This document shows, one piece after another, positions 1 through 64,000 of a DNA stretch of 64,000 bases. Made by a program: the position numbers and the translations under genes. The stretch covers positions 6,138,001 to 6,202,000 of the forward strand of contig OY740783.1 in NCBI GenBank assembly GCA_963514005.1, read 5' to 3'. Numbering within the stretch: position 1 is the stretch's first letter; each line of letters opens with the position of its first letter. The stretch is from Raja brachyura. Its lineage: Eukaryota. The notes under the pieces are model-generated. The model was not told the origin of the DNA. It searched no databases and saw nothing but the letters and a program-made list of their open reading frames with translations.

Positions 1-210
1 AGTTGCCTCCTACTCTCCTTGGAATCTTTCTTTCTTTTTGGAATGAAGTGATCCTGTGTCTTCCGGATTTTGCCCAAAAATTCCCGCCATTGCTGTTCCA
101 CCATCATTCCTGCTAGGATCCCTTTCCAGTCTACCTTGGCCTGCTCCTCCCTCATGCATTGATCTACATTGTCCCCTTTGTTCAACTGCATCACTGACAC
201 TTCCCATTTC
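1..210 (-). mobile_element. CR1 LINE ORF2 fragment in the IgM intron upstream of Cmu4
   Basis: Minus strand gives broken MREEQAKVDWKGILAGMMVEQQWREFLGKIRKTQDHFIP, homologous to MRCELAKIDWQVILKGLTVDVQWKVF in the CR1 ORF2 at 30809. Confidence 0.75.
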
Positions 211-302
211 ATACAAATCTTCTCCCGTGCAAAGGGGAGATGCACATTCAGGTGTATATGTCTGAACAAAGAGACGTCACAAAAGGGGAATGTAATACCG
301 TT

Positions 303-1200
303 AATAGGGGGGTTGCACGTAAGGTCACTGGGCTTGATGCACAGAGCCACTCAATCCATCTGGAGGACATCACAGCTTCCGGTACATGTTATTAATGCAA
401 GAAACGCACACTTTCCCACCTGTTCAAAACCGCCAAAATGTTGAATTTTTGCGCTGTAAAAAATTGTGGAAGTCGGGGCAAGCGTGAGGGACACGTACCC
501 AACTTCAGAATTCCAAAGGTGAAGTGAAATGAAGGTAAAGAGAAGCGAGAGCTGAAGGGACAACAACAGCTAAAGTGCTTGGCGAACATTGGCCGTGCAG
601 ATATCAGAATTTTAAAATATTGGGAATTCTCGCGTTTGCTCACTGCATTTCATCAACAGTAAGGCATTATTTGTGGTTTTTCTTGATTCCTTTGGTATCT
701 AAAAAGTCTCAGAAGTGATAAAGCTGGCTGTAAATTTTACTTCAGAGGCGTTTTCTTTTCGTATGTAAAAACCCACTTGAGAACCATGGGCGATTTTAAA
801 ATTTTACTGCCAGATTTATCACTTCGGAAACTTTTTAGATGCCAAAGGAATCAAGAAAAAACACAAATAATGTCTTAGTTGATGAAATACAGTGAGCAAA
901 CGGCCAATGTTCACCAAGCACTCGGACTGTTGTTGTCCCTTTAGCTCTCGCTTCTATCTACCGTCATTTCTCCTCACTTTTGGAATTCTGAAGTAAGCTA
1001 AATGTCTCTCGCGCTTATCCCGATTTCCATAATTATTTACAGCGCAGAAATAGACCATTTCGGTGGGTTTTAACGGGCCCGCCACGCTGGAAACAATGGC
1101 CAGTGCTTACCTGCAGTTCATCGCGTGTACTCCAGTTGGTGTGGAGCGGCGACAGTACGGGTCACGGGTCGTGAGCCGACTGCCGTGAAACCTCCCAAAT
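303..1200. mobile_element. Fold-back (MITE-like) non-autonomous DNA element
   Basis: About 421-740 is the imperfect reverse complement of about 795-1075 (TTTTTCTTGATTCCTTTGGTATCTAAAAAGT vs ACTTTTTAGATGCCAAAGGAATCAAGAAAAA). Weak outer termini GGGGGTTGCACG / CGTGAAACCTCCC. No coding capacity. Confidence 0.65.
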
Positions 1201-1229
1201 AAATAAACGCCATTTGAATTGTCCCATAG

Positions 1230-1621
1230 GTCAACATCTGCTGACACCGTCCGTCTCAGTCCTTCTGCCGCCGACAGAAGAGATCTCCGCGCACAAGACT
1301 ATCACCCTCACCTGCTTTGTGAGAGGATTCTCCCCTCGCAGGGTCTTCGTAACGTGGACGCATGATGACAAGCGGGTGCATTGGAGCAAGTACAAGAACA
1401 CCGAGGTGGTGGCGGAGAACGGCAATGAAACATTCTTCACCTACAGCCTGTTATCCGTTGGGGCAGCGGAGTGGGCTAGCGGAGCCTCCTTCTCCTGTCT
1501 GGTGGGGCACGAAGCACTCCCCATGAAGACCATTGTCAGAACGGTCAATAAGTCTAGCGGTAAACCCAGTTTTGTCAACGTTTCCCTTGTATTGATGGAC
1601 ACTGTCAATTCCTGTCAATAA
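1230..1621 (+). CDS. IGHM: IgM heavy chain last constant exon (Cmu4) plus secretory tailpiece
   Basis: C1-set Ig domain ([32 protein letters not shown]). Tail [20 protein letters not shown] has the NVS glycosylation site and penultimate Cys typical of chondrichthyan IgM. Phase-1 acceptor cccatag|GT at 1229/1230; internal donor AGCG|gtaaac at 1559/1560 for the membrane form. Confidence 0.95.
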
Positions 1622-1648
1622 GAATGAATTAGTTTCAATTTTCTCTGA

Positions 1649-1654
1649 AATAAA
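1649..1654 (+). terminator. Polyadenylation signal of the secreted IgM transcript
   Basis: AATAAA starting 28 nt after the secretory stop codon. Confidence 0.75.
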
Positions 1655-2179
1655 TACTAATACATACATTTAACTTCCAATTTTGAGCTGAACACATGGC
1701 CACCCAATTAATTATATAGAACATTTGCCAAAACGATGATGTTGATACGTGTAAATCTTGCCGACCATTCACGGAAAACGGATGCAGACTGCACACACAG
1801 TAACATCGGGGTTTGGGAGATAAGTCACAGCTGCACGAATAGCGGACTCACTTCAACATTATTGCTCTTGCTGGGTAGATATGGGTCCATGTCTGTGGAT
1901 CTCCATTTCTCTCCTTCTCCTGTTTCCAATCCATTCAGATCCAAGGCAGGATGTGAGACGTCGTAGCAACTCACCCTCTTCCGCCCGCATGAGGGGAACT
2001 TGTAATTTGCCGTGCGTCTGTCACGCATATTTCTGCACACATTTCTATTTCCACATATAGATTGAAATCCACATTCAATGTCTTATTATGTGAACGCCCA
2101 TCTGCACAATCACATGAAACGTTTACATAGTGCCATGTACTCAACATATTTGCACAATTGCACGAGGATTAACAATATA

Positions 2180-2502
2180 AACACACACACAGTCACACAC
2201 ACACTCACGCACATACTAACACACACACACACTTATTTTTTTTCTTCACAAATGCTGATAGATGTTGAAATAGATTTTCTACAACTACGCCTGCATTATA
2301 TGTGCTTACACACGCATGCACATGCACATGCACACGCACACATGCACACACTCACATACGCACCCACTCACACACACACATGCGCACACACACACATTCA
2401 CATGCACAGGCACACATGCACAGGCACACACTCAAAATCACACTCACACGAGCGCACACACACACTCACAGGCACACATACACACAAGCTCATGAACAAG
2501 CA

Positions 2503-2545
<43 letters not shown>
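2180..2545. repeat. Compound (CA)n-rich low-complexity repeat
   Basis: Direct inspection; it generates the spurious His/Thr-rich ORFs. Confidence 0.9.
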
Positions 2546-2547
<2 letters not shown>

Positions 2548-2654
2548 GCCCAAAAAGAAGGAATGAGAGTGGAACCTCCATATATTAATGAAAAGACAAT
2601 GTTATCGCTGAAAGTCTTCAGGAACGCAGAGTCCAAACAGCCGATATCAATGCA

Positions 2655-3010
2655 ATAACCATATAACAATTACAGCACGGAAACAGGCCATCTCGGCCCT
2701 TCAGGTCCGTGCCGAACACTTACTCTCACCTAGTCCCATCTACCTGCACTCAGACCATAACACTCCATTCCTTTCCTGTCCATATACCTATCCAATTTAT
2801 TTTTAGAAACACAGAAAATAGTTGCAGGAGGAGGCCATTCGGCCCTTCGAGCCAGCACCGCCATTCATTGTGATCATGGCTGATCGTCCGCTATCAATAA
2901 CCCGTGCCTGCCTTCTCCCCATATCCCTTGACTCCACTAGCTCCTAGAGCTCTATCCAACTCTCTTAAATCCATCCAGTGATTTGGCCTCCTTTAAATGA
3001 TAAAAATGAA
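2655..3010 (-). mobile_element. Two nested CR1 3' ends (a TTTCTATG-tail family copy at about 2805-2991 inside a TATGGTTA-tail family copy)
   Basis: Outer copy matches 56820-56985 and resumes at TTTAAATGATA after 2991; inner copy matches the 3' UTR at 33611-33810. Confidence 0.8.
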
Positions 3011-3433
3011 AGCAACGTAATGCCAAGTACAACTAAGTGCAACTTGAAAGCTCAGGAATAAAGTGTCACCAGAATAGATTATTCCCATGAAGAAGTGGGC
3101 CGTTTAATTTCGGGTCGAGAATACTGTGGCGCTCACTTAATAAACGGTCATCACCCCTGATAGTGTGTGCAGGCGATTGATGGGATCACCGCTCTGAGCG
3201 GCTGGTGAGAACACGAACTTCGAGCCCAATATCAGATGCAGCGAGGGATTTAATAGAACCCGTCTCAAGCGTTAGACAAGGGCAACTCCGTTTCCAGCGC
3301 TCCCCCAGAAGTACACGGAGCACACTAATCACAAAACATCAGCCAGCGCACAAAAATAAAATAATTTATGGGTCGCATAGAAACATACATAAAACGCAAT
3401 TAACGACATATATACACCATAGCACATGGACAT

Positions 3434-4135
3434 ATAACCATATAACCATATAACAATTACAGCACGGAAACAGGCCTTCTCGGCCCTTCCAGTCCGTGCC
3501 GACCATTTATTTTCCCCTAGTCCCATCTACCTGCACTCAGACCATACCCCTTCATTCCCTTCCCGTCCATATACCTATCCACTTTACTTTTAAATGTTAA
3601 AATCGATCCTGCCTCCACCACTTCTGCTGGAAGATCATTCCACACAGCCACCACTCTCTGAGTAAAGAAGTTCCCCCTCATGTTACCCCTAAACTTCTGT
3701 CCCTTAATTCTCATGTCATGCCCTCTTGTTTGAATCTTCCCTACCCTCAATGGGAAAAGCTTATCCACGTCAACTCTGTCTATCCCTTTCATCATTTTAA
3801 AGACCTCAATCAAGTCCCCCCTTAACCTTCTGCGCTCCAAAGAATAAAGACCTAACTTGTTCAACCTTTCTCTGTAACTTAGTTGCTGGAACCCAGGCAA
3901 CATTCTAATAAATCTCCTATGTACTCTCTCTATTTTGTTGACATCCTTCCTATAATTAGGCGACCAAAATTGTACACCATACTCCAAAATTGGTCTCACC
4001 AATGCCTTGTACAATTTTAACATTACTTCCCTACTCCTGTATTCAATGCTCTCATTTATAAAGGCCAGCACACCAAAAGCTTTCTTTACCACCCTATCTA
4101 CATGCGATTCCACCTTCAGGGAACTATGCACATAC
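3434..4135 (-). mobile_element. 5'-truncated CR1 (TATGGTTA-tail family)
   Basis: ORF 3517-4173 is the CR1 RT C-terminus (LVRPILEYGVQFWSP, LGLYSLERRRLRGDLIE); microsatellite tail present; nearly the same as 62428-63130. Confidence 0.93.
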
Positions 4136-4385
4136 CTAAACAGGCCAGCAATCAAACATTCTGTGAAATGCAAAATAATAGGAACGGTTATCTAAAAGCG
4201 CATATTTACACAAAATAAAACACATGAATACAACACAAATACATTTAGGCGCTCACTTTAATACCAATGGACCTTCACAGCAAATTTCCCATGCCAATAC
4301 ACGGCAGCAGATATATTGACTCATATAATATATTTCTTCTTCACAAATGCTGATTGATGTTGAAATAGATTTTCTACAACTACGC

Positions 4386-5078
4386 NNNNNNNNNNNNNNN
4401 NNNNNNNNNNNNNNNNNNNNNNNNNNNNNNNNNNNNNNNNNNNNNNNNNNNNNNNNNNNNNNNNNNNNNNNNNNNNNNNNNNNNNNNNNNNNNNNNNNNN
4501 NNNNNNNNNNNNNNNNNNNNNNNNNNNNNNNNNNNNNNNNNNNATCACACTCACACGCGCGCACACACTCACATACGCACTCACACACACACACACACAC
4601 TGACATGCACAGGCACACACTCACAATCACACTCACATACACAGGCACACACTCACAATCACACTCAAAATCACACTCACACGCGCACACACACTCACGC
4701 ACACAGGCACACATACACGCAAGCACATGCACACGCACTCACAATCACACTCACATACACAGGCACACACTAACAATTACACTCACACGTGCACACACAC
4801 ACTCACACACACAGGCACACATACACACAAGCACACGCACAAGCANNNNNNNNNNNNNNNNNNNNNNNNNNNNNNNNNNNNNNNNNNNNNNNNNNNNNNN
4901 NNNNNNNNNNNNNNNNNNNNNNNNNNNNNNNNNNNNNNNNNNNNNNNNNNNNNNNNNNNNNNNNNNNNNNNNNNNNNNNNNNNNNNNNNNNNNNNNNNNN
5001 NNNNNNNNNNNNNNNNNNNNNNNNNNNNNNNNNNNNNNNNNNNNNNNNNNNNNNNNNNNNNNNNNNNNNNNNNNNNNN
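4386..5078. other. Two assembly gaps flanking a CA-rich repeat
   Basis: N runs at about 4386-4543 and 4846-5078. Confidence 0.95.
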
Positions 5079-5413
5079 AAAAACTATGTTAGGATTTAAG
5101 CAAACATACTTATACACGTCTACCCAGTTACAGGCAAAGGGAAGGGCAATTCAGATCATTTAACCAGTAGTTTTCCACGCGTTCCAAAAGACTAAGTGTA
5201 ACCGTAGATTAATTCATGCTCCATATTTTACACCAGAAAAAATGTTGCCTATTAAATAGTTTAAAGCTTCCGGTGGCGCTATGCTGGAGTGAGGAGGCAC
5301 GCCAGCCAGCTCCGTGAAAAAAACGGGGAAAAAAACGGGAGATAAAGCCCTGCCTGCTGCCTGCCGTTTCTGCACGAACTGTTGTGAGTGACGTTATCAG
5401 GCACACGACCGTA

Positions 5414-6460
5414 ATGGCAACACAGCGCAGACCACCCGCGGATAAACCCAAACTCAGATATGGAAGACCGAAAACGGCAGAAGAACAAGGCCTGACTGAA
5501 GCACCGGGCTCAGGTAGGACATCCTCCCAGGAATATGTGTCTAAAAAGTTAAATAAAAAATCGGAGATGGAAGAACTTAAAACTTTTTTTACACAAGAAA
5601 TAATAGAGTTAAAATCGGAATTTGCAAAAAAAGAAGATATAGAAAAAATGAAGGAGGAGATGAAAAAGTTAAAGTTTGAAATTAATGCCTCTACTCGGGA
5701 ACTATCTGATAATTTGCGAAAGGAAATTGCAGAAATATTAGCAGAACAAGCTGCAATTGCTGCTGAAGAGATGGACGCTAAAATAAAAAGCAAGCTGGAA
5801 AAGGAGCTGGAACCTATCGAAACTGTACTTAATGAGCAGTCGTCGACCATAAAGGACCTTGAGGAGATAGCCGAAACAAATACTCAGTCTATGAAAGCAC
5901 TCCTGAAAGAAAATCAACGCTTATCTGATCAACTGGGCAAAATAACTGAAAAATGTATCGAGTTGGAAGGGCACCAGCGAAGGCAGAACTTGAGAATCGC
6001 AGGTATTCGAGAAGGGAGAGAATCGAATCAAGATACCCGAGAGTTTACTGCAAATTTACTGCAAAAGGTTTTATCTCTGGATCAGAAACCTTTATTAGCC
6101 CGAGCACACAGAGTAATGAGGCGTTATACAAGACCAGACGCCCCCCCAAGACAAATGATAGTGAAACTCCAGTATGATCATGTTTTGGAGGAGATGATGA
6201 ACAAAATAGTAAGAAGCAGAAACCTCACATTCGAAGGAGACTCTATCAGCATTTATCGAGACTACCCAGCAGAGGTTTCTAAGAAGCGGAATGCGTTCAA
6301 GGAGACCAAAAGAATTCTGAGAGAAGTGAACAACGTGAAGTACACTCTGAGATATCCAGCCACTCTCAGAGTCACCCACAACCAGGAAGAACACTACTTC
6401 AAAAACCCAGCAGAAGCACTGGACTTTGCCAAGAGGATCAAGAGTCAAGAGGAAGACTGA
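5414..6460 (+). CDS. L1 ORF1p (coiled coil, RRM and CTD), open reading frame intact
   Basis: LEGHQRRQNLRIAGIRE, RAHR, PRQMIVKL, IYRDYPAEV, LRYPATLRV motifs; first ATG at 5414. Confidence 0.9.
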   Translation: MATQRRPPADKPKLRYGRPKTAEEQGLTEAPGSGRTSSQEYVSKKLNKKSEMEELKTFFTQEIIELKSEFAKKEDIEKMKEEMKKLKFEINASTRELSDNLRKEIAEILAEQAAIAAEEMDAKIKSKLEKELEPIETVLNEQSSTIKDLEEIAETNTQSMKALLKENQRLSDQLGKITEKCIELEGHQRRQNLRIAGIREGRESNQDTREFTANLLQKVLSLDQKPLLARAHRVMRRYTRPDAPPRQMIVKLQYDHVLEEMMNKIVRSRNLTFEGDSISIYRDYPAEVSKKRNAFKETKRILREVNNVKYTLRYPATLRVTHNQEEHYFKNPAEALDFAKRIKSQEED

Positions 6461-7085
6461 ATGAAAGTTTCTAAGACGAACCTCATTGATAAATAAATCG
6501 TACCCTCACGACTGGAATGGGCTATGGACTTGTGGTACTTAAAGAAGATGGAGAAGGAGGCGGCTTGGAGACTCGGATGGGAGATATGGATTGGACATTC
6601 GTTTATGGATATTAATAATTAGAGTAATAACATTACTAATATTAACTAACAAATACTAAAACATTCGGCGTAGTATTATTACTAATTTACAGCGCGGTAC
6701 TAATACTAATTAAAGTTGATAATCTTCAATCAGGGATTCATATTTACTCATGGCTGATTTAAATAGAATTAGATAATTATTAAGTATAATCATATAGAAT
6801 ATAAAGCTTGATTTTATTTACATCCCATGGTAATTTTTTATTTTTCTCCCCCTTTTTTTATTTTTTAAATTTTTTTTTACTTTTTTATTTTTCCTCCCTT
6901 CTTTTCATTACATTTTATGATATATCTTTAATTTGTTTCAAGTACAGATATTATTATATACTTGAATGATAGACACCGTATACATCAGATTTTATTACTC
7001 CCAGTTAAATATTTTTATGAATTAATAATATTGAGGAGCTGGAAAGATACAAACAACGTCTACGGATGTCCTTAGATTATTAGCC

Positions 7086-7349
7086 ATGTTAGAATGGCTA
7101 ACACTCACTGCACCAATCTTAGATGTAGTTTTTTCTTTCTTTGAGCACTCTTTTAACCTCTTAATCTATCTTTTTTTTAATATCACTTTCTATTATTATT
7201 ATTTTACATTTGAATGGAGTTGTAAATCAAAGCAAAGGAGATATATGCGTGAGCATTACTTAAGGGTCTTGAAATTCATCTATTTGAAGTTCGGGTGTAA
7301 GGCCGGGTATGTCGAGCTGAACCATTTGCTCTATTACAGACCCCCTTAG
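7086..7349 (+). CDS. Candidate small third ORF in the L1 inter-ORF spacer (see findings)
   Basis: 87-aa ORF whose last 46 aa are 29/46 identical, without indels, to the same position in L1 copy B (41139-41279). Confidence 0.5.
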   Translation: MLEWLTLTAPILDVVFSFFEHSFNLLIYLFFNITFYYYYFTFEWSCKSKQRRYMREHYLRVLKFIYLKFGCKAGYVELNHLLYYRPP

Positions 7350-7353
7350 ACAA

Positions 7354-10300
7354 ATGATGCAAGACTTAAAAACGAATATGGGGAATGGAGGAATAACGTT
7401 TTGCAGCTGGAACGTAAAAGGTATTAATGAACCAATTAAGAGAGGTAAAGTATTAGCACACCTAAAAGCACTCAAAACAGATGTGGCATTCATCCAAGAA
7501 ACACATTTAAAAAAAGACACAGAGCATAGATTAAAAGCCAAATGGATTGACAAAGTGTATCATTCTTCTTTTACAAACAAATCAAGAAGCGTAGCAATAT
7601 TAATCCGTAAAGGTACCTTATTTAAACATACTTCAACTATAACAGATAAGGAGGGCAGATATGTTATCATAACAGGAGAATTATATACACAAAAAATGAT
7701 TTTTGTTAACATTTACGGCCCAAATTATGACAGTCCGTCGTTTTTTAGGAAAATACTAAATACTATCCCAGAACTAGTACAATACAATTTAATAATTGGA
7801 GGAGATCTAAATTGTACATTAGATCCTTACTTAGACAGATCATCAAGACAACGGAAAACTAAATCGCTTTCTAGCGATCTAATAAATGCATATATAGATT
7901 CGAGCAACATTATGGATGTTTGGAGAATGGAAAACCCAACGGGACGAGAAAAATTGTTTTACTCATCAGTACATAAAACATACTCAAGAATAGACTTCTT
8001 TCTAGTAGACTAAAAACTTATTCCACTCACTTATAATTCAAAATACCACAATATTATAATTTCAGATCATGCACCATTATCTTTTATGATTAAAATAACT
8101 GGAAAAATGGGGAAGCAGGGACAATGGAGACTCAACCCACAAATTTTAAAGGACAAAACAACTCAAGAATACATTAGAAAACAAATTGAGATCTTCTTTG
8201 AAACAAATGACAAACCAGAAATATCCCCGTTACTACTATGGGAAACTTTTAAAGCATATACACGTGGAATTATGATATCTTCTCAAGCATTCTTTAACAA
8301 AGAGAATCGGAGGATACAGCAGGCATTGGAAAAAGAGATTAAGCAAATAGATATAGAAAACGCTGCTAATCCAACCATGATTAAACATAATAAAATCTCT
8401 GCATTGAAATATAAATTAAATAAAATACAATCAGACCAAGTTGTAAAACTTTATCAATATACAAAACAAATACAATTTGAATTTGGAGATAAACCACAAA
8501 AATTATTTTCTGGTCAATTAAGAAAATTGGAGGGAGAAAAAATAATCCATAGGGTTAAATCAGATACAGGGGAATTATTAACACAAACCAAAGACATTAA
8601 CGAGAGATTTCTGCAATATTATAAAAAATTATATTCAGTCAAAACGATAGAAAATCATATAGGAATAGAAACATTTCTAAAAAATTGTAATTTAAAGGAA
8701 TTAGATATGGAAGACAGAGAATCATTAAACGCTGAAATAACAATTAAAGAAATCGAAGAATCTATTAGGTCATTAAAAAATGGTAAAGCACCAGGACCGG
8801 ATGGAATTGGTTCGGAATTTTATAAAATATTTGATGATTTAATGATACCACGGTTAAAGACACTTTATGAACACATTTATACACAACAGAAATTGCCTGG
8901 AACATTAAATGAATCTATTATTACATTAATACCTAAAGTAGATAAAGATTTGGAGGACCCTGATCATATAAAGCCATAGCTCTTTTAAACACTGATCAAA
9001 AAATATTAACTAAAATATTAGCACGAAGATTAAATATGGTGATCAACAAAATAATACACCCAGGCCAGACTGGATTTATACCAAAACGATACTCTTCATA
9101 TAACCTGAGACGATTATTTAACATTATATACTCGAAAAGAAATACTAGTAAAGACCTAGCAATTATCTCATTAGATGCAGAGAAAGCTTTTGATCAGGTT
9201 GAATGGTCTTATTTATTCTCGGTTTTGGAATCCTTCCAGCTAGGAGAAAAGTTTATAACGTGGGTCAAATTATTATACACCAATCAGACAGCTAGAATAC
9301 AAACAAATCAAATGTTATCAAGTAAATGTAACTTATTCAGAGGCTGTAGACAAGGTTGTCCGCTATCACCACTACTCTCTGCGTTAGCAATAGAACCATT
9401 AGCACAGCGTGTGAGACTATACCCTGAAATATATGGGTATGAAACCAAAGAAACGGAAAATAAAATTTCTTTATACGCAGATGATGTATTACTCTATATT
9501 ACAAAGCCTGAAATTAGTATACCTACCCTGCTAGATTTAATAACTCAATTTGATCTACTCTCAGGATATAGAATTAATTGGAATAAAAGTGAACTTATGT
9601 CAATAATGGAAATAACTCACACATATTACAACGATTCCTTTTACGATAGCAAATGAAAAAATTAAATATCTTGGAATTTATGTAACAAAAAGACATGACT
9701 CTTTATTTAAATCTAATTTCCCACCTTTATTGAATAAATTACTTAAGAATATTCTATATTGGAAAACATTACCTATCTCAATGTTAGGTAAAATAAATGC
9801 GATAAAAATGATCTTTCTCACGCAAGTATTATATTTATTTCAAATGATCCCGATATATCTTCCCAAAAATTTTTTCAAAAAGGTGGATTCTATAATTACA
9901 AATTTTATTTGGGATTATAAGAGCCATAGAATAAATAAGAAACATCTATGTAAAGCAAAAATAAGTGGAGGTTTAGCGTTGCCTAATTTTATGTTTTACT
10001 ATGGGGCAGTTTATATTAAAAATATGAATTTTTGGTTGGAAGAATTAGATATACAGCCGAATTGGTTAAAATTGGAAAAGGAAGACTGCTTACCTTTTGA
10101 AATTAGCTCGATTATATTTGCTAATACCAAATTACATAAAAAAACTTATAGAGGAAACCCAATAATAGAAAATGGGATACGTATTTGGAAACAATTAAAA
10201 AAATTTTTAAAATTGGAATGTATACCACTGGATCTTCATATTGCAAACAATATCACTTTTAAACCCTCTAGGATGGATAAAGGTTTTTCACAATGGAAAA

Positions 10301-11169
10301 ATTATGGAATTAATAAGATACGGGATCTCTCTAGGGAAAACCTTTTTCTTACATTTCAAGAATTACAACAAAAATATGGACTACACTCAAAAGAATATTT
10401 TAGATATTTACAAATTAGAGATTATGTTAAATCAAATACACAAGCATTTAGAAATAGAAAGACAGAAATTCTAGATGAATGTTTAAATAAACATCCAAAC
10501 ACAGAAAAATTAATATCATATATTTATAATATTTTATTGGAAAATGATGCACCACCGTCGGAAATATATAGGCAAGCATGGGAAAGTGAATTAGGACAAT
10601 CAATTAGTTTAGAAGTATGGGAGGAAAGTTTACAACATATACACTACTGTTCATTAAATGCCAGACACTCTCTGATACAATTTAAAATTTTACATAGATT
10701 ACATCTCTCAAAGTCCAAACTAAATAGAATTTTCCCAAATGTTTCTGCTATATGTGACAAATGTCAACACCTAGAAGCCAACCTAACGCATTCATTTACC
10801 AAATGTATTAAAATTACTAATTTTTGGTCGGACATTTTTAAGATAATTTCGAAGGTAGTTAATACAAATCTGTATCCAGATTCTAAATTAATTATATTAG
10901 GTATATTAGAAACTGATCAATCACTAACAACAAAACAACTAATTTTTATCGATTATAGTTTAATAATTGGTAAAAAATTAATACTAAAATTTTGGAAAGG
11001 TCCTACCAACCCCACTATTAAAATGTGGATTAAAGAAATGTCGGAGACACTTCATTTGGAAAGATTAAGACTTGTCCTCTCGGACAGGCTAGATCAGTTT
11101 AGAGGAACATGGTCTCCATTTATTGATTATCTAAGGGGACAAATGGGCTCGGTTCGAGGGCCTGACTGA
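7354..11169 (+). pseudogene. L1 ORF2 (APE endonuclease, RT, C-terminal Cys-rich region), disrupted
   Basis: SWNVKG, QETH, GGDLN, SRIDFF, LDAEKAFD, RGCRQGCPLSP, YADD, CDKC..H..C. Premature TAA at 8011 and frameshifts near 8965 and 9600-9650. Confidence 0.93.
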
Positions 11170-12016
11170 AACCTGGACGGGGAATGGATGAAGAATTATA
11201 TATAATAGATCACTGATATATCTCCAATGTAGAATAGAATGTTTAAAACTCCACTCTTATTATTGATTTTCTATTTTTATTATTATTTTAATTTTTTATT
11301 ATTTCTTTCTATTAATTTCCTTCTTTATTAAAAATAAATAAAAAATATGTAGAAGTATAAACAAGAATGACTGTAAATTTTATAAATATTAAGAATGTAT
11401 GTAATGAATAGTAAATTCTTTGGTTTCTCTTTTTTTTCTTACATTTTAAATTGTCTTAATATGTATCAATATGCATTAACTTCTAATAAAAAATATTAAC
11501 AAAAAAAAATAGTTTAAAGCTATTTTTGTACACAAGCCTTCCTCCATTACCTATCCGAAAACAAGATACATCAGACAACAGGGTTCTAATGTGGGAATTA
11601 TGGCAATGTTTGCGTTCAGTGAGTTCCTTCGCCGAGGTCCGGTCGCCAACTCCAAATAAAGGTTTATCTGATAACATTGTTAGCAATAACGAGTTTCCAT
11701 TTTTATATCATCTCGGTTAGTAAATTATATTAATGGGAAGCGGACGTTTATAAAATGAACAATTAATCCCAGAAATATACATACACATGGCTTTCTCTAA
11801 AACTATTCATAAATGGTTCTTTATTAGCTGCTGTGGCTACAAATGGTCATGATTTTGTATATATTTATTGAGGGTGATTATCTCAATGTAAAAACAGTTC
11901 ATAGTAAATTAATATCCCCAATATTAATATTCGTATTATTTTGGTAAGTAATAAATAAAATACAATGTCCTATATTAGAAAACACTGTGAATGTCTTCGC
12001 GTTCTGCTTTGCGTAG

Positions 12017-12144
12017 ATTACGCCGACGACGTTCGTCTTGAGGACTATGAGGAAGACAGAGACAACATCTGGAGAACCGCTTCCACATTCATTATCCTGT
12101 TCTTCCTGAGCATTTCCTATGGCACTGCCGTAACTCTGGTGAAG
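12017..12144 (+). CDS. IGHM: IgM transmembrane exon TM1
   Basis: Acceptor gcgtag|AT (phase 1, matches the 1559 donor). Encodes DYADDVRLEDYEEDRDNIWRTASTFIILFFLSISYGTAVTLVK, an acidic spacer plus CART-type TM helix. Donor AAG|gcaagt. Confidence 0.93.
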
Positions 12145-12260
12145 GCAAGTTCATTCCACTTACTTTTCCACCTGATTGAAGAGTCGGGCAAAATATCGAT
12201 TATCGTACTCTTTGAAGGCCCTGGCATCTTTGTCACAGACTGCTAATGCACTTTCATATT

Positions 12261-12701
12261 AGAAACATAGAAACATAGAAAATAGGTGCAGGAGTCGGCC
12301 ATTCGGCCCTTCGAGCCTGCACCGCCATTCAATATGATCATCCAACTCAGTATCCTGTACCTGCCTCTCCATACCCCCTGAACCCTCTAGCCACAAGGGC
12401 CACATCTAACTCCCTCAACTGATCTCAACTACCTTCTGTGGCGGAGAATTCCAGAGACTCACCATTCTCTGTGTGAAAAATGTTTTTCTCATCTTGGTCC
12501 TAAAAGACTTCCCCCTTATCCTTAGACTGTGACCCCTTGTCCTGGACTTCCCCAACATCGGGAACAATCTTCCTGCATCTCGCCTGTCCAACCCCTTAAG
12601 AATTTTGTAAGTTTCTATAAGATCCCCCCTCAATCTTCTAAATTCTAGCGAGTGCAAGCCGAGTCTATCCAGTCTTTCTTCATATGAAAGTCCTGACGTC
12701 C
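12261..12701 (-). mobile_element. 5'-truncated CR1 in the TM1-TM2 intron
   Basis: ORF 12415-12657 is the CR1 C-terminus; (TTTCTATG)n tail; TSD CATATT at 12255-12260 and 12702-12707. Confidence 0.92.
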
Positions 12702-12725
12702 CATATTCTCTCCCTCTCTTTACAG

Positions 12726-12734
12726 GTCAAGTGA
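12726..12734 (+). CDS. IGHM: IgM TM2 exon (coding part V-K-stop)
   Basis: Polypyrimidine tract then ttacag|GTC AAG TGA, completing the KVK cytoplasmic tail; AATAAA candidates at 13341 and 13592. Confidence 0.9.
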   Translation, partial: VK

Positions 12735-13129
12735 CAATTGAATGTTGAAAACCGCGTATTTTTCTGACCGGCCTATGGACAATATCCGTTGTAAACAAGG
12801 GAAATGTTCCAATCTGAAACGGACAATACCATAAGCAATACTTCGTTCTGTCGATCGGACTTGTTGTATATTGTTTAGTTGCCATTAGTATAGCGTTAAT
12901 GTATCAAATTGTAATCATAATTTGAATATCATGTGAAAATAAGTCGGTTTTCTCAAACGGTATACATGTTTTTTTTAATGTTTTTCTCTACATTCTCATT
13001 TTCTTTACATGGGCCAAATTCGTGTCATTCCGGTGTTGAATGCCGTTGTATAGAATTGCGTGACATCACAAACTTCATGTTAAATTCAGACACACTCTCT
13101 ACGCCTGTAAATGTCATTATTCCAAAAAC

Positions 13130-13340
13130 TTCTATCGGGTCTTCCTTCAACCTCCCTCCGAAGCTCCAAAGAAAACAATCCATGTTTAGCTCACCACTTC
13201 TTGTAGCTAACAACTCTAAACCCCTGCAGCATTCTAGTAAACCTCTTCTGCATCTTCTCCAAAGCCTCCACATTATTCCTTCGAAGGGACGACCTGACCT
13301 CCACACTGTGCTCCAAGTGTGGCCTAACCGAAGTCCCGTA
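13130..13340 (-). mobile_element. Degraded CR1 fragment downstream of TM2
   Basis: VRPHLEHSV..NVEALEKMQKRFTRML. Confidence 0.8.
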
Positions 13341-13959
13341 AATAAAATGTAATGTGAATGCATGTGTAAATGCATACCCGAAAATCCAAACGCGTGCGCA
13401 CATTCCGCGTATGAGCAAATATCTCTTTACTCCTTTTACTGCACAATTGTCCTCTCCATAATTCAGAGCTAATCTTCGACTCTCGAGCTAAATGTTGAAT
13501 GTACCTGTTGTCGTGTGGAATTCAGTTGTTTTGACCACTTCGTGTTATGCTTTTGAAAGTTTCTCTGTAATATGTTTTCTGTGAAATCACAAATAAAAGC
13601 GGAACTACATAAAGCCGAACCTGGTTTGCTATGTTCGTTTCTCGAAGGAACCAGCACCTGGTGCTAAATACGCCTAAAGATAATTTCGCTCAAATCGCTG
13701 GTTGGTAGAATAAGAATCACTACAATTATGCGGTCATTGTGCGCTTGGGTGTCCGATGACATTAAGGCCATATATATTTGAGTGCATTTTATGCCAAAGT
13801 TCCAGGAGAAGCTTTTCGCAACCTCCCCTTATACAGTAACTATCTTCGACAAATAGGTTGTGATGACAAACTGTCTGCTCCACCAAGCACTAAGCAATAT
13901 CACACACCTTCTTATATGTCTGTCGAATATTCAAAGAAATGTTTCAAAGCAATGAGTGT

Positions 13960-14885
13960 GCACCTGATGCAGCCAACACCGTCAGAGAGACCAGCAACGT
14001 ACATGGGTATGATTCTGGGTATGGAGTCTAGAACGGGCAAGAGACAAGGATAGACATTAAGAATTATTCGTCAGCATCTGGAATTAGCTGGGATCACATT
14101 ACACCAACGGATAGTAAATTAGTTCAGATCGATTTGCCTCGTACCCATCGTGGTTACGCTTTCACTGGGACGTTGGTGCGGCCTTTGACGGCGAGGAGTG
14201 AGGGAATATCGCCCCCCAAATAAGAATAGTCCACACGGAGACAAAATGTGATGCTATCTACTCATCCCACTAGTTGGGTATCATGGACTAGTCTCGTTTG
14301 GTTGCATTTGGCCCATTCAGCGCACTATCAGGGTAACTGCGACTATAGTTACTGGGCCCAGAGTAATTTGAATAGAGATTGGGCCTACTTTCCGTGGCAT
14401 AATGCAAGACCAACTCTGTGTGCTTTGTGTTTCCGGACCTTAGGTTGTTTGAATACTGACTGGGCCTGCCGTCATAGGGCCCAGTGTCGGGCCCGTGTTC
14501 CCTCCAGATCTACCAACCTTAGGAGAGATAGAGCATATGTTAGATGTTTTGCCACCGAAGTTAAAGGAGTAATATGGCGTGAAAAGGCTTATTCAGATCC
14601 AGGGCCGAGTTGAGTCTCTTACCAAGCATATAAACGTGCACCTGATGTGCTTAGATTCTCGCAGACGCACTTGCGAATAGTTTGGCAGAAGCAGGTCATA
14701 CCAAGGGTTTGGAGGAGGGCAGGGGGGATTTTCATTCCCTCGAAGAAAGAGTCTCCAGAGTTAAGTCAGTTTAGGCTCTATGTCTCCTAAATGTAGATTT
14801 TTTTTTAGCATAAAGTCACAGAGGCCAGCAAGTTATTTATAAAGGTTTAATTTTGCAGGTTAATCGATATCAGTGCAGAAGCAGA
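13960..14885 (+). mobile_element. Degraded HERO/R2-group non-LTR retrotransposon RT, first part
   Basis: Broken translation DPGPS*VSYQAYKRAPDVLRF..LRIVWQKQVIPRVWRRAGGIFIP..SQFR..LLNV..IDISVQ; left boundary uncertain. Confidence 0.7.
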
Positions 14886-14904
14886 TTAGAACACATGAGT
14901 AAAA

Positions 14905-15135
14905 TATAGAAACATAGAAAATAGGGGCCATTCGGCCTTTCGAGCCAGCACCGCCTTCCATATGATCATGGCTGATCATCCAAAATCATTACCTCATTCC
15001 TGCTTTCTCCCGATATCCCTTGATTCCATTAGATCCAAGATGTATAGTATATCTAATTCTGTTTTGGAAACATACAGTGAAGTGGCCTCCACTGCCTTCT
15101 GTGGCAGTGAATTCCACAAATTCAAAACTCTCTTG
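14905..15135 (-). mobile_element. CR1 3' end
   Basis: TAGAAACATAGAAAATAGG..GATCATGGCTGATC 3' UTR. Confidence 0.8.
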
Positions 15136-15569
15136 CTGTCCCACCTCCCATGGTGGGAAGCTTTTGCATTTTTCAGTTTGAAATTGTGGAATCTGGTGCA
15201 TACTTTTAACTTACACGATGCAACATTTATGCTTCAAATTGGATCAGGTGTGAATAAGGTTAGGCTAAATTACATTCCTAATTACATTCCACAGTAGAGC
15301 CAGGCTCTGATCAACAGGTGCAGCACATGAATGACCTTAGTATATTCATGTATGGAAATCAGATTATAATTCATATATAGAGCTGTTATGCATATATAGA
15401 GAAACAAAAACATCGAAAAAAGCAAGAAGAATCAGACTTCCATCACTGATCTGCATAAATAAATCAATTAACCTCACCCTTTGACTATAGAAACAAGATG
15501 AGAATAATGCCACATATTCAACCGTATATGGTTCAATGAAATTAAGATATATATGTAAAACATATATAT

Positions 15570-15842
15570 GGAAACAGGCCCTTCTGCCCACCAAGTCGAC
15601 ACCGGCCGCAATCTATCATACACCAGTTGTATCCTACATGCCACGGACAATTTACAGAAGCCAATTAACCTACAAACCTGCACTTCTTGCAGATGTGGGA
15701 GAAACCGGAATTTCCACAGAAAACCATGTGGTCATAAGGAGAATGTATAAATACTGTACAGACAGCACCCATAGTCAGGATCCCATCTGGGTCTGTGGTG
15801 CTGCAAGGCAGCAACTCTACCGATGTGCCACCGTGCCACCCC
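15570..15842 (-). mobile_element. tRNA-derived V-SINE (HE1-like)
   Basis: Minus strand GGGTGGCACGGTGGCACATCGGTAG A-box head, V-domain-like core, CR1-like tail. Confidence 0.75.
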
Positions 15843-15969
15843 ATTATATTATCTTTTCTGTAATATTTATTATGGTGTCACGTCAACAAAGATGAACACA
15901 TGATTCTAATTCCTGCCCTTAGTTGGATAACACACATCTCCAGTCATTGTTTTATGGCTGGTTTTCAAC

Positions 15970-16100
15970 CTCTTCAGTCTGAAGGTCTCGACCCGAAACA
16001 TCACCTATTCTTTCTCTCCAGAAATGCTGCCGGTCCTGCTGAGTTATTCCAGCTTTTAGTGTCTATATTCAGTTTAAACCACCATCTGCAGTTCCTTCTT
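15970..16100 (+). mobile_element. Penelope-type terminal repeat fragment
   Basis: CAGTCTGAAG..GTCTCGACCCGAAAC..GCTGAGTTATTCCAGC, shared with the GIY-YIG-bearing copy at 28218-29080. Confidence 0.65.
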
Positions 16101-16439
16101 ACACTCCTTATTAAGCGAAACAGGTCCTATTCTCATAATATTATTCACCTCAACTAAGTCTCTTCTTCACCTCCGTTGCTGCAGAGAATACAATTCCAGT
16201 TATCAAATCTTTCTTCAAAGTGAAAATAAAAATTCCAGCCCCGCCAATATGTTCATAAATCGCCCCTGGATCCTCTCCAGAGCAATTGCACCGTTTCTAC
16301 AGTGTGTCATAGTCTTACAGCATGGAAACAAACCCTTCATCCCAACTTGTCCATGCAGATCAAGATGCCCCATCTAAAGTAGTCCCATTTATCCGCATTT
16401 GTCTCAAATCCCTTTAAACTTTGTGTGTGCCAATGTGTG

Positions 16440-16860
16440 TGAGAGTGTGGGTCAGTGAAGCGGCGACAACACCCGGAGTGAGCGGAGACTTGGCAATGTC
16501 CGGGGAGCATTTCCCTCTCTCCCCCCCTCCCCGGGAATGCGGGCCGGCCCAGGTGCTCTGTGTCCAGCTTGGGTCCAGGGGAGGTGAGGGTCAGTGGCCT
16601 GGGGGTCTGGGGGAGGTGAGGGACAGTGACCCGGGGGTCAGGCATCAGAGCGGCGCCTTAGCCCGAGATTCATCCCCGCGGCTCCGGAGGCGGCCCCGAC
16701 GCCCCCACTCACCCGGTCGGCTCCTGGCTCCGGGCCGGGGTTAAAACTCCATGTGGTGTGGACAGAGCCGCCGGAGGTGAGGGTGGGAGATGTGAGCGGT
16801 GCCTCAGGGGGGGACACGGGGGCAGTGCTGGGACCACCCATCTGCACGGGAATGTGAATG
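16440..16860. promoter_or_regulatory. GC/CpG-rich island with a minus-strand splice donor
   Basis: High G+C and CpG density; minus strand CCGACCGG|GTGAGTGG near 16710. Confidence 0.35.
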
Positions 16861-16999
16861 CGGGTGAGGCAGCATCTATAGAGCGGTAGATAAAAATCCT
16901 GGAGAAATGCTTGAATCTGAAGAAGGGTCAAACTCAGACATAGATGCTGCCTCACCCGCTGAGTTTCTCCAGCATTTTTGCCTACATTGCCATTTTAAA

Positions 17000-17228
17000 T
17001 ACTGTGAGATGGGCTTAAGCCAATAAAATTGCTCGTTCTTTACGGGGTACCTGCCAACAAAAAACTATTCCCATTGGTGAGTGTGGAGGAGTGTGACTTT
17101 ATTTATTTATTCATACATTTTTTAAAATATTTTTTTCAGCGTGAGAACTTCTGTCATCAGCGTGAGTGCGTGAGAATTTCCTCAAACGCGTTAGTCTCAC
17201 GCTCAATGTGTGAAAGTTGGCAGCCCTG
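17000..17228 (-). mobile_element. One end of a hAT-like DNA element
   Basis: Terminus CAGGGCTGCCAAC (minus strand) with subterminal GCGTGAG repeats. Confidence 0.5.
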
Positions 17229-17764
17229 CCATTGCAGGAGCACCGAAAAGCGGTCTCCCACCAGGGACCTGCGAGCTCCCTATGTCACTGTCCACCGGAC
17301 CTGCAGCTGGATCCTCCGCGCTCTGGAGTCGGGTCGCAGCCGCGCGCCACCACAGCTCTCCATGGCCCGAAGCCGGCCAGCTCCGCGATGGTGAGTCCGC
17401 AGGCTCCGCAACTGGAGCGCCCGGGTCATACCGGTTGGAGGTCGCTCCACGGTGCTAGGCCCCAACGACAACGGGGACCCGACGGGGAAAAGGTCGGGTC
17501 ACCCGTACAGGGAAGAGATTTAAGCCTAGTCGCTCCATTCTTTCATCATATTGGCCACGTATATGCAGTCACAAAGAATTTGTCTTGGTGCTCCGCTCGC
17601 ATTAAGACTAAACCATTAAGAATAAAACATTAAAAAATAAAATATTAAGAATAAAACATCATAGTTCAAACATGTGAATGAAATAAAATAGCAGAGCAAA
17701 AGGAGTTTACAGACTTTTGGTTATTAAGTAGAACTACTGTTTGTGGAAAAAAGCTGTTTTTATG

Positions 17765-20265
17765 TCTGGCATCCCGGGAATTAACCTGATGAACCTAAGC
17801 TGTACTCATTCAATGGCAAGAATGTTCTTCCTCAAATTAGGAGATAAAATTGCACACCATACTATAGGTGTGGATTCACCAGGGCCCTGTACATCTGCAA
17901 TGGGACATCCTTGCTCCTATACTCAAATCCCCTCTCTGTGAAGGCCAACATGCCATTCGCTTTCTTCACTGCCTGCCTAACCTGCACGCTTATTTTCAGT
18001 GACTGATGTACAAGGACACACAGGTCTCGTTGCACCTCCCCTTTTCCTAATCTGACACCATTCAGATAATAATCTACCTTATTTTTCTTGCCACCAAAAT
18101 GGATAACCTCAAATGTATCCACATTATACTGCATCTACCATGCATATGCCTACTGACCCAACATATCCAAGTCACCATGTAGCCTCAAATAGTCCTCCTC
18201 GAAACTCACACTACCACCCAGTTCTGTGTCATCCGCAAACTTGGAGATGTTAAATTTAATTCCTTCGTCCAAATCGTTTATATAGAGAATACCTGGGGGT
18301 ACCAGCATTGAGCCTTGAGACACCCACTAGTCACGGCCTGTCATTCTGAAAATGACCCGTTAATTCCTACTCTTTGCTTCCTGTCTGCCAAACAGTTTTC
18401 TATCCGTGACAATATCTAACCCCCAATACCATGTGCGCCCATTTTGCACACTAATCAATTGTGTGGGACCTTTTCAAAGGGCATTAGGTAGTCCAGATAC
18501 ACCACATCCATTGGCTCTCCCTTATTCATTTTCCCTCTTACATACTCAAAAAATTCCGGAAGATTAGTTTCCAATATTTCAAGCATTAATTCAATTTAAA
18601 ATTTTACATAGACTATATTACTCGAAAACCAGGTTGAATAAAATATTTCCAAATGTTTCCCCCATTTGTGACAAATGTCTAACTCAAAATGCCACTATAG
18701 CACATTCCTTTGTCTCTTGTACAAAACTTCATCAATGTTGGAATGAAATCTTCGGAACTTTTACAAAACTATTCAACACAAAATTGAACCCCAATACAGA
18801 ACTGATTATCTTCAGATCAATGGAAGAGGGGCGTAATTTAAGTATGTTCCAAGAAGCGCTCTTTAATAATCCAAAAAAACTTATACTTAAATTTTGGAAA
18901 AACGTATCCACGCCAACGTTCAAAATGTGGATTTCAAATATGACGGAAACGCTACATCTTGAAGAAATTAGATTCCTCCTACTAGGCAAAGTAGACCAAT
19001 TCTTAAAAGACTTAATCTCCTTTTATCGACTTCTTACAAGCATATGGTGCAACATAACATTACCTTAGAAATTAAATGGTTCAGAAACGGGTGATGGATG
19101 GGTAAAGATATTAAATAGGTATATCTCTCCTAATTTCTTTTCTTTCTATTTTCTTTTTCTTTTTCAATCTCCTTAGCTTCTTATCTCTGCTTTTTGTCTC
19201 TCTCGTTATCTGTTTCTCCTCTCTTGTCTATCTATCTCGACACTCATTATTTTCCTTTTTCTATCACTGCTATTTTATTATTAAATAAAAAATAAGAACT
19301 TGTACAAGAATGACAACATGTATGTATGTATGTATGTATCAGGTACTACATTATTGTACTTCTAACAAAAAAAAGCAAAAAAAAAGCATGGTTTCCCCTT
19401 CATAAATCCATGCCGATTTTGACCGATCCTGTCAGTGCTTTCCAAATGCGCTGCTATAACATCTTTAATAATCGACTCAAATATCTTCCCCACTACCGAT
19501 GTCAGGCTAACTGGTCTATAATTCCCTGTTTTCTCTCTCCGAGCTTCCTTAAAAAGTAGGGTTACATCTGCTACCCTCCAGTCCACATGAGCTGATCCTG
19601 TGTCTATAGAACATTGGAAAATGATCATGAATGCATCCACGATTTCGAGGGCCACCTCCTTGAGTTGGTTTGCATGCAGACCATCAGGCTCTGGGGATTT
19701 ATTTGCCTTCAGTCCCAACAGTGTACCTAACAACATTCCCTGACTGATGTGGATTTCCTTCACTTACTCCCTCCTACTAGATCCTGGGTCCCCTTGTATT
19801 TCTGGGAGAATGTTTGTGTCTTCCTTAGTGAAGACAGAACCAAAGTATTTGTTTAACTGGTCTGCCATTTTCTTGTTTCCCATTATAAATTAACCTGTTT
19901 CTGACTGTAAGGGACCTACATTTGTCTTCACTAATATTTTGCTCACAAGCTTCCTTTCATGCTCCACTTTCCTCCTCTTAATTAAACCCTTTGTCCTCTT
20001 CTGTTAAATTTTAAATTTCTCCCAGTCCACCGGTTTGCTGCTTCCTCTGGCCAATTTATCCGCTTTGGATTTAACACTGCCCCCAATTTCGATCGTTAGC
20101 CACAGTTGAGCCGCCTTCCCTGTTTTATTTTTACGCCAAACAGGGGTGAACAATTGTTGCAATTCATCCATACGATCTTTAAATCTTTGCCATTACATAT
20201 CCATCGTCAAGCCATTAAGTATCTCTTGCCAGTTTATCCTAGCTAATTTCCGTCTCATACTGTCA
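17765..20265 (-). mobile_element. Old CR1 ORF2 fragment interrupted by an L1 3' end
   Basis: ORFs 17862-18134 and 19362-19763 are consecutive parts of CR1 ORF2. Confidence 0.88.
18575..19385 (+). mobile_element. 5'-truncated L1 (ORF2 C-terminus, 3' UTR, A-tail)
   Basis: SPICDKC..HSFVSC, KKLILKFWK, ETLHLE, homologous to the end of L1 copy A. Confidence 0.9.
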
Positions 20266-20269
20266 AAAC

Positions 20270-20393
20270 CTGATTCTGTTTGAACACAGTTTTGAACAGT
20301 TATGGGACCAGATTCAGACTGCCATGCTTGAGAGAAGATGTTGGAATGTAGCGTTTTTGGACGTGGAAAATGCATTCGGATTTGTACCACATA
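20270..20393 (+). mobile_element. HERO RT, continuation of 13960-14885
   Basis: WDQIQTA..WNVAFLDVENAFGFVPH (RT motif A), the segment expected just after the IDISVQ region. Confidence 0.7.
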
Positions 20394-22245
20394 TTAGTAA
20401 GATGAAACGAGAACTTACCAGTTTGAAGTTTGATCTTTATGTCATGAGGAGTTACGATGAGCGATTACGTGAAGAAGGTCGTCAACCCGCATGCGCGTCA
20501 ATCTTCAAAGCAGCGATGTGAAATCACAGAAGAACAGTTGTTGAACTAAAATAGTAATATTTGAGCTGACTAGAACTTCCAGAAAGATCTTTATGTTACG
20601 AGGGTCGGGAACGGAGGGCACGTAATCGCTCATCGTAACGTCTCATAAAATAAAGATCAAACTTCAAACTGGTAAGTTCTCGCTTAATCTTACTATTTTA
20701 CTTCGGAGTCACGTGAGTGACTACGTGAAGATTTTGAAGCTCTGTGATTTCATGCCGTGGAAACGAGTCTATGCGTTACACACTGCATCAATTGACCAGG
20801 ATGAGTGAGAAAGAATTAATGCATTCAAACATGACATGGATAAAAATGCTAATGCTTTAATAGCGAAAAGAAAATTAACAGTGACCCCTCTGACCCAGGG
20901 GGAAACTGTGAAACAGAACTTAAAACAGAATTAGCAAAAGTCCCCGGTCTGGCGATAGGTTTGTTATAAAACCTTTGGTACGTCCGCTCATTAGACCATC
21001 CCGCAGCCGCTAGAATGTGGTCGAGAGGGACATCCATATCCCTTGCTGCTGACGTCGATGCCACCCTGGTGGAATGAGGTTTAAAAGTGTCAGTGTTCAC
21101 TCCTGCACATGCCAGAACCTGTTTAATCCATTTTGAGATGGTCTGCACTGTAACCTTCCTATGAGGTTTGGTGTAGCTGACGAATAAGGATAGTTCCGAG
21201 CCTCAGAGGCTCTTAGTGACCTTAATGTATTGTAATATGTGAGATACCACACACAACCGTAGGTCTAAGGGGTAATCCATAAAACTCAATTCTAGCCCCA
21301 ATATCCCCGGCCTGCTCTGCTTAATGAGATCATGAACAAAAAAGGTGATGTGGTCACAAGATGCAACCATGCTGTCCAGTCTAAGTTTATGTAACGTCTG
21401 GACCCGTTGAGCTGAGGCCAGCGCCATGAGCATGACTAAATTGAGTGTAAGATGGTGCAGAGACAGGGATGAAGCTGGTGCCCACTCACGGAGCAGCGTA
21501 AGAACCACGCTCACATCCCATATCTGTGAATACGTAGGCCTAGGGGGAGTAGAGTTAAAAATGCCCTTCATAAATTTAGTTATTCAGGGATGAGATCCTA
21601 CAGTGTGATTACCTGACCCCAGCCATAAATAAGATGACAAAGCACTCCTAGCACTATTTATGGCACTGTAACTGAGCTTCTGATCATAGAAAAGTGATGA
21701 AAGAAACTCCAAAACATTCGTGATGGAAGCCGTGTCATATGAAATTTTTGAGAGAGAACAGTACATCTCCCATTTCCTTATGTGAGTGAGGTACTGTTTT
21801 TGGGTGCTCTTCCTCCAGGCCGCAGTGATCACATCTATCGTACGCTCTGAAAGCCCGAGCCCCAGGAACGGTCTCCTCAGAATCGGCAAACCAATACATT
21901 TATACGGTCATGAAGAGGATGGCTTTCCCCTGTCACAGGGTGTACCAGCAGATTTCTGCTCTTGGGGAGAGCCACAAAAGGCTGTGTAATTATAGCTCGG
22001 ACGAGTGGGAACCAATGCTGAGTAGGCCAGTCTGGTACAACTAATATGCCAGAAGTGGAGTCTTGCTTGATCTTGGCCAAGCATCAACTGATGAGGCAGA
22101 ATGGGGGAAATACATACAAATATTTTCCACCCAAGTGTAGTGAGAATGCATCAACTGCTACTGCCCCTAGGTCTGGCTCCCATGACATGTAATTTGGTAA
22201 CTGATGATTAAACCTGGATGCAAACAGATCAATGTCCGGTACACC

Positions 22246-25200
22246 ATAACATAGAAACATAGAAACATAGAAAATAGGTGTAGGATTAGGCCAATCGAGC
22301 CTGCACCGCCATTCAATATGATCATGGCTGATCATCCAACTCAGTATCCCGTACCTGCCTTCTCTCCATACCCCCTGATCCCTTTAGCCACAAGGGCCAC
22401 ATCTAACACCCTCTTAAATATATCCAATGAACTGCCCTCAACTACCTTCTGTGGCAGAGTATTCCAGACACTCACCACTCTCTGTGTGAAAAATGGTTTC
22501 CTCATCTCGGTCCTAAAGGAATTCCCCCTTATCCTTAAACTGTGACCCCTTGTTCTGGACTTCCCCAACAATCGGAACAATTTTCCTGCATCTGGCCTGT
22601 CCAACCCCTTAAGAATTTTGTAAGTCTCTATAAGATCCCCCCTCAATCTTCTAAATTCCAGCGAGTACAAGCCGAGTCTATCCAATCTTTCTTCATATGG
22701 AAGTCCTGCCATCCCAGGAATCAGTCTGGTGAACCTTCTCTGCACTCAATACTCCAGGTGTGGCCTCACCAAGATCCTGTACAACTGCACTAGAACCTCC
22801 CTGCTCTTGTACTCAAATCCTTTTGCTATGAATGCCAACATACCATTCGCTTTCTTCAGTGCCTGCTGCACCTGCATGCCTACTTTAAATAACTGGTGTA
22901 CCATGACACCCAGGTCTCGTTGCATCTCCCCTTTTCCTAATCGGCCACCATTCAAATAATAGTATACTTTCCTGTTTTTGCCACCAAAGTGGATAACCTC
23001 ACATTTATCCACATTATACTGCATCTGCCATGCATTTTCCCAATCACCCAACCTATCCAAGTCACCTTGCAGCCTCCTAGCATCCTTCTCACAGCTAACA
23101 TTTCCCGCCAGCTTCATGTCATCTGCAAACTTGGAGATGTTGCATTCAATTCCCTCATCCAGATCATTAATATATATTGTAAATAGCTGGGTTCCCAGTA
23201 CTGAGCCTTGCGGTACCCCACTAGTCACTGCCTACTGCCTACTAGTTACTGCATTTGAAAATGACCTGTTTACTCCTACTCTTTGCTTCCTGTCTGCCAG
23301 CCAGTTCTCTATCCACATCAATACTGAACCCCCAATACCATGTGCTTTACGTTTGTATACTAATCTATTATGTGGGACCTTGTTGAAAGCCTTCTGAAAG
23401 ACCAGATATAACACATCCACAGGTTCTCCCTTATCCACTCTACTAGTTACGTCCTCGAAAAATTCTATAAGATTCGTCAGACATGATTTACCTTTCATAA
23501 ATCCATGCTGACTTTGTCCAATGATTTCACCACTTTCCAAATGTACTGCTATCCCATCTTTAATAACTGACTCGAGCATTTTCCCCACTACCGATGTTAG
23601 ACTAACTGGTCTGTAATTGCCCGTTTTCTCTCTCACTCCCTTTTTAAAAAGTGGGGTTACATTAGCTACCCTCCAATCCTCAGGAACTACTCCAGAATCT
23701 AAAGTGTTTTGAAAAATTATCACTAATGCATCCACTATTTCTGGGGCTACTTCCTTAAGTACTCTGGGATGCAGCCTATCTTTGCCCTGGGGATTTATCG
23801 GCCTTTAATCCATTGAATTTACCTAACACCACTTCCCGGCCTACCTGGATTTCACTCAGCTTCTCCATCTCATTTGACCCCCGGTCCCCTGCTATTTCCG
23901 GCAGATTATTTATGTCTTCCTTAGTGAAGACAGAACCAAAGTAGTTATTCAATTGGTCTGCCATGTCCTTGTTCCCCATGATCAATTCACCAGTTTCTGA
24001 CTGCAAGGGACCTACATTTGTTTTAACTAACCTTTTTCTCTTCACATATCTATAAAAACGTTTACAGTCAGTTTTTATGTTCCTTGCCAGTTTTCTTTCA
24101 TAATCTATTTTCCCTTTCTCACTGAGTTCCTCACTGTGATTAACAGGCACTCAGTCTTGACATAATGGATGTCCGGAGGACCCTAAAAGGAGAGAACGCA
24201 CGAAAAGCGGCAGGCCCTGATAACATACCAGGGCGGGTGCTCAGGGAATGTGCTGATCAGCTGGCACATGTCCTTACGGACATCTTTAACACCTCGCTGA
24301 ACCAGGCTGTCGTCCCATCGTGTTTCAAGGCTGCCACCATCATACCAATGCCAAAAAAATCCAATATCCAATGTCTCAACGACTGCCGTCCTCTGTAGCA
24401 CTCACTCCCATAATGATGAAGTGTTTCGAGAGGCTGGTCAGGGATCATATTACCTCCAGACTCCCCTCCACACTTGACCCATACCAGTTTGCTTACAGGC
24501 CAAACCGCTCCATAGAGGACGCTATATCCTCCGTACTCCATCTGAGCCTGGAACATCTAGAGGAGAAGAACACTTATGTGCGAATGCTGTTCGTGGATTT
24601 TAGTTCAGCATTCAACACAATTATCCCTCAGCACCTGATAAGCAAACTGGTACCATTGGGCCTCAGCACCCCCATGTGTAACTGGCTACTGGACTTCCTC
24701 ACTGACAGACGCCAGTCAGTGAGGGTTGGAAATAACACCTCTAACATCATCTCTCTGAGCACCGGCTGAGCATCAGGGCTGTGTCCTGAGTCCACTGCTG
24801 TTTACCCTGATGACCCACGACTGTTGTGCCAGGTTTAGTACAAAGCACATCATGAAGTACGCAGATGACACAACAGTGGTGGGCCTCATCCGGGATGACA
24901 ATGAGCTGGCTTACAGGGAGGAGGTGAAACAACTGGGGGACTGGTGCAATACGAACAACCTGATCCTGAATGTCAAAAAAACAAAGGAGGTCATCATCGA
25001 CTTCAGGAAAAACCGGCATAGTCCCACACCACTTCACATCAATGACAGCGATGTGGAGGTGGTCAGCAGCACTAAGTTCCTGGGGCTGCAGATCACTAAC
25101 AGTCTGACCTGGTCAAATAACATCTCATCAACAGTTAAGAGAGCGCAGCAGCGGTTGCACTTTCTGCGCCGGATGAGAAGAGCTCACCTCCCCCATCCCA

Positions 25201-25775
25201 TCCTCACCACTTTCTACAGGGGCACCATAGAGAGTATTTTGACCAGCTGTATCTCTGTCTAGTTTGGGGACTGTAAAGCCTCCGACTGGAAGTCCGTGCA
25301 GAGAGTGGTGAGGACAGCGGAAAAAATAATTGGGACTTCTCTCCCCTCAATTGGGGATATTGCGACCAAACGTTGCGTGTCTAAGGCCAGCAGTATTATA
25401 AAAGACCCCACACATCTCCATCACGGACTGTTCACTCTGCTGCCCTTGGGCAAAAGATATTGTAGCATAAGGAGCAGAACATCAAGGTTCTGCAACAGCT
25501 TCTTTCCACGAGCCATCAGACTCCTGAATGCCATGTAATGGGCTGCTACCATTGTCTATTTTATCCTTTTATCCTTTTATCCATTTTTTTCCATTTTACC
25601 CTTTTGTTAATTAACGTGTTGCACAGGGAGCCAAATGCAACGGAATTTCATTTGGAATTGCATATATCAATGTATTTCTAAATGACAATAAAGTTTGTTT
25701 GACTTTGACTTTGACTTTCCTAATTAAGCCCTTTGTCCTCATCTGCTGGACTCTGTTTTTTCTGGCTAATTTGTA
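22246..25775 (-). mobile_element. CR1 inserted in the DIRS element, itself split by a Rex1/Babar element
   Basis: ORFs 22341-24150 are CR1 RT; the CR1 resumes at about 25716 (TTTCCTAATTAAGCCC). Confidence 0.9.
24120..25718 (+). mobile_element. 5'-truncated Rex1/Babar LINE
   Basis: [57 protein letters not shown]; (TGACTT)n tail. Confidence 0.9.
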
Positions 25776-28217
25776 AATAACGAATGACAATGTCATTAAA
25801 CACTTCGTGATTCAACATTCATTCCTTGTTGTAATTGAATTGTCGTGACCTGGTGTCTGCCATCATGTTATATCTACCTGGTAAGTAGATTGCTGAAACC
25901 CAGATATTTCTCGTAATACACCAGTGCCAAATGAGATTAGACAATTTATCACAGGATACAGACTTACTTCCACTCATGTGATTAATGTACGCTACTGCTG
26001 TAGTGTTGTCAATCAGAAATTGAACATGCACATGATGCATATAGGTACAATAAGTCTTTAACCCATAGAGTGCTCCCAACAATTCAAAGTAGTTAATACC
26101 ATGTGACTGAAGCATCGATGATTCCTGCAGATTCCATCTGCTCCCGCAGCTAGAGGTGGTGTTGTTAGCACCCCAACCTAGCGCACTGGCATCAGTTTTC
26201 AGGATAACTTATGGTGTATCAACTAAAATAGTAATAGAACACTAATAAATATTGGTAACACACCATTGTATCTCAGCAATGGCTTCAGCTGGCAACTGCA
26301 TAGGCCTATCAAAGCAACCTCTATGAAGCTTGAGTGCCTGCTCCTTTGCACGCCGTAAATTTTGGTAGTGCAAAGGCTCGAACTGAGCAGCTGGGAAAGC
26401 AGCCACGAATTTGTCAATTATACTAGCCACATGTCTAATTGAAGGTTGGTTCTTAACAACGAGATTTCTGCAGGCTTCGATTAACTCTAATTGCTTGCCC
26501 CAATTTGCATTGAGTTAATGGTGAATCCCAAATAATCAATTATCCTAGATGGTACCAATTTAGACTTAACTGAATGGATTAGAAAACCCAGTCTCTCAAA
26601 CATGAGTTTGGTAGCTGACACAGATAATTCAGCTAATTCCAAAGTCTTCCCAATGATTAAGATGTCATCCAAATATGCCATGACTATATGATTCTGTGCC
26701 CTGAGTACCTCCAGGACTGGTTTTAGCAATTTTGTGAATAGTCTGGGCACTGAGATTAACCCATTAGGCAATGCTTTAAACTGCCACAATTGCTCCATCC
26801 AGCTAAACTTCAAATATCTCCTGTGGCATTAATGAATGGCCACTGAATAGCAAGCATCTTTGAGGTCAATGCATGCCATGTAACATCCTTTGGAAACCAG
26901 TTGTTTGGCAGTGACAAAGTTTTCCATTTTGAAGTGTTTATACTGCACAAAGTTGTTAAGCTCAGTTAAATCAAGAATGATTCGACATCCTCCATCCTTC
27001 TTTTACCTAGTAAATATATTGGACACAAACTGGTGAGGCTCATGACTCGACCTCTCAATTACCCCTTTCTTGAGTAAAGACTCAATTTCCCCTTGTGCAC
27101 TCACACACTCCTGTTGTGAAAGAAGAAAAGTGCGGCTCGGTGTATGCTGGCTGGGTGGAGACGAGTCGAAATGGAACTCAATTTGAAAACCTTGTATACT
27201 GCGCAGTATAAACGGGTCAGATGTTATCCAATGCCAATCATGTAAGAAAAACTGTAGTCTACCCCCAACTTGTAACTGATCCATCAAAGATATGTTACGC
27301 AAACAACCAGACTCACTTAGTGCTTATCAGCGGTATGGCTTCTGCCCCCGAGATCTGGGGGGTAGGGCTGTTGGAGAGCGCCATGCACGCATCTTGAACA
27401 TGGCCCAGCTTGGGCCCTGCCCTAAAAAAGGCCTCTGTGCCTGCTGCTCGTGACGTCCACCATATCTGGCGGACCGTTTGAAGTGGAGAGGAGGGTAGGG
27501 GTACTGTCGCCAGAAAGATGAAATCCTAGGAGGTGCCTTGATAAGGCCGACGGTTTTAGCCTCCTCATCCATTTCCTTTACCTGCTTAGGCAGGTCTTCC
27601 CCGAATAGTAGGTTTAGGGGTTGCACATTCCCCGGCTTGCACAGCCCTGCAAATTTCGGGTTCAGAGCAGGATGGATGGCATTCTTCCGGAGGCAATTTA
27701 TTTCAAAATGTGCATTGCACATTAATGCCATCGCATCCTGCTGGGTATCAGAGAGGGGCGCCCCATCCACTGACCTGGCAAAGGCCGTGATACTTGAAGC
27801 AAGTAATTGTAAAACGTTTTGAAGTTTTACTTCCTGGGCTCTGACGCCACCTCCAATGTGTCCCCAGATGGAATTGTTCACTGCCGGGACATTGAGTGAG
27901 GCACAGTTCAGTGGGGTATTGTATTTGGCAGTAGTTTCTTCCATGGCCTGGTCTTGGAGTTGGTGGGAGGCCAGGTAATTGATGCTCATGGCCAGTTCTT
28001 CTCCCAATGGCTCCCCTGTTAGGGCAGGGATAGCAAATTTGGATGCCATCGGAGTTACTCCCGGGGTATGGCCCGCATGCCTTGAAGCATGCTGCCCAGC
28101 TGTGCCTCCGTACACTGAGTCAGTATAGTACTGGCCTCATACGCTTCCCTCATCAGAGAGGGGAATATGCTGCCCTGACACAGGTGCTGCTGCCTCGGGT
28201 TCCCCGTAATACCCCGG

Positions 28218-28671
28218 CTCAGATAGCATCTCTGGAGAGAAGGAATGGGCGACGTTTCGGGTCGAGACCCTTAGGCTGATGTCAGGGGAAGGGGTGGGGC
28301 AGAGATAGAATGTAGTCGGAGACAATAACACTGGTGGGAGAACTGGGAAAGGGGAGGGGATGGAGAGAAGGGGAAAGCAAGGGTTACCTGAAGTTATAGA
28401 AGTCAATGTTCATACCGCTGGGGTGTAAACTGCTCAAGCGAAATATGAGGTGCTGTTCCTCCAATTAACGGTGGGCCTCACTCTGGCCATGGAGGAGGCC
28501 CAGGACAGAAAGGTCGGATTGGGAATGGGAGGAGGAGTTGAAGTGCTGAGCCACCGGGAGATCAGGTTGGTTAATGCGGACCGAGCGGAGGTGTTCAGTG
28601 AAGCGATCGCCAAGCCTATGCTTGGTCTCACCGATGTAGAACAGCTGACACAGAGAGAGAGAGAGGGAACC

Positions 28672-28702
<31 letters not shown>

Positions 28703-29080
28703 GCTCTCGTCTTACTCCCCATCCCCCTTCTCGTAACAAGGACAGAGTCCCCCATGTCCTCCCCATCCACCTTACCAGCCGTCACATACAACAGATAATC
28801 CTCCAACATTTTGCCACCTCAAATGGGATCCCACCACTGGCCTCGTCTTCCCATTCTCCAATATCAGTGGTTTCTCCCTCCTTCCCTTTCCCAGCTCTCT
28901 CACAGCCTACTGTTTCTGCCTCTTCTTGTATTTTTCCTGCCCACCCCAATTTCAGTCTGAAGAAGGGTCTCGACCTAAACAGTCACCGATTCCTTCACAG
29001 GTGACCATAGATGCTTCCTCACCTGCTGAGTTACTCCAGCATTTTTGTCTACCTTTGATTTGTCCAGCATCTGCAGTTCT
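28218..29080 (-). mobile_element. Penelope-like element remnants (GIY-YIG endonuclease plus inverted terminal pieces)
   Basis: YIGETKHRLGDRFTEHLRSV..PVAQHFNS on the minus strand; terminal repeat pieces at both ends in opposite orientations. Confidence 0.85.
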
Positions 29081-29094
29081 TTTGTAAACCACTC

Positions 29095-29230
29095 GGTGGG
29101 AGTGTTGACCACAAATTGGACGGGCCTGCAGTGCAGTGGATTACCACATGGTGGGAGTGTTGACCACAAATTGGACGGGCCTGCAGTGCAGTGGATTACC
29201 ACATGGTGGGAGTGTTGACCACATATTGGA
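29095..29230. repeat. 55-bp tandem repeat, about 2.5 copies
   Basis: GGTGGGAGTGTTGACCACA starts at 29095, 29150 and 29205. Confidence 0.9.
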
Positions 29231-30557
29231 TGACCTGTTCTGTGATTTCACTGCACATTGGGAGCGCTGTCTCCAAATTAGATATAGTTCTCTTTACTGC
29301 AAAATGGTGGTTTATTGCTCTGTGACCCTTTTCCTTTCCCTGTAATGCACCCATTGCCCAGATGCCAAATTTAGTAAAAAGCCCTGAAACTATGGAAGAT
29401 TTGGGATGAAAATCAAGGAACTGCAGGTGCTGGTTTACAAAAAAAGACACAAAGTGCTGGAGTAACTCAGCGGGTCAGGCAGCATCTGTGGAGAACATGG
29501 ATAGGTGACGTTTCACAGAGTGCTGGAGTAACTCAGCGGGTCAGGCAGCATCTGTGGAGAACATGGAAAGGTGAGATTTTGGGTGGGGAGCCTTCAGACT
29601 GATTTCTGGGTGTGGTTCTGTTTACTTCATGAAGGCAGTGGCAAGAATGAATTTGTCTCCAGGATAGCTGTCCAATTGTGTTTTAATTGGGGCACTTTAT
29701 GAAGACTGGTTTTCAGTTGATGACTAATTGTTATGATTAAGAAGACATTGAGGAATTTAAAGTGAATCTACATTGTACTTGGTTGAGGAAAGTTAATGTG
29801 AACTAGTTGTTAACATTAACCATTTCACACAAGTGGTTAACCCTAATCAGAGTTTGTTTGTTATGAATTCTTATGAAGGACTTTCAGGTGAAAGGAATCT
29901 GTGATGTGTGGAGTGGTCATTCATAGAAACATAGAAATTAGGTGCAGGAGTAGGCCATTCGGCCCTTCAAGCCTGCACCGCCATTCAATATGATCATGGC
30001 TGATCATCCAACTCAGTATCCCGTACCTGCCTTCTCTCCATACCCTCTGATCCCCTTAGCCACAAGGGCCACATCTAACTCCCTCTTAAATATAGCCAAT
30101 GAACTGGCCTCAACTACCCTCTGTGGCAGAGAGTTCCAGAGACCCACCACTCTCTGTGTGAAAAAAGTCCTTCTCATCTTGGTCCTAAAGGATTTCCCCC
30201 TTATCCTTAAGCTGTGACCCCTTGTTCTGGAGTCCCCCAACATCGGGAACAATCTTCCTGCATCTAGCCTGTCCAACCCCTTAAGAATTATGTACGTTTC
30301 TATAAGATCCCCTCTCAATCTCCTAAATTCTAGAGAGTATAAACCGAGTCTATGCAGTCTTTGTTCATAAGACAGTCCTGACATCCCAGGAATCAGTCTG
30401 GTGAACCTTCTCTGCACTCCCTCTTTGGCAATAATGTCCTTCCTCAGATTTGGGGACCAGAACTGTACGCAATACTCCAGGTGTGGCCTCACCAAGACCC
30501 TATACAACTGAAGTAGAACCTCCCTGCTCCTATACTCAAATCCTATTCCTATGAAAG

Positions 30558-33500
30558 TCTTCCCATGGATTTTGAAGCAACAGCAACAAAGAGAAGCAGG
30601 AGAAAGCACTGATTGGCTCTAGCCCAAGTGGGAGGAGAGTTCTCAGTGAGTCAGAGGGGGAAAGCAGTTGAAAAGGAGAGACAAAGCACAGGCAGACTTC
30701 ACTCAGTCTTCCCGTGGATTTTGAAGCAACAGCAACAAAGAGAAGCAGGAGAAAGCACTGATTGGCTCTAGCCCAAGTGGGAGGAGAGTTCTCAGTGAGT
30801 CAGAGGGGATGGTTAATGACCCCAGAATTAATGGGAAAGAAAGCTCACAAAGGGATAGGAGAGTATGGCCAAGTGTAATAGGGATCGATGTGAAAGGGGC
30901 CACTTGTCAACATAATTGTATAAGGAGTAAGAGTTTTGTAAAAACAAGTCTGAAGGCTTTGTGTCTCAATGCGAGGAGCATTCGTAATAAGGTGGATGAG
31001 TTGAAGGTGCAGATAGCGATTAATGACTATGCTATAGTTGGGATCACGGAGACATGGCTCCAGGATGACCAAGGCTGGGAGCTGAACATCCAGGGATATT
31101 CAATATTCAGGAGGGATAGACGAAAAGGAAAAGGAGGTGGGGTAGCGTTGCTGGTGAGAGAGGAGATTGATGCAATAGAAAGGAAGGACATTAGCGTGGA
31201 GGATGTGGAATCGATATGGGTAGAGCTGCGAAACTCTAAGGGGCAGAAAACGCTAGTGGGAGCTGTGTGCAGGCCACCTAACAGTAGTATTGGAGTTGGG
31301 GATGGCATCAAACAGGAAATTAGAAATGCGTGCAACAAGGGTAACACGGTTATAATGGGTGACTTCAATCTGCATGTAGATTGGGTGAATCAAATTGGCA
31401 GGGGTGTTGAGGAAGAGGATTTCCTGGAATGTATGCGGGATAGTTTTCTCAACCAACATGTGCAGGAACCAACGAGAGAGCAGGCTATTCTAGACTGGGT
31501 ATTGAGTAATGAGGAAGGGTTAGTTAGCAGTCTTGTTGTGCATGGCCCCTTGGGCAAGAGTGACCATAATATGGTTGAGTTCTTCATTAGGATGGAGAGT
31601 GACAAAATTAAGTCAGAAACAAGGGTTCTGAACTTGAACAAAGGGAACTTTGAAGGTATGAGATGTGAATTGGCCAAGATAGACTGGCAGGTGATTCTTA
31701 AAGGGTTGACAGTGGATGTGCAATGGAAGGTATTTAAAGACTGCATGGATGAAGTACAAAAGTTGTTCATACCAGTTTGGCAAAAGAATAAATCGGGGAA
31801 GGTGGTGCATCCATGGATAACAAGGGAAATCAGTTATAGTATAAAAACAAAAGATGAGGCATACAAATTTGCCAGAAAAAGCAGCCTACCGGAGGACTGG
31901 GAGAAATTCAGAATCCAGCAGAGGAGGACAAAGGGCTTAATTAGGAAAGGGAAAATAGATTATGAAAGGAAACTGGCAGGGAACATAAAAACTGACTGCA
32001 AAAGTTTTTATAGATATGTGAAGAGAAAGAGACTAGTTAAAACAAATGTTGGTCCCTTGCAGTCAGAAACAGGCGAATTGATCATGGGGAACAAGGACAT
32101 GGCAGACCAATTGAATAACTACTTTGGTTCTGTCTTCACTAAGGAAGACATAAATAATCTGCCGGAAATAGCAGTGGAACGGGGGTCAAATAAGATGGAG
32201 GAACTGAGTGAAATCCAGGTTAGCCGGGAGGTGGTGTTGGGTAAATTGAACGGATTGAAGGCCGATAAATCCCCAGGGCCAGATAGTCTGCATCCCAGAG
32301 TACTCAAGGAGGTAGCCACAGAAATAGTGGATGCATTAGTGATAATTTTTCAAAATTCCTTAGATTCTGGAGTAGTTCCTGAGGATTGGAGGGTAGCTAA
32401 TGTAACCCCACTTTTTAAAAAAGGAGGGAGAGAGAAAGCGGGGAATTACAGACCAGTTAGTCTAACATCGGTAGTGGGGAAACTGCTAGAGTCAGTTATT
32501 AAAGATGGGATAGCAGTGCATTTGGAAAGTGGTGAAATCATTGGACAAAGTCAGCATGGATTTACGAAAGGTAAATCATGTCTGACAAATCTGATAGAAT
32601 TTTTCGAGGATGTAACTAGTAGAGTGGATAAGGGAGAACCAGTGGATGTGTTATATCTAGACTTTCAGAAGGCTTTCGACAAGGTCCCGCATAAGAGATT
32701 AGCATACAAACTTAAAGCACACGGTATTGGGGGTTCAGTATTGATGTGGATAGAGAACTGGCTAGCAGACAGGAGGCAAAGGGTAGGAGTAAACGGGTCC
32801 TTTTCAGAATGGCAGGCAGTGACTAGTGGGGTGCCGCAAGGCTCAGTGCTGGGACCCCAGCTATTTACAATATATATTAATGATTTGGACGAGGGAATTC
32901 AATGCAACATCTCCAAATTTGCAGATGATACCAAGCTGGGGGGTATAGTTAGGTGTGAGGAGAATGCTTGGAGGCTGCAGGGTGATTTGGATAGGCTGAG
33001 TGAATGGGCAGATGCATGGCAGATGCAGTATAATGTGGATAAATGTGAGGTTATCCACTTTGGTGGCAAAAACATGAGGGTAGACTATTATCTGAATGGT
33101 GGCAGATTAGGAAAGGGGGAGATGCAACGAGACCTGGGTGTCATGGTACACCAGTCATTGAAAGTAGGCATGCAGGTGCAGCAGGCAGTGAAGAAAGCAA
33201 ATGGTATGTTAGCATTCATAGCGAAAGGATTTGAGTATAGGAGCAGGGAGGTTCTACTGCAGTTGTACAGGGTTTTGGTGAGGCCACACCTGGAGTATTG
33301 CGTACAGTTTTGGTCTCCAAATCTGAGGAAAGACATCCTTGCCATAGAGGGGGTACAGAGAAGATTCACCAGACTGATTCCTGGGATGTCAGGAATTTCA
33401 TATGAGGAAAGATTGGATAGACTCGGCTTGTACTCGCTGGAATTTAGAAGATTGAGGGGGGATCTTATAGAAACTTACAAAATTCTTAAGGGGTTGGACA

Positions 33501-36420
33501 AGCTAGATGCTGGAAGATGGTTCCCGATGTTGGGGGAGTCCAGAACAAGGGTCACAGTCTAAGGATAAGGGGGAATTCCTTTAGGACCGAAATGAGGAAA
33601 ACGTTCTTTAGAAACATAGAAACATAGAAAATAGGTCCAGGAGTAGGCCATTCGGCCCTTCGAGCCTGCACCGCCATTCAATGTGATCATGGCTGATCAT
33701 CCAACTCAGTATTCCGTACCTGCCTTCTCTCCATACCCCCTGATCCCTTTAGCCACAAGTGCCACATCTAACGCCCTCTTAAATATAGCCAATGAACTGG
33801 CCTCAACTACCTTCTGTGGCAGAGAATTCCAGAGACTCACGACTCTCTGTGTAAAGAATGTTTTCCTCATTTCGGTCCTAAAGGAATTCCCCCTTATCCT
33901 TAGACTGTGACCCCTTGTTCTGGACTCCCCCAACATCGGGAACAATCTTCCAGCATCTAGCTTGTCCAACCCCTTAAGAATTTTGTAAGTTTCTATAAGA
34001 TCCCCCCTCAATCTTCTAAATTCCAGCGAGTACAAGCCGAGTCTATCCAATCTTTCCTCATATGAAATTCCTGACATCCCAGGAATCAGTCTGGTGAATC
34101 TTCTCTGTACCCCCTCTATGGCAAGGATGTCTTTCCTCAGATTTGGAGACCAAAACTGTACGCAATACTCCAGGTGTGGCCTCACCAAGACCCTGTACAA
34201 CTGCAGTAGAACCTCCCTGCTCCTATACTCAAATCCTTTCGCTATGAATGCTAACATACCATTTGCTTTCTTCACTGCCTGCTGCACCTGCATGCCTACT
34301 TTCAATGACTGGTGTACCATGACACCCAGGTCTCGTTGCATCTCCCCCTTTCCTAATCTGCCACCATTCAGATAATAGTCTACCCTCATGTTTTTGCCAC
34401 CAAAGTGGATAACCTCACATTTATCCACATTATACTGCATCTGCCATGCATCTGCCCATTCACTCAGCCTATCCAAATCACCCTGCAGCCTCCAAGCATT
34501 CTCCTCACACCTAACTATACCCCCCAGCTTGGTATCATCTGCAAATTTGGAGATGTTGCATTGAATTCCCTCGTCCAAATCATTAATATATATTGTAAAT
34601 AGCTGGGGTCCCAGCACTGAGCCTTGTGGCACCCCACTAGTCACTGCCTGCCATTCTGAAAAGGACCCATTTACACCTACCCTTTGCCTCCTGTCTGCTA
34701 GCCAGTTCTCTATCCACATCAATACGGAACCCCCAATACCGTGTGTTTTAAGTTTGTATGCTAATCTCTTATGCGGGACCTTGTCGAAAGCCTTCTGAAA
34801 GTCTAGATACAACACACCCACTGGTTCTCCCTTGTCCACTCTACTAGTTACATCCTCGAAAAATTCTATCAGATTTGTCAGACATGATTTACCTTTCGTA
34901 AATCCATGCTGACTTTGTCCAATGATTTCATCATTTTCCAAATGCGCTGCTATCCCATCTTTAATAACTGACTCTAGCAGTTTCCCCACTACCGATGTTA
35001 GACTAACTGGTCTGTAATTCCCCGCTTTCTCTCTCCCTCCTTTTTTAAAAAGTGGGGTTACATTAGCTACCCTCCAATCCTCAGGAACTACTCCAGAATC
35101 TAAGGAATTTTGAAAAATTATCACTAATGCATCCACTATTTCTGTGGCTACCTCCTTGAGTACTCTGGGATGCAGACTATCTGGCCCTGGGGATTTATCG
35201 GCCTTCAATCCGTTCAATTTACCCAACACCACCTCCCGGCTAACCTGGATTTCACTCAGTTCCTCCATCTTATTTGACCCCCGTTCCACTGCTATTTCCG
35301 GCAGATTATTTATGTCTTCCTTAGTGAAGACAGAACCAAAGTAGTTATTCAATTGGTCTGCCATGTCCTTGTTCCCCATGATCAATTCACCTGTTTCTGA
35401 CTGCAAGGGACCAACATTTGTTTTAACTAGTCTCTTTCTCTTCACATATCTATAAAAACTTTTGCAGTCAGTTTTTATGTTCCCTGCCAGTTTCCTTTCA
35501 TAATCTATTTTCCCTTTCCTAATTAAGCCCTTTGTCCTCCTCTGCTGCATTCTGAATTTCTCCCAGTCCTCCGGTAGGCTGCATTTTCTGGCAAATTTGT
35601 ATGCCTCATCTTTTGTTTTTATACTATCCCTGATTTCCCTTGTTATCCATGGATGCACCACCTTCCCTGATTTATTCTTTTGCCAAACTGGTATGAACAA
35701 CTTTTGTACTTCATCCATGCAGTCTTTAAATACCTTCCATTGCACATCCACTGTCAACCCTTTAAGAATCACCTGCCAGTCTATCTTGGCCAATTCACAT
35801 CTCATACCTTCAAAGTTACCTTTGTTCAAGTTCAGAACCCTTGTTTCTGACTTAATTTTGTCACTCTCCATCCTAATGAAGAACTCAACCATATTATGGT
35901 CACTCTTGCCCAAGGGGCCACGCACAACAAGACTGCTAACTAACCCTTCCTCATTACTCAATACCCAGTCTAGAATAGCCTGCTCTCTCGTTGGTTCCTC
36001 CACATGTTGGTTGAGAAAACTATCCCGCATACATTCCAGGAAATCCTCTTCCTCAGCACCCCTGCCAATTTGATTCACCCAATCTACATGCAGATTGAAG
36101 TCACCCATTATAACCGTGTTACCCTTGTTGCACGCATTTCTAATTTCCTGTTTGATGCCATCCCTAACTCCAATACTACTGTTAGTTACACAGAGAGTGG
36201 TGAGTCTCTGGAATTCTCTGCCACAGAAGGTAGTTGAGGCCAGTTCATTGGCTATATTTAAGAGGGCGTTAGATGTAGCACTTGTGGCTAAAGGGATCAG
36301 GGGGTATGGAGAGAAGGCAGGTACGGGATACTGAGTTGGATGATCAGCCATGATCACATTGAATGGCGGTGCAGGCTCGAAGGGCCGAATGGCCTACTCC
36401 TGCACCTATTTTCTATGTTT
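30558..36420 (+). mobile_element. Middle CR1: 149-bp 5' tandem monomers, 917-aa ORF2 (30809-33562), no ORF1; its 3' end is displaced to 36186-36420
   Basis: LNARSI, ITETW, MGDFN, SDH endonuclease; LDFQKAFD, GVPQGSVLGP, FADD RT; 1-nt deletion near 33550. Confidence 0.92.
33609..36185 (-). mobile_element. Inner CR1, 5'-truncated and almost identical to its host
   Basis: ORF 33706-36185 open; (TTTCTATG)n tail; TTA repeated at both junctions. Confidence 0.92.
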
Positions 36421-38079
36421 CTATGAAAGCTAACATACCATTCGCTTTCTTCATTGCATGCTGTACCTGCATGCCTACTTTCAATGACTGGTGTACCATG
36501 ACACCCAGGTCGGGCTGCATCTCCCCTTTTCCTAATCGGCCTCCATTTAGATAATAGTCTGTTTTCCTATTTTTGCCACCAAAGTGGATAACCTCACATT
36601 TATCCACATTATACTGCATCTGCCAAACATTTGCCCACTCACCCAGCCTATCCAAGTCACCTTGCAGTCTCCTAGCATCTTCCTCACAGCTAACACTGCC
36701 CCCCAGCTTAGTGTCATCCACAAACTTGGAGATATTGCCTTCAATTCCCTCATCCAGATCATTAATGTATATTGTAAATAGCTGGGGTCCCAGCACTGAG
36801 CCTTGCGGTACCCCACTAGTCACTGCCTGCCATTGTGAAAACGACCCGTTTACTCCTTCTCTTTGCTTCCTGTTTGCCAGCCAGTTCTCTATCCACATCA
36901 AAACTGAACCCCCAATGCCATATGCTTTAAGTTTATATACTAATCTCTTATGTGGGACCTTGTCGAAAGCCTTCTGGAAGTCCAGATACACCACTTCCAC
37001 TGGTTCTCCCCTATCCACGCTATTAGTTACATCCTCGAAAAATTCCACAAGATTTGTCAGACATGATTTACCTTTCGTAAATCCATGCTGACTTTGTCCA
37101 ATGATTTCATCATTTTCCAAATGCGCTGCTATCCCATCTTTAATAACTGACTCTAGCAGTTTCCCCACTACCGATGTTAGACTAACTGGTCTGTAATTCC
37201 CCGTTTTCTCTCTCCACCCCCCCCCCCCCTTCTTAAAAAGAGGGGTTACATTTGCTACCCGCCAATCCTCAGGAACTACTCCAGAATCTAAAGAGTTTTG
37301 AAAGATTGTCACTAATGCATCCACTATTTCCGGAGCTACTTCCTTAAGTAGTCTGGGATGCAGCCTATCTGGCCCTGGGGATTTATCGGCCTTTAATCCA
37401 TTCAATTTACCCAACACCACTTCCTGACTAACCTGGATTTCACTTACCTTTGGACTGTACAGACTGTTGTCGAGATTTGTAAAGGTTTTTTGAGCAGGAG
37501 CATCCAAATATAAAGTGCTGGAGTAACTCAGCAGGTCAGGCAGCATCTGTGGAGAACATGGACAGGTGACGTTTCACAGAGTGCTGGAGTAACTCAGTGG
37601 GTCACGTTTGATGCCAAACGTGAAGAGTACAACATTGGGCAGCTCAGTCGGGGAGTTCACTGTTTGTGTGAAGTATTGTCTTTGATATAGCTCGGATGTT
37701 GCTGTGCCAGTTTGATTATGAAAATAGTCAATGTATTCTTCTGCCCTGTAGGATTCACTACTGCAGACAGTACATGTGACTAACCTTGAAACATTGGGCC
37801 TAGGGTTATTTTTCCAGGCCCTTAATAACTGTTGAAGATTAATTTAACTTTTTATTTTCAGATAGACTAAGTTACATACAAAACAAACCAATGTCACGTT
37901 AGTGATTTGAAGTCTGATGACATCCTCCTTCACACCTAGGGAGGAAGAGATTCCAATTGTAATTGAAGGTCATGAGAAACAGGATCAGCCATTGAAAGGA
38001 TTGTAGTGAACCTTACAGGGTAGCAGAATACATTGACTACTGTAATTCCCTGCCACAGCAACATGCCAGCTTTGTTGAA

Positions 38080-38410
38080 GGGCAGCACAGTGGTTGAGTT
38101 GTTGCCTTAGTGCCAGAGACACTGGTTCTGTACGGAGTTTGTACGTTCTCCCGGTGACCAAGTGGGTTTTCTCCGATTTTATCCTTCATGTTTTCCCCCT
38201 TATCCTTCATGTTTTATCACTGTCACATCTGGCCTTCGTCACTTATTCCATCCATTTGCCAACCACCCACCCTCACATGCCAGGCTTTGTCCCAGCCCCA
38301 CTTTCCATCTTTCTCCCCCTTCAGTCTGAAGGTTTCTAACCCAATCTGTCTATTTCCCCCACAGATGCTGCCTGACCCTAAGTTCCTCCAGTATTTCTGC
38401 TCGGCATTCC
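38080..38410 (+). mobile_element. V-SINE head followed by a Penelope-type terminal fragment
   Basis: GGGCAGCACAGTGG..GTACGGAGTTTGTACGTTCTCC; CAGTCTGAAGG..CAGATGCTGCCTGACC. Confidence 0.65.
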
Positions 38411-39327
38411 AGCAACCTGAAATCCAAGGAATGTGACCACAAAGCAATTGGGAAAAGACATTGTTAATCTTTCTCAAAGATTTATCCCCATTGAAACCAC
38501 GAGAGGATCTAAACAAGGACCTTCTCTTCATACCATCTCCACAAAGACTAGATTAGGTAGACATGGTTATAACAAAAAACAGATCACTTTAAGGATTGAA
38601 ATCTCCTGACATCCTTGATCACACCCTCTATCACAAGCAGTACTTGGAACAGCAAGTTGACAAAGCACATCTATCACAAACCATAGGAAACTGGGGACAT
38701 TAGAAGATATCCAAAGACCTTGGCACATCAACCAGAAACAAGCAGAGTAATTGTAGATGGAGAAACAGGTAGATTCTACATTCACCTCAAAGTATCAAAC
38801 ATTGGATGGTCAAGGCCTGGAAAAATAACACTTGGCCCAATGTTTCAAGGTCAGTTTACGTCACATGTACCAATTAAGGTACAGTGAAATTCAAATGAGT
38901 CTGCAGTAGTGAATCCTACAAGGTGGAAGAATACATTGACTATTTTCATAATCAAACTGGCACAGTAACATCCCAGCTATATCAAAGCCAACACTTCACA
39001 CAAACCGTGAACTCCCCGACTGAGCTGCCCAATGCTGTACTCTTCACGATTGGCATCAAACGTGACCCACTGAGTTACTCCAGTGCTCTGTGAAACATCA
39101 CCTATCCATGTTCTCCACAGATGCTGCCTGACCCGCTGAGTTACTCCAGCATTTTGAGCAAGAGCATCCAAGTATCTACAACAGTCTGTCCAGTCCAAAG
39201 CTCAATGAATGACCACTCCACGCATTCCTTTCACCTGAAAGTCCTTCATAAGAATTCATAATAAACAAGCTTTGATTAGGGTAGTTAACATTAACCATTT
39301 CACACAAGTGGTTAACAACTAGCTCAC

Positions 39328-42300
39328 GGACTTCCGTCGGTGCTTTGGAGTAAGGCAGACTCGCGCCGTTTAGCTCCACAAAAAATTGATTACAAACGGC
39401 GGGGGCAAAAATCGAACTTACCTGCAGTACAACGGTACCGGTTGCTTGCAGTAAGCGTGTGACGTCATCAAGCGTGCGACAACACCGGCGGTATGTCTAC
39501 TCTACATACACACACACCAGGTTGAGAAAACCCGGTAAGAAGTAGGCCCGACTCAGGTTTAACATCGTCCCAAGAAGAGATCTCAAAGAAGAAGAAAAAC
39601 AGATGTGGAAGAATTAAGAAGTTTCCTCGCACAAGAAATCTCAAATATAATGGAAGAATTGAAAAAACTTAAACAGAACTTCAAGGAAGAATTGAATTTT
39701 TTTTTAAAAGAAATTAAAGAAGAAATTCAAGGAGATGTCGTAGCCTCTGTACATGAAGTACTGGAATCCTGGAAGTTAAACATGGAAGAAAATCTTAATC
39801 AAAAGATTGAAGAGGTAAATGTTAAATTGAATTTGATGGAATCCGCATTTAATTCAAAGTTGGACCCCATTTCCCAGGCACTAGAGCAACAACATAACAC
39901 TGTAATTGAATTAGAGGAAATTGCTGAAACAAGCTGTAAAACTACAAGAAAGCTTCTCTCCGAGAACAAGCATTTATCAGACATTGCATAAAATAACTGA
40001 AAAATGTATTGACTTGGAGGGACGTCAGAGACGCCAGAATCTAAGAATTATGGGCGTTTGGGAAGGCAGAGAGGGGAACCGTGACCCCCGTGAATTTGCT
40101 GCAGATCTATTGAAGAAAGTTTTAAATCGGATCAAGCACCTTTACTTGCTTGTGTACGTACAGCAATGAGACGCCGTCCAGGGGCGGACGCCCCCCCAAG
40201 ACAACAGATAGTGAAGGTGCAATATGACCATGTTTTGGATGGTATGATGAAGAAAATCGTTCGCAGCAGAAATCTCGAATTTGGATCGGTATATTTCGAG
40301 ATTACCCTGCGGAGGTCGCCAAGAAAAGAGCATTGTTTACAGACACAAGAAGAATACTTAAGAACATAAAAAAACCTGAGATATGGACTGATGTACCCCG
40401 CAACATTGAGAATCACCTACGACAAGAAGGAATATTTCTTCTCCAAGCACACACAGGCCCTTGAATTTGCAAAGAACATCGAGAGCGAGAGTGAGACTGA
40501 GGATTGAATAACATTCAACACTCACCTGACGATACCGGATATTGTTACCCCACAGAGAAGAAATTGAACTTTAAATTGCTATACTTAAGGACTGTCTAGA
40601 ATTTAGAATGAGAATTGAGTAGTTATCTTGTTATTGTTATATAATATTTTATATTTTAGTACTAATTATTACTAATTACTACTAATCATGATTACTAATT
40701 ATTATTAATTATTGTTAACTGGATCAAATTAGAATTAGCTAAAAGGATGAATTATAAGTAATGTGTGATTCAGGCAATTTATTAATAAAAATGTTGGAGG
40801 TTTACTCCGTGGTACTTTTGACTAATCGTTGACTAATATTTTTGCTATACGAGACTAATATTTTACTTTGAGACTAATTATTATATTCCACTAGTGGAAT
40901 ATAACCATTGTTTTCCATCCCCCATGTAATGTTTTTATTGAAATTGAAGATTTCCTTTTAAGGAAAGTACGGAGCTAGTAATATTTTTTTTACCAAAAGA
41001 AGCCCTTAGATGTCTAGCCACATTAGGGTGGCTATCACTAACTGCACTAACTATAGATGTAGTTTTTTTTCTTTCTTTTACACTTTACTAATATAACACT
41101 CTTACTTTTTCTATTTTATATTATATTATAATTTTTATTTTGAATGGAATTATAAGTTTTATTTAAGGAGATATGTCCGAGAAGAAAATCTACGAGATCT
41201 AAAATTAATCTATCTGAAGTTCGGGTGTAAGGTAGGGTTTAATGTGCTGAACCATCTGCTCAATCATATACCACCTTAATCATGATGCAAGATGTAAATG
41301 TGAAAACTGTGGGTGAAGGAATTGCATTCTGTAGTTGGAATGTTAAGGGAATTAATGAACCCATCAAGAGAGGTAAAGTATTAGCTCATTTAAAATTGCT
41401 TAAAACGGATATATTTCCCCAGGAAACTCATCTTAAAAAGCACAACACAGATTGAAAGCAAAATAGATTGCTCAAACGCGTCACTCTTAATTCACACATA
41501 AATCTAGAGGGGTTGCAATATTAATCCGTAAATGTATACCTTTTAAACATATATCAACTATAGAAGATATTGACGGCAAATATATTGTAGTAGTAGGCGA
41601 GTTATACTAAAAAAAAGTGACTCTCCTTAACGTATATGGACCAAATTTTGATAGCCCATTGTTTTTCAAGAGAATATTCAATACTATCCCGGAATGCACA
41701 CAAAATAATTTAATAATTGGTGGAGACTTAAATTGTACACTAGATTCTTATTTAGACAGATCATCAACTCAAAGAAATTTAAAATCTCAGTCAAGTGAAT
41801 TTTTAAACTCATATATTAATACTACCAATATCAAGGATGCCTGGGGAATTGAAAATCCATCTGGACGAGAATATTCATTTTATTCACCGGTGCATAAAAC
41901 ATATTCAAGGATAGACTATTTCTTAGTAGACTCTAAACTTATTCCATTCACCTACAACTCGCAATATCATAACATTATAATCTCGGACCATGCTCCAATA
42001 ACATTTATGATTAAACTAAACGGAATGGACAAGAAACAGACACAATGGAGACTTAATCCTCAAATTGTAAATGTAAAGGTATGTTATGAATATCTTGTAA
42101 AACAGATTAATATGTTTTTCGAGGCCAATGACCATCCTGGAACCTCTGCCTCCCTTCTTTGGGAAACATTTAAAGTTTTACTTGAGGAGCATTAATCTCC
42201 ATTAAAATGGAAATAAGGCAATTAGACATAGAAAATGCAGTAGCACCTTCTTTGGCAAAACACAATAAAATTGCAGCACTGAAATATAAGTTAAATAAAA

Positions 42301-45294
42301 TATACTCAGACCAAGTTAAAACTTTATCAACATACAAAACAATTAAACTTTGAATTTGGTGATAAACCACAAAAACTATTAGCACGTCAGCTTCGTAAAC
42401 TGGATGTGGAAAAAACTATTTATAAAATTAGATCAGACAAGGGAGAAATATTAACACACCCTAAAGATATTAATGACAGATTTTCACAATACTATCAATA
42501 TCTTTACTGAACTAAAGTGACAGAACAATCAACAGGAGTGGAAGCATTTTTACAGAAATATAACCTTACGGGTTTAGATTTGCAAGAGCAAGAACTACTA
42601 GGTGCTAAAATAATGATAAAAGATATTGAAGAGTCAATTAGATCTTTAAAAAATGGAAAGGCTGCAGGGCCTGATGGCCTAAGCTCCGAATTTTATAAAA
42701 CATTTTATGATCTGAATTCCCCACGCTTACAAACACTGTATAAACACGTTTATACTCAACAGAAACTCCCAGAAACTTTAAACGAATCTACAATAATACT
42801 TATACCCAAAACTGATAAGGATCTGGAAAATCCGGGCTCATATAGAGCAATAGCTCTTAAATACTGATCAGAAAATATTAACTAAAATCCTATCTCATAG
42901 ATTGAGTTTAGAGATTAACAAATTAATACACCCTGACCAAACAGGTTTTATTCCAAAATGTTACTCATTTTACAATTTGAGACGACTATTTAATATTATA
43001 TACTCAAATAGAATTGCTAATGCAGATCTAGCAATTATTTCGCTAGATGCTGAAAAAGCATTTGATTAGGTAGTATGGTCATATTTATTTTCGTTGATGG
43101 AAAAATTTCAATTGGGAGAGAAGTACTGTACATGGGTTAATGTACAGTACTTCTCTCCCAATGGCTTTTATATTCTAACCCAACAGCTAGAATACTAACA
43201 AACCAAATGTTATCAACTAAATTTAATCTTTCTAGAGGTTGTAGACAAGGATGCCCGCTATCCCCATTATTATTCGCTCTAGCAATTGAACCACTAGCAG
43301 AAAGAATCAGAGCTCATCCTGAAATACACGGGTATAATACTAAAGACACAATGAATAAAATCTCCTTATATGCAGATGATGTATTAATATATATTCCAAA
43401 GCCAGAAACAAGTATTCCAAATTTATTAAATCTAATAACTCAATTTGGTCAGTTTTCAGGATATAGGATTAATTGGAATAAAAGCGAAATCATGCCAATA
43501 ACGGAACTCAATTTACATACACTCCAACAATCCCCTTTTAAAATAGTTGAGGAAAAATTAAAATATTTAGGTATTTATGTAACTAAGACGTATACTTCTT
43601 TATTTAAATCAAATTTCCCACCTTTACTGAATAAACTAAAGAAGAATATTCAGTATTGGAAAACACTCCCCATCTCAATGTTTGGTAGAAGTAATGCTAT
43701 AAAAATGATCTTTTTGCCGCAATTACTGTACTTATTTCAATCAATCCCGATATATATCCCAAAATCTTTTTTTTAAAGTCGACTCTACTGTTACGTTTCA
43801 TTTGGGATTATTAGAATCATAGAATAAGCAAAAAACATTTATGTAAATCAAAGGTAAATGGAGGTTCAGCGTCACCAAATGTTCTGTTTTATTTTTGGGC
43901 AGTCCATGTTAAAAACATGAATTTCTGGCAGGAAGAAATGGATCAGCAACCTGACTGGTTAAGGATGGAAAAGTAGGACTGTTTACCTTTTGAAATCGGT
44001 TCGATTATGTTTGCTCCCATAAACTTGCACAAAAAAACCTATAGGGAAAACCCTATAATACATAGTGGTACACGAATCTGGAAATCATTAAAAAAGGCTT
44101 CAAAAATTGGATAATATGCCACTCTGTCTCCCCATTGTAAACAATCCCTTATTCAAACCTTCCATGCTGGATAAAGGTTTCACACAATGGAAAAATTATG
44201 GAATTAAAAAGATGGGACATCTTTATAAGATAGACACTTTTATTTTATTTCAGGAGTTACAACAGATTTATGGACTACACACAAATATTTATTTTAGATA
44301 TCTACAACTTAGAGATTATGTTAAATCCAATACACAAGATTATAGGAGTAGGGAACCAGAAATCTTTGATGAATGTTTGAATAAACATCCTAATACAGAA
44401 AAATTAACGTATATTTAAAATATCCTTTTAGATAGCGAGGTTCCAACCCATAATGAAATATATCTGGGACAAAGGTTTACAATATATGCATCAATGCTCG
44501 TTAAATGCCAGACAAGCTTTAATAAAATTTAAAGTATTACACAGATTACACTACTCTAAAGTAAAACTAAATAGAATTTGTCCACATATCTCTCCTATCT
44601 GCGATAAATGTCAGCATCTAGAGGCTAACTTAACACATACTTTTGCAAATTGTATTAAAAAAAAATAATTCTGGATTGATATTTTTAGAATAATTTCTGA
44701 AGTTGTTAATACTAAACTGGATCCCGACTCAAAACTAATAATATTTGGAATATCAGAACAAAGTTTAACACTCACAACAAGCCAAAGAAACTTTCTAGAC
44801 TACAGTATAATAACTGGGAAGAAATTAATATTAAAATTTTGGAAAGGCCCTATAACCCCACAATTAAAATGTGGATTATGGAAATGTCGGAGACCTTACA
44901 CCTGGAAAGAATCAGATTTGTCTTAATGGACAAACAAGAATTTTTTGTTAGAATATGGCCCTCGTTCATCGATTATTTGAAAGGGCAGATTGGTTCTGCA
45001 CGGGAACCTAACTGAAACTGGGACTCAGGATCAGATGAAAAGTTATACTCTTTGACCCTATCTCCAATGATGTATTAATAGTAAATAATTCCATTTTTTT
45101 TTTCTTCTTTTTTTTAATCTTGACATATATGATTTTTTTTCTCTCTCTCTTTAACTTTCTATCTATATTTAAAAAAAGCTATTAGAAGCAGAATGAATCA
45201 ATTGATAATATTAATAATGTATGATTGATGCACATGAAATGTTTTCACCATAATATGTATTGGCCTCTAATAAAAATATACAAAAAAATTAAAA
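39328..45294 (+). mobile_element. Full-length, more decayed L1 (copy B, a different family from copy A)
   Basis: TSD AACTAGCTCAC at 39317-39327 and 45295-45305; ORF1 remnants about 39490-40500; ORF2 remnants from ATG 41282 to about 45012; AATAAA and A-tail. Confidence 0.94.
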
Positions 45295-45904
45295 AACTAG
45301 CTCACATTAACTTTCCTCAACCACGTACAATGTAGATCCACTTTAAATTCCACAATGTCTTTTTAATCATAACAATTAATCATCAACTGAAAACCAGTCT
45401 TCTTAAAGTGCCCCAATTCAAACACAATTGGACAGCTATCCCGGAGCCAAATTCATTCTTGCCACCACCTTCATGAAATAAACAGAACCACACCCAGAAA
45501 TCAGTCTGAAGGCCCCCAACACAAAATCTCACCTATCCATGTTCTCCACAGATGCTGCCTGACCTGTTGAGTTACTCCAGCACTCTGTGTCGTTTTTGTA
45601 AACCAGCACCTGCAGTTCCTTGATTTTCATCCCAAAACTTCCCTGGTTTCAGGGCTTTTACTAAGTTTGGCATCTGGGCAATGGGTGCATTACGGGGAAA
45701 GGAAACCGGCCACAGAGCAATAAAGAACCATTTTGCTGTAAAGAGCACAATTAAACCTAATTTGTAGACAGCGCTCACAATGGGCATTGAATTCATATAA
45801 CAGGTCACTCCAATTTGTGGTCAACACTCCCACTGTGTGGTGATTCGCTGCATTGCAGGCCCTTCTGATATGTGGACAAAGTACTGGTTTGACTTGGCAA
45901 CAAC

Positions 45905-46852
45905 AATAATTCAGAATCAGAATGCCTTTTATTGCCTCTATACACATGTACAATGAGATTAAAAGCTGCTCCTACTCAGTGCAAAAACAAAACAAAAAAG
46001 GGGGGGGGGGATAAGGTGCACAGTTTCTGCGGCGCTATATACATATCTATAAAAAGACAATGGATAAATAGAATGGATAATAGGATTCCTATATCCAGTA
46101 TGGGTTATTGCACATATTGGAAATTACAGTTACAGTACAAATTACAGTAGGTGGATTGATGAAAGTCCGGGGGTTAGGCTGTGAAGTCAGTGCATGTGTG
46201 AGTCCAGGGAGATAATGGATTTTGGAAAGAAACTGTTCTTGAGTCTATTTGTCCTTGTGCTGATGCACCTATAGCGCCTCCCTGAGGGTAGCAGGTTGAA
46301 CAGGCCAAATGCAGGATGGGAGCTGTCCTTGATAATGTTCTTCGCCCTGCTGAGGCAGCGGGAGGTGTAAATGTCCATCAGAGAGGGGAGACGGCAGCCG
46401 ATGATCTTCTGTGCTGCCCTAACTACCCTCTGAAGCCTCTCCCTGTCTGCCATGGTGCAGCTGCCGTACCATGCTGTAATGCAGTATGTCAACAGGCTCT
46501 CAATGGACGAGCGGTAGAAGGTCAGCAGCAGGTTGGAGTCCAGGTTGTGCTTCCTGAGGACCATCGGGAAGTGCAGCCGCTGCTGAGCCTTCTTGATGAC
46601 CGCTGTGATGTTGTCTGTCCAGGAGATGTCAGCGGAGATGAGGACGCTGAGAAACCGGAAGGTGTGGACCCTCTCCACACACTCGCCGTTGATGTATAAG
46701 GGGACTAAGTCGGTGCTGTGCTTCCTGAAGTCGACAATGAGCTCTTTGGTTTTCTTGGTGTTCAGAGCCAGATTGTTTTCTGAGCACCAGGCTGTCAACT
46801 TCAGGACTTCCTCTCTGTAGGCTGCCTCATCTCCCCTTGAGATGAGTCCTAT
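45905..46852 (-). mobile_element. 5'-truncated Rex1/Babar LINE
   Basis: ORF 46187-46915 (DEAAYREEV..KTKELIVDFRK..RTNRLKNSFFP); (TTCTGA)n tail. Confidence 0.9.
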
Positions 46853-47130
46853 ACATTGCCAATTCTTGGCAATATCCTCATAAATCTTGTCTGCACATTT
46901 TCCCAGGGTCTCCAAACATTGGAGACAGAGATAGCATCAGCTCATTCGGAAATTTTATACAACCTTATTCCAATCCACAGCAGACCAATTGTTCCAAGTC
47001 ACTGGGTTCACGGTAAGAATATCCTTCAGCCCAATACTCTACATTATTCCTGCATCTGTTGCACCTCCTTGTCCCACACTTTGCTTCAATCATTTACAAT
47101 TATCACTGATCAACATTGTACCACAGATAG

Positions 47131-47497
47131 ACACAGAGTGCTGGAGCAACTCAGCGGGTCAGGCAGCATCTGTGGAGAAAATGTATAGGTGACGTTCCAC
47201 AGAGTGCTGGAGTAACTCAGCGGGTCAGGCAGCATCTGTGGAGAACATGGCTAGGTGACGTTTCACAGAGTGCTGGAATAACTCAGCGGGTCAGGCAGCA
47301 TCTGTGGAGAAAATGTATAGGTGACGTTCTACAGAGTGCTGGAGTAACTCAGCGGGTCAGGCAGCATCTGTGGAGAACGTGGATAGGTGATGTTTCACAG
47401 AGTGCTGGAGTAACTCAGCGGGTCAGGCAGCATCTGTGGAGAACATGGATAGGTGACATTTCACAGAGTGCTGGAGTAACTCAGCGGGTCAGGCAGC
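47131..47497 (-). repeat. 66-bp tandem array (about 5.5 copies) derived from the Penelope-type terminal repeat
   Basis: Unit CAGAGTGCTGGAGTAACTCAGCGGGTCAGGCAGCATCTGTGGAGAACATGGATAGGTGACGTTTCA. Confidence 0.88.
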
Positions 47498-47924
47498 TTT
47501 TCTCGAGGAAAAGGATGGGTGGTATTTTGGGTAAGAACCCTTCTTCTATTCCATCCCCAAATCACTTGTTTGTCCAGAGATGCTGCCTGACCCACTCAGT
47601 TACTCCAACAACGTGTCTATCTTTGGTATAAACCAACATCTACAGGTCTTTGCTTCTACATTTTACATCAGCCAGATTCAATTTCAGTTGTGTTAAGGTT
47701 AGAGTATCATCACTTTAGTGAAGATACATCCTTTTACTTCTGACACTGTGCCCTCTGGTCCGAGACTCTCCTACTAGTAGAAACATCCTTTTAGTTCAGA
47801 GATACAGCGCAGAAGCAGCCCAATTCCAGTTGCACCAGAAAAATAATCATTGAAAACCCTGGACATTTCAAATGACACAATTGAAAGGGAAAGTCAGCAG
47901 AATTAATCAAAGAAGCAAACACAA

Positions 47925-48945
47925 TGTGGGGGTTTTGGTTCCCTTTACTCCACTTTGAGCCCAACTTCCCGAGTTATTCTCTCCCTTGTTGGTGGGTCAA
48001 TCGGCCACCGATCCACTCGAGCGGTTCCCAAGAGAGAGATACAACAAAAGGGATTCCCCCGGGTTCGAGACCTCGGAATTATGGTGGAATATGATAAAAG
48101 GTTGACTTGACCAGAGCGTGCTGATGAGAGAAAACAGAAACCAAGACGGACTCAAAGCAAGTCTAAAATGTACAGGCTTTATTAAACAATAAGAAATCGA
48201 ATCTCACCAACACTACATAATACGGGGCTAAACTTATGCTGTAAACTAAGACTATGGAAAGAAAACTATCGGGCATATCATAAAAACTTACTTTACACAA
48301 TTTCACTTACAGTACACCCCCTTTCCCCTTCTTCCCTCAACCTCTATCCGATTTCGGGAACTTCACCAGGTCACTTAGGTACTTACAGCTTAGATTTGAT
48401 GCAGGGTCCGGAGTCGCCCAGCAGAGCAGAAAAAGAGAGCAAGTCCTTGCTTGGCTCCTGCCTTTATACCCGAGTTTCTCCTTTGAAACCTCCCAGGTGG
48501 TCCTCTGGGCAAAAGGGTCTTTCGATGCTTCCCAGTTTCGATCTGGCATGAACAATAGGCTTTCAATGATTATGTGGTTTGCTGATGTCATGATACCTCT
48601 GCCTGATCGTTATACCATTGCCTAGATGGGCTCCGATTGTCCCGACGGATGGGTCATCCACAATGGTGATTGGCATGTTGCTGGGCTGTTTACCACCGTC
48701 TGCTGAGGCTCGGTACATTCCTTTGTCTATCCAAGATAATCTCGTTATCTCCGTCCCGGCCTTTCCTGCCCACACCATTCGCATAGTCATGTAATGCCCA
48801 GGCCCACAGACAGGTTTTAAATTGGGTCTTCCTTTGTGGATTGGGGGTTATTCCTTTGCAACCAGCAAGTCTGTTTTTCAAAATGTCCATGTCCTTGTCC
48901 CAAAGTTCTTCCATAATTTTGGAGGATTTGCCCCAATAACTTACA
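47925..48945 (-). mobile_element. Probable solo LTR (ERV-like)
   Basis: TG..CA ends; flanks ACAA/CCAA (3 of 4 match); minus-strand TATAAA near 48465 followed by AATAAA near 48180; no ORF. Confidence 0.55.
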
Positions 48946-49174
48946 CCAATTCAGTAGAGAGCGATAGTGTTCTCACCGACCTCATGCTCTGGAGATGTCG
49001 ATCCACATCAGACACAAGGGGAGACTCCCTGCCTCTACCCTGATCACTGCACTTAGACAACAGCCCGGGACCACTGCTCCCAACAACAGCCCAGGACCAC
49101 TGCTTCCATCCACAGAACAACTGCACTCAGACACTCCCTCAACTCCGCCTTTTATACACAGGAGTTGACAATTT

Positions 49175-50690
49175 CTGCTAATGTTAGCCCACTTTTCAAG
49201 AAAGGAGCGAGAGAGAAAACAGGGAATTACGTACCAGTTAGCCTGACTTCGGTGGTGGGAAAGATGCTGGAGTCAATTATTAAAGAGGTAATAATGGGGC
49301 ATTTGGATAGCAGTAAAAGGATTAGTCCAAGTCAACATGGATTTATAAAAGGGAAATCATGCTTGACTAATCTTCTGGAATTTTTTGAGGATGTGACGAG
49401 TAAATTGGATGAAGGGGTGCCAGTGGGTGTGGTATATCTAGACTTTCAGAAAGCCTTTGATAAGGTCCCACACGGGAGACTGGTGGCTAAAATGAGAGCA
49501 CATGGTATTGGGGGTAGGGTGTTGACATGGATAGAAAATTGGTTGGCAGACCGGAAGCAAAGAGTAGGAGTGAACGGGTCCTTTTCAGAATGGCAGGCAG
49601 TGTCGAGTGGAGTGCCACAAGGCTCGGTGTTGGGGCCGCAACTGTTTACCATATATATTAATGATTTGGAAGAGGGAATTAGGAGCAACACTAACAAGTT
49701 TGCAGATGACACAAAGCTGGGTGGCAGTGTGAACAGTGAAGAGGATGTTAGGAGGTTGCAGGGGGACCTGGATAGGTTAACTGAGTGGGCAGATGCATGG
49801 CAGATGCAGTATAATATAGATAAATGTGAGGTTATCCACTTTAGCGGCAAAAACAAGGGGGCAGATTATTATCTCAATGGGGTTAGGTTAGGTAAGGGGG
49901 AGGTACAGCGAGACCTGGGTGTCATTGTACACCGGTCACTGAAAGTTGACGTGCAGGTACAACAGGCAGTGAAGAAAGCTAATGGAATGTTGGCCTTCAT
50001 AACAAGAGGATTTCAGTACAGGAGTAAAGAGGTTCTTCTGCAGTTGTATACGGCTCTGGTGAGACCACATCTGGAATATTGTGTACAGTTTTGGTCTCCT
50101 AATTTGAGGAAGGACATCCTTGTGATTGAGGCAGTGCAGCGTATTTACGAGATTGATCCCTGGGATGGCGGGACTGTCATGTGAGGAAAGATTGAATAGA
50201 CTAGGTGTTAAAGAAGGAATTGCAGATGCTGGAGAATCGAGGGTTACACAAAAAGCTGGAGAAACTCAGCGGGTGCAGCAGCATCTAAGGAGCGAAGGAG
50301 ATAGGCGACGTTTCGGGTCGAGACCCTAGACTAGGCTTGTATTCACGAGTTTAGAAAGATGATGCTAGATGCAGGAAAAATGCAAGCTAGATGCAGGAAA
50401 AATGTTCCCAATGTTGGACGAGTCCAGAACCAGGGGCCACACTTAGAATAAAGGGGAGGTCATTTGAGACTGAGGTAAGAAAAAACGTTTTCTCCCAGAG
50501 AGTTGTGAATTTATGGAATTCCCTGTCACAGAGGATGGATTTAAGAGAAAGTTAGAAAGAGCTCTAGGGGCTGGTGGTGTCAAGGGAGAAGGCAGGCATG
50601 GGTTATTGATAGCGGACGATCAGCCATGATCACAAAGAATGGCGGTGCTGGCTCGAAGGGCCGAATGACCTCCTCCTGCACCTATGTTTC
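49175..50690 (+). mobile_element. 5'-truncated CR1 with a Penelope-type insertion at about 50205-50327
   Basis: ORF 49165-50184 is CR1 RT; 3' UTR ends near 50690. Confidence 0.9.
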
Positions 50691-50889
50691 AATTGTCCTA
50701 ATCAGATCCAATCAAGCCAATTAGCACATTAACTCTTCGCCCACCAGTGGCCAATCAATGTTTGTTGCACACATCATGATATCCACCTGGGGCAGTAGTT
50801 GTCTGCGGGACAATAATTGCTCTCATTGACTCATTGCTCTTTGCACAAAGTGGCTGCTTGCATTTCCTTAAGTCAGAGACGACCATAAC

Positions 50890-51452
50890 ACACAGAATCA
50901 GAATTAGGCCATTCGGCCCATCGAGTCCACTCCACCATTCAATCATGGCTGATGTATCTCTCCATCCTAACCCCGTTCTCCTGCCCATAATCCCTGACAC
51001 CCGTACTAATCACGAATCTATCTATCTTGGTCTTAAAAATATCCACTGACGACCTCCACCGCCATCTGTGGCAATGAATCCCACAGATTCACCACCCTCT
51101 GAGTCCGTACTGACCAGCGATCACCCCGTACACTAGTGTAGAGATACAGCGCTGAAACAGGCCCTTCGGCCCACCGAGTCCGTACTGACCAGCGACCACC
51201 CCATACACTAACACTATCCCACACTCTAGGGACAGTTTTACAATTACCGAATTACCAAAGGCAATTAACCTACAATCCCGCACGTCTTTGGAGTGTGGGA
51301 TGAAACCGGAGCACACGGAGAAAAACCCTCGCAGGTAATGGAGAGAACGTGCAAACACCGTACAGACAGCACCCGTGGGATGGATGGATGGAACCCGGGT
51401 CTCTAGCGCTGTGAGGCAGCAACTCTACCGCTGCGTCACCGTGACGACCCAT
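50890..51452 (-). mobile_element. CR1 3' end (50890-51100) and V-SINE/HE1-like SINE (51130-51452)
   Basis: Minus strand GGGTCGTCACGGTGACGCAGCGGTAGAGTTGCTGCCTCACAGCG tRNA-like head, V-domain core, CR1-like tail. Confidence 0.85.
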
Positions 51453-51534
51453 TTTTTGTTATTTTTCTATCCATGATTCCATTTTTATTCCACACCAGCT
51501 CGCTGGCTCACAAATTGTTCACATTGAGAATGTC

Positions 51535-52250
51535 AACCTGAGGGGCAGCGTTTCCACACAGAGGGTGGTGGGTGCATAGAACGAGCTGCCGGAGGAGGTA
51601 GTTGAGTCAGGGACTATCACAACACTTGGACAGGTACATGGATAGAACAGGTTTGGAGGGATATGGGCCAAACATGGGCAGGTGTGACTAGTGCAGATGG
51701 GGCATGTTGGTTGGTGTGGGCAAGCTGGGCTGAAGGGCCTGTTTCCGTGACTCTGGGACCAGTGTAGATGTGGCATGTTGGCCGGTGTGGGCAAGGTGGG
51801 CTGAAGGTCCTGTTTCCGTGACTCTGGGACTAGTGTAGATGGGGCATGTTGGCCGGTGTGGGCAAGGTGGGCTGAAGGTCCTGTTTCCGTGACTCTGGGA
51901 CCAGTGTAGATGGGGCATGTTGGCCGGTGTGGGCAAGGTGGGCTGAAGGTCCTGTTTCCGTGACTCTGGGACTAGTGTAGATGGGGCATGTTGGCCGGTG
52001 TGGGTAAGTTGGGCTGAAGGGCCTGTTTCCGCAACTCTGGGACTAGTGTAGATGGGGCATGTTGGCCGGTGTGGGCAAGGTGGGCTGAAGGGCCTGTTTC
52101 CGTGACTCTGGGACTAGTGTAGATGGGGCATGTTGGCCGGTGTGGGTAAGTTGGGCTGAAGGGCCTGTTTCCGCGACTCTGGGAGCAGTGTAGATGGGGC
52201 AAGTTGGCCGGTGTGGGCAAGGTGGGCTGAAGGAAGGGCCTGACTCTGGG
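51535..52250 (+). repeat. CR1 3' end followed by about 8 tandem 71-bp copies of its terminal segment
   Basis: Unit GGGACTAGTGTAGATGGGGCATGTTGGCCGGTGTGGGCAAGGTGGGCTGAAGGGCCTGTTTCCGTGACTCT starting at 51755, 51826, 51897 and so on. Confidence 0.88.
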
Positions 52251-52524
52251 ACACTATGTCATCAGTATTCACTTCTTCTCAGAGTTACTCCGGGTTTTTG
52301 AGTCTATCTTCGGTTTAAATCGGCTTCTGCAGTTCCTTCCCAAACAACATTCTATCTTGTGTTTCATCTTACAATTTAAAGTAATTATTTTCACGTATCA
52401 CAAGTTGAATGGAAAATACTTCTGTCCCCCTCCGAATTCAGAATTCATACGTCATGTTAATCATGCACCTCTGCCCACATCTGTATGCTGATGCTGATCC
52501 CACTTATGACCCTTCAAGAAACTC

Positions 52525-52864
52525 ATGTTCTCCACAGATGCTGCCTGACCCGCTGAGTTACTCCAGCACTCTGTGAAACGTCACCTATCCACGTTCTCCA
52601 CAGATGCTGCCTGACCCGCTGAGTTACTCCAGCACTCTGTGAAACGTCACCTATCCACGTTCTCCACAGATGCTGCCTGACCCGCTGAGTTACTCCAGCA
52701 CTCTGTGAAACGTCACCTACCCATGTTCTCCACAGATGCTGCCTGACCCGCTGAGTTACTCCAGCACTCTGTGAAACGTCACCTATCCACGTTCTCCACA
52801 GATGCTGCCTGACCCGCTGAGTTACTCCAGCACTCTGTGAAACGTCACCTATCCATGTTCTCCA
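52525..52864 (+). repeat. 66-bp tandem array (about 5 copies), same unit as 47131-47497 in the opposite orientation
   Basis: CAGATG starts at 52535, 52601, 52667, 52733, 52801. Confidence 0.9.
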
Positions 52865-53005
52865 GCCTCGCCATTAATCCAACCAAGTGCCAGTTTGGCC
52901 TGGACCCGACGCGATTACCTTTCTCGTTCACCATGTCACCCAACTTTGTGCAACCCCACCAAGGTGGAGGCTATTCGACAGTTTCCCTGCCAACCACAGT
53001 CACAG
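52865..53005 (+). mobile_element. Gypsy RT remnant
   Basis: LAINPTKCQFG..ITFLVHHV..KVEAIRQFP. Confidence 0.65.
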
Positions 53006-53729
53006 CAACCCCTCACACCTGCTCGGGTTAAACCCCATCTGCCACTTCTCGGCCCATTTCTGCAGCAGCTCTGTATCCTGATGTATCTTCTGACAGCCTT
53101 CCTCACTGCAACTCCTGCAATTGTGGTGTAGTCAGCAAACTTACTCACTGACCCATCTCCATTTACACCTAGATCATTTATCTATATATATATAATATAT
53201 ATCTATCACACACAGTAGCGGTCCCAGCACAGATCCCCTGCGGAAGTCCACTGGTCACAGACCTCCAGCCTGAATATCTTCCTTCCACCTCAACCCTCTG
53301 TCGTGCATCAGTAAGCCAGTTCTGAATCCAAAGGAATCTATTTGGAATCGATGTTGGAGAGGGACTGGTTGCTTCAGACACGTTTTTGAAGATGGAAGAA
53401 CGGATTGCACATTCAAATCTAGGTTTTATAAATATAACCATGCAGCACCCAGGGAAAATATAAAGCGACATTTTTATCAAACACTGTTTAGCACTCAGTG
53501 GGAAAACTGTACCATTCTGAACATGAAATGCAGGGAAGGATTTCTAAGCTTAAAATGGACCCAAGTGATTTATCACCATGTTGAGAGGGAGAGATAGATC
53601 AGCCATGATTGAATGGCAGAGTAGAGTTGATGGGCCGAATGGCCTAATTCTGCTCCTATGAGCTTCCGTTACTTCACATTTGCTCAGTCCAATGTCGGAC
53701 ACGTTTGTTTGGTCAGCTGCTGCTTGGCA

Positions 53730-54080
53730 GATGCTGGAAAATCGAAGGTAGACAAAATTGCTGGAGAAACTCAGCGGGTGAGGCAGCATCTATGGAGCGA
53801 AGGATATAGCAACACCGGAAATTGGAGGAACAGCACCTCATATTCCGCTTGGGCAGTCTGCATCCCGATGGCCTGAACATTGAACTCTCCCAATTCCGTT
53901 AACCCTTGATGTCTCCTCTCCTTCCTAGCTCTCCCTCTGCCCTCGGGCTCCTCCTCTTCCTTTTTCCTTTCTTCTCCCCGCCCCCCCTCCCACACACCCT
54001 CCATCAGTCTGAAGAAGGGTTTCGGACCGAAACGTTGCCTATTTCCTTCGCTCCATAGATGCTGCTGCACCCGCTGATTT
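53730..54080. mobile_element. Penelope-derived fragment with a hammerhead-like motif
   Basis: RKLEEQHLIFRLGSLHPDGLNIE GIY-YIG C-terminus; CTGAAGA..GAAACGTT at 54009-54036. Confidence 0.75.
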
Positions 54081-54139
54081 ATCACCATAATACTAGCATA
54101 AGCAGAAATATAAATGTGCTAAGTAAAAAAGGAGAAAGA

Positions 54140-54790
54140 ATTCCCTGGGTGGAAATGGCAACGGCCAGAGTGCACAGCTTTAAGGTGAGAGGGGCAAAGT
54201 GTAAAGGAGATGTGCGGGGCAAGTGTTTTTACACAGAGTGGTGGGGGCCTGGAACGCGCTGCCAGGGGTGGTGGTGGAGGCAGATGCGATAGTGTGTGTT
54301 TAAGAGACCTTTAGACAGACACATGGTTATGCAGACACATGGTTATGCAGGGGATATGGATCACTAGTAGGCAGAGGAGATTAGTTTAATTTAGCATTGG
54401 ATACAGTGGATGTGGAGAGGATGTTTCCACTAATGGGAGAGTCCAGGACATAGCCTCAGAATTAAAGGACGTTGTTTTAGGAAGGAGATGAGGAGAAATG
54501 TATTTAGTTAGAGGGTGGTAAATCTGTGGAATTCATTGCAATCGAAGGCTGTGGGGGCCAAGTCATGGGATATTTTTACAGCAGAGATAGATAGATAGAT
54601 TATAGATTAGTACAGGTGTTAGAGGTTATGGGTGGAAGGCAGGAGAATGGGGTTGAGAGGTAGATCAGCCGTGATTGAATGGCGGAGTAGACCTGATGGG
54701 CTGAATGTCCTAATTCTGTTCCTTATGACCATCCTATTCAGCACAGACATTGAGCCGAAGGACCTGTTACTGTTATATGTTCTCTGTTCA
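54140..54790 (+). mobile_element. Nested CR1 3' fragments
   Basis: Two FTQRVV/3' UTR-type segments. Confidence 0.7.
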
Positions 54791-55222
54791 AACTAGCAAG
54801 GAAATTGTTAAGCACATTTATGATTAATTAGCAAAGGAAACAAATGTGAGCTATGTTTTTGTGGTTATGAGGAATGCAGTCAGTAAGGATGGGAGTTTCA
54901 TAAAGGTATTGGTGGAATGAACACCAGTAAAGAGTAGGGACTGATTAAATGAATAGTTTTTACAAAGTGTCATTGAAGGTACAATTTGTAATGTATTCAT
55001 ACATATTCATGTGTATGTTAATGAGTTGGTGTTCAATATAAGCAGGTAATGTTGGGTAATAAATCTCTCTCTCGTGATCCAGGCAACCAGTGTGTAAGTC
55101 TTGCTCTTCATCTAACACAATTAACACGATGGACCTATCTCTACACTGTTAGTTTTTAGGATTCAATTTGTGTTCATCGCTAAAGTTGCAAACATTAACA
55201 AGATGTAATTTGTGTTTTGCAG

Positions 55223-55429
55223 CTTGTCCTTTTCCACACAGTCTCCATTTCCGTGCCCGCTCTGTTCCCCAGTGCGTGACTCACGGCAGCTTCCCTCAAC
55301 CCTGGCACGAGACGCTCTACTTCCTCTTCACATTCCTCTGGCTCTTCCTGCTGCCCCTCATAATCATGGTCTTCTGTTATGCCAGCATTTTCATAACAAT
55401 CACAAGGAAAACCATTCTAAATGGAAAAT
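55223..55429 (+). pseudogene. GNRHR: GnRH receptor (type II-like) exon 2 with a 1-nt frameshift
   Basis: ttttgcag|LVLFHTVSISVPALF[-1]QCVTHGSFPQPWHETLYFLFTFLWLFLLPLIIMVFCYASIFITITRK..NGK T|gtaggt. This is ECL2-TM5-ICL3 with the phase 0 to phase 1 boundaries of vertebrate GnRHR exon 2. Confidence 0.8.
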
Positions 55430-55539
55430 GTAGGTATTTACTTTCTCTCTACTGCCCAACCAAGAATAATATATATTGATGCAATTCTACAATTTAAGTT
55501 TACAAATCGTTTAGATGTTCTTGTGATAGTCCATGATGG

Positions 55540-55935
55540 CACTTGTGCACACTTGTACATGCTTGTATACACTTGTACACACTTGTACATGCTTCTATTC
55601 ACTGTACACACTTGTACACTCTTCTACACGCTTGTACATGCTTCTATTCACTGTACACGCTTGTACACGCTTGTACACTCTTGTACATGCTTCTATTCAC
55701 TGTACACGCTTGTACACGCTTGTACACGCTTGTACATGCTTGTACATGCTTCTATTCACTGAAAATGCATGTACACGCTTGTACACACTTGTACATGCTT
55801 CTATTCACTGTACACGCTTGTACACGCTTCTATTCACTGTACATGTTGTACACGCTTGTACATGCTTGTACATGCTTCTATTCACTGTACACGCTTGTAC
55901 ACACTTCTATATGCTTGTACACACTTGTACATTCC
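55540..55935. repeat. Minisatellite of about 10-bp TTGTACA(C/T)GC units with TTCTATTCAC spacers
   Basis: Direct inspection. Confidence 0.9.
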
Positions 55936-56024
55936 AAGAAGTAAGCTCTCAAGTATTCCTTTGATTATGGAAGTTTAAAATGATTAAAATTGTGAAGAAA
56001 TCAGAAGGTGCGATGAATATTTGG

Positions 56025-56817
56025 GTGTCACAGTGGCACAGTGGTAGAGTTACTGCCTCACAGTGCCAGAGACTTAGGTTTGATCCTGAATGCTGTCTGG
56101 ATTAGACGGTTTCAGCTACACCGAGAGGTTGGATCGACTTGGATTGTTACTTCCAGAATGTAGGAGGTTGAGGGGAGGTTAGAACGCTGTTCCCATGGTA
56201 GAAATGTCCAACACTAGAGGCCATAGCTATTGGGTGAGAGGGTGGAGATGTGAGGAACAGGTTTTTGTTTACACAGAGTGGTGGGTGCCTGGAATGCACA
56301 GACAGGGCGGTTGGAGGAGGCTGATACGATAGTGGTGTTTAAGAAGTATTTAGATAGTCGTGTGGAAGGGCAGGGAATAGAAGGAATTGGATCCTGTACA
56401 GGTCAATGAGATCAAGTTAACGTCATCATATTTAGTGCAAACATTGTGGGCCGACGAGCCTGTTCCTGTGATGTACTATTCTGTGTTCTTTGCCCAACCT
56501 CTACTTATACCTAATACCCTCTAATGCAGGCATCTTTGTGGTAAACCTCTTCTGCATCCTCTCTAATCTTCTTTTAATGACATGACTAGAACTGCATGCA
56601 ATACTCAAAATGTATATAATTGAAGTCCTATAAAACTGGAGAATGACTTCCTGACTATTAATGAAAGCAAGCAAACCATGTGCCATATAACATGGAAGCA
56701 TGCACAGTAACATACCGTAGAACTAGTGTGAATGGGTGATCGGCAGTCGGTGTGGGATCGGCAAAAATGGGATCGGCACTGGGCCAGTTCCAACACTGTA
56801 TCTCATGGTTGAACTCA
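56025..56817. mobile_element. V-SINE head and tail with intervening old CR1 fragments
   Basis: GGGTGTCACAGTGGCACAGTGGTAGAG head; CR1 3' pieces on both strands. Confidence 0.6.
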
Positions 56818-56901
56818 ACTAACCATATAACCATATAACAATTACAGCACGGAAACAGGCCATCTCGGCCCTTCAAGTCCGTGCTGAACAACTTTTTTCT
56901 C

Positions 56902-59900
56902 TTAGTCCCACCTGCCTGCACTCATACCATAACCCTCCATACCCTTCTCATCCATATGCCTATCCAATTTATTTTTAAATGATACCAACGAACCTGCCGC
57001 CACCACTTCCACTGGAAGCTCATTCCACTGAAGCTCATTCCACACCGCTACCACTCTCTGAGTAAAGAAGTTCCCCCTCATGTTACCCCTAAACCTCTGT
57101 CCCTTAATTCTAAAGTCATGTCCTCGTGTTTGAATCTTCCCTATTCTCAAAGGGAAAAGCTTGTCCACATTAACTCTGTCTATCCCTCTCATCATTTTAA
57201 AGACCTCTATCAAGTCCCCCCTTAACCTTCTGCGCTCCAGAGAATAAAGACCTAACTTATTTAACCTATCTCTGTAACTTAGCTGTTGAAACCCAGGCAA
57301 CATTCTAGTAAATCTCCTCTGTACCCTCTCTATTTTGTTGACATCCTTCCTATAATTGGGTGACCAAAACTGCACACCATACTCCAGATTTGGTCTCACC
57401 AACGCGTTGTACAATTTTAACATTACATCCCAGCTTCTATACTCAATACTCTGATTTATAAAGGCTAGCATACCAAAAGCTTTCTTTACCACCCTATCTA
57501 TATGAGATTCCACCTTCAAGGAACTATGCACGGTTATTCCCAGATCCCTCTGTTCAACTGTATTCTTCAATTCCCTACCGTTTACCATGTACGTCCTATT
57601 TTGATTTGTCCTGCCAAGGTGTAGCACCACACATTTATCAGCATTAAACTCCATCTGCCATCTTCCAGCCCATTTTTCCAACTGGCCTAAATCACTCTGT
57701 AGACTTTGGAAATCCTCTTCATTATCCACAAGACCCCCTATCTTGGTATCATCTGCATACTTACTAATCCAATTTACCACCCCTTCATCCAGATCATTGA
57801 TGTACATGACAAACAACAAAGGACCCAACACAGATCCCTGAGGCACCCCACTAGTCACCTGCCTCCAACCCGACAAACAGCCATCCACCATTACTCTCTG
57901 GCTTCTCCCATTCAGCCACTGTTGAATCCATCTTGCTATTCCTGCATTTATACCCAACAGTTGAACCTTCTTAACCAACCTTCCATGAGGAACCTTGTCA
58001 AAGGCCTTACTGAAGTCCATATAGACAACATCCACTGCTTTACCCTCGTCAATTCCCCTAGTAACCTCTTCAAAAAATTCAAGAAGATTAGTCAAACATG
58101 ACCTTCCAGGCATAAACCCATGTTGACTGTTCCTAATTAGACCCTCTTTATCCAGATACTTATATATATTATCTCTAAGTATCTTTTCCATTAATTTGCA
58201 CACCACTGAAGTCAAACTAACCGGTCTATAATTGCTAGGTTTACTTTTAGAGCCCTTTTTAAACAATGGAACAACATGCGCAGTACGCCAATCCTCGGGG
58301 ACTATTCCCGTTTCTAATGACATTTGAAATATTTCTGTCATAGCCCCGGCTATTTCTACACTAACTTCCCTCAATGTCCTAGGGAATATCCTGTCAGGAC
58401 CTGGAGACTTATCCACTTTTATATTTTTCAAAAGTGCCAGTACTTCTTTTACTTTGAAACTCATAGTATCCATAGCTACTCTACTAGTTTCCCTTACCTC
58501 ACATAATTCAATATCCTTCTCCTTGGTGAATACTGAAGAAAAGAAATTGTTCAATATCTCCCCCATCTCTTTTGGCTCTGCAGATAGCTGTCCACTCGGT
58601 CTCTCCAATGGACCAATTTTATCCCTTGTTATCCTTTTGCTATTAATATAGCTGTAGAAACCCTTTGGATTTACTTTCACCTTACTTGCCAAAGCAACCT
58701 CATATCTTCTTTTAGCTTTTCTAATTTCTTTCTTAAGATTCTTTTTACATTCCTTATACTCCTCAAGCACCTCATTTGCTTCATGCTGCTTATAATTATT
58801 GTAGATCTCCCTCTTTTTCCGAACAAGATGTCCAATTTCCCTTGAAAACCAGGGCTCTTTCCAATTTTTACTGGTTCCTTTCAACCGAACAGGAACATAA
58901 AGATTTTGTACTCTTAAAATTTCCCCTTTAAATGTCCTCCATTTCTCCTCTACATCTTTCCCATAAAACAAAATGTCCCAGTTCACTCCTTTTAAATCAT
59001 CTCGCATCTCGTTAAAGTTAGCCTTTCTCCAATCAAAAATCTCAACCTTAGGCCCAGTTCTGTCCTTCTCCATAATTATATTGAAACTAATGGTATTGTG
59101 ATCACTGGACCCGAAGTGCTCCCCTACGCATACCTCCGCCACCTGTCCCGTCTCATTTCCTAACAGGAGGTCCAGCACTGCCCCTCCTCTAGTAGGCACC
59201 TCTATGTATTGCTGCAAAAAACTATCCTGCACACATTTTACAAACTCCAAACCATCCAGCCCATTTACAGAATATGTTTCCCAGTCTATGTGTGGAAAGT
59301 TGAAATCTCCCACAATCACTACCTTGTGCTTACTACTAATATCTGCTATCTCTTTACATATTTGCTCTTCCAATTCTCGTTCCCCATTTGGCGGTCTATA
59401 ATATACCCCTATAAGCGTTGCTACACCTTTCCCACTTCTAAGTTCCACCCAAATGGCCTCCCTAGATGAGCCCTCCAATCTATCCTGCCAAAGCACTGCT
59501 GTAATATCTTCCCTGACTAGCAATGCAACACCTCCACCTCATGCCCCTCCAATTCTATCACACCTGAAGCAACGAAATCCTGGAATATTTATTTTCCAAT
59601 CACAGCCCTCCTGCAACCATGTTTCACTGATCGCCACAACATCATACTTCCAGGTGTCTATCCAGACTCTAAGCTCATCCACCTTTCTGACAATGCTCCT
59701 AGCATTAAAATATGCACATTTAAGAAACCCCCCATCTCTTGTTCTCTGTTTATTTCCTTTTTTTTCTTTCTCCTCTTGTGTCCGAGTGCTTCCCTTTTCT
59801 GCTTCCTGCCTCCCATTCTGTCTACTAGCTTTTGCTATTTGCATCCCTCGCCCCAACCATTCTAGTTTAAAGTCTCCCCAGTGGCCTTTGCAAATTTCCC

Positions 59901-59961
59901 CGCCAGGATATTGGTCCCCCTCGGGTTCAAGTGCAACCCATCCTTTCTGTACAGGTCCCAC
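56902..59961 (-). pseudogene. CR1 ORF2 (EN and RT) with a single in-frame stop
   Basis: TGA at 59539-59541 within GGA*GGGVALL; 15-nt duplication giving WNELQWNELP near 57020. Confidence 0.9.
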
Positions 59962-60797
59962 CTACCCCAAAAGAAGTCCCAATGATCCAGAAACTTGAAT
60001 CCCTGCCCTCTGCACCAGTCTTTCAGCCAAGCATTTATCCTCCACCTTGCTCCATTTCTACTCTCACTGTCACGTGGCACAGGCAGTAATCCTGAGATTG
60101 TTACCTTTTTGGTCCTTTTCCTCAACTCTCCTCCCAAGTCCTTAAATCCTCCCTTCAGGACCTCTTCCCTTTTTTTACCTATGTCATTGGTACCTATATG
60201 TACCACGACCTCAGGCTCCTCTCCCTCTGATTTGAGGATATCTTGGACACGTTTAGACACGTCCAAGACCTTGGCACCAGGGAGGCAGACCACCATCCTG
60301 GTCTCCTGACTGCGTCCACAGAATCGCCTATCCGACCCCCTAACAATAGAGTCCCCAATTACTATTGCCCTCCTCTTTTTTCCCCTACCTTTCGGAGCAA
60401 CAGGGCCGGTCTCTGTGCTGAAGGCCCGTCCGCTGTCGCTACCCTCGGGTAGGCTGTCACCCCCATCCGTACTCAAACAGGAGTACTTATTTGCCAGGTG
60501 CACTGACATTGGAGTACTCACTCGTTCATGCCTCTGCCCCTTGCCCTTCCTTAGCGTGACCCACATGTCTCTCTCCTGTGGTTTTGGAGTGACCACCTCC
60601 CTATAACTCTCCTCTATCACCTTTTCACTCTCCCTGACCAGGCAGAGGTCATCGAGCTGCTGCTCCAGGATCCTAATACGGTCCCTTAGGAGCCCCATCT
60701 CTCTGCACCTGATGCAGATGTGGACGTCAAGAGGGCCATCCGACACCATGACCTCCCACATCTGACATGCAGTACAGTACACTGCTCTGGCTGACAT
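59862..60797 (-). CDS. CR1 ORF1: zinc finger, coiled coil and SGNH esterase
   Basis: CTAC..CIRC; IVIGDS, PGA, VHIGTND, DGLH blocks. Confidence 0.9.
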   Translation of the reverse strand: MSARAVYCTACQMWEVMVSDGPLDVHICIRCREMGLLRDRIRILEQQLDDLCLVRESEKVIEESYREVVTPKPQERDMWVTLRKGKGQRHERVSTPMSVHLANKYSCLSTDGGDSLPEGSDSGRAFSTETGPVAPKGRGKKRRAIVIGDSIVRGSDRRFCGRSQETRMVVCLPGAKVLDVSKRVQDILKSEGEEPEVVVHIGTNDIGKKREEVLKGGFKDLGGELRKRTKKVTISGLLPVPRDSESRNGARWRINAWLKDWCRGQGFKFLDHWDFFWGRWDLYRKDGLHLNPRGTNILAGKFAKATGETLN

Positions 60798-60886
60798 TCT
60801 CTCGCCTTACCCTGGATCGATATCAGTATATTATAATGGAAACTGCTAGGAGAAATCAGCAGGTATCTGACTCAAACAGCTGCTCC

Positions 60887-61357
60887 CACTGCACCTTTAC
60901 CTTTACTCACCCCCTGTACCTTTACTCACCCACTGTACCTTTACTCACCCACTGTACCTTTACTCACCCCCTGTACCTTTACTCACCCCCTGTACCTTTA
61001 CTCACCCCCTGTACCTTTACTCACCCCCTGTACCTTTACTCACCCCCTGTACCTTTACTCACCCCCTGTACCTTTACTCACCCCCTGTACCTTTACTCAC
61101 CCCCTGTACCTTTACTCACCCCCTGTACCTTTACTCACCCCCTGTACCTTTACTCACCCCCTGTACCTTTACTCACCCACTGTACCTTTACTCACCCACT
61201 GTACCTTTACTCACCCACTGTACCTTTACTCACCCCCTGTACCTTTACTCACCCCCTGTACCTTTACTCACCCCCTGTACCTTTACTCACCCCCTGTACC
61301 TTTACTCACCCACTGTACCTTTACTCACCCCCTGTACCTTTACTCACCCACTGTACT
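60887..61357 (-). repeat. 19-bp tandem array (about 24 copies) in the CR1 5' UTR
   Basis: (G/T)GGGTGAGTAAAGGTACAG on the element strand. Confidence 0.93.
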
Positions 61358-61649
61358 TTTAACCAGAAAGCAGAAATACTAACCAGAGGTTCCACCCAAT
61401 CAGCTGCTTCCTCTAGTCTGCTTCCACCAATCAGCGGCTTCCACCAGAAACCTCCCTATTCAGAATGGAATGTTCCGGATTTAAGTAAAAACAAGCCCCT
61501 GACCCTCCTCCACTCGCTCCAACGGTCCCGGGCCTCTGCCTGAACAAGCCCCGCGCTGGATTTATGTACTCACCGCTCCTGACCCTCCTCCACTCGCTCC
61601 AACGGTCCCGGGTCTCTGCCTGAACTAAACTGAACTAATTCTCTCTCAA

Positions 61650-62425
61650 TCACAATCACAATCACAATAATACTTTATTGGCCAAGTATGTTTTGCAACA
61701 TACAAGTAATTTCATTTTCCACATCAGTCATACCAATAAAAAGCAACGGAACACACAAAACACATTTTAACATGAACATCCACCACAGTGACTCCTCCAT
61801 ATTCCTCACTGTGAAAGAAGGTGAAAAAAAGGTAAAATCTCTTCCCATCTGTGCTCTCCGGCGGTCGGGCCAGGCAAGGGATCAGCTCCGATGTCCACGC
61901 CCCGCGGTGGGGCTCAAAGTCAGGCTGAGGCGGCCTCCAGCTCCATCGATGGTAGGCTGCAGAGCGACCGGAGAATGCGATCCGGAAAATGATCGCATCT
62001 CCGGCAAGGTAACAAATTAAAGTAAGTTTCCCCCGACCCCCCCCCCCCCCCACCCCCCCACTTAAAACAAACCAGAGAACATTTACACAGACTTTTACCA
62101 CACACTAAAAATTAAAAAAAGACAAAAAAACAGACAGACTGTTGGCGGGGCTGCCAATCGTTCGGCGCCCCCTGGTGGTGACATTGGTTGAACATCCTCA
62201 ACTTTTCAACTCCCCCTCCCATTCCGAATTTGACCTTTCTGTCCTGGGCCTCCTGCATGGCCAGAGTGAGTCCCACTGTAAATTGAAGGAGCAGAACCTC
62301 ATTTTGTTTGGGTAGTTTACACCCCAGCGGTATGAACATTGACTTCTCCAATTTCAGGTAGTCCCTGCTTTCTCCCTCCTTCCCCTCCCCTTCCCAGCTC
62401 TCCCACAGCCCACTGTCTCCGCCTC
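61650..62425 (-). mobile_element. Internally deleted LINE-like repeat (61650-62180) and a Penelope fragment (62190-62425)
   Basis: (TTGTGA)n tail with AATAAA on the minus strand; GIY-YIG C-terminus similar to 28380-28560. Confidence 0.6.
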
Positions 62426-62427
62426 TT

Positions 62428-64000
62428 ATAACCATATAACCATATAACAATTACAGCACGGAAAATCCTTCTCGGCCCTTCCAGTCCGTGCCGACCATTT
62501 ATTTTCCCCTAGTCCCATCTACCTGCACTCAGACCATACCCCTCCATTCCCTTCCTGTCCATATACCTATCCACCTTACATTGAAATGTTAAAATCGATC
62601 CTGCCTCCACCACTTCTGCTGGAAGCTCATTCCACACAGCCACCACTCTCTGAGTAAAGAAGTACCCCCTCATGTTACCCCTAAACTTCTGTCCCTTAAT
62701 TCTCATGTCATGCCCTCTTGTTTGAAACTTCCCTACCCTCAATGGGAAAAGCTTATCCACGTCAACTCTATCTATCCCTTTCATCATTTTAAAGACCTCA
62801 ATCAAGTCCCCCCTTAACCTTCTGCGTTCCAAAGAATAAAGACCTAACTTGTTCAACCTTTCTATGTAACTTAGTTGCTGGAACCCAGGGAACATTCTAG
62901 TAAATCTCCTCTGTACTCTCTCTATTTTGTTGACATCCTTCCTATAATTAGGTGACCAACATTGTACACCATACTCCAGAATTGGTCTTACCAATGTCTT
63001 GTACAATTTTAACATTACTTCCCTACACCTATATTCAATGCTCTGATTTATAAAGGCCAGCACACCAAAAGTTTTCTTTACCACCCTATCTACATACAAT
63101 TACACCTTCAGGGAACTATGCACAGTTATTCCTAGATCCCTCTGTTCCACAGCATTCCTCAATTTCCTACCATATACCATGCAGTCCTATTTTGATTTGT
63201 CCTGCCACGATGTAGCACTTCACACTTATCAGCATTAAACTCCGTCTGCCATCTTTCAGCCCACTTCTCCAAATGGCCCAAATCTCTCTGCAGACTTTGA
63301 AAATCTACTTCATTATCCACAACACCACCTATCTTAATATCATCTGCATACTTACTTATCCAATTTTCCACCCCATAACCCAGATCATTGATGTACATGA
63401 CAAACAACAGTGGACCCAACACAGATTCCTGAGGCACCCCACTGGTCACCGGCTTCCAACCTGACAAACGTCCATCCACCATTACTCTCTGACATCTCCC
63501 ATTCAGCCACTGTTGAATCCTTCTTGCTACTCCGCCATTAACACACAAAGATTGAACCTTCTTAACCAACCTTCCATGGGGAACCTTGTCAAAGGCCTTA
63601 CTGAAATCCATATAGACAACATCCACTGCTTTACCCTCATCAATTTCCCTAGTGACCTCTTCAAAAAATTCAAGAAGGTTTGTCAAACATGACCTTCCAG
63701 GCACAAATCCATGTTGACTGTTCCTTATCAGACCCTGTTTATCCAGATGCTTATATATATTATCTCTAAGTATCCTTTCCATTAATTTGCCCACCACTGA
63801 CGTCAAACTAACAGGTCTATAATTGCTAGGTTTATTCTTTGAACCATTTTTATACAATGGAACAACATGCACAGTACGCCAATCCTCCGGCACTATTCTC
63901 GTTTCTAATGACATTTGAAATATTTCTGTCATAGCTCCTGCTATTTCTACACTAACTTCCCTCAATGTCCTAGAGAATATCCTGTCAGGACCTGGAGACT
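62428..64000 (-). mobile_element. CR1 ORF2 3' half, running off the window
   Basis: ORFs 62509-63099 and 63159-63965. Confidence 0.93.

Follow-up and report, generated by a model that had tools for sequence, protein, structure and literature searches.

Two diverged L1 retrotransposons of the skate Raja brachyura share a small reading frame just before the reverse-transcriptase gene, ORF2. Its last 46 codons evolve like coding sequence, and a third family found in a public protein database conserves the peptide. These L1s therefore probably carry a third, undescribed ORF, whose translation is inferred from sequence alone. Both copies lie on the + strand of the analysed window, a 64,000-nt stretch of contig OY740783.1 (assembly GCA_963514005.1, positions 6,138,001 to 6,202,000), and both are decayed. 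Copy A has an open 358-codon ORF1 (5384-6460) and a broken ORF2 (7354 to about 11200), while copy B has broken ORF1 and ORF2, with its ORF2 ATG at 41282.

The assignment to L1 is solid. ORF2 pieces matched the endonuclease (Exo_endo_phos, E=7e-9) and reverse transcriptase (RVT_1, E=3e-28) families, and their best solved relatives were human L1 ORF2p structures (E=1.5e-35). ORF1 of copy A matched human (2ykp, E=1.1e-6) and mouse (2ldy, E=2.6e-5) L1 ORF1p. Its closest homologues, at 44-57% identity, were proteins P0001, P0002 and P0004 from Rhinoraja longicauda, Leucoraja erinacea and Amblyraja radiata. These are annotated in RefSeq as "uncharacterized protein LOC...", which means that retrotransposon genes were called as host genes. 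The two copies belong to different families, as they are 72% identical across ORF2 and their synonymous sites are nearly saturated. The layout is bicistronic. The spacer of copy A is 893 nt long, with a GC content of 0.28 and a T-rich simple tract within 6800-6900 (6834-6894 was skipped as a repeat in read alignment), matching the T-rich short repeats described for fish L1 spacers (PMC5381506).

Coding-type constraint on the last 46 codons before ORF2

We first re-examined the original prediction, and everything it described in the sequence was found to be present. Positions 7209-7349 of copy A and 41139-41279 of copy B align without indels as 46 codons plus a stop, with 71.6% DNA identity and 29 of 46 identical residues. 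All of the listed synonymous pairs were present, including two double-synonymous codons (AGG/CGA and TTG/CTA). The stops are TAG in A and TAA in B, lying 4 nt and 2 nt, respectively, before the ORF2 ATG. ORF2 begins with a doubled ATGATG in both families (7354-7359 and 41282-41287), although one variant contig and the P0007 copy (see below) appear to have a single ATG. One correction was needed, as the alignable region does not consist of two islands. By blastn, it runs continuously from 7070/41004 into ORF2 at 72% identity, whereas the AT/T-rich part of the spacer (6461-7064; GC 0.28), and 6461-7069 as a whole, gave no alignment between A and B.

We next tested whether the block (7209-7346, followed by the stop) evolves as coding sequence, using ORF2 of the same two copies as an internal benchmark. 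In all 11 ungapped ORF2 segments of 90 nt or more, the true frame gave pS 0.43-0.73, pN 0.12-0.20 and pN/pS 0.17-0.42, whereas wrong frames gave pN/pS 0.56-2.4. The block gave pS 0.66, pN 0.19, pN/pS 0.29 and 63% residue identity in the predicted frame, and could not be distinguished from ORF2. Its other two forward frames gave pN/pS values of 0.87 and 1.17, and none of its five other frames, including the three antisense frames, showed an excess of synonymous changes. When the same 39 substitutions were redistributed over sites with the same base, 18 or more synonymous changes occurred in 0.045% of trials (P=4.5e-4), an open frame in B in 4% (P=0.04), and both in 0.005% (P=5e-5, or about 3e-4 after correcting for six frames). 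By shuffling, the probability that the copy B block would be open was 0.011.

RNA structure and an N-terminal extension of ORF2 had been named in advance as alternatives that could undermine the coding interpretation. The region around the stop and the ORF2 AUG was not unusually structured in either copy (z -0.8 and -0.2), and its predicted folds differed between the copies, so RNA structure does not account for the block. An extension of ORF2 is close to excluded, because ORF2 lies in the +1 frame relative to the block in A but in the +2 frame in B and in a variant contig.

A third family and the extent of the frame

A profile of only the 46 residues was searched against 1.84 billion representative proteins and returned a single hit, P0007, a 127-aa protein from Logan contigs (E=3.8e-6), which has one cluster mate, P0008. 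P0007 shares 22 of the 46 residues with copy A (48% identity, counted by eye), including FEW, RRY, KFIYL.FG and YRPP. It also contains the upstream block (EVFRILATLVWLSLTTLIVDVV) in the same frame, 23 residues before the downstream block. The layout is the same in copy A, where the T-rich linker (7134-7208; 56% T) is 25 codons long, open in frame and not conserved in sequence. In the P0007 copy, a Gln replaces the stop and the frame ends 7 codons later. In addition, a 30-nt loose contig end from a further diverged copy reads RYIRARYLK, where A has RYMREHYLR and B has RYVREENLR, without indels.

The peptide is basic (pI about 10) and ends in Pro-Pro in all three families. Pro-Pro is directly followed by the stop in A (7341-7349, CCC CCT TAG) and B (CCA CCT TAA), while P0007 has RPP followed by Gln. 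A second loose contig end, at 7348, carries TAA, and in this variant the stop lies 5 nt before the ORF2 AUG.

In copy A, the frame is open for 104 codons (7035-7346; with its TAG, 7035-7349, the widest extent of the candidate ORF), against 8-10 stops in each of the other five frames (P=4e-4 by dinucleotide shuffles). In copy B, the upstream and downstream blocks lie in different frames, and each frame is closed by a stop in the linker. Continuity with the upstream hydrophobic segment is thus seen in two of three families. No start codon is conserved: the ATG at 7086 of A is ACA in B, as the original prediction had cautioned, and Thr in P0007, and the in-block ATG at 7245 is GTC in B. No other ATG is conserved.

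Contigs from sequencing runs of four organisms showed that copy A belongs to a high-copy family. Among the 40 best-supported of 340 variant sites, six positions within 7065-7349 differed from most contigs (7067, 7114, 7171, 7257, 7303 and 7337). Three of these make the peptide identical to B at that residue, one is synonymous, and none creates a stop. The indels listed in the ORF were a T-run length change after 7128 (about 5-10% of depth) and one 3-nt loss in the TAT repeat. A minority of contigs carry an 8-nt insertion (GAGCCACA or GAACCATA) at 7035, right at the upstream end of the open frame, which would change which upstream frame joins the ORF in those subfamilies. At 80% likeness, the two conserved blocks collected two to four times the contig depth of the rest of the spacer, which fits conservation across more families. 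Runs from 11 organisms each held 35-50% of the sampled 31-mers of 6000-8000. Three of the four aligned runs had about 100-180 contigs at 99% identity or more, and the fourth had 6, indicating that the family is either shared by several species nearly unchanged or was active very recently.

Other searches for relatives gave nothing. A word search with the 87-residue ORF found no candidate, and neither Pfam nor the ESM Atlas gave a family or fold relative; a weak MWFE hit was below its cut-off and lay on the hydrophobic stretch. The AlphaFold model was all-helical but of low confidence (pLDDT 55). Scans of metagenome, prokaryote-genome and viral contigs with peptide patterns and with an 18-mer identical in both families returned only chance 18-20-mers without flanking similarity.

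Two hairpins in the upstream block

The upstream block (7065-7133 in A, 40999-41067 in B) aligns with 14 of 23 identical residues but shows no coding signature between the two copies. Its pN/pS was 0.83, and its pS was only 0.25, far below the 0.6-0.7 of real coding sequence in these copies; its silent sites are therefore constrained. Folded separately, each copy gave the same two hairpins in its minimum-energy structure, at 7080-7101 and 7107-7129 in A and at 41015-41034 and 41041-41063 in B (z -2.15 and -2.03). Hairpin 1 (TTAGCCAT / ATGGCTAA) has a 6-nt loop in A, and its closing pair is U:A in A and C:G in B. Hairpin 2 (ACTGCA.. / ..TGTAGT) has invariant stems and a variable loop, and the majority T at 7114 adds the same three pairs that B has. 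All other differences fall outside the stems (about 7e-4 by our hypergeometric estimate, although the stems were found on these same sequences). The copy A ATG at 7086 lies in the stem of hairpin 1 and its T is the compensated base, so it is not a conserved start. These data suggest that an RNA element overlaps or precedes the ORF.

Possible roles of the ORF and rival explanations

Taken together, the interpretation in the original prediction was only partly supported. Its core, that the frame has been under protein-level purifying selection, holds. However, its proposal of a small, possibly membrane-associated protein rests only on one hydrophobic stretch that coincides with the two hairpins, and its alternative, a translated relay that delivers ribosomes to ORF2, remains an inference. 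Our preferred but tentative explanation is that the ORF, at the 3' end of the long spacer of these cartilaginous-fish elements, acts in cis. In this view, a ribosome that has translated it would terminate slowly on the Pro-Pro-stop next to the ORF2 AUG. This would either hand the 40S subunit to ORF2 by termination-coupled reinitiation or throttle access to it, keeping ORF2p output low and tied to translation of the small ORF. The hairpins, 80-130 nt upstream of the block, might help ribosomes enter internally. What the analysis itself establishes is the coding-type constraint on 46 codons, the frame kept in three families, the Pro-Pro ending, the position of the stop in three variants and the conserved hairpins; translation, the start site, stalling and any effect on ORF2 are inferred. 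Scanning from ORF1 is implausible, as the spacer holds 19 (A) and 12 (B) AUGs. On the other hand, the comparison rests on two decayed DNA copies, one relative known only as protein and one snippet, and conservation along all 46 residues plus a hydrophobic N-terminal segment would suit a trans-acting protein equally well.

Such a trans-acting product is the main rival, although we consider it less likely, and the two are not exclusive. It would be a small protein with one hydrophobic, membrane-type helix and a basic tail that is needed for or modulates retrotransposition, for example through RNP localisation or host antagonism, and the closeness of its stop to ORF2 would only reflect compact gene packing. 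It draws on the same coding evidence, conservation over 46 residues exceeds what an exit tunnel holds, and the AlphaFold model is all-helical. The upstream block also translates to the most hydrophobic 19-residue window in A (Kyte-Doolittle 1.74) and in P0007 (2.27), and the tail has a pI of 9.6-10.3. However, the upstream block lacks protein-level constraint between A and B, the model is of low confidence, no family or fold relative was found, the hydrophobic linker is simply T-rich DNA and is not conserved, and this view does not explain why the stop stays within 2-5 nt of the ORF2 AUG while the frame offset changes. It is unlikely that the whole 285-nt region is a non-coding RNA element, such as an IRES or a protein-binding platform, with the open frame and synonymous excess as by-products. 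The nucleotide-level constraint and hairpins of the upstream block, the lack of a conserved start codon and the identical 18-mer would fit this. IRES-prediction programs also placed IRES-like regions within 10 bp of the ORF2 start in other vertebrate L1 spacers (PMC5381506). However, the substitution pattern of the downstream block is frame-specific and identical to that of ORF2, double-synonymous Arg and Leu swaps are hard to obtain without translation, and P0007 keeps the peptide and keeps both blocks in frame. Moreover, the single synonymous change across the eight codons spanning the 18-mer was not significantly fewer than expected (by our estimate, about 2.9 expected, P about 0.2).

Chance or ascertainment is very unlikely. 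The frame was chosen after inspection of only two DNA sequences, and P0007 is in the database only because a gene caller found it open. Nevertheless, the joint simulation argues against chance, P0007 came from a blind search with only the downstream block yet extends in frame through the upstream block, and contig depth is raised over both blocks. The alignable region is continuous with ORF2, which could suggest an N-terminal extension of ORF2p reached by read-through or frameshifting, or a C-terminal part of ORF1p. This is close to excluded by the stops in A, B and the variant contig, the shifting frame offset, the conserved ORF2 ATG, and the stops in all frames within the 0.6 kb after ORF1. 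A spacer intron fusing ORF1 to the block was rejected by reasoning, as no convincing donor lies before the ORF1 stop and a retrotransposon would lose an efficiently spliced intron.

Several known systems offer precedents. Pro-Pro-stop is the key determinant of the hCMV UL4 (gp48) uORF2 arrest peptide, which stalls the terminating ribosome and, as in other conserved-peptide uORFs, is conserved in sequence just ahead of the ORF it controls (PMC4605324). The L1 ORF shares the purifying selection on the peptide and the Pro-Pro ending, but it is 46-104 or more codons long rather than 22, has no conserved AUG, is preceded by 12-19 AUGs and is internal to a bicistronic RNA 0.6 kb after ORF1, not in a scanned, capped 5' leader. 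Stop-start coupling (UAAUG) drives ORF2 translation in the non-LTR element SART1, with nearby RNA structure implicated (PMC3894237); related cases are the TURBS of calicivirus and influenza B and the unconventional ORF2 translation of human L1. In those cases, as here, the upstream stop lies within a few nucleotides of the downstream AUG, but the upstream ORF is ORF1 itself or a full-length viral gene, whereas here a separate small ORF would do the job and the stop and start do not overlap. TURBS motif 1 (UGGGA) is complementary to 18S rRNA helix 26; no TGGGA was found in 7035-7360 or 40970-41290.

Boissinot and Sookdeo (2016) described long, AT-rich, T-repeat spacers as ancestral in vertebrate L1 and predicted cripavirus-like IRES regions at the same position, but reported no shared structure and no ORF (PMC5381506). 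Here, the last 140 nt behave as coding sequence, and an Rfam scan of 6440-7420 at E<=1 returned only two sub-threshold, unrelated hits and no cripavirus IRES. Primate L1 ORF0 and the mammalian antisense L1 ORFs are also extra small ORFs (PMC5203782), but they are antisense, lie in the 5'UTR or opposite ORFs and are lineage-specific, whereas this ORF is on the sense strand between ORF1 and ORF2 and is shared by diverged families. Two broad L1 surveys mention only the antisense ORF0-type extra ORFs (PMC5381506, PMC5203782), Ivancevic et al. list only ORF0 and antisense ORFs as extra L1 ORFs, and our literature searches found no sense-strand inter-ORF gene in L1.

How ORF2 of L1 and most other non-LTR elements is translated is still an open question, especially behind long, AUG-rich spacers (PMC3894237). 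A conserved translated ORF abutting the ORF2 start would give this question a concrete, testable element, and would add a third gene to the L1 coding repertoire and a possible new eukaryotic arrest peptide. A more speculative and rather unlikely possibility is that L1 lineages keeping the ancestral long spacer (fish, and perhaps amphibians and reptiles) are really tricistronic. The conserved-peptide ORF would then be entered internally with the help of the two hairpins, possibly at a non-AUG codon, and would end in a Pro-Pro-stop arrest site abutting the ORF2 AUG; this would be the long-sought device that delivers and rations ribosomes to ORF2.

Elsewhere in the window, a short repeat of about 240 nt, 83% identical, lies in inverted orientation near both L1 copies (12266-12474 on the + strand versus 36188-36425 on the - strand; also 3611-3665 versus 36186-36240). 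It is probably an unrelated interspersed element.
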